Positions 1-64,000 of a stretch of 64,000 nucleotides of DNA are shown one piece after another; position 1 is the first letter of the stretch, and every line of letters begins with the position of its first letter. The position numbers and the translations under genes are program-made. Origin of the DNA: Candidatus Pacearchaeota archaeon (GTDB lineage: Archaea > Nanobdellota > Nanobdellia > Pacearchaeales > GW2011-AR1); assembly GCA_017609405.1 (NCBI GenBank), contig JAFCDZ010000001.1, positions 24,880-88,879 of the forward strand, read 5' to 3'. The notes below the pieces were generated by a model that searched no databases, was not told where the DNA came from, and worked only from the letters and a program-made list of their open reading frames with translations.

Positions 1-2073
1 TATTGAATAAACAAAGATAGTTTCATTTGATGTTTCTCTTGTTTGCCTATCGTCAATAACCCCAACAGGAATCATAGAAATCCTATCCCAAGAATCATTG
101 CTACCTATTCTTGAATAAGCACCATATTTTCCAAGGTCTGTTGAATCTATAAGCAAATAAGATACATTCCAAGTTTTCATGTAACTATATGCTGTCTTAG
201 GATTTGGAGTAGTTAAAACATATCTACCAATTCTATGGTCTGCACCAATTCCTCCAGAATGCCCTCCATCAGTAACTGTGGGTCTCTCACCCAGAGTCTG
301 AATCCAGTAACCATAATCCCACCAGTGAACAAAAATAGAATTTTCTGGAGTATTTTCACGAACCCATTTCATTGCATACTGCCACTGAAGGTCAGCACTT
401 GGTCCAGTTAATTTAGCATTATTAGAGACAACTTCATATTGGTGATATATTTCAATACCTGCACTGAATAAAGCAATAGCAAAAGCAATAAAAAGCATTG
501 CTCTAAAAAACTCGTCCTTATTCTTAGAAGCAAATTCAAATAACTTAACAATAGAATATCCTGCAAAGAGTGTAATAAAAGGCGCGATTAAAAAGAAGGT
601 TCTAACAGCAGAGCGACCATTAATTAAGACAAAAAAACCAATAGACAACAAAATTATTGATTCGTTTTCAACAAGCCGATTATTTTTCATAAACAACCAA
701 AGGAAATAACCAAAGAATAAAACAAGGCCAGAAAGATAAAACATTTGGCTTATAAAAGATTCTCCGTTTAGTATCTGAGAGTTACTCGAAATTCTACTAA
801 ACAAAATACTTGCAACAAGATATGTCCATGATAAAAACAAGTAAATTCTCTCATCTTTCTTCAGTTTTTTTGAAAAAACAACTATCAAACAAATAAGACC
901 TATTACAAAAAGCCAAAAAGTATTCTGACCAAATTGCCCTATCAAATCTCTTAGATAAGGTTGGGCATTCTCTGCAACAGTAATGCCGAGCCTACCAATA
1001 CCAAAAGGATACAACAATCTGAACCAAATATCTTGAAGAATAGAAAATGGATTTCTCCCAATCAAGAATAAACCAAAAAAACCTAAAATAAAAGTTATAA
1101 TTAAAGAATAAAGTTTCCTAAAATCATAATTAATTCTTTCATATTTTGTCTTGATTAACTCAAGAGAGTAATCAATAATCATAAATATAAGAGTAAAAGG
1201 AACCAGAAGACCATAAGAACCAGTCATTCTCCCAAAAAAATCTAAAAAAGAAAACCCAAAAGGAAAAACAGAAAAAAACAATGATGAAAAAATCCAAATT
1301 GAGAAAAAAAGAATTTCTTTTTGCTTATCTTTAGAATTTATAAAATAAAACAGAAAAAAAGCAAAAGGAACTATCATTAAAACAAAAGTTAATGCACCCC
1401 CCCAACTTGCTAAAACAAAAGCTGTAGAAAATCCCAACAAAAGAGAATATATAATTGTATGTTTAAAAGATTTTTCAAAATTGTTGTTCTTTAAAGCAAG
1501 AGTAAAAACCAAAAATACAATAAATACCGAGAAGATACCTATAGCCTCATGGTCTGCAAAACCAGCCATTGTCCTATAGAGATATGCAGGAGAATAAGCT
1601 AAAAAAGATGAAGAAATTAAAGCTACAATTTCGCTTTTTGTCAAAAACCAGACTAAAAAGAAAAAAGCAAGAATTCCTAAAACATAAAAAATAACTGGAT
1701 AAATTACATCGATGTATTCAAGAGTAATTGACGAATTAAAAAGTGAACACCCTTTCCATATCCAAGCAATAACCCATGAAAGGATTTCCTTATGCCAAGA
1801 GATATGTAATTGTGGAGACCTCAAGGAATCATAAGCGGGAAGATTCCCCTTAGTCTGAACAATTGTCTCAGACATTCTAAGAAAATAAAAAGGATCCAAA
1901 GCAAGAGGTATATGCTTTCCAGTTGTTTTATCTATCAAAAGAGATATGTTTGAAGAACGAATAATACTACTAGAAATTATCACAAATAAAAGAAGAAGGA
2001 ATATAATTGAATAATAAATTTTCTTATTTTCATAAATTGTTTTAAAAAAATTAATAATCTCTTTTTTAGCCAT
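1..2073 (-). CDS. aglB: Oligosaccharyltransferase AglB/STT3; the protein continues past the window start, so its C-terminal part is missing
   Basis: Minus-strand ORF starting ATG at 2073-2071. Multi-pass hydrophobic N-terminal region, then the STT3/AglB hallmark WWDYGYW (coding 301-330), then a soluble domain. Not in the ORF track because there is no stop inside the window. Confidence 0.8.
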   Translation of the reverse strand, partial: MAKKEIINFFKTIYENKKIYYSIIFLLLLFVIISSSIIRSSNISLLIDKTTGKHIPLALDPFYFLRMSETIVQTKGNLPAYDSLRSPQLHISWHKEILSWVIAWIWKGCSLFNSSITLEYIDVIYPVIFYVLGILAFFFLVWFLTKSEIVALISSSFLAYSPAYLYRTMAGFADHEAIGIFSVFIVFLVFTLALKNNNFEKSFKHTIIYSLLLGFSTAFVLASWGGALTFVLMIVPFAFFLFYFINSKDKQKEILFFSIWIFSSLFFSVFPFGFSFLDFFGRMTGSYGLLVPFTLIFMIIDYSLELIKTKYERINYDFRKLYSLIITFILGFFGLFLIGRNPFSILQDIWFRLLYPFGIGRLGITVAENAQPYLRDLIGQFGQNTFWLFVIGLICLIVVFSKKLKKDERIYLFLSWTYLVASILFSRISSNSQILNGESFISQMFYLSGLVLFFGYFLWLFMKNNRLVENESIILLSIGFFVLINGRSAVRTFFLIAPFITLFAGYSIVKLFEFASKNKDEFFRAMLFIAFAIALFSAGIEIYHQYEVVSNNAKLTGPSADLQWQYAMKWVRENTPENSIFVHWWDYGYWIQTLGERPTVTDGGHSGGIGADHRIGRYVLTTPNPKTAYSYMKTWNVSYLLIDSTDLGKYGAYSRIGSNDSWDRISMIPVGVIDDRQTRETSNETIFVYSI

Positions 2074-2091
2074 TTTATTTACAAGAAAAAT

Positions 2092-3219
2092 CTATTTAAA
2101 ATGTTTTCCATGACCATTAATAGCCTCAAGATAAATTTTATATAATTTCTGATTTCGCTTTTCAATTGAAAATTTTTTGATCGCAAGCTCTCGGGAAGCC
2201 TTTGACATCTTCCTCCTTAAATTTTTATCTTTAATTAATAACTCTGTCTTTTTGCATAACTCATTAATAAAAGATTCGCTCATGTCAGCATATCCCTTCC
2301 AGTTAGAAGGTAATTTTACAAGAAAACCATTTTTGCCATCTTCAACAAGTTCTGATTTAGCAAAAGTTTTTGTAGATACAATTGGAAGACCAAACATCAT
2401 TGCTTCTGGAACCGCAAAACCATACGAATCACCAAAACCTGGATAAAAGAAAATATCTACAGCTGGATAGATTTTTTTAAATAAAATTTCTTGAGGAACA
2501 AGGTCCATAATTTTTATTTGTTTATTCTTTTCGTATCTCTCTCTAAATTCTTTTGGTGTTGGACAGATAAACCAAAACTCTGTTTTTGGATACTTTCTTG
2601 ACAACCTATCAAAAACTTCTAAGGTTTGTCTCCCGCCCTTTGCATCAAACCATCTTGCAACAAAAAGGACCCTTACATTCTTATGAGGAATTCGCTTAAA
2701 ATTAATCTTAGGAAGGGCAAAATGAAGAACTTCTATTTTACTCAAAATTTTTTTATTACCTGGAAAAGCTTCTTCAAAAGTTTTCTTACAATCATCAGAC
2801 CAAGCAATTATTTTTTTACAATAATCGCTCTCCAAACTTTTTTTTATTATCCATTTCCCAAGTTTAGAATAAGCAATCTTTCCTGTAGAAGCAACCCTAT
2901 CATATACTTCAGTATCCACAATCCAAGGTTTTTTATTCAAAGATAAACAATGAGCACAATGTATCAAATCAAAATCATTGCGTAAAGTAAATGTAATATT
3001 TGGCAGAGATAAAAATTCCAAAAACTTTCTTAATAAATTCTTAATTTTTTGCATAACCAAAAATTTTTTAGAAGAACCAATAACATTAAATTTATTTTCT
3101 TTTTTAGTATAATTAACAAAAGCCACACCCTTTGGAGGATAATCTAAAATATTTTTATAATAAGAGCTATCGGGAAACTTCCAAGGATATTGAAAATAAA
3201 TATCAATCTTTTTTGACAT
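2092..3219 (-). CDS. Glycosyltransferase family 4 (GT-B)
   Basis: C-terminal motif EAMMFGLPIVSTKTFAKSELVEDGKNGFLV, typical of GT1/GT4 (E-x7-E region). 375 aa. Confidence 0.75.
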   Translation of the reverse strand: MSKKIDIYFQYPWKFPDSSYYKNILDYPPKGVAFVNYTKKENKFNVIGSSKKFLVMQKIKNLLRKFLEFLSLPNITFTLRNDFDLIHCAHCLSLNKKPWIVDTEVYDRVASTGKIAYSKLGKWIIKKSLESDYCKKIIAWSDDCKKTFEEAFPGNKKILSKIEVLHFALPKINFKRIPHKNVRVLFVARWFDAKGGRQTLEVFDRLSRKYPKTEFWFICPTPKEFRERYEKNKQIKIMDLVPQEILFKKIYPAVDIFFYPGFGDSYGFAVPEAMMFGLPIVSTKTFAKSELVEDGKNGFLVKLPSNWKGYADMSESFINELCKKTELLIKDKNLRRKMSKASRELAIKKFSIEKRNQKLYKIYLEAINGHGKHFK

Positions 3220-3252
3220 AACCTTTAAATAAAGATTGAATTAATAAAAGTT

Positions 3253-4443
3253 ATGGAAAAACCAATAGACATTATTTATGTTGTCGCATCTAAATTAGGA
3301 AGCATCGGAATGGGAACAACAGCGCTTAACGCTATTAAATCGCTTAATAATTCTAAAGAAATATCATATAGAATCTTTTGTAGAGGATATGATAAAAGTA
3401 TAAAGATTGATAAAAAAAATATATACTCTTATGGTTTTCTTGAAATTTTATCGCTTCCGCTAAGATTCCTCGAAAAAAAAATAGGTATTAACATTAAACC
3501 ATTTAAATATATAAATTGGATATATGGAAAATTAGTAGAAAAGGAACTTCCAAAATGTAAAATATATCACACTTGGATGAATGTTTCAAAAAACGCTGTA
3601 ATCAAAGCAAAAAAACAAGGAGCAACACTGATATTAGAAGGGGCAAATAGTCATCCAAAAAATTTCTTAAAGATTATGGAAGAAGAATATAATTTACTTG
3701 GAAAAAAGAGGTTTATTCCCAAAAAAAAAGAGATACTAAAAGAATCGAGGATAATCGAGCTTTTTGATTATGTAATGTGCCCATCAAAATTTGTTTATAA
3801 TTCTTTTTTAAAATATGGAAAGAAATCAAAGAAACAATTAATACTAATACCTTATGGAGTAGATTACAAAAAATTTTCAGGGCAAAGAAAAAAGAAGGGT
3901 AAAAAATTTAGAGTAATCTTCATTGGAAGCCTTCAAGTAAGGAAAGGTGTTCATTATTTATTAAAAGCATGGAAAGAATTAAATCTTATGAATTCTGAAC
4001 TAATCTTAGTAGGACGTATTTGGCCAGATATAGAAGATATAATTAAAAAATACAAAAAAGATAAAACAATTAGATTCGTTGGCTTTAATCCTAATCCATC
4101 AAAATACCTAAAAAATGCTAACGTCTTTGTTTCACCATCACTCGAGGAGGGTTCGGCACTAACATGTTATGAAGCGATGGCGGCGGGTTTGCCGGTTATT
4201 GCAACGGTCAATAGCGGATCAATTATACGTAATAAAAAGGAGGGGTTTATAATACCCATAAGAGATGTAGAAGCAATAAAAGAAAAAATAAAGTATTTTC
4301 ATGATAATCCAAAAATTTGTGAAAAAATGGGAAGAGCTGCAAGGAAAAGGGTAAAAAAGTTTAGTTGGGAAAATTATTCAAAAAGGTTATTAAAAGTATA
4401 TAAAAAAATTTTAAGAGAAAAAAATGAAAAAAACAAAAGATAA
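3253..4443 (+). CDS. Glycosyltransferase family 4
   Basis: LEEGSALTCYEAMAAGLPVIATVNSGS...KEGFII, a GT4 C-terminal signature. 396 aa. Confidence 0.75.
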   Translation: MEKPIDIIYVVASKLGSIGMGTTALNAIKSLNNSKEISYRIFCRGYDKSIKIDKKNIYSYGFLEILSLPLRFLEKKIGINIKPFKYINWIYGKLVEKELPKCKIYHTWMNVSKNAVIKAKKQGATLILEGANSHPKNFLKIMEEEYNLLGKKRFIPKKKEILKESRIIELFDYVMCPSKFVYNSFLKYGKKSKKQLILIPYGVDYKKFSGQRKKKGKKFRVIFIGSLQVRKGVHYLLKAWKELNLMNSELILVGRIWPDIEDIIKKYKKDKTIRFVGFNPNPSKYLKNANVFVSPSLEEGSALTCYEAMAAGLPVIATVNSGSIIRNKKEGFIIPIRDVEAIKEKIKYFHDNPKICEKMGRAARKRVKKFSWENYSKRLLKVYKKILREKNEKNKR

Positions 4444-5449
4444 AGAAAAAGAGATACAAAAGAATAAGAGGGTAGTAGTTAAATTTCCTAAGAATTTTCT
4501 TAAAAAGATAAAAAACAAACAAAAAAGTATTATTTATGACTGCTTCACTTTCTTCAATGAGCTTGATTTATTAGAAATAAGATTTGGTGAATTAGATAAA
4601 GTTGTAGATTACTTTGTTTTAGCAGAAGCAAATAGTACCTTTAGCGGAAAACCAAAAGAATTCCTTTTTGAAAAAAACAAAGAACGATACAAGAAATACT
4701 TTGATAAAATTATTTATGTAAAAATTATCAAAATGCCAAGAATAAATATAATTGATAAGTTTTTTATAGAATTAGAAAAAAAACTTCCAAGAAGATTCCA
4801 ATTAATCTTGAGGAGAGTTCTTGCAAGAATAATTGGGGGGGTAGCAAGATATAAGATGATAGAGTATCAAAGAAGGATGCTTATAGAAGGGTTAGCCTAC
4901 GCTTCAGATGAAGACATTATAATGGGTACAGATGTTGATGAGATACCTAAAAGTGAAAAAATAGAAGAAATGAAAAAAATGCTTGAAAAATACCGTTATG
5001 TTGAATTTGAATTAGCAAATTTCAGATATTATCTTAATGGAAAAGTTTATGGAAAAGGAGAAAACTCTCCTGGAACACGAGCATGCAAAATAAAAACACT
5101 TAGAAAAGAATTAAAAAACAAAATAGATTTTCTAAGAACAACACCCTATCTATGGAGAAAGATAAATCCAAGAGTTTATGGAAAGAAAAATTACTATACT
5201 ATAAAAAAAGGGGGTTGGCACTTTAGTTACTTAGGAGGTGTAAAAAAAGTTATAGAAAAATACAAAAATGTTTCACACCCAGAATTTGATCGTCCTGAAT
5301 TAAAGAATGAAAAATTCGTAAAAGAGATTATTGAAAAAGGGATTATTCCATTAGAAAATTCAAAAATAAGATATATAAAAATAGATGAAACATTTCCAAA
5401 AATAATAAAAAAAAATCTTAAAAAGTATAGTAAATATATAAAAAGATGA
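4424..5449 (+). CDS. Glycosyltransferase family 17-like (GnT-III-type fold)
   Basis: N-terminal YDCFTFFNELDLLEIRFGELDKVVDYFVLAEANSTFSGKPKEF and a later GGWHFSY motif, as I recall for the Glyco_transf_17 family. Start overlaps the previous gene. Confidence 0.55.
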   Translation: MKKTKDKEKEIQKNKRVVVKFPKNFLKKIKNKQKSIIYDCFTFFNELDLLEIRFGELDKVVDYFVLAEANSTFSGKPKEFLFEKNKERYKKYFDKIIYVKIIKMPRINIIDKFFIELEKKLPRRFQLILRRVLARIIGGVARYKMIEYQRRMLIEGLAYASDEDIIMGTDVDEIPKSEKIEEMKKMLEKYRYVEFELANFRYYLNGKVYGKGENSPGTRACKIKTLRKELKNKIDFLRTTPYLWRKINPRVYGKKNYYTIKKGGWHFSYLGGVKKVIEKYKNVSHPEFDRPELKNEKFVKEIIEKGIIPLENSKIRYIKIDETFPKIIKKNLKKYSKYIKR

Positions 5450-6093
5450 TAAAAAACTCAAAACTACTTGAAGAATTAAAATACTTAAAAAATAAGATAA
5501 TTCCTCCGAAGTCCTTGGGAAATCTATGTGGAAAAAATGCTATATATATAACTCTTCCAAAATGTGCTAATACAACAATAAAAAAAGAGATCAGAAAAAT
5601 AACTTGGGGTGATCCAAGACTAACAAAAAAACAATTAAAAAGAATATCTCAAGGAAAATTTATATTTACTTTTGTTCGAAATCCATATGATAGATTTTTA
5701 TCCCTTTATTTAGATAAGGTAAAAAATTTTAATAAAGACAATGATTATATAAGAGGGGTTTGCAGAAACATTGTAATTAAAAAAAACATAACCTTTAAAG
5801 AATTTGCTGAATTAGCGTCACTCATTCCAGATGAATGTGCAGACCCTCATTTTAAATCTATGACGGAGCTAATAAAAGAAAGCGGTCTAAAACCCTCTTT
5901 TATAGGAAAAATAGAAAATTTTGAGAACGATTGGAATATTCTTTGTAAAATACTTGGAATAAAAAATGAAGGATTAGGAATGGAAAACAAAACAAAACAC
6001 AAACCCTGGCAGGAATATTATACTCCTGAATTGAAAGAAAAGGTGTATCAAAGATATAAAGAAGATTTCATTAATTTTGGATATAAAAAATGA
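5446..6093 (+). CDS. Sulfotransferase-like protein (carbohydrate sulfotransferase fold)
   Basis: Putative 5'-PSB-like element ITLPKCANTTIKKEI and 3'-PB-like element FVRNPYDRFLSLY (R-x-P-x-x-R-x-x-S-x-Y). ATGA start/stop overlap with the upstream GT17 gene. Confidence 0.5.
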   Translation: MIKNSKLLEELKYLKNKIIPPKSLGNLCGKNAIYITLPKCANTTIKKEIRKITWGDPRLTKKQLKRISQGKFIFTFVRNPYDRFLSLYLDKVKNFNKDNDYIRGVCRNIVIKKNITFKEFAELASLIPDECADPHFKSMTELIKESGLKPSFIGKIENFENDWNILCKILGIKNEGLGMENKTKHKPWQEYYTPELKEKVYQRYKEDFINFGYKK

Positions 6094-6662
6094 CCCCTCA
6101 AAAAGATTACATAAATCAGCCACTAATAAGGGAAGAAAATTTTAAACGTGAACAATATATTATTTCAATAAAATTTATCAAAAAAGAGAAAATAGAGCTT
6201 ACAGAAAGAAGACTTCTCGATTTTGGTTGTGGAAATGGAGAATTTTCAGAGTATCTCAGCTCAAAAGGAGCAATAGTTGACTGTTATGAGCCAAATAAAA
6301 ACTCTCGCAAAATTTTAAGAAAAAAAGGCTTAAAAGTTATAAAAAATCTTAAAAAGAATAATTATGATGGGGTATTCTCATTGGAAGTTATAGAGCACCT
6401 TATTGATCCAAAAAAAATGATTATTAAAATACATAACACTCTTAAAAAAGGGGGGTTCATTTTTATAACAACACCAAATCATTTATATTGGAAATTAAGA
6501 ATTAAATGTTTGCTTGGTGATATAAAAGCTTTTGAATATCCTAATAAACATTTTTCATTTTTTACAAAGAAATCTCTCAAAAAATTGATGGAAAAGTATT
6601 TCAAAACAATAAAAATAGAGAATATTGGAAGCAAGATAGTTTATTATGGAAAAAAGGAATAA
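6090..6662 (+). CDS. Class I SAM-dependent methyltransferase
   Basis: Motif I LDFGCGNGEFSEYL. 190 aa. Overlaps the previous gene (ATGA). Confidence 0.7.
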   Translation: MTPQKDYINQPLIREENFKREQYIISIKFIKKEKIELTERRLLDFGCGNGEFSEYLSSKGAIVDCYEPNKNSRKILRKKGLKVIKNLKKNNYDGVFSLEVIEHLIDPKKMIIKIHNTLKKGGFIFITTPNHLYWKLRIKCLLGDIKAFEYPNKHFSFFTKKSLKKLMEKYFKTIKIENIGSKIVYYGKKE

Positions 6663-6740
6663 CAAAAGACACCAAGTTAAAATTTATTAAATATACAAAA
6701 GGAAAAATCTTTTAATAAACATTATTTCAATGAGTAAAAA

Positions 6741-7658
6741 ATGAAAGAACAAAAAAAATTCAAACTCACAACACCTGTACTTTTCATAGTCTTTAATCGT
6801 CCTGATACAACAAGAAGAGTTTTTTCTGAAATAAAAAAGGCAAAACCCCCCAGGCTTTATATAGCAGCTGATGGGCCAAGAACTCAAGAGGAGAAGAAAA
6901 AAACAGATGCTGTTAGAGATTATATATTAAAAAATATTGATTGGAAATGCAAGGTAAAAACCCTTTTTAGAGACAAAAATCTTGGATGTAAATATGCAGT
7001 TTCTTCTGCAATTGATTGGTTTTTTGAAAATGAAGAAACAGGTATTATATTAGAAGATGATTGTGTCCCAAGTCAAAGCTTTTTTAGATTCTGCCAAGAA
7101 ATGTTAGAAAAATACAAGAACAATGAAAAAATAATGCATATTTCTGGAACAAATGTTGAAGAGGTTTCTCCAATTAAAGAAGATTATTTCTTTGCGGATG
7201 CTTTTAATGTATGGGGGTGGGCAACGTGGAGAAGAGCATGGAAACATTATGATGTCGAAATGAAAGATTGGCCAAAGTGGAGAATTAAAAGTCTCAGATT
7301 CATGAAAAAACACCCTTTATTAGATAAGATTAAAGGTATATACCTTTATGAATTAACATATCAAAAAAAAATTAATACATGGGACTATCAATGGGGATTT
7401 ACATGTCAAAAAAGAAAAGGGCTTGCAATAATTCCAACAAAGAACCTAATCACAAATATAGGTCTTGAAAGAGGAACACACACGAAAGAGGATAAAAATA
7501 GAGAATTAAAAAGATATGAAATAAAAAAAGGATTCAGGGTAGGGGGAAAATTTAATGGATATTATTTAAAAAAGTATCTAAAATTTTTCAAAAAAAAAGA
7601 AAAAATAATAAAAATACTTTTTGCTAAAATAAAAAATATAAAGAAAGTTTTAAAATGA
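6741..7658 (+). CDS. Putative GT-A glycosyltransferase resembling the GT13 (GnT-I / HlpA-like) family
   Basis: TPVLFIVFNRPDTTRRVFSEIKKAKPPRLYIAADGPRTQEE resembles the N-terminal catalytic block of GnT-I-type enzymes (LVIACDR...SQDCGHEE pattern), from memory. Confidence 0.4.
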   Translation: MKEQKKFKLTTPVLFIVFNRPDTTRRVFSEIKKAKPPRLYIAADGPRTQEEKKKTDAVRDYILKNIDWKCKVKTLFRDKNLGCKYAVSSAIDWFFENEETGIILEDDCVPSQSFFRFCQEMLEKYKNNEKIMHISGTNVEEVSPIKEDYFFADAFNVWGWATWRRAWKHYDVEMKDWPKWRIKSLRFMKKHPLLDKIKGIYLYELTYQKKINTWDYQWGFTCQKRKGLAIIPTKNLITNIGLERGTHTKEDKNRELKRYEIKKGFRVGGKFNGYYLKKYLKFFKKKEKIIKILFAKIKNIKKVLK

Positions 7659-8710
7659 AGGATATAAAAATATTTGTAGGGTTCGCATATAAAAAAACAA
7701 AGGACCCTTATCTTTTACAACTATATGAGAACTTAAAAAAAGAGAATATAAGGATATTTGATTTCAAAGAACCTTTAAAAATCTTCTCTGTAGATATAAT
7801 ACATCTCCACTGGATTGAATACTATATAGTATCTAAAAGCAAAATTAAAACATTCCTTAAGATTAGTTTTTTTATTTATTTATTCTTATTAATTAAATTT
7901 ATTTTAAGAAAAAAAATAATTATTTCTCTCCATAACATCCAATCGCATGAGGAGTATCATCCAAAAATTGAAAAAATAGGATTCAGAATATATTTAAAAT
8001 ATATAGCAGATAGGATAATAGTGTTTAATAATTGGTCAAAAAAAGAATTAATTAGAAGATATAATGTAAGTGAAAAGAAAGTTGCAAAGGTTTTTCCGGA
8101 AACATTTATTGGTTATTATCCAAATAAAGTATCAAAAAGAGAAGCACGAAAAAAATTAAAGATACCTGAAAAAAAGATAGTCGCTCTCCTATTTGGTAGT
8201 CTATGGAAATATAAGGGAATATTGGATGTGATAGATTATTTTAAAAATAATAAAATAAAAAATTTTATACTAATAATAGCTGGAAAACCGGAAAATGATA
8301 TAATAAAGAAAAAATTAGAAAATTTAGCAGAAAAAAACAAAGAGAACATAAAATTAAAATTAGGGTTTATACCCGACGATGAACTACAATATTTATTCAA
8401 TGCTTCAGATATTGGTTTTTTGCCTTACAAGAGAACCACAAACTCTGCTGTTCTTTTTCTATTTGGATCCTTTAAAAGAACTGTATTAGCAAAAAAATTG
8501 CCAGTATTTAAAGAGATTATTGGAAAAGATGCGTTTTACTATGAGAGAATTAGTGAATTAAAGGAGATAATTAAAAATATCAATAAAGAAAAGGCAAAAA
8601 AGATGGGAGAAAGATTTTATAAAAAATTGAAAAAAAATTCTTGGAAAAAAATATCTAAAGAAACAAAAAAAATTTACATATCAACTCTTAAAAACCCCTC
8701 TTATTTTTAA
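7655..8710 (+). CDS. Putative glycosyltransferase (GT-B-like C-terminal domain)
   Basis: IIAGKPEND...LGFIPDDELQYLFNASDIGFLPYKRTTNSAVLFLFGSFKRTVLAKKLPVFKEIIG resembles a GT4 C-terminal domain. ATGA overlap with the upstream gene. Confidence 0.4.
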   Translation: MKDIKIFVGFAYKKTKDPYLLQLYENLKKENIRIFDFKEPLKIFSVDIIHLHWIEYYIVSKSKIKTFLKISFFIYLFLLIKFILRKKIIISLHNIQSHEEYHPKIEKIGFRIYLKYIADRIIVFNNWSKKELIRRYNVSEKKVAKVFPETFIGYYPNKVSKREARKKLKIPEKKIVALLFGSLWKYKGILDVIDYFKNNKIKNFILIIAGKPENDIIKKKLENLAEKNKENIKLKLGFIPDDELQYLFNASDIGFLPYKRTTNSAVLFLFGSFKRTVLAKKLPVFKEIIGKDAFYYERISELKEIIKNINKEKAKKMGERFYKKLKKNSWKKISKETKKIYISTLKNPSYF

Positions 8711-8715
8711 TCACT

Positions 8716-10539
8716 ATGTGCGGAATAAATGGATTTAATTTTGTGAACAAAGAATTAATTAAAAAGATGAACAATTCTATAAAACATAGGGGTCCTGATG
8801 CAGAAGGAGTTTTCTCAAAACAAGGTGTGTCCTTAGGCCATAGAAGGCTTGCAATAATTGACTTAAACAAAAGAGGAAACCAACCAATGATGTATGAACA
8901 TAACAAAAATAAAGCAGTGATAGTATTTAACGGAGAGATATACAATTTCAAAGAGTTAAAAGAAGAATTGAAAAAAAGAGGCTATAAATTCAAAACAAAA
9001 ACAGATACAGAGGTAGTTCTAGCAAGCTATATGGAATGGGGTGAAGAGTGTGTCAAAAGATTTAACGGTATGTGGGCTTTTTGCATCTATAATCCAAAAG
9101 AAAAAATTCTCTTTCTAAGCAGAGATCGGTTAGGACAAAAACCTCTTTATTATTTTTATGACGGTAAAAAATTTATCTTTTCCTCAGAAATAAAAGGAAT
9201 ACTTCAACACAAAATAAAATATAGTTTAGATAAAGAAGGAATAGATCTCTATTTCTCCTTAGGATTCATTCCTGCACCAAAAACAATCTATTCAGAAATT
9301 AATAAACTCGAAGCAGGCCATAATATATTTTTTAACTTAAAAACAAAGGAATTTCAAAAGAAAAGATATTTTTATCCTCCAAGATATTCACCAATAAACA
9401 ACAAAAGATATGTAGTTAAAAAAGGAAAGGAATTATTAAGAGATGCTACAAATATAAGACTTATTGCTGATGTTCCTGTTGGTGCTTTTCTAAGTGGGGG
9501 GGTAGATAGTTCATCAATAGTATCAGAGATAACAAATATCTTAGGAAAAAAGAACTTAACAACATATTCTATGGGTTTTGAAAAAGGGTATGATGAAACA
9601 GAATATATCAAAATAATAACGAAGAATCTTAAAGTAAATAACCATCATAGTTACTTTACAAAAAAAGAATTAAACAACACATTAAAATCAATATTTTATT
9701 ATTTTGATGAGCCCCTCTCTGATCCATCCATGTTCCCAACATTCTTACTTTCAAAATTTGCGCGAAAATCTCTAACAGTAGCTTTAAGCGGAGATGGAGG
9801 GGATGAAATGTTTGGTGGATATCCAAGATATAAGATAGCCGCACAAATAGAAATCCTAAGAAAAATTCCAGTAACTCTAAGAAAATTAAGCTTATTAATA
9901 ATACCCAAAACCAAAATACTTTCAAAAATAAGAGAAGGGCTTAAGTTAAGCCTATTACCAAAAGAAGTGTTATATTCTAAAGCAAGAGAAAATGTCTATA
10001 AACCAAGGTCTTACATAAACTTCGTAGAAGAGAAATTTAAAGAATGTTTAAAGTTATCCAAAGGAAATCTAATAGAAGCAATAAGATTGATGGACATTCT
10101 CTATCTTACATTACCAGACAATTATCTAGCAAAAGTGGATAGAGCATCAATGGCTCATTCATTAGAAGTCAGAAGCCCATTCTTAGATTATCGTTTTTTA
10201 GAATTTGCATCCAAAATACCTACAAAATGGAAAGTGTCAATTTTCAATGAAAAAATTTTACTAAAAGGAATTGTCAAGAATCTAATACCAAAAAAAATAA
10301 TAAAACGAAAAAAACAAGGGTTCACGCCCCCAATTGAAAGATGGTTAATTGAAAAAGAAGGTAAAGAAAAATTAAAAGAAATTTTAAAAAAATTAGAAAA
10401 AAAGAAAATAATTGATGATGCATGGATTGAATTCTATAAAGAAAGGATCATAAAAGAGAAAGACCAAATAAGCAAAACATATAGCATAAGACTCTTTATT
10501 TTCTATAAGTGGTTAGAATATTGGGGAAAATCAAAATAA
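8716..10539 (+). CDS. asnB: Asparagine synthase (glutamine-hydrolysing) / amidotransferase
   Basis: N-terminal MCGI (Ntn Cys) and PP-loop SGGVDSS. 607 aa. Sits inside the glycan cluster, as the WbpS/AsnB-like amidotransferases of polysaccharide loci do. Confidence 0.9.
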   Translation: MCGINGFNFVNKELIKKMNNSIKHRGPDAEGVFSKQGVSLGHRRLAIIDLNKRGNQPMMYEHNKNKAVIVFNGEIYNFKELKEELKKRGYKFKTKTDTEVVLASYMEWGEECVKRFNGMWAFCIYNPKEKILFLSRDRLGQKPLYYFYDGKKFIFSSEIKGILQHKIKYSLDKEGIDLYFSLGFIPAPKTIYSEINKLEAGHNIFFNLKTKEFQKKRYFYPPRYSPINNKRYVVKKGKELLRDATNIRLIADVPVGAFLSGGVDSSSIVSEITNILGKKNLTTYSMGFEKGYDETEYIKIITKNLKVNNHHSYFTKKELNNTLKSIFYYFDEPLSDPSMFPTFLLSKFARKSLTVALSGDGGDEMFGGYPRYKIAAQIEILRKIPVTLRKLSLLIIPKTKILSKIREGLKLSLLPKEVLYSKARENVYKPRSYINFVEEKFKECLKLSKGNLIEAIRLMDILYLTLPDNYLAKVDRASMAHSLEVRSPFLDYRFLEFASKIPTKWKVSIFNEKILLKGIVKNLIPKKIIKRKKQGFTPPIERWLIEKEGKEKLKEILKKLEKKKIIDDAWIEFYKERIIKEKDQISKTYSIRLFIFYKWLEYWGKSK

Positions 10540-11637
10540 ATTAATTATTTCTAAAAATTTTTTCTTAAAAAAATTTAATTCAAAAAATTTCATAAATCGC
10601 TTTCTTCCATTTAATCCCATTTTCTTCCTTTTATTAAAATCCATCAATAATTCTATTTTAGAAACAATTTCCTCAGGAGTATTCTCCTTTAGCAAATATC
10701 CTGTTTTACTTTCATCAATAATTTCTGGAATAGAAGCGACACTATTAGCAATAACAGGCAAAGCATACATCATTCCTTCAATGATTACTCTTCCAAAAGT
10801 TTCAAGAGGATATTCTGTTGGAAAAATAAGAATATCTGCATTTTCAAGAAACTTGTTCTTTTTCTTTCCAATAACTTTTCCATGGGAAAAAACTTTCCCC
10901 TTGAGATTATTTTCACACACAAAACTATCAAAAAAGTCTTTATATTTTTGTGATGGCCATCCTCCAATAAAATCGCACTTAAAAGAAATATTTTTCTTAT
11001 CTAGGATTCTACAAGATTCAAGAAGTTTTATCCACCCTTTTGAAGGGTCCATATTCGATAGGAATAATAAATTCAATTGTTTATGCTTCTTTCTCTTTTC
11101 CAATATCCCCTTAACCCTTGAATCTGTTACTTCATTCTTAATAGCATTATGCAAAACAAAGATTTTTCGAATATTTAACCCAACAAGATCTTTTTTTAAA
11201 GCCTTGCCGACAACAATCACACTACTTCCATTGAATAAACCTCTCAGCAAAAACCCATAAAAAGGATTTTTTTTGTCTCTCTCTAAAATTCTACTCCTAA
11301 CATGAAATAAAATTTCTTTCTTCCAATATTTTCTTATCTCTCGCACAATTAAATAATCTCTAATTAATCCAAGACCATGTGTGGCAGGTACCATATAAAC
11401 TAAGTCGAGAAAAGAATCTGAAAAAAATTCCTTTATCTTCTTTTTAGTTGTGAAAAAACCCTTTATTTTCGAAAAATTTATTCTTCCAATATCTTGAATC
11501 TCTTTAGAATAATTTAATTTTATATTAAAAACATCCATACTTCTTATATTTTTCAGAATATCTAAACACATCTTACTAGAAAGCGCACTTCCATAATAAG
11601 GGGGTGGGAGAGGACTTAAAAATAAAATTTTCTTCAT
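10531..11637 (-). CDS. Glycosyltransferase family 4
   Basis: EGMMYALPVIANSVASIPEIIDESKTGYLL motif. 368 aa. Confidence 0.75.
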   Translation of the reverse strand: MKKILFLSPLPPPYYGSALSSKMCLDILKNIRSMDVFNIKLNYSKEIQDIGRINFSKIKGFFTTKKKIKEFFSDSFLDLVYMVPATHGLGLIRDYLIVREIRKYWKKEILFHVRSRILERDKKNPFYGFLLRGLFNGSSVIVVGKALKKDLVGLNIRKIFVLHNAIKNEVTDSRVKGILEKRKKHKQLNLLFLSNMDPSKGWIKLLESCRILDKKNISFKCDFIGGWPSQKYKDFFDSFVCENNLKGKVFSHGKVIGKKKNKFLENADILIFPTEYPLETFGRVIIEGMMYALPVIANSVASIPEIIDESKTGYLLKENTPEEIVSKIELLMDFNKRKKMGLNGRKRFMKFFELNFFKKKFLEIINLF

Positions 11638-12326
11638 TTTTCTACCTCTAATTTAACTTTACCAATTAAAATATAAATAAGCCCCATAAAACTTCTAAGA
11701 ACTTTCTTCTTAGAATGATTAAAATCAGTAATTAATCTATAAAACCATTCTAGACCCATAAAAGACCATATTTTTGGAGCTTCTTTTTTATTTCCTAATA
11801 AAAAATCAAAAGCAGCTCCGACAACAAACATTGTCTTTCTCACAAAAGGATAAATCATATTTGCAAGGATTTCTTGTTTAGGACTTCCAATAGCAAACCA
11901 AATAAAATCTGGATTGAATGTTTTAACTTTCCTAATAACCCCTCTGATAGTCCTATTATCAAATTCTATACCCCCTATAAAAGGCAAATCAAAAAAAGAC
12001 ATCTTCATAATAGGAATTCCTGTAAGCTTACTTAATTTATGAATATCCTTTTTTGAAAGACCCAAAAAAAGATGTTTCTTATTCTTAGCATAGGAAGAAA
12101 GAAGAAATTTCTTAGTAAAAGAAGGTCCTCTTCTTTGAGAAATCCCAAGAAAAAGAGATAAGATTCTCCCATCTGGAAAATTTAGATTATAATTTTTAGA
12201 GATTAAAGCCCTATATTTTGAATTATTAAAATACCACCATACATTATAAAAATTAAAAAAATTGAAAATTTTTTTTTGATGTACAAGCTCCTCTGGATTA
12301 TTTGGCAAAAAATAAAGTTTTTCCAT
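11634..12326 (-). CDS. WecB/TagA/CpsF-family glycosyltransferase (GT26)
   Basis: IWFAIGSPKQE and MGLEWFYRL motifs, characteristic of GT26. 230 aa. Overlaps the upstream gene. Confidence 0.8.
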   Translation of the reverse strand: MEKLYFLPNNPEELVHQKKIFNFFNFYNVWWYFNNSKYRALISKNYNLNFPDGRILSLFLGISQRRGPSFTKKFLLSSYAKNKKHLFLGLSKKDIHKLSKLTGIPIMKMSFFDLPFIGGIEFDNRTIRGVIRKVKTFNPDFIWFAIGSPKQEILANMIYPFVRKTMFVVGAAFDFLLGNKKEAPKIWSFMGLEWFYRLITDFNHSKKKVLRSFMGLIYILIGKVKLEVEK

Positions 12327-12379
12327 AAAAAAATAATAAAAGGAATCTTTATAAATTTAACAGAAACAATTCTAAAATA

Positions 12380-14101
12380 TTATTTAGATTTACTTATCAG
12401 AACACCAACAAACAATAGAACCATAGAAAAGATTCTACTAAGAATACTTGCAACTGCTGCACCTGCTGCTGCTAATAATTGAGAATATTGAAGAAAATAC
12501 ATAATCAAAAAGTAATTCAAGAGGATATTCAAAATTGTCGCACCGATATTTGCTGACGCAACAAATCTTGTTCTACCTCTTGAAATAAGATAAGATTGAT
12601 AAAGCCCTGAAATTGGCAAAAGCAGAAGCATTGATGAAAGAAGTTTCAGTAATGGTTGAGCCGGGAGATATGCTTTTCCATAGATAAGAAAAATAATCCA
12701 ATCAGAAAAAATAAAGATAAACAAAAATAAAAACATAGATGAAGCAAGAACAAGAAGTATTGCTTTAATAAATTCCCTCTCACTCTCTCTCTTGTTTAGT
12801 CTACTGAATATAGGAAAAAAAGCTGCTGAGAAAGGAATTACAGAAGCTGCAGTTCCAACCAATGAGAGAGCAATATTATAAAACCCAATAATACTCGCAC
12901 CAACAAGAGGACCTAAAAATACTTTATCAATATTCCCAAAAAAGATTCCTGAAAGAGTTAGTGCAGAAAGGGGGAGAGTAAACTTCAAGATTTCTTTTCT
13001 AATTTTCTTATTAGGTTCATTTGAACTAAAGTCTAAAAAAGAATATCCTTCTTTTTTTGAAGCATAATAAAGAACAAAAATTATTGAAAAAAATGCTGAA
13101 AAAGAAATCAACGAAAAAATGGCAAATAAAAGAGGTTCTTCAGAAAGTTTATTGACAAATAAATAAACAAAAACAAGAACAAAGGAGACCCTAAAAAATT
13201 GAAAAAGAATAGACCTAATAAAGGGGTATCTAAAATTATTTCTTGATTTAAAAATAGCATCAAAAAATCCTCCAAAGGACATGAATATCAAAAAAAGCAC
13301 TCCTGACAAAAGAGCCAAGAAAATAGGCTTGTGATAATAATCAGCAATAATCTTTGAGGACAATAATAAAACTAATGAAACAAAACCAACAAGAATAAAT
13401 TTCAGCTTAAAAAAATATTTAACATACCCTTTATATCGTTCCTCATCCCTTATTCTTGAAAGATATTTAATTAATGTACTCCCAAGACCCATATCTGTTA
13501 AAGAAGAAAAAATAAGAATTGTAGAAAGAGCAAGCCCATATAATCCAAATAAATCAGGCATAAGAAGTCGCGCCAAAAAAATTGATAAAATCAAGCCACC
13601 AAATTTCTCTGAAAGAGTTGTTAAAACTACCCAAAAAGAATTTTTAATTGCTCTTATAGTCCACTTATTTTGTTTTTTGGCCCTAGCCCTCAAATAGGAG
13701 ATAAAAGAATATGCTCTTGATTTAAATTCTTTATGAGCAATAAAACCATAAAAATCAAGGAAGGAATGAAAAAGAACCCCTATAAGAATATAAAAAAACC
13801 ATCTTGAAAAAAAAGACAATATCCCTAATAAAATAATAAACTCAACACTATGAAAAACATGATAAAAAGGAATTTGTTTTAGTTTTTCTTTTAAGTTCCT
13901 CCCTAGAAGAATATGCCATTTATAAGCCCTAAAAAGATTAACATCTTTTTTTCTTAGAATATAAACAAAGTAATGGTCAACATCAATTAAAAAAGAAGAT
14001 AAAAATATAACCAATGCACCTAATAAAGTTATTTCCGGAAATAAAAAAAAGAGTATGCAAGAGAATAAAAAACCTGTTATAATATGTGTTTTTGGCAACA
14101 T
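12380..14101 (-). CDS. Polysaccharide/oligosaccharide flippase (Wzx/PST-like) with an N-terminal DUF457-like membrane hydrolase-like extension
   Basis: Polytopic membrane protein. The C-terminal ~430 aa resemble Wzx-type flippases. The N-terminal ~140 aa (MLPKTHIITGFLF...DVDHYF...HSFLD) resemble YdjM/DUF457 membrane metal-hydrolase-like proteins. Confidence 0.6.
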   Translation of the reverse strand: MLPKTHIITGFLFSCILFFLFPEITLLGALVIFLSSFLIDVDHYFVYILRKKDVNLFRAYKWHILLGRNLKEKLKQIPFYHVFHSVEFIILLGILSFFSRWFFYILIGVLFHSFLDFYGFIAHKEFKSRAYSFISYLRARAKKQNKWTIRAIKNSFWVVLTTLSEKFGGLILSIFLARLLMPDLFGLYGLALSTILIFSSLTDMGLGSTLIKYLSRIRDEERYKGYVKYFFKLKFILVGFVSLVLLLSSKIIADYYHKPIFLALLSGVLFLIFMSFGGFFDAIFKSRNNFRYPFIRSILFQFFRVSFVLVFVYLFVNKLSEEPLLFAIFSLISFSAFFSIIFVLYYASKKEGYSFLDFSSNEPNKKIRKEILKFTLPLSALTLSGIFFGNIDKVFLGPLVGASIIGFYNIALSLVGTAASVIPFSAAFFPIFSRLNKRESEREFIKAILLVLASSMFLFLFIFIFSDWIIFLIYGKAYLPAQPLLKLLSSMLLLLPISGLYQSYLISRGRTRFVASANIGATILNILLNYFLIMYFLQYSQLLAAAGAAVASILSRIFSMVLLFVGVLISKSK

Positions 14102-14119
14102 TTTTTTATAAAAACAGGT

Positions 14120-14857
14120 CTATTTAAAAATCCTTTTATAATTTTCTTCAACCTGTTTTTCAATCTCTTTTAAAGAAATTTTTTTAATTTCTGCAATTTT
14201 TTTGTAGCTTTCAATTACATTCGCAGGCTCATTATTTCTTTTTTTAAATGGATGAAGAAAAGGTGAATCTGTCTCGCAAAATAATTGCTCTAATGGAACA
14301 ATTTCTACAACTTTTTGAAAATGTTGGCTATAAGTTATATTTGTAGGTATGCTAAAAAACCATCCATTATCAATAATTCTCCTTACTAATTTTAATTTGC
14401 CTGAAAAACAATGCATAATTATTTTTTTATAATTAAATTTTTCAAGAAGCTCTATTGCAATTTCCTCTGCTTTTCTTGAATGGATTATGATTGGTTTATC
14501 TAATTCTATTGCAAGTTTTATGAATTTTTCTAAATTCTTTTTTTGTTTTTCAATTAAAGAACACTCTTTTAAATCTAATCCAACCTCACCAATTCCAACA
14601 ATTAAAGTTTTATTTTTTCTTATAAATTCAATCTCTTGCTCCAGTTCTTTTTCAGAAAGCTTAAGAGCATCACAAGGATAAATCCCAAGACAAGCTTTTA
14701 TTTCATTAAACTTCTTTGCTAAATCAAGTGCGAATCGGTTTGTTTTTTTGTCTGTCCCGCAAGTTAGAATTATTTTTACATTGTTCTTTCTTGCATTTTC
14801 TATTTTTTCATTAACTGGTTTACAAATCTCGAGGTGTGAATGAATATCAATAAACAT
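14120..14857 (-). CDS. tatD: TatD-family metal-dependent hydrolase/DNase
   Basis: MFIDIHSHLE N-terminus and conserved His/Asp pattern. 245 aa. Confidence 0.85.
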   Translation of the reverse strand: MFIDIHSHLEICKPVNEKIENARKNNVKIILTCGTDKKTNRFALDLAKKFNEIKACLGIYPCDALKLSEKELEQEIEFIRKNKTLIVGIGEVGLDLKECSLIEKQKKNLEKFIKLAIELDKPIIIHSRKAEEIAIELLEKFNYKKIIMHCFSGKLKLVRRIIDNGWFFSIPTNITYSQHFQKVVEIVPLEQLFCETDSPFLHPFKKRNNEPANVIESYKKIAEIKKISLKEIEKQVEENYKRIFK

Positions 14858-14879
14858 TTCAATATGGGCTCATTTACAA

Positions 14880-14897
14880 TGGGCGCTGAGGGAATCG
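14880..14897 (-). repeat. Direct copy (17/18 nt) of the 3' terminus of tRNA-Trp, 69 nt downstream of the tRNA in minus orientation
   Basis: tgggcgctgagggaatcg compared with tgggcgcggagggaatcg at 14967-14984, immediately followed by gggcctcac. Confidence 0.85.
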
Positions 14898-14966
14898 GGC
14901 CTCACAAAGTTCGACCTAGTTCGTCTATCGCTACACTCATAGCCAAACTAAACCCAAAGGGTTCGA

Positions 14967-15037
14967 TGGGCGCGGAGGGAATCGAACCCCCGTCTGGCGG
15001 TCTGGAGCCGCCTGTTTTACCATTAAACTACGCACCC
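14967..15037 (-). tRNA. tRNA-Trp (anticodon CCA), no intron, CCA not encoded
   Basis: Reverse complement GGGTGCGTAGTTTAATGGTAAAACAGGCGGCTCCAGACCGCCAGACGGGGGTTCGATTCCCTCCGCGCCCA folds as a cloverleaf: 7-bp acceptor, D arm GTTT/AAAC, anticodon stem GGCGG/CCGCC with loop CTCCAGA, T arm with TTCGATT loop. Confidence 0.8.
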
Positions 15038-15125
15038 TCAAAAAAAGAGAGTGTTTTTTATTTTTAAGGTTTTGGAATTCAAAAAAACCTCAAAAAACCA
15101 ATAAAGTCTGCTAAAATAAAGATGA

Positions 15126-15434
15126 TTAATTATAAATTTTTATTTTTTCTCTTAGTTTTTTAACTGTTTCTTCATTCATATGATTCAAAATATTTTTGCA
15201 TTTTACTAAAAACAATGCTCTTTGTTTTTTAATCTTTTGATATAATTCTTTTGAAATATTCTTATCTGAATAATACTGAACATCTATCCTTGCTTTTTGT
15301 GATTTTTCTAAAAGTTCTATATCCTCCTCTGAAAAATAATCCCTTAAAAATTCTTTCATAAAAAGAATTGTGCAAAAGTGTATTTCTGATTTCACTCCAA
15401 TTTTCATAAGTATCGCATACAAAGAAAAGTACAT
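15126..15434 (-). CDS. Small alpha-helical protein, putative HEPN-like partner of the adjacent MNT (R-x4-Y-Y motif)
   Basis: 102 aa, downstream of and same strand as the HTH-MNT gene. Contains KARIDVQYYS, similar in position to the R-x4-H-x-Y HEPN motif but with Tyr replacing His. The true start may be an internal Met. Confidence 0.35.
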   Translation of the reverse strand: MYFSLYAILMKIGVKSEIHFCTILFMKEFLRDYFSEEDIELLEKSQKARIDVQYYSDKNISKELYQKIKKQRALFLVKCKNILNHMNEETVKKLREKIKIYN

Positions 15435-15594
15435 TGAATAATATGAAGAAGATATCTCCCAATCAAAATTATCACTTAACTCATTAGCAGCTCTTAATGC
15501 GTTTTCCGCCTTTTTTATATATGCTATAGCTAGGAATTATTTGGCTCTATTAACCTAATCCCCTTCTTTTGCTTCAAACACCAAATAATCTTAT

Positions 15595-16152
15595 TCATTT
15601 TATTAATTCTTCAACCAATTGTTCAACATTCTTTATTATTATATGGTTTTTTAATGCTTCAATTGTAAGAACATCTTTTTTCAATCTTGGATAAATCTTT
15701 AAGTTCAGTTCCTTATTATAAATATCTGCAATTTTGCTTATCTCTCTTTCATTTGCTTTTCCAATCACTAAAATGTCCAAATCAGAATCATCTTCTTGAA
15801 GATTTTTAGCATAACTACCGAAGATTATTGCTATTCCTTTAATATAAGGAAGAATTTTTTCTGATATCTCTTTTATTAAAAGGTTCTTTTTGTAAAATTT
15901 TATTGTTCTTAAATGTTCTGCAGCTATGATAAAATGTCTTATTATTTCTTTATTACCAAGGTTCAAAAAATATAACTTATTTTTACCCTCTATCTTGCTT
16001 TTTAAAATTCCTTCCTTTTCTAATTTACCCAGATAATTTGATACAGTTTTTTGATTTAGGTTCTTTTTTTTAGCAATAAAACTACCTGTTAACCTCATAG
16101 AATAATCTCCAAGAAATTCTTCAAATATCTCAAGATGGTATTTAAGTAACAT
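15595..16152 (-). CDS. Winged-helix HTH fused to a minimal nucleotidyltransferase (MNT) domain
   Basis: N-terminal HTH (KTVSNYLGKLEKEGIL) and the Pol-beta-type NTase motif GSYAKNLQEDDSDLDILV. 185 aa. Confidence 0.7.
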   Translation of the reverse strand: MLLKYHLEIFEEFLGDYSMRLTGSFIAKKKNLNQKTVSNYLGKLEKEGILKSKIEGKNKLYFLNLGNKEIIRHFIIAAEHLRTIKFYKKNLLIKEISEKILPYIKGIAIIFGSYAKNLQEDDSDLDILVIGKANEREISKIADIYNKELNLKIYPRLKKDVLTIEALKNHIIIKNVEQLVEELIK

Positions 16153-16211
16153 TTTACTTATATTAGTAAATTTTTATTTATAAATATTTCTATTAAAAAA
16201 TTCTAAGAGTT

Positions 16212-17996
16212 TTATTTCAGATAACCTCCTCTCTGAAGATTCCATAGCTTTCTATATTCTCCAGGCTCTTTGATTAATTTATTGTGTGTTCCTTGCTGAA
16301 CAATATTCCCATCTTTCATAACAACAATTTTATCTGCATTCATAATAGTCGATAATCTATGAGCAATAATAATTGCAGTCCTTCCCTGCAAAAGGGTTTT
16401 CAAACTTTCTTGAATCTCATGCTCTGTTTCAGAATCCAAAGCAGAGGTTGCTTCATCAAGAACAATTATTTTCTTATTTGCCAATAAAGCTCTTGCAATA
16501 GAAACTCTTTGCTTTTCTCCTCCAGAAAGCTTAACCCCCCTTTCTCCTACAATAGTTCTCTCTTTTCGAGGCAACCTTTCAACAATCTTATCCAACTGTG
16601 CCATGCGTATTGCCTCCATAACTTCTTCCCGTGTTGCTTTAGGATTAGCAAATTTAACATTATTATAAATTGTGTCATCAAATAAAATACATTCCTGCGG
16701 AACAATAGCCATCTCACTCCTAAGAGATTCTTGCTTGAAATCACGAATATCTTTACCATCAATTAATATCTGCCCATTCTCAACATCATATAATCTATAA
16801 AGAAGTTTAATTAATGTAGTTTTCCCACAACCAGAATGTCCTACAAGTGCAACTTTCTGTCCGGATTTTATCTTGAGATTAAAATTCTCAAAAATCTTCT
16901 TTTTTTTAGTATAACCAAAAGTAATATTCTTAAATTCAATTTCTCCTTTTCTTATTTTTAATTCTCTAGCGTTAGGTTTATCCTTAATTTCATTTTTTAC
17001 TTTGCTATATTCAAAAAGCCCCTGAAAATCAGCCATTGACCTATAAAAGCCCCTAATACCCCAAACAAACCCAAAAAGAGGGCCTGCAACATTTTCATAA
17101 ATAGAATAAATAAATACAAGGGTTCCAATTGAAAGGGAGCCATCTAAAAAACTTTTCATAGGAAAATAAATCAAGAAAAATAAGCCAAAAGACAGAATTA
17201 ATATCTGTCCAGAATCAAACCACCTAAAATAACCCCAATACCTTAAAGAAGCTTTTTTAGTTTTTTCTGCAGCTTTAAGATAAATTCTCTTAATTGTAGA
17301 TTCTTTTCCAAAATACTTTATAGAATCAATATTAGTAAAAACATCACTAATAAGACCTTTTTCAGAATCCTCTATTCTATTAAACCTAATTCTATGGGAT
17401 TGTTGTTTGGTTTGAATAAACAAACTGTACCCAATAAATAAAACAGAGGTTATAATTAAAATAAGAGAAGATTGCCAATTAAAATAAGCTATTGAACCTC
17501 CCACTAAAACTAACTGAAACAATAGGGGAACAAAATTAAATATAAGATTATCATTAAAACCTTCAACAGCCCCAGAACCGCGAATAATCCGAGAGATAAG
17601 CTTTCCAGTTTTATGAGTAGTATGAAATTTATATGAAAGTCCTAAAAGATGGTTAAAGTATTTTCTTTTTAAGTCAAAAACAAGTGTAGAATCTAATAAA
17701 GAGAGAAAATGAATGCTCAACCACTTAAAAGAAGCTTTCAATATTGAAACAACAATAAACACTAATGCAATAAATACCAAGGTCAAAATAAAAGTCTCTT
17801 GAGAAAGGTTTCCTGAAATAAACCTAGATCCATCATCTATAATTCTCTTGAATAAGAATTTATCAACTGTATAGAGTGCCTCTAGTAAAAGAACAATGAC
17901 CAAAAGCGAGAAAAAAATCTTTTTATGTTTTTTTAAAAGATTCCAATATTCCCTTAAATTATATTTAAAATCAATTTTTTGTTTTTTTCTAATCAT
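16212..17996 (-). CDS. ABC transporter, fused permease/ATPase (MsbA-like exporter)
   Basis: Six-TM N-terminal domain, Walker A GHSGCGKTT, ABC signature LSGGEKQRVSIARAL, Walker B IIVLDEATSALD. 594 aa. Confidence 0.9.
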   Translation of the reverse strand: MIRKKQKIDFKYNLREYWNLLKKHKKIFFSLLVIVLLLEALYTVDKFLFKRIIDDGSRFISGNLSQETFILTLVFIALVFIVVSILKASFKWLSIHFLSLLDSTLVFDLKRKYFNHLLGLSYKFHTTHKTGKLISRIIRGSGAVEGFNDNLIFNFVPLLFQLVLVGGSIAYFNWQSSLILIITSVLFIGYSLFIQTKQQSHRIRFNRIEDSEKGLISDVFTNIDSIKYFGKESTIKRIYLKAAEKTKKASLRYWGYFRWFDSGQILILSFGLFFLIYFPMKSFLDGSLSIGTLVFIYSIYENVAGPLFGFVWGIRGFYRSMADFQGLFEYSKVKNEIKDKPNARELKIRKGEIEFKNITFGYTKKKKIFENFNLKIKSGQKVALVGHSGCGKTTLIKLLYRLYDVENGQILIDGKDIRDFKQESLRSEMAIVPQECILFDDTIYNNVKFANPKATREEVMEAIRMAQLDKIVERLPRKERTIVGERGVKLSGGEKQRVSIARALLANKKIIVLDEATSALDSETEHEIQESLKTLLQGRTAIIIAHRLSTIMNADKIVVMKDGNIVQQGTHNKLIKEPGEYRKLWNLQRGGYLK

Positions 17997-18157
17997 AATA
18001 AAAGTTAAGTTTAAATATTAATAAATCTTTAGTAAGAAAGATGAAAGAAGAAGCAATTTATACACCTTATGAGCAACCAAGCTCAAAATTGTTTGAAAAA
18101 AAGATTGAAGAGAACTTTGAAGAAAATAAAGATATTGAAGAATAATTAAGAAAAAAA

Positions 18158-18829
18158 TCAACTAATCCTCTCAATTTCTCTAATTTCATCACTGCTTATT
18201 GCGCACCCTCTAAATTTAACAGCCCAAAGAAGAGCATCAAGAGTTCTAGAATCTTTTATATTTAAGAGATTCTTTTTCCATAAAATATATACTAATTCAG
18301 CTGAACGAATAACCTTACATTTTATTGGTTCTTCATCAACCATCCTAACATTAGAATGAAGTTTTTTCTCCAAAATTTTAACAAGATTTCTTGGTTTTTC
18401 GCATAGAACCCTCGTCGTCCTCTCATCAATTGCGAGAACAACATCAAAACCCTTCTTTTCAAGAGCACTATATAAAACAAGCGACGCAACCTCCCCACTA
18501 TCAACAATATGCACAGGCCTATCCCCTGCAATAAAAGAAGAATTAAGTTTTTTTAATAAAGAATTTGTCTCAGAAGAAATTTTTTTACTATCAATTCCAA
18601 CAACCTCTGGAAATTCTAAGATTCTTTCATCTATAAGCTTTTTCAATCTCAAAGCCTCCAACTCAAACCTCTTAACTTTTATAGGTCTTTGAACAATTTC
18701 ATAGTAAACTTCTTGTGTAATCAAAAAATACCCGTTAAAGAACTTTTTTAAAAGTTTTATTTCCTCAAAAAGACCATTCATAGCTAAAGAAATCAAAGTG
18801 CTTGAGTCAAAGACAATGGCTTTCTTCAT
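18158..18829 (-). CDS. PIN-domain-like protein (putative RNase)
   Basis: N-terminal KKAIVFDSSTLISL and later acidic positions (HIVDSGE, LAIDERT) match the PIN layout. 223 aa. Its start abuts the stop of the upstream ORF. Confidence 0.4.
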   Translation of the reverse strand: MKKAIVFDSSTLISLAMNGLFEEIKLLKKFFNGYFLITQEVYYEIVQRPIKVKRFELEALRLKKLIDERILEFPEVVGIDSKKISSETNSLLKKLNSSFIAGDRPVHIVDSGEVASLVLYSALEKKGFDVVLAIDERTTRVLCEKPRNLVKILEKKLHSNVRMVDEEPIKCKVIRSAELVYILWKKNLLNIKDSRTLDALLWAVKFRGCAISSDEIREIERIS

Positions 18830-18830
18830 C

Positions 18831-19391
18831 TTAACTAAAGATATCTAATGCGAGTTTAATTCTTTCTTTTTCTGAAATTGTCTTTGATTCTTTTGTTTCA
18901 GAGATTCTAGTCCCTCCAGAATATTCTGCTAATTCAAACATTGTTATTCCAAGTAATTTTGCAGTTCTTTCCATAGAAATACCATGCTCATAAATTCTTG
19001 AAGCTTTATTTACTTGGGCTCTACGAAAAACTTCCTTAATATATTCCCTTAACTTCCCTGATAAATTAGTAATTTCCTTCCTTATTAATTCAAGATTATT
19101 CCTAACTTCTTCGAAATTCTTTTCTTTAAGAGCTTTAATTGATTTTTCCAAAAAGAGTTCAACATTATCTAAAAAAGATATAAATTTTTCATCATCCCTA
19201 TTTTTCTCTCTTTCAAGAATTTTTCCAAGAGAATAAACAATTACAGCAACTGAAATATTATCAGCATCCTGAGTTCGTGAAGCAGTATTAATTGTCTGAT
19301 TACTCAAGTGCTTTATCTTAGAAGCATCTCGTCTTCTTAAAGCAGATAAAGTTCTCTTAAGAATCTTTAAGATATTTCTCACCTCTTCCAT
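18831..19391 (-). CDS. Hypothetical protein with a C-terminal HTH-like segment
   Basis: 186 aa. C-terminal ISMERTAKLLGITMFELAEY resembles a helix-turn-helix. Immediately upstream of the PIN-like ORF. Confidence 0.3.
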   Translation of the reverse strand: MEEVRNILKILKRTLSALRRRDASKIKHLSNQTINTASRTQDADNISVAVIVYSLGKILEREKNRDDEKFISFLDNVELFLEKSIKALKEKNFEEVRNNLELIRKEITNLSGKLREYIKEVFRRAQVNKASRIYEHGISMERTAKLLGITMFELAEYSGGTRISETKESKTISEKERIKLALDIFS

Positions 19392-19429
19392 AAAGTAAAA
19401 AATAATTACAGCTTTTTATAGGTTTCTCC

Positions 19430-19840
19430 TTAAGCAAGATTAAATCTTCTATTAAGAATCCTTTCTTTTATTAGGGGGATATAAAACTCTGCTTCTAGAA
19501 AAAAGCCTTTTTGTGCTGCTTCAATCAAATCTGGAAGAGTATATCCTCTAACACCATCTTTATCTCTCCAATCTTCAGGATAAGAATAACCAAAAAATAC
19601 TGCTGTTCCAGTTCTAATTATATATTCTTCAAAATCAATCCCTCTAATTTTAAAAGGGATAATAAGCCGGATTATCCGCGAAAGATTCCCAGGATTAAAC
19701 TCAGAGCAAAAATAAGTTTTAGGAGGAAAAATTCTTCTACTATCATCTTCATGAAAAAAATACATTTGCACAAGAGGGTCTAATTGAATTAGAGGAGAAA
19801 CAAAAAGCTTGAATTTATCAAGAGTTACTAATTCCCTCAT
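19430..19840 (-). CDS. Hypothetical protein
   Basis: 136 aa, first gene of a three-gene minus-strand unit. No recognisable motif. Confidence 0.3.
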   Translation of the reverse strand: MRELVTLDKFKLFVSPLIQLDPLVQMYFFHEDDSRRIFPPKTYFCSEFNPGNLSRIIRLIIPFKIRGIDFEEYIIRTGTAVFFGYSYPEDWRDKDGVRGYTLPDLIEAAQKGFFLEAEFYIPLIKERILNRRFNLA

Positions 19841-19927
19841 GGAAAATTAAAAAAATAAATCTCTTAAAAAAATTGTTGTTCTAAAATAGATGAAAAATAT
19901 TATATACATTAAAAATATTATAAGAAA

Positions 19928-20791
19928 ATGAAAGCAGAAGAAATTGAAAAAAAAGTAAGAGATACTTTAAAAAAAATAGGAATAAGTAAAAAAGACAAAA
20001 TACTTATTGCACTTTCTGGAGGAAAAGATTCTGCTGTCACTGCTTTTTTGCTCAAAAAATTAGGATATAATATTGAAGGCTTTCATATTGATTTAGGCAT
20101 TGGAAAATATAGTGAAGAGTGTCTCAAAAAAACAGAAGAACTGTGCGAAAATTTGAAAATAAAACTTCACAAGCATATAGTAAAAGAAAAAAAAGGAGTA
20201 ACTATGTGCTATATCAGAGCTGCAATAAAATCTTTTCCAAAATACAAAAAACTAAATAATTGTGCAATATGTGGAGTGATAAAAAAAGATATTTTAAACA
20301 AAGAAGCAAGAAGATTAAAAGCAGAATATCTTGCAACTGGACACAATTTAGATGATGAACTCCAAACATTCTTAATTAATTTATTCAAGGGAAGTCTGAA
20401 ATTAAGTGCAAATTTAGGACCCATAACAAAAGGAAAAGAGAATAAAAAATTCATACCAAGAATAAAGCCATTATATTACATTCCAGAAAAAGAAGTGCTA
20501 AAGTATTCAAAAATAAAAAAACTCCCAGTTAATGAGAAAAAATGCCCTTGCGCCCAAAAATCATATAGGATAGAAACAAGAACTCTTCTTGAAAAATATA
20601 AACCAAAAGAAAAAATACAAATGCTTGAAAATTTTGTCAAATTTATGGAAAAACTCAATATTAAAAGAGACAAAATAAAATATTGTAAAATTTGTAGAGA
20701 GCCATCCCAAAGAGATATTTGCAAGAACTGCGAGCTCTTAGGAGTAATTAATCAAAAAGTAGATTCTAAAATATATAAAAAAACACAATAA
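19928..20791 (+). CDS. PP-loop ATPase, tRNA thiolation enzyme (NcsA/TtcA-like)
   Basis: PP-loop LSGGKDSAV plus CxxC pairs (CAICG; CKICREPSQRDICKNCE), as in Ncs6/TtcA-type tRNA 2-thiolases. 287 aa. Confidence 0.65.
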   Translation: MKAEEIEKKVRDTLKKIGISKKDKILIALSGGKDSAVTAFLLKKLGYNIEGFHIDLGIGKYSEECLKKTEELCENLKIKLHKHIVKEKKGVTMCYIRAAIKSFPKYKKLNNCAICGVIKKDILNKEARRLKAEYLATGHNLDDELQTFLINLFKGSLKLSANLGPITKGKENKKFIPRIKPLYYIPEKEVLKYSKIKKLPVNEKKCPCAQKSYRIETRTLLEKYKPKEKIQMLENFVKFMEKLNIKRDKIKYCKICREPSQRDICKNCELLGVINQKVDSKIYKKTQ

Positions 20792-21331
20792 AATATTTAT
20801 TCAAAAATAAAAAATTTAGTTTATGAAAAGAGAAAACACTGAGAGAATACTAAGAAGATATTTAGAAATAAGGGGGAGATAATTCCTGCAAATTTATTAG
20901 ATCTTAATTATATATTATCCCTTGCAGATTTTGCAGATAATGGAGAAATCTTTAAAGTTGGAGGGATGATAAGATATGCTATATCTGACCCATTAGACAT
21001 TTTTCCAAGAGTAACTAAACATCGAGGTTATGGCCTTGTAGCAAGATGCCTAACTTGCTTAGGATTTTTTATGAAGCTCTTGAATGGAAAAGAAGAATAC
21101 ATGCTGCACCCCCTCCAGAATATTACCTCAGAGTTGGGATAGCAGTTGCAAAAAACACAGGCTATCAAAGAATAAGTGAAAACTTTAGAAGATGGATAGA
21201 ATTTTTACAAGAAATGTTTCCAATGCAAAGAATAAGCACCCAAATCATTAGTGAGTAGTTATAAACATTTAAATAAAAGATTTCTTTTTAATAAACGAAA
21301 ACACAAATTACAAGATAAAAAAAGGGTAAGG

Positions 21332-21349
21332 CATACAAAATATTGTATG
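21332..21349 (+). promoter_or_regulatory. Putative NrdR box (7-4-7 inverted repeat) just upstream of nrdR
   Basis: catacaaaatattgtatg. The core CAAAATATTG matches the NrdR-box core CwAtATaTwG at 9 of 10 positions. It lies 12 nt upstream of the MKCPYC start codon. Confidence 0.4.
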
Positions 21350-21360
21350 TAAAAAAAGAA

Positions 21361-21798
21361 ATGAAATGCCCATATTGTTTAAATCCAACAACAAAAGTTA
21401 CAGATAAAAGAGATACTCTTGAAGGAATAAGGAGAAGGAGAGAGTGTCTAAAATGCGGAAAAAGATTCACAACTTACGAAAGAATAGAAAAAACAAAAAT
21501 ATATGTCATAAAAAAAGATGGTAGGAGAGAAGAATTTGATATTAATAAAATCAGAACAGGAATTGAAAAAGCATTTGAAAAAAGACCTATATCAACAGAG
21601 GAAATTGATAAAATGATAAGAACAATTGAAGAAACAATAAGAAAAAAAGGAAAAAAAGAGATTCCAACCTCTTTTATTGGAAAATTAATATTAAATAAAA
21701 TAAAGAATTTAGACCCTGTTGCATATATAAGATTTGCATCAGTCTACATGGACTTTAAAGATATTAAAGATTTCAAAATAGCATTAAGGAGTATTTAA
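21361..21798 (+). CDS. nrdR: Transcriptional repressor NrdR (zinc ribbon + ATP-cone)
   Basis: MKCPYC...TKVTDKR...RRRECLKCGKRFTTYE zinc ribbon followed by an ATP-cone. The ORF track starts earlier, at a TTG (21343). Confidence 0.85.
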   Translation: MKCPYCLNPTTKVTDKRDTLEGIRRRRECLKCGKRFTTYERIEKTKIYVIKKDGRREEFDINKIRTGIEKAFEKRPISTEEIDKMIRTIEETIRKKGKKEIPTSFIGKLILNKIKNLDPVAYIRFASVYMDFKDIKDFKIALRSI

Positions 21799-21799
21799 A

Positions 21800-24781
21800 A
21801 TGATAGAAAAAATAAGAAAAAGAGATGGAAGAATTGTAGCCTTTAATAAGGAGAAAATATTCAACGCAATATGGAAAGCAGTAAAAGCTGTTGGTGGAAG
21901 TGATGAAAAAAAAGCAAGAGAGATAACTGATAAAATCTGCGAGATAATAAACAGCAGATACAAAGATTCTGTTCCAGGAGTAGAAGATATTCAAGACATT
22001 GTTGAAAAAACTCTTATTGAAGAGGGTCATGCAAAAGTCGCGAAAGCATATATTTTATACAGAAAGAAAAGAGAAGAAATGCGCAAATTAGAAGGATTAT
22101 TCAATTCAATTGAAGTTGTGGATAAATATCTTAATACTGAAGATTGGATGGTTAAAGAAAATTCAAATATGGGTTTTTCACTACAAGGATTAAACAATTA
22201 TATCTCAACAAAGATAATCACAAAATACTGGCTTCTAAAAATTTATCCAGAAGAAATACAAAAAGCACATGAAAACTGTGACATCCATATTCATGATTTA
22301 GGAACTCTTGGAGCATATTGTGTTGGCTGGGACTTAAAAGACCTCCTATTAAAAGGTTTTAGAGGCGTTCCTGGAAAAGTTGCATCAAAACCTGCAAAAC
22401 ATTTTAGAACAGCCCTTGGACAAATAGTAAATTTCTTTTACACTCTACAAGGAGAAACAGCAGGAGCCCAGGCATTTTCAAATTTTGATACTTTGCTCGC
22501 CCCTTTTATAAGATATGATAACTTAAGTTATAAAGAAGTAAAACAAGCAATGCAAGAATTCTTATTCAACCTTGCTGTTCCTACAAGAGTAGGGTTTCAA
22601 TGTATGTCAGAAGATACAGAAATATTAACTCCAAAAGGATGGGCAAAGTATAATGAACTTAAAAAAGGAGACATAATAAAAACATTTAACATTAAAAAAG
22701 GAATAATTGAAGATAAACCAATAAGAAGATTATTCAAAAGATATTATGAAGGAACTATGTATAATTTAAAAAATAGGATTCAAGACCAATTAATTTCGCC
22801 AAAACATAGGGTGGTTAGAAAAAAATTCAATTCAGAAGATTATGTTTTAGAGGAAATAGAAGAAGTTGAAAAGCTAAAATCACCAGTAATAGTCCCTATT
22901 GCAGGAAAGAACATCTCAAAAGATGCGAATATAAGTGATGAGCAAATAAAATTAATGGCTTGGATTATAGGTGAAGGGAGTATTGAACGAAGCAAAAAAG
23001 GAACCCAAAGAATAAGCATCTATCAATCAAAAATTAAAAATAAAAATAATTATTTGGAAATAAAAAAACTCCTAAAACATTTTAAATTAGAATTTGAAGA
23101 ATATACTCAAAAAGGATTAGGAAAACCAGTTCAAAGAATAAGATTAAATTCAAATTCTTCAAAAAGAATCCATAAATGGTTTTCAGATGAGAATATCCAT
23201 TTTATTCCTGACATCCTTCTAAATTTAAGCAAAAGGCAATCGAGATTATTCTTAGAGACATATATTAAAGCAGAAGGATTTGAAAAAAGCAAAATAGCAA
23301 CAACAAATAAAAGAATACTTGAAGGGCTTCAACAAATTGTAGTTAATGCTGAATATGGATTTACTGTTCTAAAAAGAAAACCAACAATCGGAACAAAAGA
23401 AATTTATGTTTTAAGAATAATTAGACACAGAGACACATATATTCAAAAAATCAAAAAAGTAAAGTATAAAGGAATTATCTGGTGTCCGAATACAGATAAC
23501 GAAACAGTAATTGCAAAAAGAAATGGAAAAGTTTTCATAACAGGGAATACACCTTTTACAAACCTCACAATGGATCTAAAGGTTCCTGAGTATATGAAAG
23601 AAGAATATGTAATAATTGGAGGAGAACCAAAACAAGAAAAATACAAAGAGTTCCAAAAAGAGATGAACATGATAAATAAAGCTTTTGCAGAATGCATGAT
23701 TGAAGGAGATGGTGAAGGAAGGGTATTCACTTTCCCAATTCCCACATATAATATAACAAAAGACTTTGATTGGGACAATCCAGAGTATGAACCTATATGG
23801 GAAATGACTGCAAAATATGGAATTCCTTATTTTTCAAATTTTATAAATTCAGATATGAAACCTGAAGATGCAAGAAGTATGTGTTGTAGACTTCGTCTTG
23901 ACCAAGCAGAACTAAGAAAAAGGGGTGGAGGATTATTTGGAGCAAATCCTCAAACAGGCTCAATAGGAGTGGTAACGATAAATCTTCCAAGATTAGGTTA
24001 TACATCCAATGAAGAAGGGGAATTTTTCAAGAAATTAGAAAGACTTATGGAAATAGCAAAAGAAAGTTTAGAAATAAAAAGAAAAGTGATTGAAAGATTC
24101 ACAAAAATAGGGCTATATCCTTATTCAAGATATTATTTATCAAATATTTATCAAAGATTCGGAGAATATTGGAAAAATCATTTCTCAACAATAGGGCTTC
24201 TCGGGATGAACGAAGCAATAATGAACTTTTTGCCAGGAGAGGACATAACAACTGAAAAAGGAAGGGCTTTTGCATTAAAAGTTTTAAAATTCATGAGAGA
24301 AAAATTAGAAAAATTCCAAAAAGAAACTGGAAATATATATAATTTAGAAGCAACCCCTGCTGAAGGAACAACATATAGATTTGCGAAAGCAGACAAAGAA
24401 AAATTCCCAAATATAATCGTGGCTAATGAAAAAGCTGTTAGAGAACAAGGAGCAGCACCATATTACACTAACTCAACACAACTTCCAGTAAATTATACTA
24501 ATGACATCTTCGAAGCATTAGATTTGCAAGATGAACTCCAAATACAATATACTGGAGGAACTGTTTTTCATGGATTTATCGGAGAGAAGATACCTCCAGA
24601 ATCAGTAAAGTTAATTGTTAAGAAAATAGCTGAAAATTACAGGCTCCCATATTTTACAATAACCCCAACATTTTCAATATGCCCAATTCACGGATATATT
24701 CCTGGTGAACATGAATACTGCCCAATTTGTGACGAAGAAAATGGAATATTCGAAGAAAAGATAATCCAAAAGGAGGTGTGA
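21800..24781 (+). CDS. nrdD: Anaerobic ribonucleoside-triphosphate reductase (class III, NrdD) catalytic chain, containing an intein; lacks the glycyl-radical segment
   Basis: N-terminal ATP-cone. C-terminal zinc site ICPIHG...CPIC. Context nrdR-nrdD-nrdG. 993 aa, including a ~316-aa intein. Confidence 0.85.
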   Translation: MIEKIRKRDGRIVAFNKEKIFNAIWKAVKAVGGSDEKKAREITDKICEIINSRYKDSVPGVEDIQDIVEKTLIEEGHAKVAKAYILYRKKREEMRKLEGLFNSIEVVDKYLNTEDWMVKENSNMGFSLQGLNNYISTKIITKYWLLKIYPEEIQKAHENCDIHIHDLGTLGAYCVGWDLKDLLLKGFRGVPGKVASKPAKHFRTALGQIVNFFYTLQGETAGAQAFSNFDTLLAPFIRYDNLSYKEVKQAMQEFLFNLAVPTRVGFQCMSEDTEILTPKGWAKYNELKKGDIIKTFNIKKGIIEDKPIRRLFKRYYEGTMYNLKNRIQDQLISPKHRVVRKKFNSEDYVLEEIEEVEKLKSPVIVPIAGKNISKDANISDEQIKLMAWIIGEGSIERSKKGTQRISIYQSKIKNKNNYLEIKKLLKHFKLEFEEYTQKGLGKPVQRIRLNSNSSKRIHKWFSDENIHFIPDILLNLSKRQSRLFLETYIKAEGFEKSKIATTNKRILEGLQQIVVNAEYGFTVLKRKPTIGTKEIYVLRIIRHRDTYIQKIKKVKYKGIIWCPNTDNETVIAKRNGKVFITGNTPFTNLTMDLKVPEYMKEEYVIIGGEPKQEKYKEFQKEMNMINKAFAECMIEGDGEGRVFTFPIPTYNITKDFDWDNPEYEPIWEMTAKYGIPYFSNFINSDMKPEDARSMCCRLRLDQAELRKRGGGLFGANPQTGSIGVVTINLPRLGYTSNEEGEFFKKLERLMEIAKESLEIKRKVIERFTKIGLYPYSRYYLSNIYQRFGEYWKNHFSTIGLLGMNEAIMNFLPGEDITTEKGRAFALKVLKFMREKLEKFQKETGNIYNLEATPAEGTTYRFAKADKEKFPNIIVANEKAVREQGAAPYYTNSTQLPVNYTNDIFEALDLQDELQIQYTGGTVFHGFIGEKIPPESVKLIVKKIAENYRLPYFTITPTFSICPIHGYIPGEHEYCPICDEENGIFEEKIIQKEV
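22601..23548 (+). mobile_element. Intein with a LAGLIDADG homing-endonuclease domain, inserted in NrdD
   Basis: Begins with Cys (CMSEDTEILTPKGW, intein block A). Two LAGLIDADG-like motifs (LMAWIIGEGS; LFLETYIKAEGF). Ends ...VFITGN followed by Thr (+1 nucleophile). Flanked by conserved NrdD extein sequence. Confidence 0.8.
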
Positions 24782-24782
24782 A

Positions 24783-24950
24783 ATGGAAAAAAAGAGAACA
24801 AAGTGTGAGGTTTATTCAAGAGTTGTAGGATATCTACGACCTATTGAACAATGGAATGATGGAAAAAGGGCAGAATTCGAAGACAGGGTAACTTTTAAGG
24901 TTATAAAAAATGAACAAGCAATTGAAGCAGCTGAAATAGAATGCAAATAA
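24783..24950 (+). CDS. Separately encoded glycyl-radical domain (55 aa) of NrdD
   Basis: MEKKRTKCEVYSRVVGYLRPIEQWNDGKRAEFEDRVTF carries the NrdD/PFL-type glycyl-radical loop (RVVGY). Strong SD AAGGAGGTG 5 nt upstream. Frame +1 relative to nrdD, 1 nt after its stop. Last 10 nt overlap nrdG. Confidence 0.6.
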   Translation: MEKKRTKCEVYSRVVGYLRPIEQWNDGKRAEFEDRVTFKVIKNEQAIEAAEIECK

Positions 24951-25645
24951 AAGGATTTCAGAAATTTACATTAATAGATTACCCTGGAAAAATAGCTTGC
25001 ACTATTTTTTTATATGGTTGCAATTTCAGATGCGGATTCTGTCATAATCCTGAATTAGTGATAGAAAATGACAAAACAGGAAGCTTTGATAAAGAAGAAA
25101 TATTAAACTTTTTAAAAAGAAGAAAGGCTCAATTAGAAGGGGTGTGTTTTACTGGCGGGGAGCCCTTAATGACTCTTGAAAAAAATTTTCTAAAAAAGAT
25201 AAAAGAACTTGGCTACAAGATAAAAATAGATACAAACGGAAGTTTTCCTGAAAAACTTGAAGAATTTATAAACGAAAAGTTAATTGATTTTGTTTCAATG
25301 GATATAAAAACTAAAAGAGAAAAATATCCAGAGATAGTAAGAGCGAATATTGAAATTGAAAAAATAGAAAAAAGCATAAAATTAATCCCCTCCTTACAAG
25401 ATTATGAATTCAGAACAACTATAGTAACCCCTTTACATCCTATTGAAGATATAATAGAGCTTGCTAAGTGGTTAAATAACTTGGTTGGAAAAAAACCAAA
25501 AAAATATGTTTTGCAAGGTTTTAAAAGAGCAGAAAAATTAATTGATCCAGAATTCAGAAAAATAAAAAGCACAAAAGAAGAATATTTAAAAGAGATAAGA
25601 GAAAAAATAAAAGATTATTTTGAAAAAACAGAGATAAGGGTGTAA
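24941..25645 (+). CDS. nrdG: Anaerobic ribonucleotide reductase activating protein (radical SAM)
   Basis: CNFRCGFCHNPE (CxxxCxxC) near the N-terminus. 234 aa. Immediately downstream of nrdD. Confidence 0.85.
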   Translation: MQIKGFQKFTLIDYPGKIACTIFLYGCNFRCGFCHNPELVIENDKTGSFDKEEILNFLKRRKAQLEGVCFTGGEPLMTLEKNFLKKIKELGYKIKIDTNGSFPEKLEEFINEKLIDFVSMDIKTKREKYPEIVRANIEIEKIEKSIKLIPSLQDYEFRTTIVTPLHPIEDIIELAKWLNNLVGKKPKKYVLQGFKRAEKLIDPEFRKIKSTKEEYLKEIREKIKDYFEKTEIRV

Positions 25646-25646
25646 A

Positions 25647-26072
25647 ATGATATTGAAATTCAAAAAACTTGATAAAGAAGCAAAAATAGGAAGTTATGCA
25701 TATAAAGGAGATGCAGGACTTGACTTGTTTTCAAACCAAGAAGTAATATTAAAACCCTTTGAAAGAAAAACAATTTCAACAGGAATTGCACTTGAAATAC
25801 CTAAAGGATATGTTGGATTAATTTGGGACAAATCAGGAATTGCATCAAAAATTGGATTAAAAACAATGGGTGGTGTGATTGATTCAAATTATCGAGGAGA
25901 AATAAAAATTGTAGTATTCAACACATCAAAAGAAGAAGTAAAAATTGAAAAAGGCCAAAAAATAGCTCAAATGCTGATACAAAAAGTGGAACAGGCTAAA
26001 ATACTTGAAGTAGAAGAATTGAGTGAAACTGAGAGGAATGAAAAAGGGTTTGGAAGTTCTGGAATAAAATAA
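25647..26072 (+). CDS. dut: dUTP diphosphatase (homotrimeric dUTPase)
   Basis: All five dUTPase motifs: DAGLDL, DKSGIASKIGL, GVIDSNYRGEI, KIAQML, RNEKGFGSSG. 141 aa. Confidence 0.85.
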   Translation: MILKFKKLDKEAKIGSYAYKGDAGLDLFSNQEVILKPFERKTISTGIALEIPKGYVGLIWDKSGIASKIGLKTMGGVIDSNYRGEIKIVVFNTSKEEVKIEKGQKIAQMLIQKVEQAKILEVEELSETERNEKGFGSSGIK

Positions 26073-26095
26073 TTCTCCAAAACAATTAAAAAGAA

Positions 26096-27418
26096 TTGAA
26101 GGTAAATATAAACATGCCTTATGACATTATTATTGGAAGAAATGAGGATGATAAAAAGAGGTTTGGAAAAAAGGGCTTAATCTATATTGGAAAAAGTTAT
26201 GTAAAAATGGGCAGATATACCTCTTTATCAAATAATGTATTCATGGATGTAGCAAGAAGTCATGTTGTATTAATTGCTGGAAAAAGAGGAAGTGGAAAAT
26301 CATACAGTTTAGGGGTAATTGCAGAAGAGCTAAGCACACTTTCAGGAGAAGAAAAACAAAATATAAGTGCAGTTATATTTGACACAATGGGAATTTATTG
26401 GACAATGAAATTTCAGAATGAAAAAGATAAAGAATTATTAAGCAAATGGGAATTAGAACCCCAAAACATCCCAATAAGAATTTTTGTCCCTTTTGGGCAT
26501 TTTGATAAATATCTTGAAAAAGGAATCCCTATTGATGAAAAATTTGCAATAGATGTTTCAGAGATAAAAGCTGAGGACTGGATAAATTTATTTGAACTAG
26601 AACTAATTGACCCTGTTTCTATTTTAATACAAAAAACACTCTCAAAGTTAGGAAAAAAATTTTTTATCCGAGACATAATTGAAGAAATAGAAAAAGATAA
26701 AGAATCAGATAAGAATACAAAAAACGCTGCAAAAAGCCTTTTCTTAGCAGCAGAAACTTGGGGGATTTTTGCAACACCTGAACAAAAACCAATAAGCATT
26801 GATGAAATAAGTTCTGGAGGAAAAACAAATGTAATTGATTTAAGTGTGTATAATTCAATTGGAAGTTTCAACATAAGGGCATTAGTAATTAGTCTGGTTT
26901 CAAGAAAACTCTTCAATGAAAGGATGGAATACAGAAAAAAAGAGGAAATTGAAGCAGTATCAAAAGGATTAGACTATTTTAATAATGAAATAACAAGAGA
27001 AAAACCTCTTGTTTGGATTTTTATAGATGAAGCTCATGAGTTCTTGCCAAACGACGGCAAAACAATTGCAACAGATGCTTTAATTCAATTACTAAGAGAA
27101 GGCAGACAACCAGGAGTTTCTGTTGTTCTTGCGACTCAACAACCTGGAAAAATCCATACCGATGTAATGACTCAATCAGATATTGTTATCTCCCACAGAG
27201 TAACTTCTGCTCAAGACCTAAAAGCACTGAATAACATAATGCAATCATATATCTTAGAAGACATACAAACCCAGATGAATAATCTTCCAACACTAAAAGG
27301 TTCTGCAATAATCTTAGATGATAATTCAGAAAGAATTTATTCAATGAGAATCAGGCCAAGATTTACATGGCATGGAGGAGAAGCTCCAACTGCAGTTAAA
27401 GAAGAAAAGGAGTTTTAA
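26096..27418 (+). CDS. HerA/FtsK-like P-loop ATPase (DUF87-type)
   Basis: Walker A GKRGSGKS, Walker B-like IFIDEAHEF, C-terminal ATQQPGKIHTDVMTQSDIVISHRVTSAQD, typical of HerA/VirB4-like ATPases. 440 aa. Confidence 0.6.
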   Translation: MKVNINMPYDIIIGRNEDDKKRFGKKGLIYIGKSYVKMGRYTSLSNNVFMDVARSHVVLIAGKRGSGKSYSLGVIAEELSTLSGEEKQNISAVIFDTMGIYWTMKFQNEKDKELLSKWELEPQNIPIRIFVPFGHFDKYLEKGIPIDEKFAIDVSEIKAEDWINLFELELIDPVSILIQKTLSKLGKKFFIRDIIEEIEKDKESDKNTKNAAKSLFLAAETWGIFATPEQKPISIDEISSGGKTNVIDLSVYNSIGSFNIRALVISLVSRKLFNERMEYRKKEEIEAVSKGLDYFNNEITREKPLVWIFIDEAHEFLPNDGKTIATDALIQLLREGRQPGVSVVLATQQPGKIHTDVMTQSDIVISHRVTSAQDLKALNNIMQSYILEDIQTQMNNLPTLKGSAIILDDNSERIYSMRIRPRFTWHGGEAPTAVKEEKEF

Positions 27419-27447
27419 TTTTTCTCCGACATGCCTGGCATGGTGAG

Positions 27448-27619
27448 CAATGTTCACGTTAAGAAAATTTCTTTCTAAATAAAAAAGAATTATATTAATA
27501 AGAAGAAATTTTTAGTGAGCTTGCGAATTGGAGCAATGTTCACGTTAAGAAAATTTCTTTCTAAATAAAAAAGAATTATATTAATAAGAAGAAATTTTTA
27601 GTGAGCTTGCGAATTGGAG
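27448..27619. repeat. Two tandem copies of an 86-bp unit, flanked by a duplicated copy of the 3' terminus of the upstream ATPase gene
   Basis: Unit caatgttcacgttaagaaaatttctttctaaataaaaaagaattatattaataagaagaaatttttagtgagcttgcgaattggag at 27448-27533 and 27534-27619. Then 27616-27650 repeats 27377-27411 (ggagaagctccaactgcagttaaagaagaaaagga), the last codons of the 26096-27418 gene. Confidence 0.85.
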
Positions 27620-27687
27620 AAGCTCCAACTGCAGTTAAAGAAGAAAAGGAACTTTGAGAAATTTAGTTAATTAGAGCTGAGCCATAA

Positions 27688-28215
27688 TTATATTTCAAAA
27701 GCTTTTCCATCTCCAACAATCCACTGTTTAAAAACACTCCAAACATCTCTTTCTAATTCACTAAAAAGAGCTTGGTTTTCTAATGAGGATTGCAAAGAGC
27801 TATCTGGAGATATCGGCTTCATAAGAGCAAAACATCTGATAGAATATTTTTTCATTGATGTAGGAAAGCCTCTTGCATTTTGATGAAACTCATAGAAATC
27901 CTTCCAATCCATATTTAAAACAGCCCCAACTACTAAAGGATCTTGAGCTTTTCCAATAAAAGACCATGACCTATCGAACCTTTCTTTTCCATTTCCTTTT
28001 TGATAATGAAAATAAAAACAATCTCCTTTATTCCCTAAAAATATATGTGGAAGAGGATATTCAACACCAGAATAAAAATTACCAACTAAATATCCAGAAC
28101 TATCAATATCATTAAATGGTCCAATAACAAATCTAAGAGGATTATGAGTGTCTAAAAAAAGATGATTTATTCTCTGAATAATCCCACAATAAGAGCTATT
28201 CCCTCTCATAGTCAA
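27688..28215 (-). CDS. Hypothetical protein, atypical composition
   Basis: 175 aa, rich in aromatic/Gly/His and poor in Lys compared with neighbours. No motif recognised. Confidence 0.4.
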   Translation of the reverse strand: MTMRGNSSYCGIIQRINHLFLDTHNPLRFVIGPFNDIDSSGYLVGNFYSGVEYPLPHIFLGNKGDCFYFHYQKGNGKERFDRSWSFIGKAQDPLVVGAVLNMDWKDFYEFHQNARGFPTSMKKYSIRCFALMKPISPDSSLQSSLENQALFSELERDVWSVFKQWIVGDGKAFEI

Positions 28216-28295
28216 AAAAATAGAAAAATTATTTTTTATATATTATTATGTTAAAGAATATTAAAATTTAAAAATAAAAAAAATATTAAAAGAAT

Positions 28296-28460
28296 ATGGA
28301 AAAAGAAGGAAGAGATTATGAATTAGAAAAGAGAACTGACAATCAAAGAATAGACATTAGGGCGATGAGAATAGCAGGATTAGTTGATTTGGAAGAAGTT
28401 GAAATTCCTCCATATGTTCTTGCAGAATATGAATTAAGAGAAGAGCGCAATAGAAATTAA
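28296..28460 (+). CDS. Small acidic ORF (54 aa), hypothetical
   Basis: MEKEGRDYELEKRTDNQRIDIRAMRIAGLVDLEEVEIPPYVLAEYELREERNRN. Open frame in a 246-bp intergenic gap. Below the ORF-track length cutoff. Confidence 0.2.
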   Translation: MEKEGRDYELEKRTDNQRIDIRAMRIAGLVDLEEVEIPPYVLAEYELREERNRN

Positions 28461-28461
28461 A

Positions 28462-29259
28462 TCAAAGAACCTTAAAATCAACCCTAACCCTATGCTTATA
28501 AGGAGCAATATCTCCTGCTAATTTTTTATTCAGAATTTTTATTTTTTTTCCTGCTTCTTTAGCTTGGTTCTTTATTTTCTCTATAACTGAATCAAATTCA
28601 TCAATCTTGCAAAAATCATAATAATAAACTATTGTTCCTTTTTTTGAAAGTGCAAAAGCTTGTTCTAAGAAACTATCTTTTAATTGAGGGCGAGGCATTA
28701 CAATCACATCAAACTTCTTTTTTTGCTCTTTAAGTTTTTCTGCGACTTTTTTGATGTCTCCATTAACAAAGATAATTTTATCTTTTAATTTATTTAACTC
28801 AACATTTAGTTTAGCATATTTATTTGCCTCTCTATTAATTTCATTACTATAAACAATTTTTGCTTTTGAGTTTTTTGCAATTACAATTGAGTAGGGAGCT
28901 ACTCCTGCAAACATAACTAAAACCTCTGCGTTTTTCTTTATTTGCTCTGCAATTTCTTTTCTCTCCCCACTTAAACGAGGAGAAAAGTAAGTTGTATCAA
29001 CATTAAATCTGAAAACACACCCATTCTCTTTATATAAAACCTCTTTGTTTTTCTCTCCTGCCAAGACCCTTGTCTTTATTTTTCTCAGCCTGCCTGAAAA
29101 CTTCCCGACTTTTTCAAGAACAGTTTTAATAGAAGGATTTCTAGAAAGAATCTCTTTTGCAATCTTTTTTTTCTCAGATAGTTTGACGCCGTCTGAAAAT
29201 TTAACAATTGCTATGTTTCCAAGAAAATCATAAGCTCTTCGAGTTGTTTGTTTTGCCAT
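28462..29259 (-). CDS. Trm5/Taw2-family (Met-10+-like) tRNA methyltransferase / aminocarboxypropyltransferase
   Basis: LVMFAGVAPYSIVIAK...VYSNEINREANKYAKLNVELNKL...FVNGD...FDVIVMPRP, the class I MTase motifs of the Trm5/TYW2 family. 265 aa. Confidence 0.7.
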   Translation of the reverse strand: MAKQTTRRAYDFLGNIAIVKFSDGVKLSEKKKIAKEILSRNPSIKTVLEKVGKFSGRLRKIKTRVLAGEKNKEVLYKENGCVFRFNVDTTYFSPRLSGERKEIAEQIKKNAEVLVMFAGVAPYSIVIAKNSKAKIVYSNEINREANKYAKLNVELNKLKDKIIFVNGDIKKVAEKLKEQKKKFDVIVMPRPQLKDSFLEQAFALSKKGTIVYYYDFCKIDEFDSVIEKIKNQAKEAGKKIKILNKKLAGDIAPYKHRVRVDFKVL

Positions 29260-29273
29260 AATAAAAATAAGAA

Positions 29274-29633
29274 TTGATTTATTTTAAAGCTTATGACAGA
29301 CACAAAGTTTATAAAAACAAGAAGCTTTATTTGGAAATGGTAAAAAAAGCAGGTGGATACATTTTATCCTTATCAGGAATTTTTGGATTCATAATAACCC
29401 TTGACAAAGTTTCTAAAAAATATAAAATAAAATTCCCTTTAATAATATCAAAAAAACCAGAAATATTATTATCAAAAACAGCGATATTAATTATTTCAGG
29501 TGTTTTATTTTTAATTGGAATTGTTCTTTTAGCAAAAAACACTTCTCAAAAAAGAACAAAAAAAGGTATGAAAAAAGTTCCCATATACCACAAAGGAGAA
29601 GTTGTTGGTTATGAACTTGAATCAGGCTCTTAA
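29274..29633 (+). CDS. Small membrane protein, hypothetical
   Basis: 119 aa, two predicted TM helices. Confidence 0.35.
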   Translation: MIYFKAYDRHKVYKNKKLYLEMVKKAGGYILSLSGIFGFIITLDKVSKKYKIKFPLIISKKPEILLSKTAILIISGVLFLIGIVLLAKNTSQKRTKKGMKKVPIYHKGEVVGYELESGS

Positions 29634-29944
29634 AAAACCTCTCTTTTAAAAAATTTATAAAAAGGTTTGAAAAAATATCTAAAAAAAGCAAAAGCTACTA
29701 AAATAAAAGAAAGAACATAAAATACCCAATACAAAAAAGAGATATCAATATCATAAAGATATAAATTATAGATTGTCAAAGCAGAAGCAGAAAAACCAAT
29801 GCCAAAACAAAGAGGTTTGTTTTTCTTGAACAAAATTCCTGCGACCCAATAATAAGTAATAAGAAACAAGATAAATAAAAGAGGATAAATAAAATCAAGA
29901 TTAGATAATGCATTCACTTGTTGAGATATAAAATATTCTGACAT
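29630..29944 (-). CDS. Small membrane protein, hypothetical
   Basis: 104 aa, hydrophobic. Confidence 0.35.
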   Translation of the reverse strand: MSEYFISQQVNALSNLDFIYPLLFILFLITYYWVAGILFKKNKPLCFGIGFSASALTIYNLYLYDIDISFLYWVFYVLSFILVAFAFFRYFFKPFYKFFKREVF

Positions 29945-29945
29945 C

Positions 29946-30650
29946 CTAATCCTCCTTTCCTAAAACATTGAAAAAAGTTTCCCAATATCTTCTAACATGG
30001 TCAAGGAATTTTCTATTGAATTCTTCTTGTTCCTGCTCTTCTCTTTTTTTCTGCTCTTCTTTAAGCATTTTAAGATATACAAAAAATGCATCAAACAATC
30101 TAAGAACAAAGGAAAATAAAACTAAAGCAATAAGAAAAATCCAATATCCATAGTCTGAAATAATAGAACTAAAAAATTTAGAAGTAATCTCAGATAAAAA
30201 AACAAAAAAACCTAATTGAGCCCCAATAACATTTAATAAAAAAGAGAAAATAATAGCTTTATCATAAAAAGTAGAAAATTGAAAAATATCATAAAAATAA
30301 CGCATAAGAATAAGCCACCAAAAAAAAGCAAATAAAAAAACAAAAGAAAATTCATATTTCATTCCAAGTATTATAATCCATATAAAATTAAGTTTCTCTA
30401 AAAGAGCATTCATATAATAAAAAAATTTAATATTAGACAATCTTTTTTTCCACTCAAATTTGAGATAATCGCTGCTTTTTCCAGAAGAGATATCATCTGC
30501 AATATAATTAACAGTTTCAATACCTTCTTCTAATTTTTCCCCGCTCTGAATTAATTCATCAGGATTAAGAGAATATGCTTTAGCAACTAAGAGAATGATT
30601 AATATAGATAAAAGAATAAATAATATACCTCTTTTTTGCCTTAAATCCAT
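29946..30650 (-). CDS. Membrane protein, hypothetical
   Basis: 234 aa. N-terminal signal/TM, then several TM helices and a charged C-terminus. Confidence 0.4.
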   Translation of the reverse strand: MDLRQKRGILFILLSILIILLVAKAYSLNPDELIQSGEKLEEGIETVNYIADDISSGKSSDYLKFEWKKRLSNIKFFYYMNALLEKLNFIWIIILGMKYEFSFVFLFAFFWWLILMRYFYDIFQFSTFYDKAIIFSFLLNVIGAQLGFFVFLSEITSKFFSSIISDYGYWIFLIALVLFSFVLRLFDAFFVYLKMLKEEQKKREEQEQEEFNRKFLDHVRRYWETFFNVLGKED

Positions 30651-31032
30651 AATAAAAAAAGGAACCTCTCATTTAAAAAATTAGTGATAATTGGGCAATA
30701 AATATTCTGTTGGAAAAGGAGTTGTTGAAAGACTTTGATTTAAATGAAAGAGTTAACAAGAGGATATTCTTCGTTAGGTTCAACATTTCCAAGCAGGTTA
30801 AACAAGTGCTTCTGTTTTAGTTAGGTTCATAAAAGCTGAGCAATCCCTTGAATTGCTGAACATCTGAACATTGCCTCAAAAAAATTAGATGCTAATTAAA
30901 ATATAAGAAAAAAGGATTAATTGAAAAGATAAAAGAATACCCCACTTATCCTATTTTTAGATATCCAGTTCATGAGTTTATTATCTCATTTAAGAATTAA
31001 TTTCCCTAACTCTCAGGGGGTTGTTATAATTA

Positions 31033-31995
31033 TCAGGATTCTTCTGTAGCTACTCTCTTAATTCCTTTAAGAAAAGTCATTGCTTGCTTAGCAGTTGTAA
31101 TATTCTGACCAATTGCTTTCTCCTCATGCAATAATTTCTTAAGAGCATATTTTCTTGCAGCATATTTCCTAAGAGGAGTAATAAAAAACATTTCAAAACC
31201 AAAGAAAGCTACTATATTTGAAGCTAATGCGAGAACAATCCCAAAAACACCTAGTCCCATAAATAAAGCAATTGAAACAAGAGCCATCTGTCGAATAAAA
31301 CCAATTTGCCCCATTACAATAGCTAAAATAATTGCAACACCCCAATCAAATCCTGGACTTAAAGTAGAAAAAGATCTAAAGATGTCAGCAAACACAAGGA
31401 TAAATAACACAACAAGTAACCCCAAAACAATAATTGAAGAACCTGCTCCGATTTCATCTATTAAAGCTTGAGGAATATTTGGAACAAATAAAAAAAGAAC
31501 AGTAGATAAAGCTGCTGAAACATAAGGAAGATTAATATTAAGATTATCTTTAAGAACATCGTGAATAGGTATAAGATTATCACTTGAAGATAATGCAATT
31601 ACTTGTTTATGAAAATTAGTTATAGTGCTATCTAAAAAAGAACCTTTAAATGGAAAAATTGGCCCAGCAAAAGCCATAACAATGATATATAAAAATAATG
31701 TAATTCCAATACCGGCTAATAAAGTATAAGACCACTTATCTGTAGCTTTGTGAATAATAAAGATAAGAGTACCAACAATAACAGCAATAACACCAAAAAG
31801 AACCATATTATTAAGATTATTTGTAAATGAAGGAAAATATGATAAACCTAAAAGAAAAAGAACAACGAGAAGAGCTATCACCAACCCTGGAGAAACGCCG
31901 CCCATTGAAAAAAAACCAGAACTTCTTTTAGTTTTAAAAGATACACTATCAGAGTTTTCAGGAGATGGTGCATTCCCTGGAATACCAACTGCCAT
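31033..31995 (-). CDS. Polytopic membrane protein, hypothetical
   Basis: 320 aa, at least 7 hydrophobic segments. Confidence 0.45.
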   Translation of the reverse strand: MAVGIPGNAPSPENSDSVSFKTKRSSGFFSMGGVSPGLVIALLVVLFLLGLSYFPSFTNNLNNMVLFGVIAVIVGTLIFIIHKATDKWSYTLLAGIGITLFLYIIVMAFAGPIFPFKGSFLDSTITNFHKQVIALSSSDNLIPIHDVLKDNLNINLPYVSAALSTVLFLFVPNIPQALIDEIGAGSSIIVLGLLVVLFILVFADIFRSFSTLSPGFDWGVAIILAIVMGQIGFIRQMALVSIALFMGLGVFGIVLALASNIVAFFGFEMFFITPLRKYAARKYALKKLLHEEKAIGQNITTAKQAMTFLKGIKRVATEES

Positions 31996-32115
31996 ATCAA
32001 TTAATCCCTCCTTTTATTTTAAATAAATTAAATAACTCCATAACCTAAATAAAAATCTTTTATTTATAAAGATTTCGTAATTTTTTTGAATAATATTTCA
32101 CAAACCCCCAACCCC

Positions 32116-33153
32116 CTAAAACCACTCCCCCAAGCCTTTTTGACTTTGTTTTTTTCGAGCATCTCGAAGTTTTTCAAGCTGTTTTTCAACTCTTTCAGGA
32201 GAAAAATCATGCCTCTCAATTAAGATTTCTTTTATCTTTTCTTCATTAATTTTTGGAAAATTCAATTCAACATCTTTAACAGCAGGTTTATGAAACAATT
32301 CAAAAATATCTCTCCAATCAAACCTATCTTCTTCAGGAAGAGAAAGAATTTTTTCTTCAACAAATTCAAATATTTTAATTGGGTATTTATATTTACGAAC
32401 AATTTCAAGGGCTTTTTTTTGTCCAATTCCTGGAACTCCTTTTGGATTATAATCAGTTCCAACCAAAATTCCAAGACAGATTAATTGGTCCAAATCAATT
32501 TCAAGAGAGCTTAAGACATTTGATAATTCAATTTCAACAGGAAAAATCTCTTTATATCCAAAAGCAGTTTTCCTCCTTCGAGAAATTGTAAGGTTTTGAA
32601 TGAGCCTCTTTGCCCCAAACAACAAACTATCATAATCCTGGCTAACAACAGAATAAATTTCAGGTTTTTTAGTTAAAAAAGAAGCTTCTGCCTCCCCCTC
32701 CCCCGGAGCCTGAACAACTAAAATCCCCATAGCTTCAAGAAGCTCCTTACTCTCATTAATCATCTCATCATTTAATCTAACTAACTGGCTTGAATATCTT
32801 TTCATAGCATCTAAATCTCCTTCTTTCTTAGCAGACTCATATTTTTCAAAAGCAATTTCTCTTGTCTTCTGGCGAACCTCATGAATCTTTTCTTTTAATT
32901 CAGGAGGTTTTCCGTCAAAAACATAGATTAACTTCAAACCATCAACAAGAAGCGAGATATTTCTATAAAAAATCCCTGAAAGATGACTTGTAACATTTCC
33001 TCTTTTATCCATTAAAGGAGTTCCATCCATCTGCCTGATTGAGGATAAAAATTGATAGAGAACATTAAAAGCATCAACACAAAAAATTTTTCCGCTTAAT
33101 TCTTTAACTGAAATCTCTTTCTTTGGAATTATCTCACCAATATTCAAACCCAT
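32116..33153 (-). CDS. fen: Flap endonuclease FEN-1
   Basis: N-terminal MGLNIGEIIP...KIFCVDAFNVLYQFL and the XPG-I region GVPGIGQKKALEIV, a canonical FEN-1/XPG layout. 345 aa. Confidence 0.9.
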   Translation of the reverse strand: MGLNIGEIIPKKEISVKELSGKIFCVDAFNVLYQFLSSIRQMDGTPLMDKRGNVTSHLSGIFYRNISLLVDGLKLIYVFDGKPPELKEKIHEVRQKTREIAFEKYESAKKEGDLDAMKRYSSQLVRLNDEMINESKELLEAMGILVVQAPGEGEAEASFLTKKPEIYSVVSQDYDSLLFGAKRLIQNLTISRRRKTAFGYKEIFPVEIELSNVLSSLEIDLDQLICLGILVGTDYNPKGVPGIGQKKALEIVRKYKYPIKIFEFVEEKILSLPEEDRFDWRDIFELFHKPAVKDVELNFPKINEEKIKEILIERHDFSPERVEKQLEKLRDARKKQSQKGLGEWF

Positions 33154-33194
33154 ATAAAGAGATAATACTAAGGATATAAATAATTATCTAAAAA

Positions 33195-33212
33195 ATGGAC
33201 CCGGAGGGAATC
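33195..33212 (-). repeat. Perfect 18-nt direct copy of the 3' terminus of tRNA-Arg, 132 nt downstream of the tRNA in minus orientation
   Basis: tggacccggagggaatcg at 33195-33212 equals 33345-33362, followed by gggcctcac as at the other two tRNA loci. Confidence 0.85.
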
Positions 33213-33344
33213 GGGCCTCACAGCAACACTGAAGCTCGACCTAATTCGTCTACTCCCTTCAGTCGTAGCCAAATAGGCCTCATATCAAAGATATTCGACC
33301 TGCTTCGCCCAAGCGTGGTCAAAGCAAACCTAAAGGTTCGATTA

Positions 33345-33416
33345 TGGACCCGGAGGGAATCGAACCCCCACCAGCCGGGCCGAAACCGGATATTCTATCC
33401 ATTAAACTACGGGTCC
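33345..33416 (-). tRNA. tRNA-Arg (probable anticodon TCG), CCA not encoded
   Basis: Reverse complement GGACCCGTAGTTTAATGGATAGAATATCCGGTTTCGGCCCGGCTGGTGGGGGTTCGATTCCCTCCGGGTCCA. Perfect 7-bp acceptor, T arm with TTCGATT, anticodon loop TTTCGGC. There is one mismatch at the top of the anticodon stem, so the anticodon call is less certain. Confidence 0.7.
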
Positions 33417-33682
33417 AATCTAATAAAGAAGATAAGGTTTTTTAATTTATTCATAAGACAATTTAGTTGAAAAATTCGTCTTAGAAATTAATTCATACAA
33501 CCAAAGGAGTTAGTAAAAAAGTTTCACATCATTATCAGTAATAAAACATCTTGCTCAACAAGCTAAAAATTAAAGAGCTTGTTAAACCCTAACTAAATGC
33601 TGACCACGCCAAAATTTATCGCACTAACACTTCAATATTTTCAAAACCAAAAAAATAAAAATAGAAAAAAACATAAAGAGAA

Positions 33683-34690
33683 ATGAAAAGAGATGTTTTT
33701 TATGCAGTAATGATTATTATAGGAACTTGCATTGGAGCAGGTTTTCTTGGAATACCTTATGTTGCTGCAAAAACTAATTTTTTTATTGCTCTTTTAGAGC
33801 TTATATTAATTGGAGCACTCATTCTAATAATCAATTTAATGCTTGGAAAGATAGCAATAAAAACAAAAGAAAACCATCAACTATCAGGCTACGCCATGAA
33901 ATATCTTGGAAAAAAAGGATATTATCTCATGCAATTTTCAATGCTTGTCGGAATCTACTCTGCTATAATAGCCTACTTAATTGGGATAGGAAAAAGTCTC
34001 TCAATTCTCACATCATATGATTACTTCACATTATCAATAGCAACAGGAATAATCACAGCAATTATATTAAAAGGAAACCTTAGTGCAGTAAAGAGTTTTG
34101 AAAAATGGGCAAACCTCTTAATCCTCACAATTATTTTAATATTAACTTTTTCATTCTTAAATAAAATAGATTATCAAAATTTTCTAATAATAAACTCAAA
34201 AAATGTTTTCCTTCCTTTTGGAGTAATCTTATTTGCAATGCTCTCTTTTGCAGCAATCCCTCAAGCAAAAATAATCTTAAAAAATAAGAAGGATTTAAAA
34301 AAAGCTATAATAATTGGAACAATAATACCAATTATATTTTATGCCTTATTTACTTTTATTGTTGTTGGATATCTTGGACCAAACACACCCCAAGTATCTA
34401 CACTAGCACTTGGAAAAGCATCAATAATTCTTGGTATATTAACAATGCTCACATCATATATTGCATTAGGAAACGCCTTACAAGAAGAATTTGTATTTGA
34501 TGAAAAAATAAACAAAAGAACCTCATGGTTATTAGTTACAAGCATCCCTGTAGCAGTCTTTATTTTAATGAATTTACTAAAAATAGATTCATTCGCTTAT
34601 GTTCTCTCAGTAGGGGGAAATGTCTCAGGAATACTCACAATAGTTCTTATAATTGCAATGTATATGAAATCATTTAAGTTTCTTAATTAA
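33683..34690 (+). CDS. Membrane transporter, amino-acid permease-like
   Basis: 335 aa, about 9-10 TM segments. The N-terminal IGTCIGAGFLGIPY resembles aromatic amino acid/APC-type permeases. Confidence 0.45.
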   Translation: MKRDVFYAVMIIIGTCIGAGFLGIPYVAAKTNFFIALLELILIGALILIINLMLGKIAIKTKENHQLSGYAMKYLGKKGYYLMQFSMLVGIYSAIIAYLIGIGKSLSILTSYDYFTLSIATGIITAIILKGNLSAVKSFEKWANLLILTIILILTFSFLNKIDYQNFLIINSKNVFLPFGVILFAMLSFAAIPQAKIILKNKKDLKKAIIIGTIIPIIFYALFTFIVVGYLGPNTPQVSTLALGKASIILGILTMLTSYIALGNALQEEFVFDEKINKRTSWLLVTSIPVAVFILMNLLKIDSFAYVLSVGGNVSGILTIVLIIAMYMKSFKFLN

Positions 34691-36028
34691 TAAGGAGCGG
34701 ACAATTGAATAATCAGCCATGTTTTGGGTTTTTCTCATAACCTGTCCAATTAAAAAATTGATTGCCTTTTCTTCGCCATTTTTATAATCTTCCACTGCTT
34801 TTTTATTTTCTCTCAAAACCTCGTCAATCAAATTAGATATTTTATCCTCGTCTTGAACAATTTTCCCACTAACCTCTTTTGAAGGAGAAAAAGATTTAGG
34901 AATCCATTTTCTCAAAATTTCTTTTGCTTTTAATTCAGTTATTTTTTTATTCATAATCAAATCCAAAAGTTCAACAAAATGTTTTTCAGAAATCTCGACA
35001 TCTTCAAGTTCTTTTTTATTATAATTCAAAACATTTCTTAATTCAATAACAACCCATCGAACAGCGAGAGAAGGTTCTGTTTTGTCAATAATATTTTCGA
35101 AAAATTCTGCTATTGCAAGATCTTTAACAAGAATTTCAGCGTATTTTTTTTCAATTTTATATTTTTTTATTAACTTATCTAATTTTTCTAAAGGAGTTTC
35201 TGGAAGATTTTCTTTAATCTTTCTGATTCTCTTTTTATCTATTTTAATAACAGGCAAATCAGGATCAGTTAAAAAACGATAATCTTCAGCATTCTCTTTT
35301 AACCTCATTAAAATAGTTTTTCCAGATGAAAAAGCTCTTGTTTCTTGCTTTTTCGGAACCTCTTTCTCTTGCCTTGAAACCTCATAATCAATAGCTTTTT
35401 GAATATTTTTAATAGAATTAACATTTTTTATCTCTACCCTTGCCCCTTTTTTTGATGGAAGAGAAACATTAACATCGCATTTTATTCCTGCTGATTTATC
35501 TAAAGCTTTGACGTAACTAAGCGTATGAATTAATTTTCTCAACCAATCAACAACCTGTTCTGAGGTTTCAAAATCTGGTTCAGTGACTATTTCAACAAGA
35601 GGAAGCCCTGAACGATTGTAATCTATCTCTCCTGTCTCAGGATTCCACGCAGCAGGATCTTCCTCAAGATGACATTCTTTTATCCTTATTCCTAAAAAAT
35701 TACCATCAACACCATTAGGAACAGAATAAGCTCCTGAAATAGTATCCTGATAACCTTTCGGTAAATCAGGCCAATTATAGTGCTTCCTCTGCCAATAAAT
35801 TTTCTCATTGACTTTGCAACCCAACAAAAGAGCTATCTGAATTATTTTATCAATTGCTTCTTTATTTGGAGGCATAGGTTTTGCACCTGGTTGTCCAGTA
35901 CAAATTGGGCAAATATTTGTATTAGGTTTTGTTAATTTAGCACCATGAATTGCTTTGCAAGAGCAGAAAAGCTTTTCAGAAGTATTAAGATAACCATGAA
36001 TTTCCAAACCAATTTTTGCTTTAACCAT
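34670..36028 (-). CDS. gatB: Asp-tRNA(Asn)/Glu-tRNA(Gln) amidotransferase subunit B
   Basis: KIGLEIHGYLNTSEKLFCSC...NICPICTGQPGAKP and a C-terminal GatB/YqeY-type domain (FLIGQVMRKTQ). 452 aa, which is GatB-sized rather than GatE-sized. Confidence 0.85.
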   Translation of the reverse strand: MVKAKIGLEIHGYLNTSEKLFCSCKAIHGAKLTKPNTNICPICTGQPGAKPMPPNKEAIDKIIQIALLLGCKVNEKIYWQRKHYNWPDLPKGYQDTISGAYSVPNGVDGNFLGIRIKECHLEEDPAAWNPETGEIDYNRSGLPLVEIVTEPDFETSEQVVDWLRKLIHTLSYVKALDKSAGIKCDVNVSLPSKKGARVEIKNVNSIKNIQKAIDYEVSRQEKEVPKKQETRAFSSGKTILMRLKENAEDYRFLTDPDLPVIKIDKKRIRKIKENLPETPLEKLDKLIKKYKIEKKYAEILVKDLAIAEFFENIIDKTEPSLAVRWVVIELRNVLNYNKKELEDVEISEKHFVELLDLIMNKKITELKAKEILRKWIPKSFSPSKEVSGKIVQDEDKISNLIDEVLRENKKAVEDYKNGEEKAINFLIGQVMRKTQNMADYSIVRSLLIKKLK

Positions 36029-36078
36029 AAAAAAAAGAAAAAAGAAAGGTTTTTATATTTTAGGAAAAAGAGAACACT

Positions 36079-36345
36079 ATGAAAAATACAATAAAAATAA
36101 AAGCAATAATATCAAGTTCTTTAATTGTTTCTTTTTTAATAACCACATTAACAGGTATTGGACTATACTTTGCCCCTTCTGAAAGAATAGCAAGAGCAAC
36201 AAACTGGACTTTTTTATCTTTTAGCAAAACATCTCTTGAGAATGTCCATACAATTTTCGGATTTATAATGGCTGCATTAATAATCATTCATTTTTTATTA
36301 AACTACAAACTTTTTAAAGGAGAGATAAAAGCATTAAACAAATAA
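36079..36345 (+). CDS. Small membrane protein, hypothetical
   Basis: 88 aa, two hydrophobic helices. Confidence 0.3.
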   Translation: MKNTIKIKAIISSSLIVSFLITTLTGIGLYFAPSERIARATNWTFLSFSKTSLENVHTIFGFIMAALIIIHFLLNYKLFKGEIKALNK

Positions 36346-36810
36346 TCACTTTTTCAATCTTCTTGCCTTTGGAATAAAATTAGTTATCTTATTTTCAGAC
36401 GCTTTTCCTGTTCCCAAAAAATCATCTCCAGATTTCATGATTAAAAAATCTCTCTTTCCAGTTGATATAAGAAGCTCTTGGCCTTTCATCCATTCAAAAA
36501 CTTCATTTTCAGAAAGCTCATAGATATTCTTCGAAATTTGATCTTTCAACAATTGACTACCCTCAATACTTAATCTTATCTTATCATTTTGTATTTTTCC
36601 AAAATAAACACCAATTCTATCAATGTCAAGAAAATCAAGTAGTTTAAGCAACTCCTCTTTGTTAAGATTACCAGTAAAAAGATAAATCTTACCTTCATTC
36701 CTCTGAACAAGCAATCCATCAAGAGCCTTAATACCAAATTGCTCCTTAAGTTTATTAATAAACTGTTTTTTCTCCTCTTCATTCAAAATCTTTAGTTTAG
36801 ATTCTCTCAT
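36346..36810 (-). CDS. Possible PUA-domain RNA-binding protein (Nip7-like?)
   Basis: 154 aa. The Gly-rich C-terminus (ISTGKRDFLIMKSGDDFLGTGKA) resembles a PUA fold. Weak. Confidence 0.3.
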   Translation of the reverse strand: MRESKLKILNEEEKKQFINKLKEQFGIKALDGLLVQRNEGKIYLFTGNLNKEELLKLLDFLDIDRIGVYFGKIQNDKIRLSIEGSQLLKDQISKNIYELSENEVFEWMKGQELLISTGKRDFLIMKSGDDFLGTGKASENKITNFIPKARRLKK

Positions 36811-36827
36811 CTTATGACACCTCCATT

Positions 36828-37106
36828 CACCTCCTTGAGTTTCCTAAATTTGGCGATGAAAAATCCTTCTGCTCAGGACCCTTCATTGGGATTAATACCT
36901 CCTTCTAACTCTCTAACTTTCTTAAATTTGGCAATGAAAAATCCTTCTGCTCAGGACCCTTCATTGGGATTAATACCTCCTTCTAACTCTCTAACTTTCC
37001 TAAATTTGGCAATGAAAAATCCTTCTGCTCAGGACCCTTCATTGGGATTAATACCTCCTTCTAACTCTCTAACTTTCCTAAATTTGGCAATGAAAAATCC
37101 TTCGGT
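36828..37106. repeat. Tandem array, about 3.6 copies of a 78-bp unit, equal to the last 26 codons (including stop) of the Nop2/Sun gene
   Basis: Period 78 (unit starts at 36873, 36951, 37029, plus a partial copy at 36828-36872). On the minus strand each unit encodes AEGFFIAKFRKVRELEGGINPNEGS*. The gene-terminal copy is 37029-37106. Confidence 0.9.
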
Positions 37107-38045
37107 ATCATTGTCTTGAGGATAGATTCTTCTACAAAGCCTAACTCTCGAATCAAAAGAAACACCCTCCCACTCTAAAATACCCTCACGAGACTTTAAT
37201 TCTTTTGGAAGTTCAGGTTCTATAATCTCAATACTATCGCCCAAAAACCCAAGAATATCACTAACAACTCCTTCATTTTCTTCTGGAGCATGTGTACAGG
37301 TGCTGTAAATAATCTCCCCTCCTTTTTTAAGCAACTTAAATGCACTTAGAAATAATCTTTTCTGAATCCTTGGCAAACTTTTAACAGTCTTAATGTTCCA
37401 CATAATATAAGTCTGATAAGAAGAACGTAGAGTTCCTTCCCCAGAGCAAGGAGCATCTATAAGTATTTTGTCAAATTTGAATTCTGGATAATTTTTTAAG
37501 AACCTGTTGCAAAAAGCAGAACCCTCCTTTCTTGTCAAAAGAACATTTGCAACACCGCATCTTTCAAGATTAGACGCAAGAATTCTTAATCTTCCCAAAC
37601 TAATTTCATTTGCAAAAATTACTCCTTTATTTTTCATCTCTGAAGCAAGTTGCGTTGTTTTGCTTCCTGGTGCAGCGCATAAATCCAAAATTCTTTCTCC
37701 GGGCTTTGGTTTAAGGGCAATTACTGGAAGCATTGATGCAAGCTCTTGAATATAATAATATCCCAATAAATGCTCTAATGCTCTTCCAAGCTCTCCTGGC
37801 TCAAGTTCATTTTCAACAATCATAACTTCTGAATGCTCTTTCCATGGTTGAGAAATTTTCCATCCTTTATTTTCTAATCTTTGTTTCAGTTTTTCAGGAG
37901 CTATTTTTAAAGTATTACACCTAAAAGATTTAACTGGAGGGACCTTAATAATTTCAAGATACTTCTTAAAATCTTCTCCAGAGAGAAGTTTTTTCATTCT
38001 TTCAAGAAATAAAAGTTTTAATTCAGGAGGCTTTCTCTGGCTCAT
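37029..38045 (-). CDS. NOL1/NOP2/Sun-family RNA cytosine-C5 methyltransferase
   Basis: SAM motif DLCAAPGSKTTQLA and catalytic Cys motifs (DAPCSGEG; YSTCT). 338 aa. Confidence 0.85.
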   Translation of the reverse strand: MSQRKPPELKLLFLERMKKLLSGEDFKKYLEIIKVPPVKSFRCNTLKIAPEKLKQRLENKGWKISQPWKEHSEVMIVENELEPGELGRALEHLLGYYYIQELASMLPVIALKPKPGERILDLCAAPGSKTTQLASEMKNKGVIFANEISLGRLRILASNLERCGVANVLLTRKEGSAFCNRFLKNYPEFKFDKILIDAPCSGEGTLRSSYQTYIMWNIKTVKSLPRIQKRLFLSAFKLLKKGGEIIYSTCTHAPEENEGVVSDILGFLGDSIEIIEPELPKELKSREGILEWEGVSFDSRVRLCRRIYPQDNDTEGFFIAKFRKVRELEGGINPNEGS

Positions 38046-38095
38046 AAAGGAACATAATTAAATGACTTTATAAATTTTGATTCTTTCTAAAAACC

Positions 38096-38761
38096 CTAAA
38101 GAATCTCTACAATATTTTTAACATTCTTCTTTAAAGAATAAAGCATTGGCGGACGATGTGAGACATTCTTATCAATCCCCTCTTCTTTTAAAATACCCAA
38201 GGATAAAATCTTTTTTCTAAAATTTCGTTTATCAAATTTTTTATTAAAAACAATTTCATAAATTTTCTGAAGTTGGCTTAGAGTAAATTTTTTTGGCAAA
38301 AGAGAAAAGCCCACAAGAGTATATTCAAATTTCCACCTCAATCTTTGAAGAGCATATTTTAATATTTTCTCATGGTCAAACGCAAGCTTTGGAATTTTAT
38401 CAATAGGAAACCATTTTGCTTCAGAAGCATCTGTTGAAGATTTTAATTTTAATTTTTCAGAATTAATGAGTGCAAAATAAGTAACAGTAATAACCCTTCC
38501 TCGTGGATCTCTTTTAACATCTCCAAAGGTGTATAGTTGCTCAAGATAGTCAGCTTCAACTCCTGTTTCTTCTTTTAATTCCCTTATAGCAGCATCTTCT
38601 AAACTCTCATCTATTCTCACAAATCCTCCAGGAATTGCCCACGCTCCTTTAAAGGGACTGATTTTTCTTTTAATTAATAAAACATTGAGTTGATTATTAC
38701 GAATAGTAAAAATAAGTATGTCAACAGTTACTGATGGTTGAGGATAATCTGTCAATGCCAT
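38096..38761 (-). CDS. NUDIX hydrolase (ADP-ribose pyrophosphatase-like)
   Basis: Nudix box GGFVRIDESLEDAAIRELKEETGV. 221 aa. Confidence 0.8.
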   Translation of the reverse strand: MALTDYPQPSVTVDILIFTIRNNQLNVLLIKRKISPFKGAWAIPGGFVRIDESLEDAAIRELKEETGVEADYLEQLYTFGDVKRDPRGRVITVTYFALINSEKLKLKSSTDASEAKWFPIDKIPKLAFDHEKILKYALQRLRWKFEYTLVGFSLLPKKFTLSQLQKIYEIVFNKKFDKRNFRKKILSLGILKEEGIDKNVSHRPPMLYSLKKNVKNIVEIL

Positions 38762-38867
38762 ATTGTAATTTATACATTTAGTTATTTAAATGTTTTTAAT
38801 CTTAAAAATTTTTGCTATCAAATGCCAATTCTAGCAATTTCTGAGAGAATAAATGCGAGTTATATTT

Positions 38868-39698
38868 TTATGTAGCATTTTTATTTTTTAAATATCCCTC
38901 AATAATGAAGTATTCTCTTGAAAGAACTCCATTAGAAAAATAATTTAAAGAATTAACACTTGTTTCAACAGTTCTCCAAAATGAGACTTTCACTCCATAA
39001 ATATCAAGAATGGGTGATCTCTCAAATTCATCAACTTGGGGAAATTTTTTTCTTACCCTTTCATAGAATTTTTCAAAAGCTTCGATATGCTCCATCATCT
39101 CTTTCTCTCTAGTATCTGTAGATATTCTTCTAACCTGAAAATATCCTATCTGTGGATATTGTGATACAAACATGATTAAATCTAAAATTTCATCAACATT
39201 CTGTGTTGTCACAACTGTTGCGACTCTTTGTGGAATTGTCACGTTTCTAAAAATATAATCAAAATAAGGAATTTTTCTTACACCAGTTATTTCCTGCATT
39301 GTTTCTTCATTCAAGGTTAACATAGTATAACTCACAGACTTTCTACATCTGTTGATTGTAGCTATTTTTCTGTGTGCTAAAAGTCCGTTAGTCCTCAAAC
39401 CAGCCATGAATCCTTCTCTTTGTAAATAATCGATTAATTCATCTAAATGTCTATATAGGAGAGGGTCTGTATTTTGTCCAGTTATGTAAATATTTCTGAC
39501 ACTCTGCCTCTTGCATAATGCTAAAAATTCAGCTAAATTTGGCAACCTTGAGGGCGGAGTATCTAAGGAGTTATATTTTAAAAATTCTTCTTCTAAATCT
39601 TTGCCAAGGCAAAAAAAACAATCAAGATTACATTTTCCTAAAAGATTTATATTCGCAAATGAATATCTGCCCCTATTTCTATTTTTCCTTATCATCAT
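38868..39698 (-). CDS. Radical SAM protein, function unknown
   Basis: CNLDCFFC (CxxxCxxC) near the N-terminus. 276 aa. R-rich, K-poor composition, unlike neighbours. Confidence 0.65.
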   Translation of the reverse strand: MMIRKNRNRGRYSFANINLLGKCNLDCFFCLGKDLEEEFLKYNSLDTPPSRLPNLAEFLALCKRQSVRNIYITGQNTDPLLYRHLDELIDYLQREGFMAGLRTNGLLAHRKIATINRCRKSVSYTMLTLNEETMQEITGVRKIPYFDYIFRNVTIPQRVATVVTTQNVDEILDLIMFVSQYPQIGYFQVRRISTDTREKEMMEHIEAFEKFYERVRKKFPQVDEFERSPILDIYGVKVSFWRTVETSVNSLNYFSNGVLSREYFIIEGYLKNKNAT

Positions 39699-39897
39699 AT
39701 CTTAAACTAATTTTAGCAGCTAGAGGATGTATTATCTCTAATTTTTTAAGAGATAAATTATATGCCTGTCGAAACTTTGTCCTCACTCTTGATATTAAGT
39801 TTTTATGGTAATTTTCTTCAAATGCTCCTGGATTTACCTCTATTATCCCTCCATCAACATTGGGATTTCCTATTTTTAAATTAAGATATCTCTCCAT
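39679..39897 (-). CDS. Small hypothetical protein
   Basis: 72 aa, between the NAPRTase-like gene and the radical SAM gene, overlapping both. Confidence 0.25.
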   Translation of the reverse strand: MERYLNLKIGNPNVDGGIIEVNPGAFEENYHKNLISRVRTKFRQAYNLSLKKLEIIHPLAAKISLRYDDKEK

Positions 39898-41049
39898 TTA
39901 AAGCTCCTCTAATCTATTTGATTTAACCTCACACCTTCCTTTTTTTGCAAGAGGCATCCATTTCTTTTCTTTTTCACTAAAATATGCTACAATATCTGAT
40001 GTAGTTATAACAATATTTTTTGTTAAACTACCAGTTCCAATTGAATTGAATAACTCTCTTCCATAAAGTTGTTGATATTTTTTATCTGCTTCAATAAATG
40101 CGAGAGTTTTTTCTGTATTAAATCCTGAAGAAACTACAATTCCAACATTTTCAAACCCTTCCTTATCAAGAGCTCTTCTTAAAGCCCAAACTGCTGGAAT
40201 AGTTACTCCTTTTCCTTTGAGATATTTTTCTGGAACATTTAATTTTGGTAATTCCACATTTGTTGAGTTTTGAGCATAATTTTCCCCACAGGTGTCGATT
40301 CTTATTGCTGCTAAGCTTTCCAGATTTCTTGCTGTTGCTAAACTATCTGCAATTTCTCTATTAAAAGTATCAATTAAAACAATTCTTGGGACATTTTCGT
40401 CAATGTATTTCTCAAATCCTCTTGCAGCTGCGAGAGTAGGGTTCTTGTCTAATCCATTCTCACGAATATTTGCAGTGTAACTTAAAATAAGAGCATGAGG
40501 TATTGTTCCAATTCCTTTAGTCCTCCATGCTCTTGCTCCAATATCAGTAGAGCATCCTGCAAATCCTTCTTCTTGACAAATTTTAGCAATTCTTTCGTCT
40601 AATGATGGTGAGAAATGTCTTGCTCCAAAATAAAAAACTGGTTTATTATTTGCAGCTTTTACAATCTCTCTAGCACTCTTTCTGATCTCTTCAAAATCAA
40701 TTCTTCCATAACATTCTTGTGTTAAAGCTCCCGAAAGTATCCCTAAATAAACAGTCTCTAATTCTATTAGATCTTGAACCCTTCCTTCAAGTTTAATAAT
40801 TGGCTCTCCTGCTTTATAATCTTGCCCATCTGCTAAAGAAAAGATTCTTACCCCCTCCCCAGCAATAGAGCGTATAAAATCGACTGCAGAATTGATTCCA
40901 CTTAAGCGAGGAATATTTTTTCTTGCAAAAACTTGATATCTTACAATAGGGTTTATTCCTTCTTTTTTTAAGATTCTTCTTGCCCTTAAAAAATATTTAT
41001 CAGTATATTCATGATAATTTTGTTTTGTTACTTGTTTTGTCTGCTCCAT
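39898..41049 (-). CDS. Type II phosphoribosyltransferase, nicotinate phosphoribosyltransferase-like
   Basis: YTDKYFLRARRIL...GEPIIKLEGRVQDLIELETVYLGILS...FGARHFS...IRIDTCGE matches the NAPRTase/NAMPT family pattern. 383 aa. Confidence 0.6.
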   Translation of the reverse strand: MEQTKQVTKQNYHEYTDKYFLRARRILKKEGINPIVRYQVFARKNIPRLSGINSAVDFIRSIAGEGVRIFSLADGQDYKAGEPIIKLEGRVQDLIELETVYLGILSGALTQECYGRIDFEEIRKSAREIVKAANNKPVFYFGARHFSPSLDERIAKICQEEGFAGCSTDIGARAWRTKGIGTIPHALILSYTANIRENGLDKNPTLAAARGFEKYIDENVPRIVLIDTFNREIADSLATARNLESLAAIRIDTCGENYAQNSTNVELPKLNVPEKYLKGKGVTIPAVWALRRALDKEGFENVGIVVSSGFNTEKTLAFIEADKKYQQLYGRELFNSIGTGSLTKNIVITTSDIVAYFSEKEKKWMPLAKKGRCEVKSNRLEEL

Positions 41050-41195
41050 TTTAACTTATTGTGTTTTTTACTTTAACTTATTGTATTAGTTACACTTTAT
41101 AAAGCTTTCTGTTATTTAAAATATATATTAAAAGAGTATATTTTACACTAAGTACCATATAATTAATTTAAACAATCTTTAAAACAAGAGTAAAC

Positions 41196-41336
41196 TCATA
41201 AGAGGATTGCTCCTTTATACTGCCAATCATATCTTAAATGTCCATCCGGAATAAAATGAAAAACAAGAGGCTCATACCCATACTTGCTCGTAGGTTTTTT
41301 GCACTCTTCTTCAACAAAATTTTTTACTTCTTTCAT
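41196..41336 (-). CDS. Small ORF (46 aa) whose start is coupled to the PolB stop (TAATG)
   Basis: MKEVKNFVEEECKKPTSKYGYEPLVFHFIPDGHLRYDWQYKGAILL. ATG at 41336-41334 overlaps the polB stop codon. Confidence 0.25.
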   Translation of the reverse strand: MKEVKNFVEEECKKPTSKYGYEPLVFHFIPDGHLRYDWQYKGAILL

Positions 41337-43792
41337 TACATCCACTTTTCTAGTCCTTCTTGCTTTTTTTCTTCTACTAATTCTTCAATATTGATATCAA
41401 AAACCTGGAAAATATTTTCTACTGCTGGAAGAATTTGTTTTTTTAGATAATATTCTATCTCATACTCTCCTTTTTCATCTGGAAGCTTTACTTTTTCCCT
41501 AACAAGTTTCTTTTTTTCTTTTGTTTCAGCAATATAATATTCAATCAAACTTCCTTGCGAAACAGGAATCCCTATTTCTTTCATTTTTTTGGCAGCTATT
41601 ACATGAGGAGAAATTGCTTTATACTCTGATAAAGGTTTTTTTAATTGTGTTCGAATTATAAGTTCCTCTCTTTTTATCTCTCTTTTTTTGAGTTTTTCTA
41701 TAACTTCTTTTAAATATTCAAGAGCTTTTTTTTCATTTCCATCTTCTAAAACCATTTTTATTATTTTATTTTGTGTTTCTCTTGCTAATTTACACCAATC
41801 ACGACGAACAGTTTCAAATCCTCTTATTTTTAGTCTTCCTTTTTTATCAATTAAAGCATATTTTTTCTTTGCTCCGATTTCTCCAGAGCGCTTAGTTACC
41901 CAAATACCTCTTTTGAAAAATCCTTCTAATTCAAGCTCCATTATTCCTGGAAGCTCTGAATTTAATTTTTTCAAAAATTCTTTGGCTTGTTTTTCTGTTT
42001 TGCCATTAAGCAGGAAAGCAATTGAGTCAGTGTCAGAATAAATTGTTGTATATCCTTGTTTGTTTATTTTTTCTATAACTTCTTTTATTGTTTTCCTTGC
42101 AAATGCAGCTGTTGCTGCAGCTGCTTCAAGACAGTAGTATCTTGCTCCAAAAAATCCTTGATAACCATAAGCAGAATTTGCCAAAAGTTTGAAAGCATTG
42201 CTCCTTGCTTTTTTAATTGGGTCTGGGGAATGTTTTAATTCTTTTTTGTATTTTTTTCTTTTTTCAATTATCTCTCTTAACATCTCAGGGAAAAATCCGG
42301 GTTTTTTTGAAAAATAAAGTGTTTTTCCAAGTGCTTCAATAGAATAATATTCTTTTTCAGTTGGCTTTTCTCCTAAATAAGTTGATTTTGATAAATTATA
42401 AGTTACAATTGTGCTTCCATAGCAAGAGGTAAAGTCAAAAATAGCAATGTCTTCATATAAACCAGGAGTTGGCTCAAAAACAAAAGCCCCTTCATATTTC
42501 TCCCTTCTTCTTCTCTCAGCTATATCAGAGTATCCGGGTTTTTTTTCTGGAATTTCATTGAATTTTTCTAAATTGTGAAGAATATATGCTTCTACATTAG
42601 AAGACATTCCATTTCTTGAAATATTAAAAATTGGTTCTTTTATTACTCTTGTAAATTCTAATAAATCTGGCCAAAATTTTTCAAATAATTGGTATGTTAA
42701 AACTGAATCATGGAGGTTATACTCAAAATATTCTTTCCAATTTTTTATTCTTGAAGAATGCTCTAATTTGAATTCTTTTTTTGAATCTCCTAAAAATTCT
42801 TTTGCAACTTCATTTAGAGAGAGAGTCTCAGACTGCATATATTGAGAGTATGCGGTTCTAATAAATTTTAATAAATCAATATGAACAATCCCTTTTATTT
42901 TTCCAGTAAGCATATTTCCTCTTGAAAATTTTGGCTGAGAGTTGTCAATTCCTATTGATAATTTTATATTGTAATGCTCTGCTCTTGCTTTTATATATGG
43001 CAGGTCAAACCCGTCTGAAAAATAGCCAACTAAAAAATCAGGAGAAAGTTTCTTAACATACTCTATAAATTTTTCAATTAATTCTGCTTCATCTTTTACA
43101 TATTCTATGTTTTTGAGTTTTTCATTTGTTCTTTTCCATGTTATTATTTTTTTGAAATTTTCAGAGACCAAAGAAATCATTAGAATTTCTCCTTGTCCAA
43201 GTTTTATTTCATCTGTTTCAATATCAAATGCAAGGACTTTTGGCTTGAACTCAATGTTCTTTGTTTCTTTTATTTTTTCTACTTTCAAGCACAAATCTAC
43301 ATCAAGAGCCATGTCTATTCCACCAAATTCTTCAGAGTTATTCAAAACCTCTCCTTCTAGTTCATACCAAGTTAGAGGAATTAGTTGTTTTTCAATTATG
43401 TAATGAGTTATATATCCTAAGTCATAGCCTCTTCTTTTTTCTATTTCTGGCATCCCAAGTTTATCAGCAATGTCATGCAGGTCTTTATAGTTTGTTGCAA
43501 AGATTTTCAATGCTTTTACTTTTTTTCCAAGAAAATTTTTATCATAAATCTCAACACCCTCAACTTTTGTTTTTCTTCCTTTAATATCTAATTGAATTGT
43601 TTTTATTTTTTTTATCAAAGAGTTTATTTTTTGAGATGATAAACCTTGTTTTAAAATTGCCCATAAATATACTGGACAAGAATCAATTATGCAAACTCTT
43701 TTTCCTTTGTCATCCCTTCCAATTATTTTTGCGTAATTTCTGCCTTTCCAATCAAAATAATCATAATCAATTGGAATGAATTTTATTTTCAT
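41336..43792 (-). CDS. polB: DNA polymerase family B
   Basis: Exonuclease motif FDIETD, polymerase motifs ...SAYGYQGF... and YSDTDS (YGDTDS-type). 818 aa, no intein. Confidence 0.9.
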   Translation of the reverse strand: MKIKFIPIDYDYFDWKGRNYAKIIGRDDKGKRVCIIDSCPVYLWAILKQGLSSQKINSLIKKIKTIQLDIKGRKTKVEGVEIYDKNFLGKKVKALKIFATNYKDLHDIADKLGMPEIEKRRGYDLGYITHYIIEKQLIPLTWYELEGEVLNNSEEFGGIDMALDVDLCLKVEKIKETKNIEFKPKVLAFDIETDEIKLGQGEILMISLVSENFKKIITWKRTNEKLKNIEYVKDEAELIEKFIEYVKKLSPDFLVGYFSDGFDLPYIKARAEHYNIKLSIGIDNSQPKFSRGNMLTGKIKGIVHIDLLKFIRTAYSQYMQSETLSLNEVAKEFLGDSKKEFKLEHSSRIKNWKEYFEYNLHDSVLTYQLFEKFWPDLLEFTRVIKEPIFNISRNGMSSNVEAYILHNLEKFNEIPEKKPGYSDIAERRRREKYEGAFVFEPTPGLYEDIAIFDFTSCYGSTIVTYNLSKSTYLGEKPTEKEYYSIEALGKTLYFSKKPGFFPEMLREIIEKRKKYKKELKHSPDPIKKARSNAFKLLANSAYGYQGFFGARYYCLEAAAATAAFARKTIKEVIEKINKQGYTTIYSDTDSIAFLLNGKTEKQAKEFLKKLNSELPGIMELELEGFFKRGIWVTKRSGEIGAKKKYALIDKKGRLKIRGFETVRRDWCKLARETQNKIIKMVLEDGNEKKALEYLKEVIEKLKKREIKREELIIRTQLKKPLSEYKAISPHVIAAKKMKEIGIPVSQGSLIEYYIAETKEKKKLVREKVKLPDEKGEYEIEYYLKKQILPAVENIFQVFDINIEELVEEKKQEGLEKWM

Positions 43793-43939
43793 ATTATAAT
43801 ATTAATTGGAGAGTTTATATTTTTATTGATATTTAATGGATTGAAAAGGGAGATTAGATTTAATAGTTCTAATTAAACCTTTTAATGTTTCTTATGTTTA
43901 AACCAAAAGATTTATATACTCCTTTAGAGTAGTTACTTT

Positions 43940-44455
43940 ATGAGAGAATATTTTATTGAAGGTGGAGAACATTTTGGATTAGCTCATATTCTTACAGATG
44001 AAAGATTAAATGAGGAACTAGAGAACCATGATCCTGATAAAGATGTTCAAGAAATAGGGGGATTATGGGGCATGGCTCTTGCAGAAGAAGCCAGAAGAAG
44101 AGCGCAAAGAGAGTTAAATCAAAACCCCATCGACAGTAAGGAGGTATCTTTTTACCTCTTCTGTGAAACAGAAGGGTATAATTTCGACGACAAAGGAATT
44201 TGTGAGATAAAAAAAGACCCAGAAAAACTTGAAAGAGTTATCCAAGGTTTTGAATTTTTTACTGAAAGAAGAATTCAAAAAGAAGACTCTAAAAAATTGT
44301 ATTTGCCTTATATAACCTACAAAATTGGAAGAATTGAATATAGAGAATCAGAACCTCTTGAACAGATTCAAGAAGAGATGATGTTCAGAAAAAAGTACCA
44401 AAAGTTTTTAGAAAAACACCCAAGAAGCAAGAGAGTGGAATTACAAACTCCTTGA
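43940..44455 (+). CDS. Hypothetical protein, atypical composition
   Basis: 171 aa, E/R/Q-rich. No motif recognised. Confidence 0.35.
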   Translation: MREYFIEGGEHFGLAHILTDERLNEELENHDPDKDVQEIGGLWGMALAEEARRRAQRELNQNPIDSKEVSFYLFCETEGYNFDDKGICEIKKDPEKLERVIQGFEFFTERRIQKEDSKKLYLPYITYKIGRIEYRESEPLEQIQEEMMFRKKYQKFLEKHPRSKRVELQTP

Positions 44456-44668
44456 ACTAACAATAGCAATAAATAAAAAACTAAAAATAATAAAATCATT
44501 TTTCATAAAAATACCAACAATAGAAAAAAACAAAGAAACTGCAATAAGAATCTTAAACCATTTTCTTCCCTGCTTAAGCTCTTCTTTTGTATATTTTGCT
44601 AATAAATCCCCTATAGGAATTCCTAGAAGCAAAATAAGAATTCCAATAAAAAAAGTTGCAAACCCCAT
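44441..44668 (-). CDS. Small membrane protein, hypothetical
   Basis: 75 aa, two TM helices. Confidence 0.3.
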   Translation of the reverse strand: MGFATFFIGILILLLGIPIGDLLAKYTKEELKQGRKWFKILIAVSLFFSIVGIFMKNDFIIFSFLFIAIVSSRSL

Positions 44669-44748
44669 TTAAAAATAAAATAAGATGTATTTTTAAATAT
44701 AACTTAAATAAACCAAAAATTTAAATAGAACATTCAAGATTAAGAAAT

Positions 44749-46191
44749 ATGACCAAAGGCCTTAGTGTAAAGAAAGATGAAAATTTCTCAAAATGGTATT
44801 CTGAGGTTTTGGAGAAAGCAGAGATAACTGATTTAAGATATAATGTAAAAGGATTTGTTGTTATAAGGCCTTGGGGAGCAATGATTCTTGAAGAAATGTA
44901 TAAATTATATGAACAAGCGCTTCAAAAAAGAGGGCATAAGCCATCGTTTTTCCCAACAGTAATACCAAAAAAGAATTTTGAAAAAGAAGCAGAGCATGTC
45001 AAAGGATTTACCCCCGAAGTGTTTTGGTTAAAAAAAGTCAAAGGAGAAGACGAATTAGCATTAAGACCAACATCAGAAACAGCAATGTATCAGATGTATT
45101 CATTATGGATACGCTCGTGGAGAGACCTTCCATTTAAATTATATCAAAGAGCGAATGTTTTTAGATATGAAACAAAAGCAACAAGGCCTCTAATAAGAGC
45201 GCGAGAATTTTATTGGATAGAAGCGCATGATTGCTTTGCAACAAAAGAAGAGGCAGAAGAACAAGTACAAGAAGATATAAGAACAACCGAAGAAGTAATG
45301 CATCAAAAATTTGGAATACCTTTTTTACCAATGAAAAGACCTATATGGGATAAATTTGCTGGAGCAGAATACACCATTGGTTCTGATGTAATTATGCCTG
45401 ATGGAAAACTTCTCCAACAACCGTCAACACATTTGTTAGGACAGCATTTCTCCAAAGCTTTTAATGTAAAATTCAAGAACAAAGAGGGAAAAGAAGAATA
45501 TGTATGGCAAACATGCTATGGTCCTGCAATATCAAGAATTCTTGCATCAGTAATCTCTCAACATGGAGATAATTTTGGACTAATTTTACCTTTCATAATC
45601 TCACCAATACAAGTTATAATAGTCCCAATTTTCACAAAACAAAACAAAGAAAAAATAATCAAAGAAGTTAAAAAAATAAAAGACGAATTAATAGATAAAG
45701 GAATAAAGGCAGAAATTGATCTAAGAGAAGAAAAAAGGCCTGGAGAGAAATACTATGAATGGGAATTAAAAGGGGTTCCATTTAGGATAGAACTTGGTGA
45801 AAAAGAAATTGAAAATAAAGAAGCAACATTATTCATAAGAGATACACGAAAAAAAGAGAAAATCTCATTAAAAGAAATAGGAAAGATAAAAAAATTAGGA
45901 GAAGAGTATGATAAAAGGCTTCTTAAAAAAGCAGATGATTTTATGAAAGATAGGATTATAGAGTGTAAAACACTAAAAGAAATTGAAGAAGCATTAAAAG
46001 AAAAGAAAATAGCAAAAGTTGAATTTTGCTCTACAGAAAAAGAAGGAATCTCTTGTGCAGAAGTAATTGAAAAGGAAATTGGGGCAGAGATAAGAGGAAC
46101 ATTAGGAAACAAAAAAGAGATTCCAAAAGGAAATTGTATTGTTTGTGGAAAGAAAGCAAAAGAAGTTGTATACATCGGAAGAAGTTACTAA
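44749..46191 (+). CDS. proS: Prolyl-tRNA synthetase, archaeal/eukaryotic type
   Basis: Class II aaRS motifs, a C-terminal zinc-binding domain ending in Tyr (…IGRSY), and N-terminal KGLSVKKDENFSKWY typical of archaeal ProRS. 480 aa. Confidence 0.9.
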   Translation: MTKGLSVKKDENFSKWYSEVLEKAEITDLRYNVKGFVVIRPWGAMILEEMYKLYEQALQKRGHKPSFFPTVIPKKNFEKEAEHVKGFTPEVFWLKKVKGEDELALRPTSETAMYQMYSLWIRSWRDLPFKLYQRANVFRYETKATRPLIRAREFYWIEAHDCFATKEEAEEQVQEDIRTTEEVMHQKFGIPFLPMKRPIWDKFAGAEYTIGSDVIMPDGKLLQQPSTHLLGQHFSKAFNVKFKNKEGKEEYVWQTCYGPAISRILASVISQHGDNFGLILPFIISPIQVIIVPIFTKQNKEKIIKEVKKIKDELIDKGIKAEIDLREEKRPGEKYYEWELKGVPFRIELGEKEIENKEATLFIRDTRKKEKISLKEIGKIKKLGEEYDKRLLKKADDFMKDRIIECKTLKEIEEALKEKKIAKVEFCSTEKEGISCAEVIEKEIGAEIRGTLGNKKEIPKGNCIVCGKKAKEVVYIGRSY

Positions 46192-46265
46192 ATAATCAAA
46201 GATATAAGGAATTTCCAAGTAGATTGCACATAAAGGTTTATGCAACCTACCCTTTCTACTCCAGA

Positions 46266-46391
46266 CTATTGAGAGTTAACAACATCGTAGAGCTCTCTTT
46301 CTAATTCTGAAGTTGCTCTCAAAAGATGAGACAACTCCTGCTCTACATATTGTCTTTCCTCTCTTTGTATTTGCTCCATTTTTTGTGTCAT
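46266..46391 (-). CDS. Small ORF (41 aa), coiled-coil-like, with a strong SD
   Basis: MTQKMEQIQREERQYVEQELSHLLRATSELERELYDVVNSQ. AGGAGG lies 7 nt upstream of the ATG. Located in a 420-bp convergent intergenic region. Confidence 0.25.
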   Translation of the reverse strand: MTQKMEQIQREERQYVEQELSHLLRATSELERELYDVVNSQ

Positions 46392-46613
46392 TTCTGCGCC
46401 TCCTTAAATCCACCCCCTGCGATTTCTGAATTAATTGAAGAAAAAGCATCTCATTCAACTAATCCAGAAACCACAAAGGGTTGGATTAGTATGAATGAGG
46501 TTTAATAGTATAGACTAAACTAAACAAAATGCTTAGTTTCCAGCACTTCATTAGTTTAGTCTGAGCAAACATCTTACAATAGATAATGCAGTAGTATTTA
46601 TATATTTTATTAT

Positions 46614-47648
46614 CTATTGATTAGTTACAAAATCAAGCAGTTTTTCTTTAAAAACACCAAAACAATGCAAGGAAATTCTCCCCCCTATTGCATCATCATG
46701 CCCGCCCCCAACAACCCCCCCTAACTCTTCTGAGACTTCTTCAAAAATTTTTTTTATGTTTTTTCCTCTTGCAGAAAAGAGAACCTTATCAGAGGTAATC
46801 CTAAAAACAAAAATAAACTTATCTGGAAACTCATAAATCAAACGATTTGCAAGAACTGAACTAATTCCTTTTTTTCCAGAGTATTCAAAAAAAAGAACCT
46901 TAGAACTTTTATCTAAATTAGCTCTTGCTTTTTCAAGGAGTTTTTGATAAATTTTATCAATTTCTAAAAAAGAATCAAAGATAAATTTGTTCTTATTATC
47001 TTGTTTTAATATATCATAAGGGCTCTTCACACCAATCATAAATTCTTCAAGATGAGCAACTCTTTTTATAGAACCTCTAAGAGTGGAATCTAACATCTGT
47101 ATAATTTTTCCAAATTCAGATTCATAAAGCAAAGTAAACGCATCTTTAGTTTTAATACCTAAATCAGGAAATTCTTTTAAAAAAGAAGAATAATAATCTG
47201 GTAGAAATCTATCAGACACACACCCAATTAAAGAAATCCAAGAATCTTGTTTATTTCCAAAAAGCTCAAAAATAATCTCAGTAACAGGAATCTCTTTTTT
47301 ATCAATTAAAAGAGGATTATAATAATTAACAAAAGAGGGGATTTCATCAAAATTAATCTTATGATGGTCTATATACAAAATAGTAATTTCTGATTTTTCG
47401 AGGGAATCAAAAAAACCTTTTGGAACACTTGGAATATCCAATATAACAATTAAATCTGGAGAATTCTCATTTATTTTTTTAAGCATTGCACTTGAAGAAA
47501 CAGTTTTTTGAATAAACCCCACACCTTTTCCAAAAACCCTCTTCAGTAAAATAAAAGAACAAAAACCATCAAGATCATTATCATAAAAAAATAAAGGGTT
47601 CTGAGATTTCTTTATTAATTTTCTTACACATGATTTACTAATTATCAT
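46614..47648 (-). CDS. DHH/DHHA1-family phosphoesterase (NrnA/RecJ-like)
   Basis: DHH motifs DNDLDG and YIDHHK. C-terminal DHHA1 GGGH (GGVVGGGHDDAIGG). 344 aa. Confidence 0.7.
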   Translation of the reverse strand: MIISKSCVRKLIKKSQNPLFFYDNDLDGFCSFILLKRVFGKGVGFIQKTVSSSAMLKKINENSPDLIVILDIPSVPKGFFDSLEKSEITILYIDHHKINFDEIPSFVNYYNPLLIDKKEIPVTEIIFELFGNKQDSWISLIGCVSDRFLPDYYSSFLKEFPDLGIKTKDAFTLLYESEFGKIIQMLDSTLRGSIKRVAHLEEFMIGVKSPYDILKQDNKNKFIFDSFLEIDKIYQKLLEKARANLDKSSKVLFFEYSGKKGISSVLANRLIYEFPDKFIFVFRITSDKVLFSARGKNIKKIFEEVSEELGGVVGGGHDDAIGGRISLHCFGVFKEKLLDFVTNQ

Positions 47649-47824
47649 AGATAATCAACAAAAAAGATCTTTAAAAACATTAAGAAAACCCCTAATTTAA
47701 AAATCTTAAAAAGGGTTAACAAAAAAGCCCCATAACCATGATAAACCTTATTCTTATTGGTTTATTGAACCTTGCCAAAAGATAATTATTTTATTAACAA
47801 TTTCATTTAGGTAAAAGTTTTCAA

Positions 47825-48889
47825 TTATAATGAAAAATCCTCCAAAACTTCTGTCTTTAATTTTTTATATCCAAAAAAATCAGTGGTATAATTGTATGCT
47901 CCAGCATTTAAAAAAACAATTTTATCCCTAAGTTTCTTTGGCTTTAATTTAACTTTATACCTAAAAATATCATCTCTTGTTGGAGAGTTTCCTTTTATTA
48001 AATAATAAATACCCTCTTCATCATCGCTTAATTCTCCTTCAACAAGCATTTTGTTATTTCCAATCAAAGTATCTAATGCACAATTATAAATTGTTGTATT
48101 TATGATAATGTTTTTTCCTTGAATCTGAATAATTTCTGTTTCTAGTTTAACTGCAGGAGCAGCAATAAACCTTCCTGGCTCAATATAAGTTTCAATTCCT
48201 TTTTCTTCAAGAAACTTTTTTGCTTCCTCAATTTTTCCAAAAATATATTTGAAAACTTTTTCAGTATTTGACTTGTAAATTGAAGGAAGGCCTCCTCCAA
48301 GATTAATAAAATGAATTGAATTAAAATTTTCAGGCAAAATTGAATTTTCTAGTTCAGACTTTATTTCCCATTCAGAAACATTCTGAGATTTTCTATGAAT
48401 ATGAATTCCTAATTTTTCAATTTTTTCATTATTCTTTAATTCAAAAAGCAATTCATTAATTTTTTTAGAAGGCATTCCATAAACAAAATATTTTCCAGTT
48501 CCAACTCTATGCTCTTGAAATTTCATCCTTAACCCAAGCCAGATTTTTTTGTCAGAAAAATTAAGAGCATCTAAAAGAATTTTCAAATCAATTTCATTAT
48601 CTACTACAAATTTATTAATCCCTTTTTCAAAAAGAGCTTTAATTTCTTCGATAGATTCAGCTTGAAGAAAAAACCAGATTTTATTTTTATCATTAATCAT
48701 ATCAATTTCTTCTTTTGCATGAATAGAAAATTCAATATCAGAAGTTTCAGGCATAGTCTGGAGTATATCTCCTACTTCTCTATTAGTTTTGTAAGAATAT
48801 GAAATCTTTAATCCAAGAGATTTCAATTTTTCAATTTGCTCTTTGAGAACTTTTTTAGATAAAAGAAACTTTGCCTCACTCATTTTCAA
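47825..48889 (-). CDS. PLP-dependent Orn/DAP/Arg decarboxylase-family enzyme (fold III)
   Basis: PLP-Lys region SYSYKTNREVGDIL and Gly-rich loop NLGGGLP. 354 aa. Start overlaps the DHS stop. Confidence 0.55.
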   Translation of the reverse strand: MKMSEAKFLLSKKVLKEQIEKLKSLGLKISYSYKTNREVGDILQTMPETSDIEFSIHAKEEIDMINDKNKIWFFLQAESIEEIKALFEKGINKFVVDNEIDLKILLDALNFSDKKIWLGLRMKFQEHRVGTGKYFVYGMPSKKINELLFELKNNEKIEKLGIHIHRKSQNVSEWEIKSELENSILPENFNSIHFINLGGGLPSIYKSNTEKVFKYIFGKIEEAKKFLEEKGIETYIEPGRFIAAPAVKLETEIIQIQGKNIIINTTIYNCALDTLIGNNKMLVEGELSDDEEGIYYLIKGNSPTRDDIFRYKVKLKPKKLRDKIVFLNAGAYNYTTDFFGYKKLKTEVLEDFSL

Positions 48890-49820
48890 GGAAACCTTCT
48901 TCTTTTAGTTTGTCTAAAACACTGCACATCATTAAAGGAAAAGTTATTGTAACATCTCCATGAACAGTAGCAGCTTCTGCATCATCTTTTATTTTTCCCC
49001 AAGATTTTGCTTCTTGTGTTGTTGCTCCTGACATTGAGCCAGAAGAAGAGTGCGAAGTTGTAAGATAAACAGCATAATCAAAACCTCCAGAAAGCAAAGC
49101 AGCAAAAACAGCATAATGTTTTGAAATGCTTCCACCCAAAGAGATTAAACCTTTTTTTTCATCAAAACTTAGTTCAGTAATAACTTTATTCATATCTTGA
49201 ATAACATCAACAATAAAGTCCTTGTGTTTTTGCTGAAACATAAATAATTGAAACCCAAAACTTGAATCAGCAATTCCAGGGCAATAAATCTGGATGTTAT
49301 TTTTCGCTGCCTGATATAATATAGAATTTTCATCATCTAACATTAAACCAATTTCTCTCAATAATTCTGAAACCATTATACGCTTTTTTTTCTCATAAAT
49401 TTTCATTAAAAACTCGTTCATTTTATCTTCAAATTTCATATAACTCTCATTTCTAATTACTAAATTTCCAATACGATTTTCTCCTCTCTCATGCAAAGCA
49501 TTATCATCAGCATAAAAACTTGAAATTTCAAAATCTTCACCCATAGCTTTCATAATATCTTCTTCAATTGCTCCAGAAGTTGTAACCAAGATGTCAGGAA
49601 TTTTTAATTTACATAATTGAGCAAAAAAACCTCTTAATCCAGAAGTTACCATATTTGAAGTAAAAGTCAAAAAAATCTTTGCACCTGAGCGCTTCATTTT
49701 AAGAACAACTTTTGCTGCCTCACTTAACTCATGAGCCTGAAACCCCAAGCTATCAAAAGCATCAAGCATCTCACTTACTTTCATTCCAGGTTTCCATAAA
49801 AAATCTTTAACTTTTTTCAT
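48876..49820 (-). CDS. dhs: Deoxyhypusine synthase
   Basis: IFLTFTSNMVTSGLRGFF and GGSISKHYAV motifs, characteristic of DHS. 314 aa. Confidence 0.85.
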   Translation of the reverse strand: MKKVKDFLWKPGMKVSEMLDAFDSLGFQAHELSEAAKVVLKMKRSGAKIFLTFTSNMVTSGLRGFFAQLCKLKIPDILVTTSGAIEEDIMKAMGEDFEISSFYADDNALHERGENRIGNLVIRNESYMKFEDKMNEFLMKIYEKKKRIMVSELLREIGLMLDDENSILYQAAKNNIQIYCPGIADSSFGFQLFMFQQKHKDFIVDVIQDMNKVITELSFDEKKGLISLGGSISKHYAVFAALLSGGFDYAVYLTTSHSSSGSMSGATTQEAKSWGKIKDDAEAATVHGDVTITFPLMMCSVLDKLKEEGFLENE

Positions 49821-50056
49821 TTTACGAGATTATGAAAAATTTAGGCTAACTAAAGTAAATAAAGCACAAACTACAGAATTCTAATTAATAATAGGGATTG
49901 CCCTTGATTTTTGAATGAAAATTAATTTCAATTCATACTCCATGCTAAAATGCATTAACAAGGGTTTTTAAGGTTTTTGTCTTGGTTGGGAAGGTAGTTG
50001 AGGGGGGATGACTCGGGACATAAATTTTTAAAAAAAATAAAGATTACTAAACTCAT

Positions 50057-50287
50057 ATGGATAAAGAAACAATTAGTATAATTTTTCTAGTAATGACTGG
50101 AATTTACATTTTAGGATGTTTAGCCTCTATAACTTCAGAATCTGCAAAAGAGATAGTAATTTTAGGCATAAAAGCTCTTGGAATAATGGGGGTTTTAATT
50201 TTAGCCGCCCCTCCTATAGGGTTGATTATATTCATAATATCTCTAATAATAAAATCTTCATGGAATTCGCAGGAGAGGGGTTTATGA
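50057..50287 (+). CDS. Small membrane protein, hypothetical
   Basis: 76 aa, two TM helices. Partly antisense to the YrdC N-terminus. Confidence 0.25.
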   Translation: MDKETISIIFLVMTGIYILGCLASITSESAKEIVILGIKALGIMGVLILAAPPIGLIIFIISLIIKSSWNSQERGL

Positions 50288-50858
50288 CTCTTCTAAAAAA
50301 GTTGCTAATGACTTTCATAGGAATAATAATCTCTTTAGCATTTGCGACATCAAATTTTTCCGATATGCAATACGGAAATATAATCAATATAGTAGGGGCT
50401 ATTGGAACTCCTGCTTCTTTAATCAAAGCCAAAGCAATAGGATGAGAAGGCATTCTTATTGCTACGCTATTTAATCTTGCTGTAACAACATCAGGAACAA
50501 TTTCAGATTTTTTAAAAACAAGTGTAAGAGGGCCAGGCCAAAATCTATCAATCAACTTCCTTGCAGAATCAGGAATCTCTTTAACAAGTTTTTTAATCTC
50601 CTCAACATCTGACACATGAACAATAAGAGGATTGTCAGCAGGCCTGCCCTTTGCTTCAAATATTTTTCTAACTGCATCAGCATCTAAAGCATTAGCACCA
50701 AGCCCATAAACTGTTTCAGTAGGAAAAGCAACAAACCCGCCTTTTCTCAAAACCTCTGCTGCCTCCCTAATCTTGGAAATATTCTTATCTAAATCATTAA
50801 CCTTCAAAACTCTTGTCTTCATAATAAAAGAACTAAGAGATACATTAAAAATTTTCAC
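50232..50858 (-). CDS. tsaC: L-threonylcarbamoyladenylate synthase (YrdC/Sua5/TsaC)
   Basis: FVAFPTETVYGLGANALDADAVRKIFEAKGRPADNPLIVHV is the YrdC signature. The real start is probably the internal MKTRVLKV, near 50822. Confidence 0.8.
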   Translation of the reverse strand: MKIFNVSLSSFIMKTRVLKVNDLDKNISKIREAAEVLRKGGFVAFPTETVYGLGANALDADAVRKIFEAKGRPADNPLIVHVSDVEEIKKLVKEIPDSARKLIDRFWPGPLTLVFKKSEIVPDVVTARLNSVAIRMPSHPIALALIKEAGVPIAPTILIIFPYCISEKFDVANAKEIIIPMKVISNFFRRVINPSPANSMKILLLEIL

Positions 50859-50897
50859 CCATCAAAAAAATTTATATTCCTTCTAGATTCAAAAGAT

Positions 50898-51302
50898 ATG
50901 AATAAAAAAAGATTATCTAAAGAAATATCAAAAATATTCATCCTTATAATATCGGGAATTATCTCATTAATATTATTTTCAAACAGGTATAATATAAAAG
51001 AATTAAAAAAACCTTATTTAATGGGAACTTGGATAATCTATTTAACCCACCTTATTTCAGGGTTTATAATTCCTATACTCTTTTTCATTATTCTTTCGGG
51101 ATTGCTTTTCTTTTTTATTGGAGAATTAAATAAAAGAGACAAAAAATTAATAATAAAAATAATATTTACTTTAGTAATTATATTACTTATTTTATGGGAA
51201 CTAATTTACACCCCAATTGTATTTAAAAGATTAGATTTCATACAGATAATCTTTGAAACAATAGGCATTATATTCTCTTTTATTCTACTAAATTCGTTCT
51301 AA
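50898..51302 (+). CDS. Membrane protein, hypothetical
   Basis: 134 aa, four TM helices. Confidence 0.35.
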   Translation: MNKKRLSKEISKIFILIISGIISLILFSNRYNIKELKKPYLMGTWIIYLTHLISGFIIPILFFIILSGLLFFFIGELNKRDKKLIIKIIFTLVIILLILWELIYTPIVFKRLDFIQIIFETIGIIFSFILLNSF

Positions 51303-51450
51303 ATCAAACTCCTTATTAATTTTTATTCTTCCATAAATTCAAAGCTTCTTTTATTGAAAAATGCTTAAAGATTATTCTTAAAATACACTGTTCAATAAAT
51401 AAAAACTCTCTTAAGATTAAATTTAAAAAGAAGAAAATAGCAAAAATATA

Positions 51451-52239
51451 ATGAAAACACGAAAATATAACACAATAATAAAAGCTCTAATAATTGGAAG
51501 TTCATTCCTTGAACCAACAACATACTCAAAAGAAGCGGGAATCAAAGAAGAAAGGGCTTCAGAAAAGATTCAGGTAATAAAAAAAGTTGACGTCAAAGAA
51601 GAATACGGAACATTAGTTCATATAAAAATCACTCACATGCCTCCCCCTGGAGAATTATTGAGATTAATAAAAAAAGCAGAAGCAACATACTTTTTATCAA
51701 GAGGTAAAATAGATTACAGGGGAACTGCAAAAGAATCTATAAGAAAATTTCTAAAGAGGATGAGCGATTCCCAAAAACAAACCTATAGAATAATTAGAAA
51801 AATTAATCCGCAAAGAGTTTATGTGGAAGGATATGAAAGAGGGGAAAGGCCTTCTCTTGAAGAATTAGCAAGAGCAGCAGAAAGAGAGCATAGAGAAATA
51901 AGGCAATTAGGAATGAATAGGATAGATTCGATACAAAGCCCTTTAGAAACTTTTTATAAACTAAAAAAAGAAAATATAGAAATAATTGGAGCAGATACAT
52001 ACACTTCTAAAGAAGAAACAAAACAAGTATTAACAGAATTAAAAAAAGGAGATTTAAGGAGAATAAGAGATAAAAGAGAGAAAAAAACAATTGAGTATGT
52101 ATTACAATATGGAGAAGGAAAAACAAGAATAATAGTTTATGGAAAGAAACATAATTTTGTAGAAGAAGTTCAAAGATGGAATAAAAGTCATCCAAGAGAA
52201 CAATTTGATTTAGTAGAGATTATAACAAGAGATTATTAA
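51451..52239 (+). CDS. Hypothetical protein (possible N-terminal signal/anchor)
   Basis: 262 aa, R/E-rich. No motif recognised. Confidence 0.35.
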   Translation: MKTRKYNTIIKALIIGSSFLEPTTYSKEAGIKEERASEKIQVIKKVDVKEEYGTLVHIKITHMPPPGELLRLIKKAEATYFLSRGKIDYRGTAKESIRKFLKRMSDSQKQTYRIIRKINPQRVYVEGYERGERPSLEELARAAEREHREIRQLGMNRIDSIQSPLETFYKLKKENIEIIGADTYTSKEETKQVLTELKKGDLRRIRDKREKKTIEYVLQYGEGKTRIIVYGKKHNFVEEVQRWNKSHPREQFDLVEIITRDY

Positions 52240-52579
52240 ATAAGGATTAGTAAAAAATTCTAACTGCATTGAGCTACAAAGAAGAACGAGTTCCCCCATT
52301 AATTAGATGCACACTGCCTTAAAATAATTCTTCTGTTAAACCTTTTAACAAAGATTTCAACTAAAAACAACAAGATATTTTTAAGAGAGAGTGAGTGATA
52401 TATAAAGAATAAAGGGTTAAGGCTTTTCATAGAAGTAATTCTTGTTTTCTACCTTTATTTTAAGACCTTCTCATCAATAAAGAGATTTTAAAGTTTTGAG
52501 GGAGTAGAAGGAATTATCCTAAAAAAGAAGCATAATATGATTAACTCAAAGTTTAAGATAATAAATTTAAATGAAAAAA

Positions 52580-53860
52580 TCAAAATTCAATCCTATCCTT
52601 AATTTCTCCAGCAAAATTTTCAAGCATTTTTTCTTTGACAACCTCTTTATTCTCTGCCCAATTCTTATGTCCTAACACCCATCCTAGTTTGACAAAAGCA
52701 GTTTCGGCAAGCATATCTTCTAAAAAAATAACCCCTGTTTTCATAAGTTCTCTTCCATTGCTATAAACAAGAGGGTCCAACCTTCCGTAAATTGTTTGAG
52801 GAGCAGCACAAATAATTAAACCTTTGTCTTGAACTTCTTTTAATTTTTTAAGCCAAGGATGAGTTTCATTATGAATTGGAGCATGGCCTAATCCTGCTAA
52901 CTCCAAGACAACTCCTTTGTATCCTTGAGAAAGATAATAGTCTAAAATAGAAGGGTCTTGTCCAGGATAAACTTTTACTAATGCAACTTTTTCTTCAAAT
53001 TTAGAATCTAATTTAATTTTTGAATTTTTTCTTGGGGAATATTCTGAAAGAAAAATAATTTTATCTTTGTCAACTTTGGCAATTGGCTTGTCATTGATGA
53101 TTTTAAAAGCATCTCTCTTTGAGCTGTGCATTTTTCTGACTTTTGTTCCTCTCATAACATAGCAAAAATCATCATTTGAAGAGGCATGACCTACTAAAAC
53201 TACCTCTGCAATATCTAAAACAGCAACTTGCGCAGCACAAACAAGATTTAATCTTGCATCACTTGAAGCCCTATCAATACTCCTCTGAGAATAAGTTAAA
53301 ACAACTGGTTTATTGAGCTCTCTTAAAAAAAATGATAAAGCTGAAGAAGTATAATGAAGAAAATCAGTTCCATGAGTGATAATTATTCCCTCTATTTTTG
53401 GATCATTCAAAAATTTTTCAGCAGATTTTGCAATTTTCTTCCAATCTTTATAATCCATATCTTCTGATGCTTTCATAAAAGGAACATCAATTTCCACAAT
53501 ATTGACTTTTTCAAAAATCTCTGGATAAGCTTTGAAAAATTCTTCTGGTTTTGTAATCCACTTAACAGCCCCTGTTTTTGTATCCAATCTTGAAGCAATT
53601 GTCCCACCAGTAATAATCATTGCAATATTTGGCTTTGAGCTGTTTTTCTTAAACTCAAAATTATCTTCTTTTTTCTCAAATTTCTTAATCAATTTAATTT
53701 CAGAAACATCTTTTTTCATAATTCCAATATTATATCCATTTCCAAGCTTTAGTAAATAAATTCCTGGCTCATCTTTCGGAGGTTCTAATAAAATTCCTTC
53801 ATAAATTTTTGTTGGAGTGTGAATTTCAACATAATCCCCAAAATCAGCTTTTTTCTCCAT
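52580..53860 (-). CDS. gatD: Glu-tRNA(Gln) amidotransferase subunit D / asparaginase-family protein
   Basis: Asparaginase active-site motif IITGGTIAS after a ~80-aa N-terminal domain. 426 aa, GatD-sized. Confidence 0.7.
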   Translation of the reverse strand: MEKKADFGDYVEIHTPTKIYEGILLEPPKDEPGIYLLKLGNGYNIGIMKKDVSEIKLIKKFEKKEDNFEFKKNSSKPNIAMIITGGTIASRLDTKTGAVKWITKPEEFFKAYPEIFEKVNIVEIDVPFMKASEDMDYKDWKKIAKSAEKFLNDPKIEGIIITHGTDFLHYTSSALSFFLRELNKPVVLTYSQRSIDRASSDARLNLVCAAQVAVLDIAEVVLVGHASSNDDFCYVMRGTKVRKMHSSKRDAFKIINDKPIAKVDKDKIIFLSEYSPRKNSKIKLDSKFEEKVALVKVYPGQDPSILDYYLSQGYKGVVLELAGLGHAPIHNETHPWLKKLKEVQDKGLIICAAPQTIYGRLDPLVYSNGRELMKTGVIFLEDMLAETAFVKLGWVLGHKNWAENKEVVKEKMLENFAGEIKDRIEF

Positions 53861-53909
53861 AACAAGATTAAATAAAAAACCTATAAAAAGATTTGGTTAT
53901 TATTCGCTA

Positions 53910-54203
53910 CTATCTTTTTTTGAATCTAAGTTTAATATTCTTAATTAATTTTTCTGTATTTTGAACTACATATTTAACATATTCTTCATCTATTTCTGTT
54001 CCATAATAGAGCAATCCATTTCTAAAATATCTTAATTCATCAAGAAATAAAATACATTTTTCTTCAAAGCCAAGTCCCTTTAAAAAAGAAATCTCTGCCC
54101 CATGAGCACCAACCCCAGAAGCAACATACCCTTTTTTTAACATTTCTGCTCTTATCAAAAACATCAAAGAATCATAGCATAATAAAAGATATTCACCAAG
54201 CAT
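53910..54203 (-). CDS. Small alpha-helical protein, putative HEPN-like partner of the MNT (R-x4-Y-Y motif)
   Basis: 97 aa. LRYFRNGLLYYG resembles R-N-x3-H-x-Y of MNT-associated HEPN proteins, but with Tyr in the His position. Paralogous arrangement to 15126-16152. Confidence 0.35.
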   Translation of the reverse strand: MLGEYLLLCYDSLMFLIRAEMLKKGYVASGVGAHGAEISFLKGLGFEEKCILFLDELRYFRNGLLYYGTEIDEEYVKYVVQNTEKLIKNIKLRFKKR

Positions 54204-54354
54204 ATCCCTGTCATAATCAAAGACACTTATTTGCTTTTTAATACCCTTAGCTTTCTTTCTGAATCTTTAATTAAGTTCATTGACCTTTCTATATCAGGAG
54301 TAATTCTTCTTATTGTTCCATTACCAACATATTCTTTAAATTTCTTTATCATAA

Positions 54355-54885
54355 TTAAACGCTCCCAAAAAGAACAATTCCATTTAGGATATTATTTTTT
54401 AAATGTCTACTTATCTTATTAAAGGAATCAAAAAATAATAAATGAACCTCCCTGCCTAATTTTTTTTCATATTTTTCTAAACTTAAAGCTTTTCTCTTTC
54501 TTCCTATAATTGCAATATCAATATCAGAATTAGAAGTATCTTCTCCTCTTGAATAACTACCAAAAAGGATTATTGTAGCACCAGGAAGATTCTTTAATAA
54601 AAAATCTGAAAGCCCTGAAAGGAAAATCTGTTTTAAATTTTCTACTCTTTTTAATTCAATTGCCTTTTTTTCACCGCTAAGTTCAATAAGGTTTATGTTC
54701 TTTAATTTAGTGATCTTAATTAGTTTTAATTTTTCAAGCCTTTTGACAGATTTCCCAATCGCTGTTGGAGAGACATTAAGCAAAATTGCTGTTTCCCTCT
54801 GGCTTAATTTCTTTCCTGCTTCCTTGCATAAAAATGAAAAAAGCTTTTGATCAAGGGGTGTCAACTCAAAGTCACCATTATCCAT
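54355..54885 (-). CDS. Winged-helix HTH fused to a minimal nucleotidyltransferase (MNT)
   Basis: HTH (LSQRETAILLNVSPTAIGKSVKRL) and NTase motif GSYSRGEDTSNSDIDIAI. 176 aa. Confidence 0.7.
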   Translation of the reverse strand: MDNGDFELTPLDQKLFSFLCKEAGKKLSQRETAILLNVSPTAIGKSVKRLEKLKLIKITKLKNINLIELSGEKKAIELKRVENLKQIFLSGLSDFLLKNLPGATIILFGSYSRGEDTSNSDIDIAIIGRKRKALSLEKYEKKLGREVHLLFFDSFNKISRHLKNNILNGIVLFGSV

Positions 54886-54989
54886 TTTAGTTTATATATG
54901 TAAACTAAAGTTTATATAAGATTTTCTTTTTTAAATTCATGAATCTAAATCAAAAAAACCTTCAAAATAAATTTAAGTAATAAGATATT

Positions 54990-55265
54990 TCAGTCTTTAT
55001 TTTTATAACTCAAAATCCCCATTAAACCAATTCCACCAATAGCAAAATACCCTAAAAGAAAATAATCTAATCTTTGTTTTTTGAGCTTTGCTCTACTTAG
55101 CTCTTCTCTTAAAGAATAATCTCTTGGAAGTTCTGAGATTTTCTGTCTAAGTTCAAAAATTCTATCTTGAGTTGATTTATATTCATAAGTATTATTGATT
55201 GCTCCAAGTAAGCCAAGAACCAAAAATCCAGATGAAATTGCTCTGACCAATTTACTCTTTTCCAT
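54990..55265 (-). CDS. Small membrane protein, hypothetical
   Basis: 91 aa, two hydrophobic helices. Confidence 0.3.
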   Translation of the reverse strand: MEKSKLVRAISSGFLVLGLLGAINNTYEYKSTQDRIFELRQKISELPRDYSLREELSRAKLKKQRLDYFLLGYFAIGGIGLMGILSYKNKD

Positions 55266-55472
55266 TTTAAATAAAAAAGAATGAAACTTTTATTTTTTTC
55301 TAAAGAGGGAAGCGATTGTTTATAGAATATTAGCAGTAGAGATAATTTCCAGCCGAAGACGAGATTTTAATGAATATTAAGCAGAGTAAACTCATAGAAA
55401 AGGTGAAAAAACATTAGCAAAGTTTTGGCTCCAAGACAAAACAATTAAAAGTAAAAACTGTTTTTATAATTC

Positions 55473-55877
55473 ATGCCAAAATTTAGGGAGATTACAACAT
55501 CGAGTGGGAAAAAAGTTCTTGGTGGAAAAAGTGCTGAGAATAATGAAGAATTAATTGCCCAGGTAAAGCCGAATGAATATGTCCTCCACACTGCAAAACC
55601 AGGAAGCCCTTTTGTTAATATAAAAGCCCCTAAATCAAGAGTAAGAAAAAAAGATATAAAAGAAGCAGCAATATTCTGCGCTGCAAAAAGCCGGGATTGG
55701 AGAGATAACAAGGGGGACGTGATGGTCCACTACTTCCTCGGACAAGATATCTACAAAACAAAAACAATGAAACCTGGGACTTTCGGAGTTAAGAAGCATG
55801 AAGAAATAAAGATTAAAAAACAAGAAATTGAAGATTTTTTAAAGAAAATTAAATCAGAAGAAACTAAAAATGGTTGA
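55473..55877 (+). CDS. NFACT-R/DUF814-like RNA-binding domain protein
   Basis: VLHTAKPGSPFVNIK...AAIFCAAKSRDWRDNKGDVMVHYFLGQDIYKTKTMKPGTFGV resembles the NFACT-R_1 (DUF814) pattern. 134 aa. Confidence 0.45.
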   Translation: MPKFREITTSSGKKVLGGKSAENNEELIAQVKPNEYVLHTAKPGSPFVNIKAPKSRVRKKDIKEAAIFCAAKSRDWRDNKGDVMVHYFLGQDIYKTKTMKPGTFGVKKHEEIKIKKQEIEDFLKKIKSEETKNG

Positions 55878-56124
55878 AACAGTTAGAAAAATACCTCTTG
55901 GAAAAAAAGGCTTGACAAAAGAATTTCTAAATTCCCTAAAAAACCAATTTAAAAAACAAAAAAACATAAAAATAAAAGTTTTGCAAAGCGCAGTATCTGA
56001 AAGAGCAGAAATAAAAACCACTGCAGAAAAAATAACAAAAGAACTTGGAGATAACTACACAGCAAAAGTAATTGGATTCACAATTGCAATAAAAAAGTGG
56101 AGAAAACCCAAACAAAACAAATAA
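55870..56124 (+). CDS. CRM/YhbY-domain RNA-binding protein
   Basis: LGKKGLTKEFLNSLKNQFKKQKNIKIKVL...TAEKITKELGDNYTAKVIGFTIAIKK follows the YhbY/CRS1 layout. 84 aa. Confidence 0.55.
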   Translation: MVETVRKIPLGKKGLTKEFLNSLKNQFKKQKNIKIKVLQSAVSERAEIKTTAEKITKELGDNYTAKVIGFTIAIKKWRKPKQNK

Positions 56125-57155
56125 AAGGAGGCATAATGAAAAACCCTGCAAGAATTTTCATAATAATCTTATTCCTTCTTTTAATTGGATTATATTTTAT
56201 ATTAAAATCTCCAATAAAAAAGGATTTAGATGAAATTCAAAATTATCAAAGAGTAAATATTTCTTATTTAAAAGGAATCTGGCCTGCTCCAGGAACAGAA
56301 GATATTGTTTTAGAAAAAGAAAGCAATAAACTCAAAAATATGGGGGTGAATGTTTTTCCAATTTCAGTGTTATTTAATATTTATCAGGATGGCTCAATAA
56401 AACTTCTCAATACCAAAGAATGGGAAGGAAAAGGCAAAATAGAATATACAGAGAGAATAAGAAAAGCTCATGAAAAAGGATTTGCAGTTTTTTTAGAATT
56501 AGACCCTGTTTATGTAGGAAAAAACGATTATAAAGGGGGAATTCAATCTACAAAAATTCCAGAAAAGATTAAACAAAAATTTATAGAGAACTTTGAAGGA
56601 ATTGTTTTAGAATGGGGAGAAATAGCTGAAAAAGAGAAAGTTGAATTTTTTTCTCCAATAAATGAACCAAATTCTGAAATAAGCTTAGGAAATGAGCTTT
56701 CAATAAAATTTATAGAAAAAATTCTTCCTTTAATTAAAGAAAAATTCAAAGGAGAGATAGTCATAAAATTTGCTGAAGCAGGGCCAAAAAATATCTCAAA
56801 ATATGGAACAATAAAAGGATATGATTATTTGGCAATTGATGTTTATGCTATGGGTGTTTCTGAAAAAGAATTTGAAGAATACCTTAATCAGATAATAAAA
56901 GAATCTCTTGAAAAAGTTGAAAAATATAATTTAAAGGGATTTATTTTTGGGGAATTAGGTGTGGAGCCAAAAGATGAATCTTTTCAAGCAAGTGTTTTTC
57001 AAAGAATTTTTGAAAAAACATGGAATAAAACAAAAGGATATCTTATTTCTGGATGGGGAGAAAATATAGACCCTTCAGATGATTTTAATGTAGTATTTAC
57101 AAATAAGCCTGCTGAAAAAGTAATTAAGAACTGGTATAAAAGAGAAATTTCTTAG
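56097..57155 (+). CDS. Membrane-anchored glycoside hydrolase, GH5-like
   Basis: N-terminal TM anchor. GH5-type acid/base motif FFSPINEPNSE and a putative nucleophile in GFIFGELGV. 352 aa. Confidence 0.45.
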   Translation: MEKTQTKQIKGGIMKNPARIFIIILFLLLIGLYFILKSPIKKDLDEIQNYQRVNISYLKGIWPAPGTEDIVLEKESNKLKNMGVNVFPISVLFNIYQDGSIKLLNTKEWEGKGKIEYTERIRKAHEKGFAVFLELDPVYVGKNDYKGGIQSTKIPEKIKQKFIENFEGIVLEWGEIAEKEKVEFFSPINEPNSEISLGNELSIKFIEKILPLIKEKFKGEIVIKFAEAGPKNISKYGTIKGYDYLAIDVYAMGVSEKEFEEYLNQIIKESLEKVEKYNLKGFIFGELGVEPKDESFQASVFQRIFEKTWNKTKGYLISGWGENIDPSDDFNVVFTNKPAEKVIKNWYKREIS

Positions 57156-57246
57156 AAAACAAAATATTTATAAACCATAATTTGTGCATAAGAATAGCCA
57201 AACAGCCAAGAGCTGTTCTAACATCGCAAGATGTGGCTAAATTAAT

Positions 57247-57672
57247 ATGGCAAACGCAGTATATGATATGAATCCATTTGAATTCAACTTAAAATTAGCA
57301 GAAGCTCTCAAAAAAATACCTGAAATATCTGCACCAGAATGGGTAAAGTATGTTAAATCAAGTTCAGGAAAAGAAAGACCTATTGATGACCCAGACTTTT
57401 GGTATAAAAGAACAGCAAGCATATTAAAACAAATTTATAGAAAAGGTATTCTTGGTGTAAATAGATTAAGAACAAGGTATGGAAGCAAAAAAAATAGAGG
57501 AGCAAAACCTGAAGAATTTAGAAAAGCTTCTGGAAAAATAATAAGAACAATATTGCAACAAACAGATGAAGCAGGACTAACAGAGAAAGTTGAACCTCAA
57601 AAAGGCTCAAAACAAAGAAGCGGTAGAAAACTCACTGAAAAAGGAAAAAAACTATTGGAGGGGCTAAAATAA
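57247..57672 (+). CDS. rps19e: Ribosomal protein S19e
   Basis: PEWVKYVKSSSGKERPIDDPDFWYKRTASILKQIYRKGILGVNRLRTRYGSKKNRGAKP, a classic S19e. 141 aa. Confidence 0.9.
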   Translation: MANAVYDMNPFEFNLKLAEALKKIPEISAPEWVKYVKSSSGKERPIDDPDFWYKRTASILKQIYRKGILGVNRLRTRYGSKKNRGAKPEEFRKASGKIIRTILQQTDEAGLTEKVEPQKGSKQRSGRKLTEKGKKLLEGLK

Positions 57673-57673
57673 A

Positions 57674-57877
57674 ATGGGTGTAAAAGATCCTCAAAAAAAA
57701 GCAACCCTTGCAAAACAAAATAGAAGAACTAAGTGGGCTCCTGTATGGGCAATATTAAAAAGATTTGGAAAAGGAAAAAGAATCCATCCAATAAACATAA
57801 CAAGAATTAAGAGGTCTTGGAGAAGACACAAACTTCATATTAAACCAAGAAAAATAAGAAAATCACACCTAGGATAA
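57674..57877 (+). CDS. rpl39e: Ribosomal protein L39e
   Basis: KKATLAKQNRRTKWAPVWAILK matches the L39e core (LAKA.KQNR..P.WV). Confidence 0.8.
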   Translation: MGVKDPQKKATLAKQNRRTKWAPVWAILKRFGKGKRIHPINITRIKRSWRRHKLHIKPRKIRKSHLG

Positions 57878-57878
57878 A

Positions 57879-58424
57879 ATGGCTGAAAAAACAGAAACAC
57901 AAAAAATTGAAAGAGAATACATAATCCCTCTAAGAAAAGAATGGGCAAAAGTACCAAGATACAAAAGAGCAAAAAAAGCAATAAAAGCAATAAGAAAATT
58001 TTTAGTCAGGCACATGAAGATTTATGATAGAGACCTTAAAAAAATTAAAATAGATAAATACCTCAATGAAGAAATCTGGTTCAGAGGAATAAAAAAACCC
58101 CCTGCAAAAATAAAAATAAAGGCAATAAAAGAAGGGGAAATTGTAAAAGCTGAATTAGCAGAAATGCCAAAAGAATTAGAATTCAAAAAGAAAAAAGAAG
58201 AAAAATTAAAACAAAAGGTTGGAAAAGTCATTGAAAAGAGAAAAGAAGAAAGAAAAGAGGAAAAAGAAGATAAAGAAGTAGAAGAGAAAAAAGAAGCATC
58301 AAAGGATTTAGAAATGAAACTTGAAAAAGAGATTTCAAAACAAGAAAAACAAATAAAACAACAACAATCAAAAGCATTAAAAAGCAAAGCACAAGTTAAA
58401 CAAAGAAAAGCTCTTGAAAAATAA
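57879..58424 (+). CDS. rpl31e: Ribosomal protein L31e with a long Lys/Glu-rich C-terminal extension
   Basis: REYIIPLRKEWAKVPRYKRAKKAIKAIRKFLVRHMK is the L31e core (~90 aa), followed by ~90 aa of KE-rich low-complexity tail. Confidence 0.8.
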   Translation: MAEKTETQKIEREYIIPLRKEWAKVPRYKRAKKAIKAIRKFLVRHMKIYDRDLKKIKIDKYLNEEIWFRGIKKPPAKIKIKAIKEGEIVKAELAEMPKELEFKKKKEEKLKQKVGKVIEKRKEERKEEKEDKEVEEKKEASKDLEMKLEKEISKQEKQIKQQQSKALKSKAQVKQRKALEK

Positions 58425-58463
58425 CACAATAAACTTTAAAAAGGTTTAATTCGAGGTTATAAC

Positions 58464-58697
58464 ATGGCAAATAAAATTGAGCGTCCTTTGGATTTGCTAA
58501 ACAATTCAAAAGGAAAAGAAGTGATAGTAAGTCTTAAAGGAGGAAAACAGCTTGTTGGAACACTCCTTGCTTTTGATATTCATATAAACCTTGTTTTAGA
58601 CAATGCAAAAGAATTAGAAAACGGGGAAAATAAAAGAAACCTCGGGATTGTTTTCTTAAGAGGAGACACAATAATTTTTATCTCTCCTGCTGCTTAA
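58464..58697 (+). CDS. Sm-like (LSm) archaeal protein
   Basis: Sm1/Sm2 motifs: KEVIVSLKGGKQLVGTLLAFDIHINLVLDNAKE...GIVFLRGDTIIFIS. 77 aa. Confidence 0.85.
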   Translation: MANKIERPLDLLNNSKGKEVIVSLKGGKQLVGTLLAFDIHINLVLDNAKELENGENKRNLGIVFLRGDTIIFISPAA

Positions 58698-59538
58698 TTG
58701 GTTGAAGAACAAATTTTGGTTTTGCAAAAATTTCTTCATTGAGAACTTCATAGATTCCAATAAATTTATTTTTATAAAAAGCACAGATTAATTCTCCTTT
58801 TGAAAGCACTGGTTTTTTCTCAATATCTTTCTCAAAAATTGGCTTCCCTGTGAGTAATCTATCTACTTCTTTTTTCTTAATCTCAATTTTTTTGAACCTC
58901 TTCTTAATTATTTCTTCAGCAGGAATTATTATTTTTCTAATTTCATAATCATTTCCTTTTTCCAATTCCTCAACAGCCCTATCAAACTCATATAAATTAA
59001 CAAAGTTTTTATCATTTTCACTAAAAAGACCTGCCCTTGTTCTTCTTAATTCAAGCATATGAGCTCCAATTCCAATCTCTTTTCCTAAGTCATCAATTAA
59101 TTTTCTTATATATGTTCCTCCCTCGCATTTAACCTTAAACAAAATGTCTTTTCCGTCTTTTTCCAAAAGTTCAAAAGAATAAATCTCCCTCTCTCTTTCA
59201 ACTCTCTTTACTCTTGACTTCACTGGAGGAATTTGTTTTATTTTTCCGATGAATTTTTTATTAATAACCTTTTTTATCTTTTCAATTTCAATATCTTTAT
59301 GTATTCTCATTACACCAACATATTCTTTATCCTCTCCTAAGAAAAATCCCGTTAATTTACAAGCACGATTTAAAGCTATTGGTAGAACACCTGTTACCTT
59401 TGGGTCAAGAGTCCCAAAATGAGATGTTTTCCTAAGTTTAAGCTTTTTTCTAACATAATCTGAAATATCAAAACTTGTCGGACCAGAAGGCTTGTCAATG
59501 TTCAATATCCCAAACTCAAGAAGCTCACGAATTTCCAT
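58678..59538 (-). CDS. cbf5: H/ACA RNP pseudouridine synthase Cbf5 (TruB family) with PUA domain
   Basis: LNIDKPSGPTSFDISDYVRKKLKLRKTSHFGTLDPKVTGVLPIAL (TruB catalytic Asp motif). 286 aa. Confidence 0.9.
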   Translation of the reverse strand: MEIRELLEFGILNIDKPSGPTSFDISDYVRKKLKLRKTSHFGTLDPKVTGVLPIALNRACKLTGFFLGEDKEYVGVMRIHKDIEIEKIKKVINKKFIGKIKQIPPVKSRVKRVEREREIYSFELLEKDGKDILFKVKCEGGTYIRKLIDDLGKEIGIGAHMLELRRTRAGLFSENDKNFVNLYEFDRAVEELEKGNDYEIRKIIIPAEEIIKKRFKKIEIKKKEVDRLLTGKPIFEKDIEKKPVLSKGELICAFYKNKFIGIYEVLNEEIFAKPKFVLQPIKQQER

Positions 59539-59792
59539 AAAAAATTATAACATTCCTAATTTAAAAGTTTATAGAAATTTGAATATATTAAGGAGTTTCA
59601 ATCAAGAATAATAAATTACAAAGGAGTTTTAAAAGGGATTAATAAAAAAGAACAGTATAAGAAATGCTTTTTGTACTTGCTCAGTTGAACACTGTTCTAA
59701 AATAATTTCAATTAACCCCTGAAGAAAGAATATCAAGGGTGAAGAAATTCGAAAATAGAAAGGTATTTAAATAAAACTTCAAAAATTGATAT

Positions 59793-60164
59793 ATGGTAAC
59801 AAGAACTGGAAGAAAGATAACTGGTGGAAGATACAAAAAAAGCAGGAAAAAGAAAGCCTATGAAAGACAAGGGCAAAGAAGAATTGTAAAAGTAAGAGAC
59901 AAAGAAAAAAGAAAAAACCTTCGTGCAAGAGGAGGAAACATAAAAACAGTTTTATATTCTGCAAAATATGTTAATGTAGTTGATGAAAAAAAAGCAATAA
60001 AATTAGAAATAAAAAGGGTTCTTGAAACACCTTCAAACAGATTCCTCGCAAGACAAGGGATTATAACAAAAGGAGCAATCATTGAAACTGAAAAAGGAAA
60101 AGTAAAAATAACCAATAGACCAAGTCAAGAAGGTATTGTAAATGGGATTTTTATAAAAGAATAA
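59793..60164 (+). CDS. rps8e: Ribosomal protein S8e
   Basis: RTGRKITGGRYKKSRKKKAYERQG...NVVDEKKAIKLEIKRVLETPSNRFLARQGIITKGAIIETEKGK. 123 aa. Confidence 0.85.
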   Translation: MVTRTGRKITGGRYKKSRKKKAYERQGQRRIVKVRDKEKRKNLRARGGNIKTVLYSAKYVNVVDEKKAIKLEIKRVLETPSNRFLARQGIITKGAIIETEKGKVKITNRPSQEGIVNGIFIKE

Positions 60165-60196
60165 TCTTATAGAATTTGTCAGAGTTCTATTAATCT

Positions 60197-60243
60197 AAAC
60201 CAAAGGTTCGAATCAGAATTAATAATGCGGGAGACAGGATTCG
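60197..60243 (-). repeat. 47-nt direct copy of the tRNA-Leu 3' terminus (18 nt) plus its 3' trailer (about 29 nt), about 152 nt from the original
   Basis: aaaccaaaggttcgaatcagaattaataatgcgggagacaggattcg compared with 60349-60397 (one extra c and one extra g in the original), followed by gggcctca. Confidence 0.85.
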
Positions 60244-60379
60244 GGCCTCATGGCGATTTCTTAAATCGACATTGACAAAATCTTTGATTTTAGTCTTGTT
60301 ATAAACATTCGACCTGATACGCTTACTCACTTCGTTTGTAATCATATCAAACCCAAAGGGTTCGAATCAGAATTAATAA

Positions 60380-60463
60380 TGCGGGAGACAGGATTCGAAC
60401 CTGCGCAGGCACTAAGCCACAGGATCTTAAGTCCTGCCCGTTTGACCGCTCCGGCACTCCCGC
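60380..60463 (-). tRNA. tRNA-Leu (anticodon TAA), long variable arm, CCA not encoded
   Basis: Reverse complement GCGGGAGTGCCGGAGCGGTCAAACGGGCAGGACTTAAGATCCTGTGGCTTAGTGCCTGCGCAGGTTCGAATCCTGTCTCCCGCA. Anticodon stem CAGGA/TCCTG, loop CTTAAGA, class II variable arm, T loop TTCGAAT. Confidence 0.75.
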
Positions 60464-60499
60464 CTAATAAAAAAAAGAGAAGAAGACAATATAAAAACT

Positions 60500-61453
60500 T
60501 TATGAATTAGATTTTTTCTTCTTTTTTAACTCAGATTCTTTTTCATGAACTTTTTCCTCAAGCTTAAGTTTTTCAATTAATTCTTTATATCTGTTTCTTA
60601 TTGTAACTTCTGTTATTCCTGCAACATCTGCAACCTCTCTCTGCGTCTTTTTCTCATCATTCATCAATGCAGCAACATATAAAGCAGCAGCTGCAATTCC
60701 TGCAGGACCTCTTCCAGAAGTTAGCTCAGAACCAACAGCTTCGTCAAGAATTTTAATTGCTTCATTTTGAGTTTTTGGAGAAAGATTTAAAACAGAAGAA
60801 AATCTCAAGATATAATCTTTTGGTGAGCTTTGTTTAACCTTAATTCCCAATTTTCTTACTATAAATCTGTATGTCCTTCCAATCTCTTTTCTCTCAACAT
60901 TTGAAGCAGTTGCCATCTCATCCAAAGTTCTTGGGATATTATATGAACGACAAGCAGCATATAAACATGCAGCAATAACTGATTCCATACTCCTTCCCCT
61001 AACCAAACCTCTTTGAAGAACATAATTGTAAATTCTTGCTGCCTCATCTCTTATAACATTTGGAAGATGAAGATAAGAAGCAATAACCCTTAATTCAGCC
61101 ATAGCAAGCCTAAGATTTCTCTCAATAGATGTAGAAACCCTTTCTTGCCACTTTTTTAATCTTAAGAATTTTCTTGTCTGAGAAGGGTCTAATTTATAAA
61201 TATCTGATATTTCTCCAACATTTGTTGTCAAACCCCCATCAAATTTCTGCATAGAAATTGGTGCTCCACCCCTGCTTGTTTTTTCTGTTTTATCAAATTT
61301 TCCTCCAGCATCACGCCCCTCATCAACCATACTCTCTTCAACAACAAGACCGCAATCATTACAGATTATCTCTCCTTTTTGAGGATCATAAGTTAAATTA
61401 ACACTTCCACACTCAGGACATTTTTTTATTGCGTGCATTTTAGAACTTAACAA
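60500..61453 (-). CDS. tfb: Transcription initiation factor IIB (TFB)
   Basis: N-terminal zinc ribbon CPECGSVNLTYDPQKGEIICNDCGLV followed by two cyclin-like repeats. 317 aa. Confidence 0.9.
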   Translation of the reverse strand: MLSSKMHAIKKCPECGSVNLTYDPQKGEIICNDCGLVVEESMVDEGRDAGGKFDKTEKTSRGGAPISMQKFDGGLTTNVGEISDIYKLDPSQTRKFLRLKKWQERVSTSIERNLRLAMAELRVIASYLHLPNVIRDEAARIYNYVLQRGLVRGRSMESVIAACLYAACRSYNIPRTLDEMATASNVERKEIGRTYRFIVRKLGIKVKQSSPKDYILRFSSVLNLSPKTQNEAIKILDEAVGSELTSGRGPAGIAAAALYVAALMNDEKKTQREVADVAGITEVTIRNRYKELIEKLKLEEKVHEKESELKKKKKSNS

Positions 61454-61574
61454 TAGTAAAATTTAAAAAGGATAACCCTTTTTAAAGCTTTCGGTTTATA
61501 ATTAAATAAAAGTAACCACTATACAATAACTACAAAACCAAAAGATTTATAAACCCTAAAATCTTAAGAAAACC

Positions 61575-62309
61575 ATGACAAAAACACTCACAGATAAATT
61601 AAAACAAGGAGCAAGAAGCGCTATTGCTGGAGCATCACTTGCAGCAATTGCTTTAGGAATTGGCTCAGGATGTAGTTCAACAAGATACCCAGTAGTAAGA
61701 ATTGGGAAAACAGATTATTCAGATTTTGGAGATGGGTATCTCTTTCATTCAAAAACTACTACTGAGAAGAAGAAGGGAGAACAAACTATTAAAACAAAAA
61801 AAGAATACCTTCTCTTAACTCCTGCTATTGATAAAAACCACCAGAGAGGTGGAGACCCAATTATTGATAGAGTTTATCTTAATCCTAATGAGATTTATGC
61901 GAGATTAAATGAGGAGGGTTTAGAAAAAGTTGCAGAAGCAACAGAAAAAGGAAAAGAAGTTGAATTAGACGAAAATGATTTCAGATTTAGCCCTTGGGAG
62001 TATGTAACAATAGGTAACAAAGAGTATGTTTATTTCAGAACAGACTTAAATAATGTAGAAGGTGTAGACCCATATAATTCATCAACCCCAAGAAAATTAT
62101 CAGTTAATGAAGACATGAAGAAGGGTGAATATTCACTAATTTTACCAAAAAGAAATCTCAGAGTTATATATAATCCTTCTGAAAACAATTTCTCAGTAAA
62201 ATATCCAAATGGTGGAAGAGTAATAATAGAAACAGAAGAGCCGAGATTAAAAAGCACTGATGTTATAAGGGCTGAAGCATTAAGCCCAGAAAAAGAAGAA
62301 GAGAAATAA
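61575..62309 (+). CDS. Secreted/lipoprotein-like hypothetical protein
   Basis: Signal-like N-terminus ending in a lipobox-like GSGCSS. 244 aa. Confidence 0.4.
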   Translation: MTKTLTDKLKQGARSAIAGASLAAIALGIGSGCSSTRYPVVRIGKTDYSDFGDGYLFHSKTTTEKKKGEQTIKTKKEYLLLTPAIDKNHQRGGDPIIDRVYLNPNEIYARLNEEGLEKVAEATEKGKEVELDENDFRFSPWEYVTIGNKEYVYFRTDLNNVEGVDPYNSSTPRKLSVNEDMKKGEYSLILPKRNLRVIYNPSENNFSVKYPNGGRVIIETEEPRLKSTDVIRAEALSPEKEEEK

Positions 62310-62351
62310 AAGAAACAAGATTTAGGTAAGTCTTCTGATGAAATAGATATC

Positions 62352-63956
62352 TTAAGAAGAAGTTCTAATAATTCTTACTGGTCTCTTCATCTCCTCAAAG
62401 TATTCTTTTTCAGCAAGAGCTTTTAATAAGCGAGCCTTAAGAAGGATTAATTTAGCTTTCTGCCAATTATAGAAAACTTGTTTGCTGTCTAACATATATT
62501 GATTAACATCTATTTTACTAATTAATTTATTTATATCATCAGTTTTCTTACTTTTAATTGCATCAGAAGCTTGTTTCACAAATTTTCTAAAACCATCTAT
62601 TGTAACATAATTTTCACCCTGAAGATATTCCTGAGTCTTAGATAAAACAATATTATCTCCTAATTTAGATGAAAAAGCATCTTTTACACTTTGTGTATCC
62701 AACCAGCATCTTATTTTTTCATCTCCGCAATAACCAACATCAACCCATCTTTGATTGTTTTCTCCACCAGGATTATTTGTTGCGCATATTCTTATGATTC
62801 CTCTCTGATTAATATTTGGATTAATTAATTCCTGAGCACCCTCTTCTAAATTTGGTGAAGCAAGAGCAAGAAGAGAGGCAGAGCCAAATTTACATTCTTT
62901 CTCTGTTGTAACTTTTTTAGAAATCTGTTGCTCAAGATATTTATCTTTAATATAATTAACTGCTAAAGATGTGGAAACCTGCTTAAATCCGCATTTCTCA
63001 TCATTATCAACCATTACACAAAGCTCTCTATAACCTGAAGGAGCAGTGAAATCTTTTTTGTTTGAAACATACTGGCCAATAGGTATATATCCTGTATCAA
63101 CAATTCTTGTATAAGTATCACTATAAACAGAAGTTCCAACAGGATTTTTCAAATAAACTTTATAATAAACTCCATGGTCTTTTCCAGCATAAATGTGATA
63201 AAACACACTATACTGAGATACTGGAGGAATTGTAGCAGTTGTAAATGGAATTTCATCAAACCTTGCATGGAATTGCGGAGGAGACCTTGCTTCCTTCAAA
63301 GCAGTAAGAGCTTTTAATTCTGGGAATGAAGCTGACATACTTCTCCTACAAAAATCAGAGCCAACCTCTTCAGTTGACTTTAATTTAAATGCTCTTAAAT
63401 TAGCAGAAGCATATTGAGTAGTAAAATAATTCAAAGATTTTTTTGCATTTTCCCAAGCAGCTGTAAATCCTTCATACTCTCCACCACCCCGCCCCTTAAA
63501 CCCTCTAAGAACATATTCAATCATATTTGGTAAAAGAGAATCAACCATTGGAGCAACCTGCCTCCAAAAAAACTCACAAGTATAAATACTGTGCAATTCA
63601 TCGCAAATACCAACAACTCTTCCGCTCTTTAAATTCTCGCTCAAGCAATCCCTATAAGACCTCAAAATAGAAATATAACCATCCATTCCTGCCTTAATAC
63701 CGCTAAGACAAACAGGAATTAAAACACCTCCATTAGAAGGGCTTCCAAAATTAGGCAAGCATAAAACAGTGCTTCCTATTATACCTGATTGAATAACATC
63801 GCTCACTGGAAAAAGACCACCAAAGTCGCATCTACTTGATGGACAGATAACAGGGTCGCAAACATTAAACAATAAAACACAGCTTCTTGGAGACATAAAA
63901 TCATAGCATTTAGTCATTGGAATATCTGCTGCAAAATCACCAACCTTAACAGGCAT
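62352..63956 (-). CDS. Large Cys-rich hypothetical protein, atypical composition
   Basis: 534 aa. Many Cys, Gly and Ser, low Lys, unlike the rest of the window. No recognisable motif. Confidence 0.4.
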   Translation of the reverse strand: MPVKVGDFAADIPMTKCYDFMSPRSCVLLFNVCDPVICPSSRCDFGGLFPVSDVIQSGIIGSTVLCLPNFGSPSNGGVLIPVCLSGIKAGMDGYISILRSYRDCLSENLKSGRVVGICDELHSIYTCEFFWRQVAPMVDSLLPNMIEYVLRGFKGRGGGEYEGFTAAWENAKKSLNYFTTQYASANLRAFKLKSTEEVGSDFCRRSMSASFPELKALTALKEARSPPQFHARFDEIPFTTATIPPVSQYSVFYHIYAGKDHGVYYKVYLKNPVGTSVYSDTYTRIVDTGYIPIGQYVSNKKDFTAPSGYRELCVMVDNDEKCGFKQVSTSLAVNYIKDKYLEQQISKKVTTEKECKFGSASLLALASPNLEEGAQELINPNINQRGIIRICATNNPGGENNQRWVDVGYCGDEKIRCWLDTQSVKDAFSSKLGDNIVLSKTQEYLQGENYVTIDGFRKFVKQASDAIKSKKTDDINKLISKIDVNQYMLDSKQVFYNWQKAKLILLKARLLKALAEKEYFEEMKRPVRIIRTSS

Positions 63957-64000
63957 TCCTAAAATTGTTATAAACCTTCCCTTAGAAGTTCTTTTTCTCT

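Follow-up and report, generated by a model that had tools for sequence, protein, structure and literature searches.

A candidate tRNA-gene-specific insertion element with an RNA-type fold in DPANN archaea

tRNA genes are classical landing sites of mobile DNA, and their known occupants are large and bring their own integrase. Integrating elements make partial tRNA-gene duplications that form attL and attR, with the T loop as one sublocation (PMC9897764, citing Williams 2002). In Aciduliprofundum boonei, the T-psi-C-loop part of a tRNA-Pro acts as a leader for the casposase, which makes a 15-bp target-site duplication (TSD) at the gene end and can build polar tandem arrays (PMC5137440).

Here we describe a much smaller occupant, found in a 64-kb chromosomal stretch (the window, to which all positions refer) of a Pacearchaeota-type DPANN archaeon. 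The gene content of the window is housekeeping, and the top homologues of its TFIIB and FEN1 are labelled Candidatus Pacearchaeota or Nanoarchaeota. The window holds three tRNA genes, Trp, Arg(UCG) and Leu(UAA), all on the minus strand, and three copies of the element, each flanked by 18-nt repeats. As in integrase att duplications, the direct repeat begins in the T loop and stops where the tRNA does, its upstream copy makes the tRNA complete, and tandem accretion is possible. Unlike those duplications, the insert measures 65-130 bp and comes without integrase, cargo or foreign island; the module is conserved, structured and strand-specific, its 5' arm complements the T arm, and one family occupies nine tRNA anticodon types.

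The element would share with casposon and CRISPR spacer integration (PMC5137440) a T-loop "leader", a long duplication of fixed length beside it and the placement of each new copy upstream of the previous one. However, just 5 of the 15 bp of the casposon TSD overlap the tRNA, whereas here 18 bp lie wholly within C56-N73; casposons are large, have terminal inverted repeats and encode Cas1 and PolB, whereas this element is ~65 nt, lacks inverted termini and has no Cas1 that we could see. The sole family B polymerase in the window is of the ordinary DNA_pol_B plus exonuclease type. With no Cas1 among the window ORFs examined and an 18-bp repeat inside the tRNA in place of a 14-15-bp TSD beside a T-loop leader, casposon-type integration by Cas1 was rejected, only the leader-anchored logic being similar. 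Thus, we regard the casposase as the nearest precedent by analogy, the resemblance being one of logic only.

The tRNA-Leu locus and its two sister loci

The intact tRNA-Leu(UAA) gene occupies 60380..60463 on the minus strand (ARAGORN; 58.8 bits with Rfam RF00005), and its last 18 nt, from C56 to the discriminator A73, are 60380-60397. The original prediction had described a repeat spanning the tRNA-Leu 3' end and its trailer hairpin. This repeat exists: the 49 nt at 60349-60397, which comprise the 18 3'-terminal nt of the tRNA and 29-31 nt of trailer, recur as 47 nt at 60197-60243, with a gapless core of 47 nt at 94% identity and a spacing of 154; within it, 60380-60397 is exactly repeated at 60226-60243. 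The downstream motifs that had been named, GGGCCTCA and AGGTCGAAT on the tRNA strand, are present at the locus, and GGGCCTCA and AGGTCGAA were correctly placed downstream of the repeat. The idea of a ~152-bp tandem duplication, in contrast, was not borne out: Tandem Repeats Finder reports no array across 59900-60700, and just 47-49 of the ~152 nt recur. The ~105 nt between the two copies are unrepeated and form a distinct conserved non-coding element.

Read on the minus strand, the locus continues from the tRNA end with the spacer TTATTAATTCT (60369..60379), which sequence comparison shows to be duplicated along with the element. It leads to the 5' arm, GATTCG (60363..60368), which the pairs in the folds and the alignment identify as the 5' strand of a helix that we call P0; together with the following AACC, this arm is a perfect 10-nt (10/10) reverse complement of the tRNA T arm, G52-C61. 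Hairpin 1, AACCC-TTT-GGGTT (60350..60362), has four invariant pairs in fold and alignment. Hairpin 2 (60315..60349) is variable in sequence with a covarying stem, 10 of its 11 pairs showing compensatory changes across the family, and its closing U-A pair takes the A from AGGTCGA. Hairpin 3 (60244..60314), recognised by motifs, fold, covariance model (CM) and alignment, has a GGUC/GGCC stem with a conserved U.G pair and tandem G.A/A.G pairs (GA...UGA); its upper part is unusually long at Leu, 58 nt. The distal copy of C56-A73 follows at 60226..60243, identical in the alignment at 18/18 positions. Its first 6 nt (60238-60243) are the 3' strand of P0, and the four bases before it read GGCC, in contrast to GGTT in the tRNA.

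Beyond the distal copy, the repeat alignment reveals the remnant of a second, older element copy (60197..60225, minus strand), which ends before hairpin 2. The remnant has the same spacer, the same 5' arm GATTCG and a hairpin 1, AACC-TTT-GGTT, that is 1 bp shorter, and a weak partial CM match of 16 bits falls on it (60171-60217). The longer repeat at Leu is best read as the trace of a second, truncated element copy that follows the first and comprises spacer, 5' arm and hairpin 1. L108 and L122, two loci in other genomes, show a like arrangement.

A third instance of this architecture within 64 kb had been claimed, correctly: tRNA-Trp (14967-15037) and tRNA-Arg(UCG) (33345-33417), both on the minus strand and identified with Rfam, share the Leu layout. 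The three window tRNAs score 59-69 bits with RF00005. Behind tRNA-Trp, the sister element at 14898..14966 (minus strand; CM 41.7 bits, motifs, fold) consists of TCGAACCCTTTGGGTTT, hairpin 2 and AGGTCGA..TGAGGCC, and the distal copy of C56-A73 at 14880..14897 is 17/18 identical, with C66 changed to A. Behind tRNA-Arg, alignment and CM place at 33214..33344 (minus strand) an element with 5' arm, hairpin 1 and two hairpin-2/hairpin-3 modules in series; its distal copy of C56-A73 at 33196..33213 is 18/18 identical and is followed by T6. The common order in tRNA sense is the tRNA, a 0-13 nt spacer, (W)TCGAACC(C)TTTGG(G)TTT, ~30 nt with a hairpin, AGGTCGAR, 6-58 nt, UGAGGCC and a copy of the tRNA's own last 18 nt. 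Within the 64 kb, the three conserved motifs are found at the three tRNA loci only, and none of 100 shuffles reaches three matches per motif. The hairpin-2 sequence is common to the three window copies and was not seen in other genomes.

Could the Leu repeat be a local tandem duplication made by replication slippage, as had been offered, or an assembly artefact? Two near-identical segments of 47-49 nt, 152-154 bp apart, are what such an explanation would start from. In fact, a head-to-tail array is not detected, and slippage or simple tandem duplication fits poorly with a covarying ~65-nt module that recurs with differing tRNA-specific repeats at 13 tRNA loci, for nine anticodon types and in independent assemblies. 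Moreover, the two Leu copies differ solely by two 1-nt deletions, one C and one G, which together cost hairpin 1 a base pair (AACCC/GGGTT to AACC/GGTT). Because this compensatory loss preserves the hairpin, it argues against assembly collapse or expansion. On the comparison of the Leu copies, the Tandem Repeats Finder result and the multi-locus table we rejected slippage and artefact, which we consider effectively refuted.

A structured element family behind DPANN tRNA genes

Relatives were found by strict three-motif pattern scans of GTDB genomes (at least 12 stretches) and JGI metagenomes (at least 14). Matches in high-GC bacteria were rejected as chance; every AT-rich match listed comes from a MAG labelled Nanoarchaeota or Woesearchaeota, or from a similar contig, and sits immediately after a tRNA. 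In addition to all three window tRNAs, the family occupies at least ten further tRNA loci in other DPANN (Nanoarchaeota, Pacearchaeota, Woesearchaeota) assemblies. The pattern scans place it behind tRNA-Thr (L106 and L128), tRNA-Ser (L108, L113 and L119), tRNA-Gln (L114 and L127), tRNA-Phe (L121), tRNA-Leu-CAA (L122 and L131), tRNA-Leu-UAG (L123) and an intron-containing tRNA-Arg-UCG (L125). Without exception, the tRNA is intact and the element follows its 3' end directly, on the same strand, and begins with a mostly T-rich spacer of 0-14 nt (83 nt at L125). A 5' arm complementary to the T arm of that tRNA is followed by three hairpins, AACC/GGTT, a variable covarying stem and GGUC-GA...UGA-GGCC. 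The element ends in UGAGGCC, and next comes an exact copy of the tRNA segment that spans T-loop C56 to N73, the discriminator. Elements are ~65-130 nt in size and non-coding, and the 65-130 bp between the repeats hold only spurious ORFs.

Across the 13-locus table, the borders are remarkably constant. The distal copy starts at C56 at all tabulated loci and is 17-18/18 identical to the tRNA C56-N73 at 10 of the 11 scorable loci; beyond N73, the two copies share a few T/A-rich bases at most, unless a second element follows. CC stands in place of T54T55 before the distal copy at 12 of the 13 loci. A covariance model built from five members and run over 242 kb of DPANN sequence recovered 15 full copies, every one directly 3' of a tRNA and none elsewhere; two extra weak matches are hairpin-1-only remnants.

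The minimum free energy folds of several members form a four-way junction without linker nucleotides. Its closing helix, P0, pairs GAWUCG, just 5' of hairpin 1, with CGAWUC, the first six nt of the distal tRNA copy. In hairpin 1, AACC pairs with GGUU; the sequences of hairpin 2 are unrelated between genomes, yet it is a stem throughout; hairpin 3 combines GGUC/GGCC and its conserved U.G pair with tandem G.A/A.G pairs and a variable upper stem. Folding energy by itself is weak (z-scores of -0.85 to -3.3), so the structural case rests on covariation. In a model-guided alignment, fitted to the structure it scores, 94.8% of cells are paired against 75.9% in shuffles, a level that 0 of 500 shuffles reach; the same fitted alignment has 78 double-change cells where 25 are expected, compensatory changes at 10 of the 11 hairpin-2 pairs, and half the pairing once partners are shifted by one column. 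G.U/U.G pairs outnumber A.C/C.A pairs by 38 to 4, which assigns the structure to the strand in tRNA sense, in the form of RNA or possibly of single-stranded DNA. Taken as a model, this fold implies that the element is probably transcribed and that the structure would be important for it. Since the element is too small for a promoter of its own, we presume read-through from the tRNA promoter. Some spacers hold T5-T7 runs, which are expected to lower read-through transcription and count against it; the T-runs before and after the element are inconsistent between loci.

The 5' arm is tied to the tRNA that it follows. Together with AACC it is an 8-10/10 reverse complement of its own tRNA's T arm G52-C61, and the P0 pair opposite T-loop position 59 tracks the tRNA: U-A in ten cases (A59), A-U in four (U59) and G-C in one (C59). 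Because of this complementarity, the optimal fold of the L114 read-through transcript pairs the T arm with the 5' arm, and the distal copy takes the place of the acceptor strand. By analogy only, the GAWUCG-AACC arm recalls the internal guide sequence of group I introns and the EBS/IBS pairings of group II introns, in that one continuous arm pairs with both sides of the insertion site and covaries with the target; its two partners are CGAWUC, at positions 56-61, and GGUU, which is identical to positions 52-55. Unlike those guides, the element has no ribozyme core and no bulge-helix-bulge (BHB), the GGUU partner lies inside the element, and neither splicing nor reverse splicing is indicated.

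The element matches none of the RNA classes with which it was compared. No Rfam 15 family covers it at gathering or E-value threshold, the matches obtained being at chance level; one chance-level snoRNA match lies on the opposite strand. At the E-value threshold, the tRNA covariance model (RF00005) matches the true tRNA alone at the Leu locus and at L114. In a C/D box sRNA, a C box (RUGAUGA) and a D box (CUGA) form a k-turn. AGGUCGAR and UGAGGCC make tandem G.A pairs with no 3-nt bulge and no boxes, and this class was rejected. An archaeal BHB intron has two 3-nt bulges with a 4-bp helix between them at its boundaries, and leaves the tRNA incomplete unless spliced. Here the tRNA is complete without splicing, every predicted fold puts the boundaries at the ends of helices, and the class was dismissed after inspection for the motif. 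A split-tRNA 3' half of the Nanoarchaeum type, which goes with a separate 5'-half gene, is rejected because at every locus the tRNA just upstream is intact. H/ACA sRNA, hammerhead or hairpin ribozyme, retron and PBS-like primer site were dismissed by inspection and Rfam, their motifs being absent or in the wrong strand or orientation.

Insertion element, host RNA or integrase scar

To explain this family, we have to consider how it is distributed. All three window tRNAs are occupied. Other tRNAs on element-bearing contigs are without it (Gln on L106, Glu on L114 and L127, Leu-AAG on L122, Cys, Arg and Ala on L123), as are the tRNAs of the window's closest sampled relatives, and each GTDB genome among the matches listed has one strict-pattern match. 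From these sequence comparisons, such patchy occupancy suggests a selfish-type distribution, which would favour an insertion element. Tandem copies occur as well: L122 carries two full units, with the 18-nt segment and one and the same spacer ahead of each; at L108 and window Leu, what comes after the full unit is another spacer, 5' arm and hairpin 1. Since the spacer is copied along with the element in each of these three cases, the 5' border of the element falls right after N73. There are also signs of decay and rearrangement. The Trp distal copy has one substitution, the L131 distal copy an indel, and the L119 distal copy is split by two insertions relative to its orthologue L113; unit 2 of L122 is backed by a foreign tRNA 3' end; and a short, motif-poor variant sits behind tRNA-Leu(UAG) at L133-L136.

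Both window loci that can be compared with relatives sit at synteny breakpoints; like the tandem, decayed and rearranged copies and the hairpin-2 sequence shared within the window, this counts as a sign of mobility. S8e and TFIIB are adjacent and co-directional in relatives; in the window they converge on tRNA-Leu and the element. Upstream of FEN1, the relatives lack a tRNA-Arg. The relatives for TFIIB (L001-L003, L132-L136) and FEN1 (L137-L139) have other gene orders, with no orthologous tRNA in place. Among them we found no empty-site/filled-site pair of orthologous loci, and for this reason mobility is something that we infer.

The repeat, then, is not a simple tandem duplication; together with the module it looks like an undescribed tRNA-gene-specific insertion element. 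The explanation that we tentatively prefer is a family specific to DPANN tRNA genes: a non-autonomous, T-loop-anchored insertion element with an 18-bp target duplication and read-through transcription. The 18-nt repeat would be a target-site duplication of fixed length produced on insertion. Insertion would be anchored on the universal T-loop sequence, with borders at U55|C56 and 18 bp away; the second border would be the exact 3' end of the gene in every tRNA, leaving the tRNA intact. Because the stretch from C56 to the discriminator measures 18 nt whatever the tRNA, an 18-bp TSD of fixed length reproduces the repeat without the element having to carry any tRNA-specific sequence. GGCC instead of GGTT before the distal copy may inactivate that copy as a target, and new copies would then land beside the tRNA and build polar tandem arrays. 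The element would have neither promoter nor ORF of its own and would be transcribed by read-through from the tRNA promoter; its propagation or stability would depend on the conserved RNA fold, and its mobilising enzyme would be encoded elsewhere. Several observations count against such an element. It has no terminal inverted repeats, and an 18-bp TSD exceeds that of most transposases. The match of the 5' arm to position 59 of each tRNA requires base-pairing targeting or compensation after insertion. A structure so strongly conserved between divergent genomes would be compatible with a host function, too. Finally, no mobilising enzyme was seen among the ORFs examined in the 64-kb window or next to other copies: Pfam searches, run on the 40 largest ORFs of the window and on 20 that neighbour other copies, found no integrase, transposase, recombinase, Cas1, TnpB/IscB/Cas/IS110-type protein or reverse transcriptase, all of these ORFs being housekeeping.

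Small size, lack of coding capacity, multiple copies, patchiness, within-genome families and flanking direct repeats recall MITEs and other non-autonomous elements such as SINEs; an apparent dependence on a tRNA-type transcription unit and a cloverleaf-like fold recall SINEs in particular. Unlike these elements, the family has no terminal inverted repeats and is strictly specific for the tRNA 3' end. A MITE was rejected on its termini: the two ends, a T-rich spacer with GAWTCGAACC... and ...UGAGGCC, are not inverted repeats, and the sole inverted pairing at the element ends, P0, involves target-derived sequence. We know of no archaeal SINE-like retroelement or partner reverse transcriptase, and saw none in this material.

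The evidence that makes the fold convincing also speaks for a host-encoded, co-transcribed tRNA-like small RNA or processing module, an unlikely but serious alternative. RNase Z and RNase P would excise the cloverleaf-like element from a tRNA-element transcript; it could then, for instance, be of use to the cell as a stable sRNA or help the tRNA before it to mature at its 3' end, and the 18-nt copy would be kept since its first 6 nt build the closing helix. Strong covariation with sense-strand G.U pairs, four helices in tRNA order without linkers (a 6-bp closing helix, a 4-bp D-arm-like hairpin, a long middle hairpin and a T-arm-like hairpin), conservation across several divergent DPANN lineages and a full read-through transcript that can fold with the distal copy as acceptor strand all fit this proposal. 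Dicistronic tRNA-sRNA units do exist (plant tRNA-snoRNA, MALAT1/mascRNA) and likewise place a structured small RNA beside a tRNA-type structure, from which release by RNase Z or RNase P is conceivable; unlike them, the element has no C/D or H/ACA boxes and no tRNA-CM match (the Rfam tRNA model does not recognise it), and those systems lack the duplicated tRNA 3' segment. For a processing function it is odd that most tRNAs on the same contigs and in close relatives do without the element. The fold needs 6 nt of the copy, yet 18 are copied and the other 12 decay at L119, L131 and Trp, and tandem and truncated copies fit such a role poorly.

An att duplication by integrase had been the other suggestion for the Leu repeat, and it holds in part: the geometry of the repeat, from T loop to tRNA end, is as expected, but cargo and integrase are missing and the insert has an RNA-type structure. 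In its strongest form, the family would be a miniature site-specific integrative element, cargo-less and CIME-like, with its own tRNA 3' segment as attP, served in trans by a T-loop-class tyrosine integrase of a virus or plasmid and accreting in tandem through repeated integration. The direct repeat from T loop to tRNA 3' end is the classical signature of tRNA-gene integration (PMC9897764), and the tandem arrays and the rearrangements at elements agree with it. A classical integrase island was nevertheless rejected; it would have such repeats, but the integrase and cargo between them are missing. Just 65-130 bp lie between the repeats, and the ORFs examined in the 64 kb and beside other copies include no integrase. 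Sequences related to the element are also lacking in viral contigs and in phage and plasmid collections. A viral-contig scan for the hairpin-3 motif gave at least 102 stretches, and none of the matches listed has a plausible tRNA 3' end or a nearby duplicate; the pattern of tRNA T arm plus hairpin 1 had 0 matches in viral contigs; and blastn against phage and plasmid collections returned nothing similar. A viral origin is thus unsupported by these searches. Strand-specific, RNA-like covariation is unexpected for double-stranded att arms, and each of the nine occupied anticodon types would require its own matching attP. It is for this last reason that we prefer an insertion element with a TSD to an attP mini-element, which we regard as rather improbable.

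Much less probable still is a guide-like RNA, in which the hairpins would be a scaffold and the 18 nt at its 3' end a guide with the very sequence that follows GGTT in the tRNA gene, GGTT itself being a possible PAM or TAM. A nuclease or transposase encoded elsewhere would then home next to tRNA genes, and GGCC in the element would prevent self-targeting. A 5' scaffold with a target-identical 18-nt segment at its 3' end is the geometry of such guides; CC replaces T54T55 before the distal copy at all but one of the tabulated loci, and the 5' border of the element lies 18 nt from the putative TAM. Type V-K CRISPR-associated transposons carry homing guides against tRNA genes. However, no effector gene or domain was found in the ORFs examined, and the first 6 nt of the would-be guide, its seed, are base-paired in the conserved fold. 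GGCC is already accounted for as the 3' strand of hairpin 3, and known scaffolds of omega-RNA or tracrRNA are much longer than this one. On the ORFs examined and the conserved fold, the segment does not qualify as the guide of an RNA-guided nuclease or transposase.

Going further than the insertion element that we prefer, the family could represent a class of mobile element new to archaea, in which a tiny parasite with an RNA structure exploits tRNA transcription units and is targeted by base pairing, or else a natural guide-like RNA against tRNA genes; we find this possible, though doubtful. As a mobile class, its 5' arm would find the target by pairing with the universal T loop, the 18-bp repeat would be duplicated in a leader-anchored manner, as in casposon or CRISPR-spacer integration, and the change of T54T55 to CC would protect the occupied site.

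Consequences for tRNA genes and DPANN genomes

Partial tRNA duplications from integrating elements are known (PMC9897764). What is new is the insert, a ~65-nt, cargo-less, structured and T-loop-matched module whose description is absent from Rfam and from the literature searched. The family is distinctive in its size of ~65 nt, its four-way-junction, RNA-type fold, its T-loop-matched arm and its precise 18-nt duplication that spares the tRNA. Were it mobile, no smaller tRNA-specific element would be known, it would be a rare documented mobile element in the tiny genomes of DPANN archaea, and its polar, repeat-separated arrays would offer a new point of comparison for the growth of casposon and CRISPR arrays. 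If it is a host RNA, it would be a new family of tRNA-linked structured RNAs. Either way, the element explains the partial tRNA "pseudogenes" and spurious small ORFs that annotation pipelines can be expected to call at these places, and it marks rearrangement breakpoints in the genomes that bear it.

A possible read-through transcript of tRNA and element

The whole transcript of tRNA, element and distal copy was folded for the comparison locus L114 (2290-2447). In the predicted minimum-energy structure, the distal copy pairs with the 5' acceptor strand of the tRNA, the 5' arm of the element pairs with the tRNA T arm, and the genuine tRNA 3' end is looped out. A read-through transcript could therefore, on this model, compete with normal tRNA folding.

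Rearranged, split and partial copies

At the tRNA-Leu-CAA locus L122, which has two tandem units, the second unit (10026-10111) ends in CTGAGG. The sequence after it, TTCGAATCCTGGCCTCTACA, comes from the 3' end of another tRNA and retains TT, not CC. This arrangement looks like ectopic recombination between the element and another tRNA locus. At the tRNA-Ser locus L119 (7480-7545), two insertions of about 25 and 28 nt interrupt the distal copy of the tRNA 3' end; both are missing from the orthologous and otherwise identical locus L113 (2985-3005). The first of them is similar to a portion of hairpin 3 of the element itself.

In four further relatives (L133, 5289-5425; also L134-L136), a tRNA-Leu(UAG) gene lies downstream of TFIIB, and 34 nt beyond it comes a copy of the gene's 3' end with 16/18 matches. 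Neither hairpin 1 nor the AGGTCGA motif is present here, and only TGAGG and a CGAAC stretch are left. The arrangement represents a decayed element or else a different, second kind of duplication of a tRNA 3' end.

Gene order around tRNA-Leu

Across positions 59793-61453 of the window, the genes for ribosomal protein S8e (+) and TFIIB (-) converge, with tRNA-Leu and its element in between. In the relatives L001 and L133-L136, in contrast, S8e adjoins TFIIB and both are co-directional, so that an inversion breakpoint coincides with the element. A tRNA-Leu gene with an element lies directly after TFIIB in two different genomes (L123, 95-1169; window, 60380-61453), with anticodon UAG in the former and UAA in the latter.

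Introns, a candidate intein and overlapping reading frames

Relatives carry long introns in tRNA-Leu-UAA (151 nt; L001, 12555-12705), tRNA-Glu (203 nt; L114, 2814-3016), tRNA-Gln (127 nt; L106, 7403-7529) and tRNA-Arg-UCG (91 nt; L125, 10848-10938); the Leu-UAA and Arg-UCG genes of the window are intron-less. Within the anaerobic ribonucleotide reductase NrdD of the window (993 aa; 21800-24781), residues 387-453, between the ATP-cone and catalytic parts, give a weak LAGLIDADG_3 match, which probably reflects an intein.

Two reading frames overlap elements in the window: one of 51 codons (60190-60345, minus strand) and one of 91 codons that also crosses the tRNA-Arg gene (33195-33470, plus strand). 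Both are almost certainly spurious, and yet genome annotation is likely to list them as hypothetical proteins.
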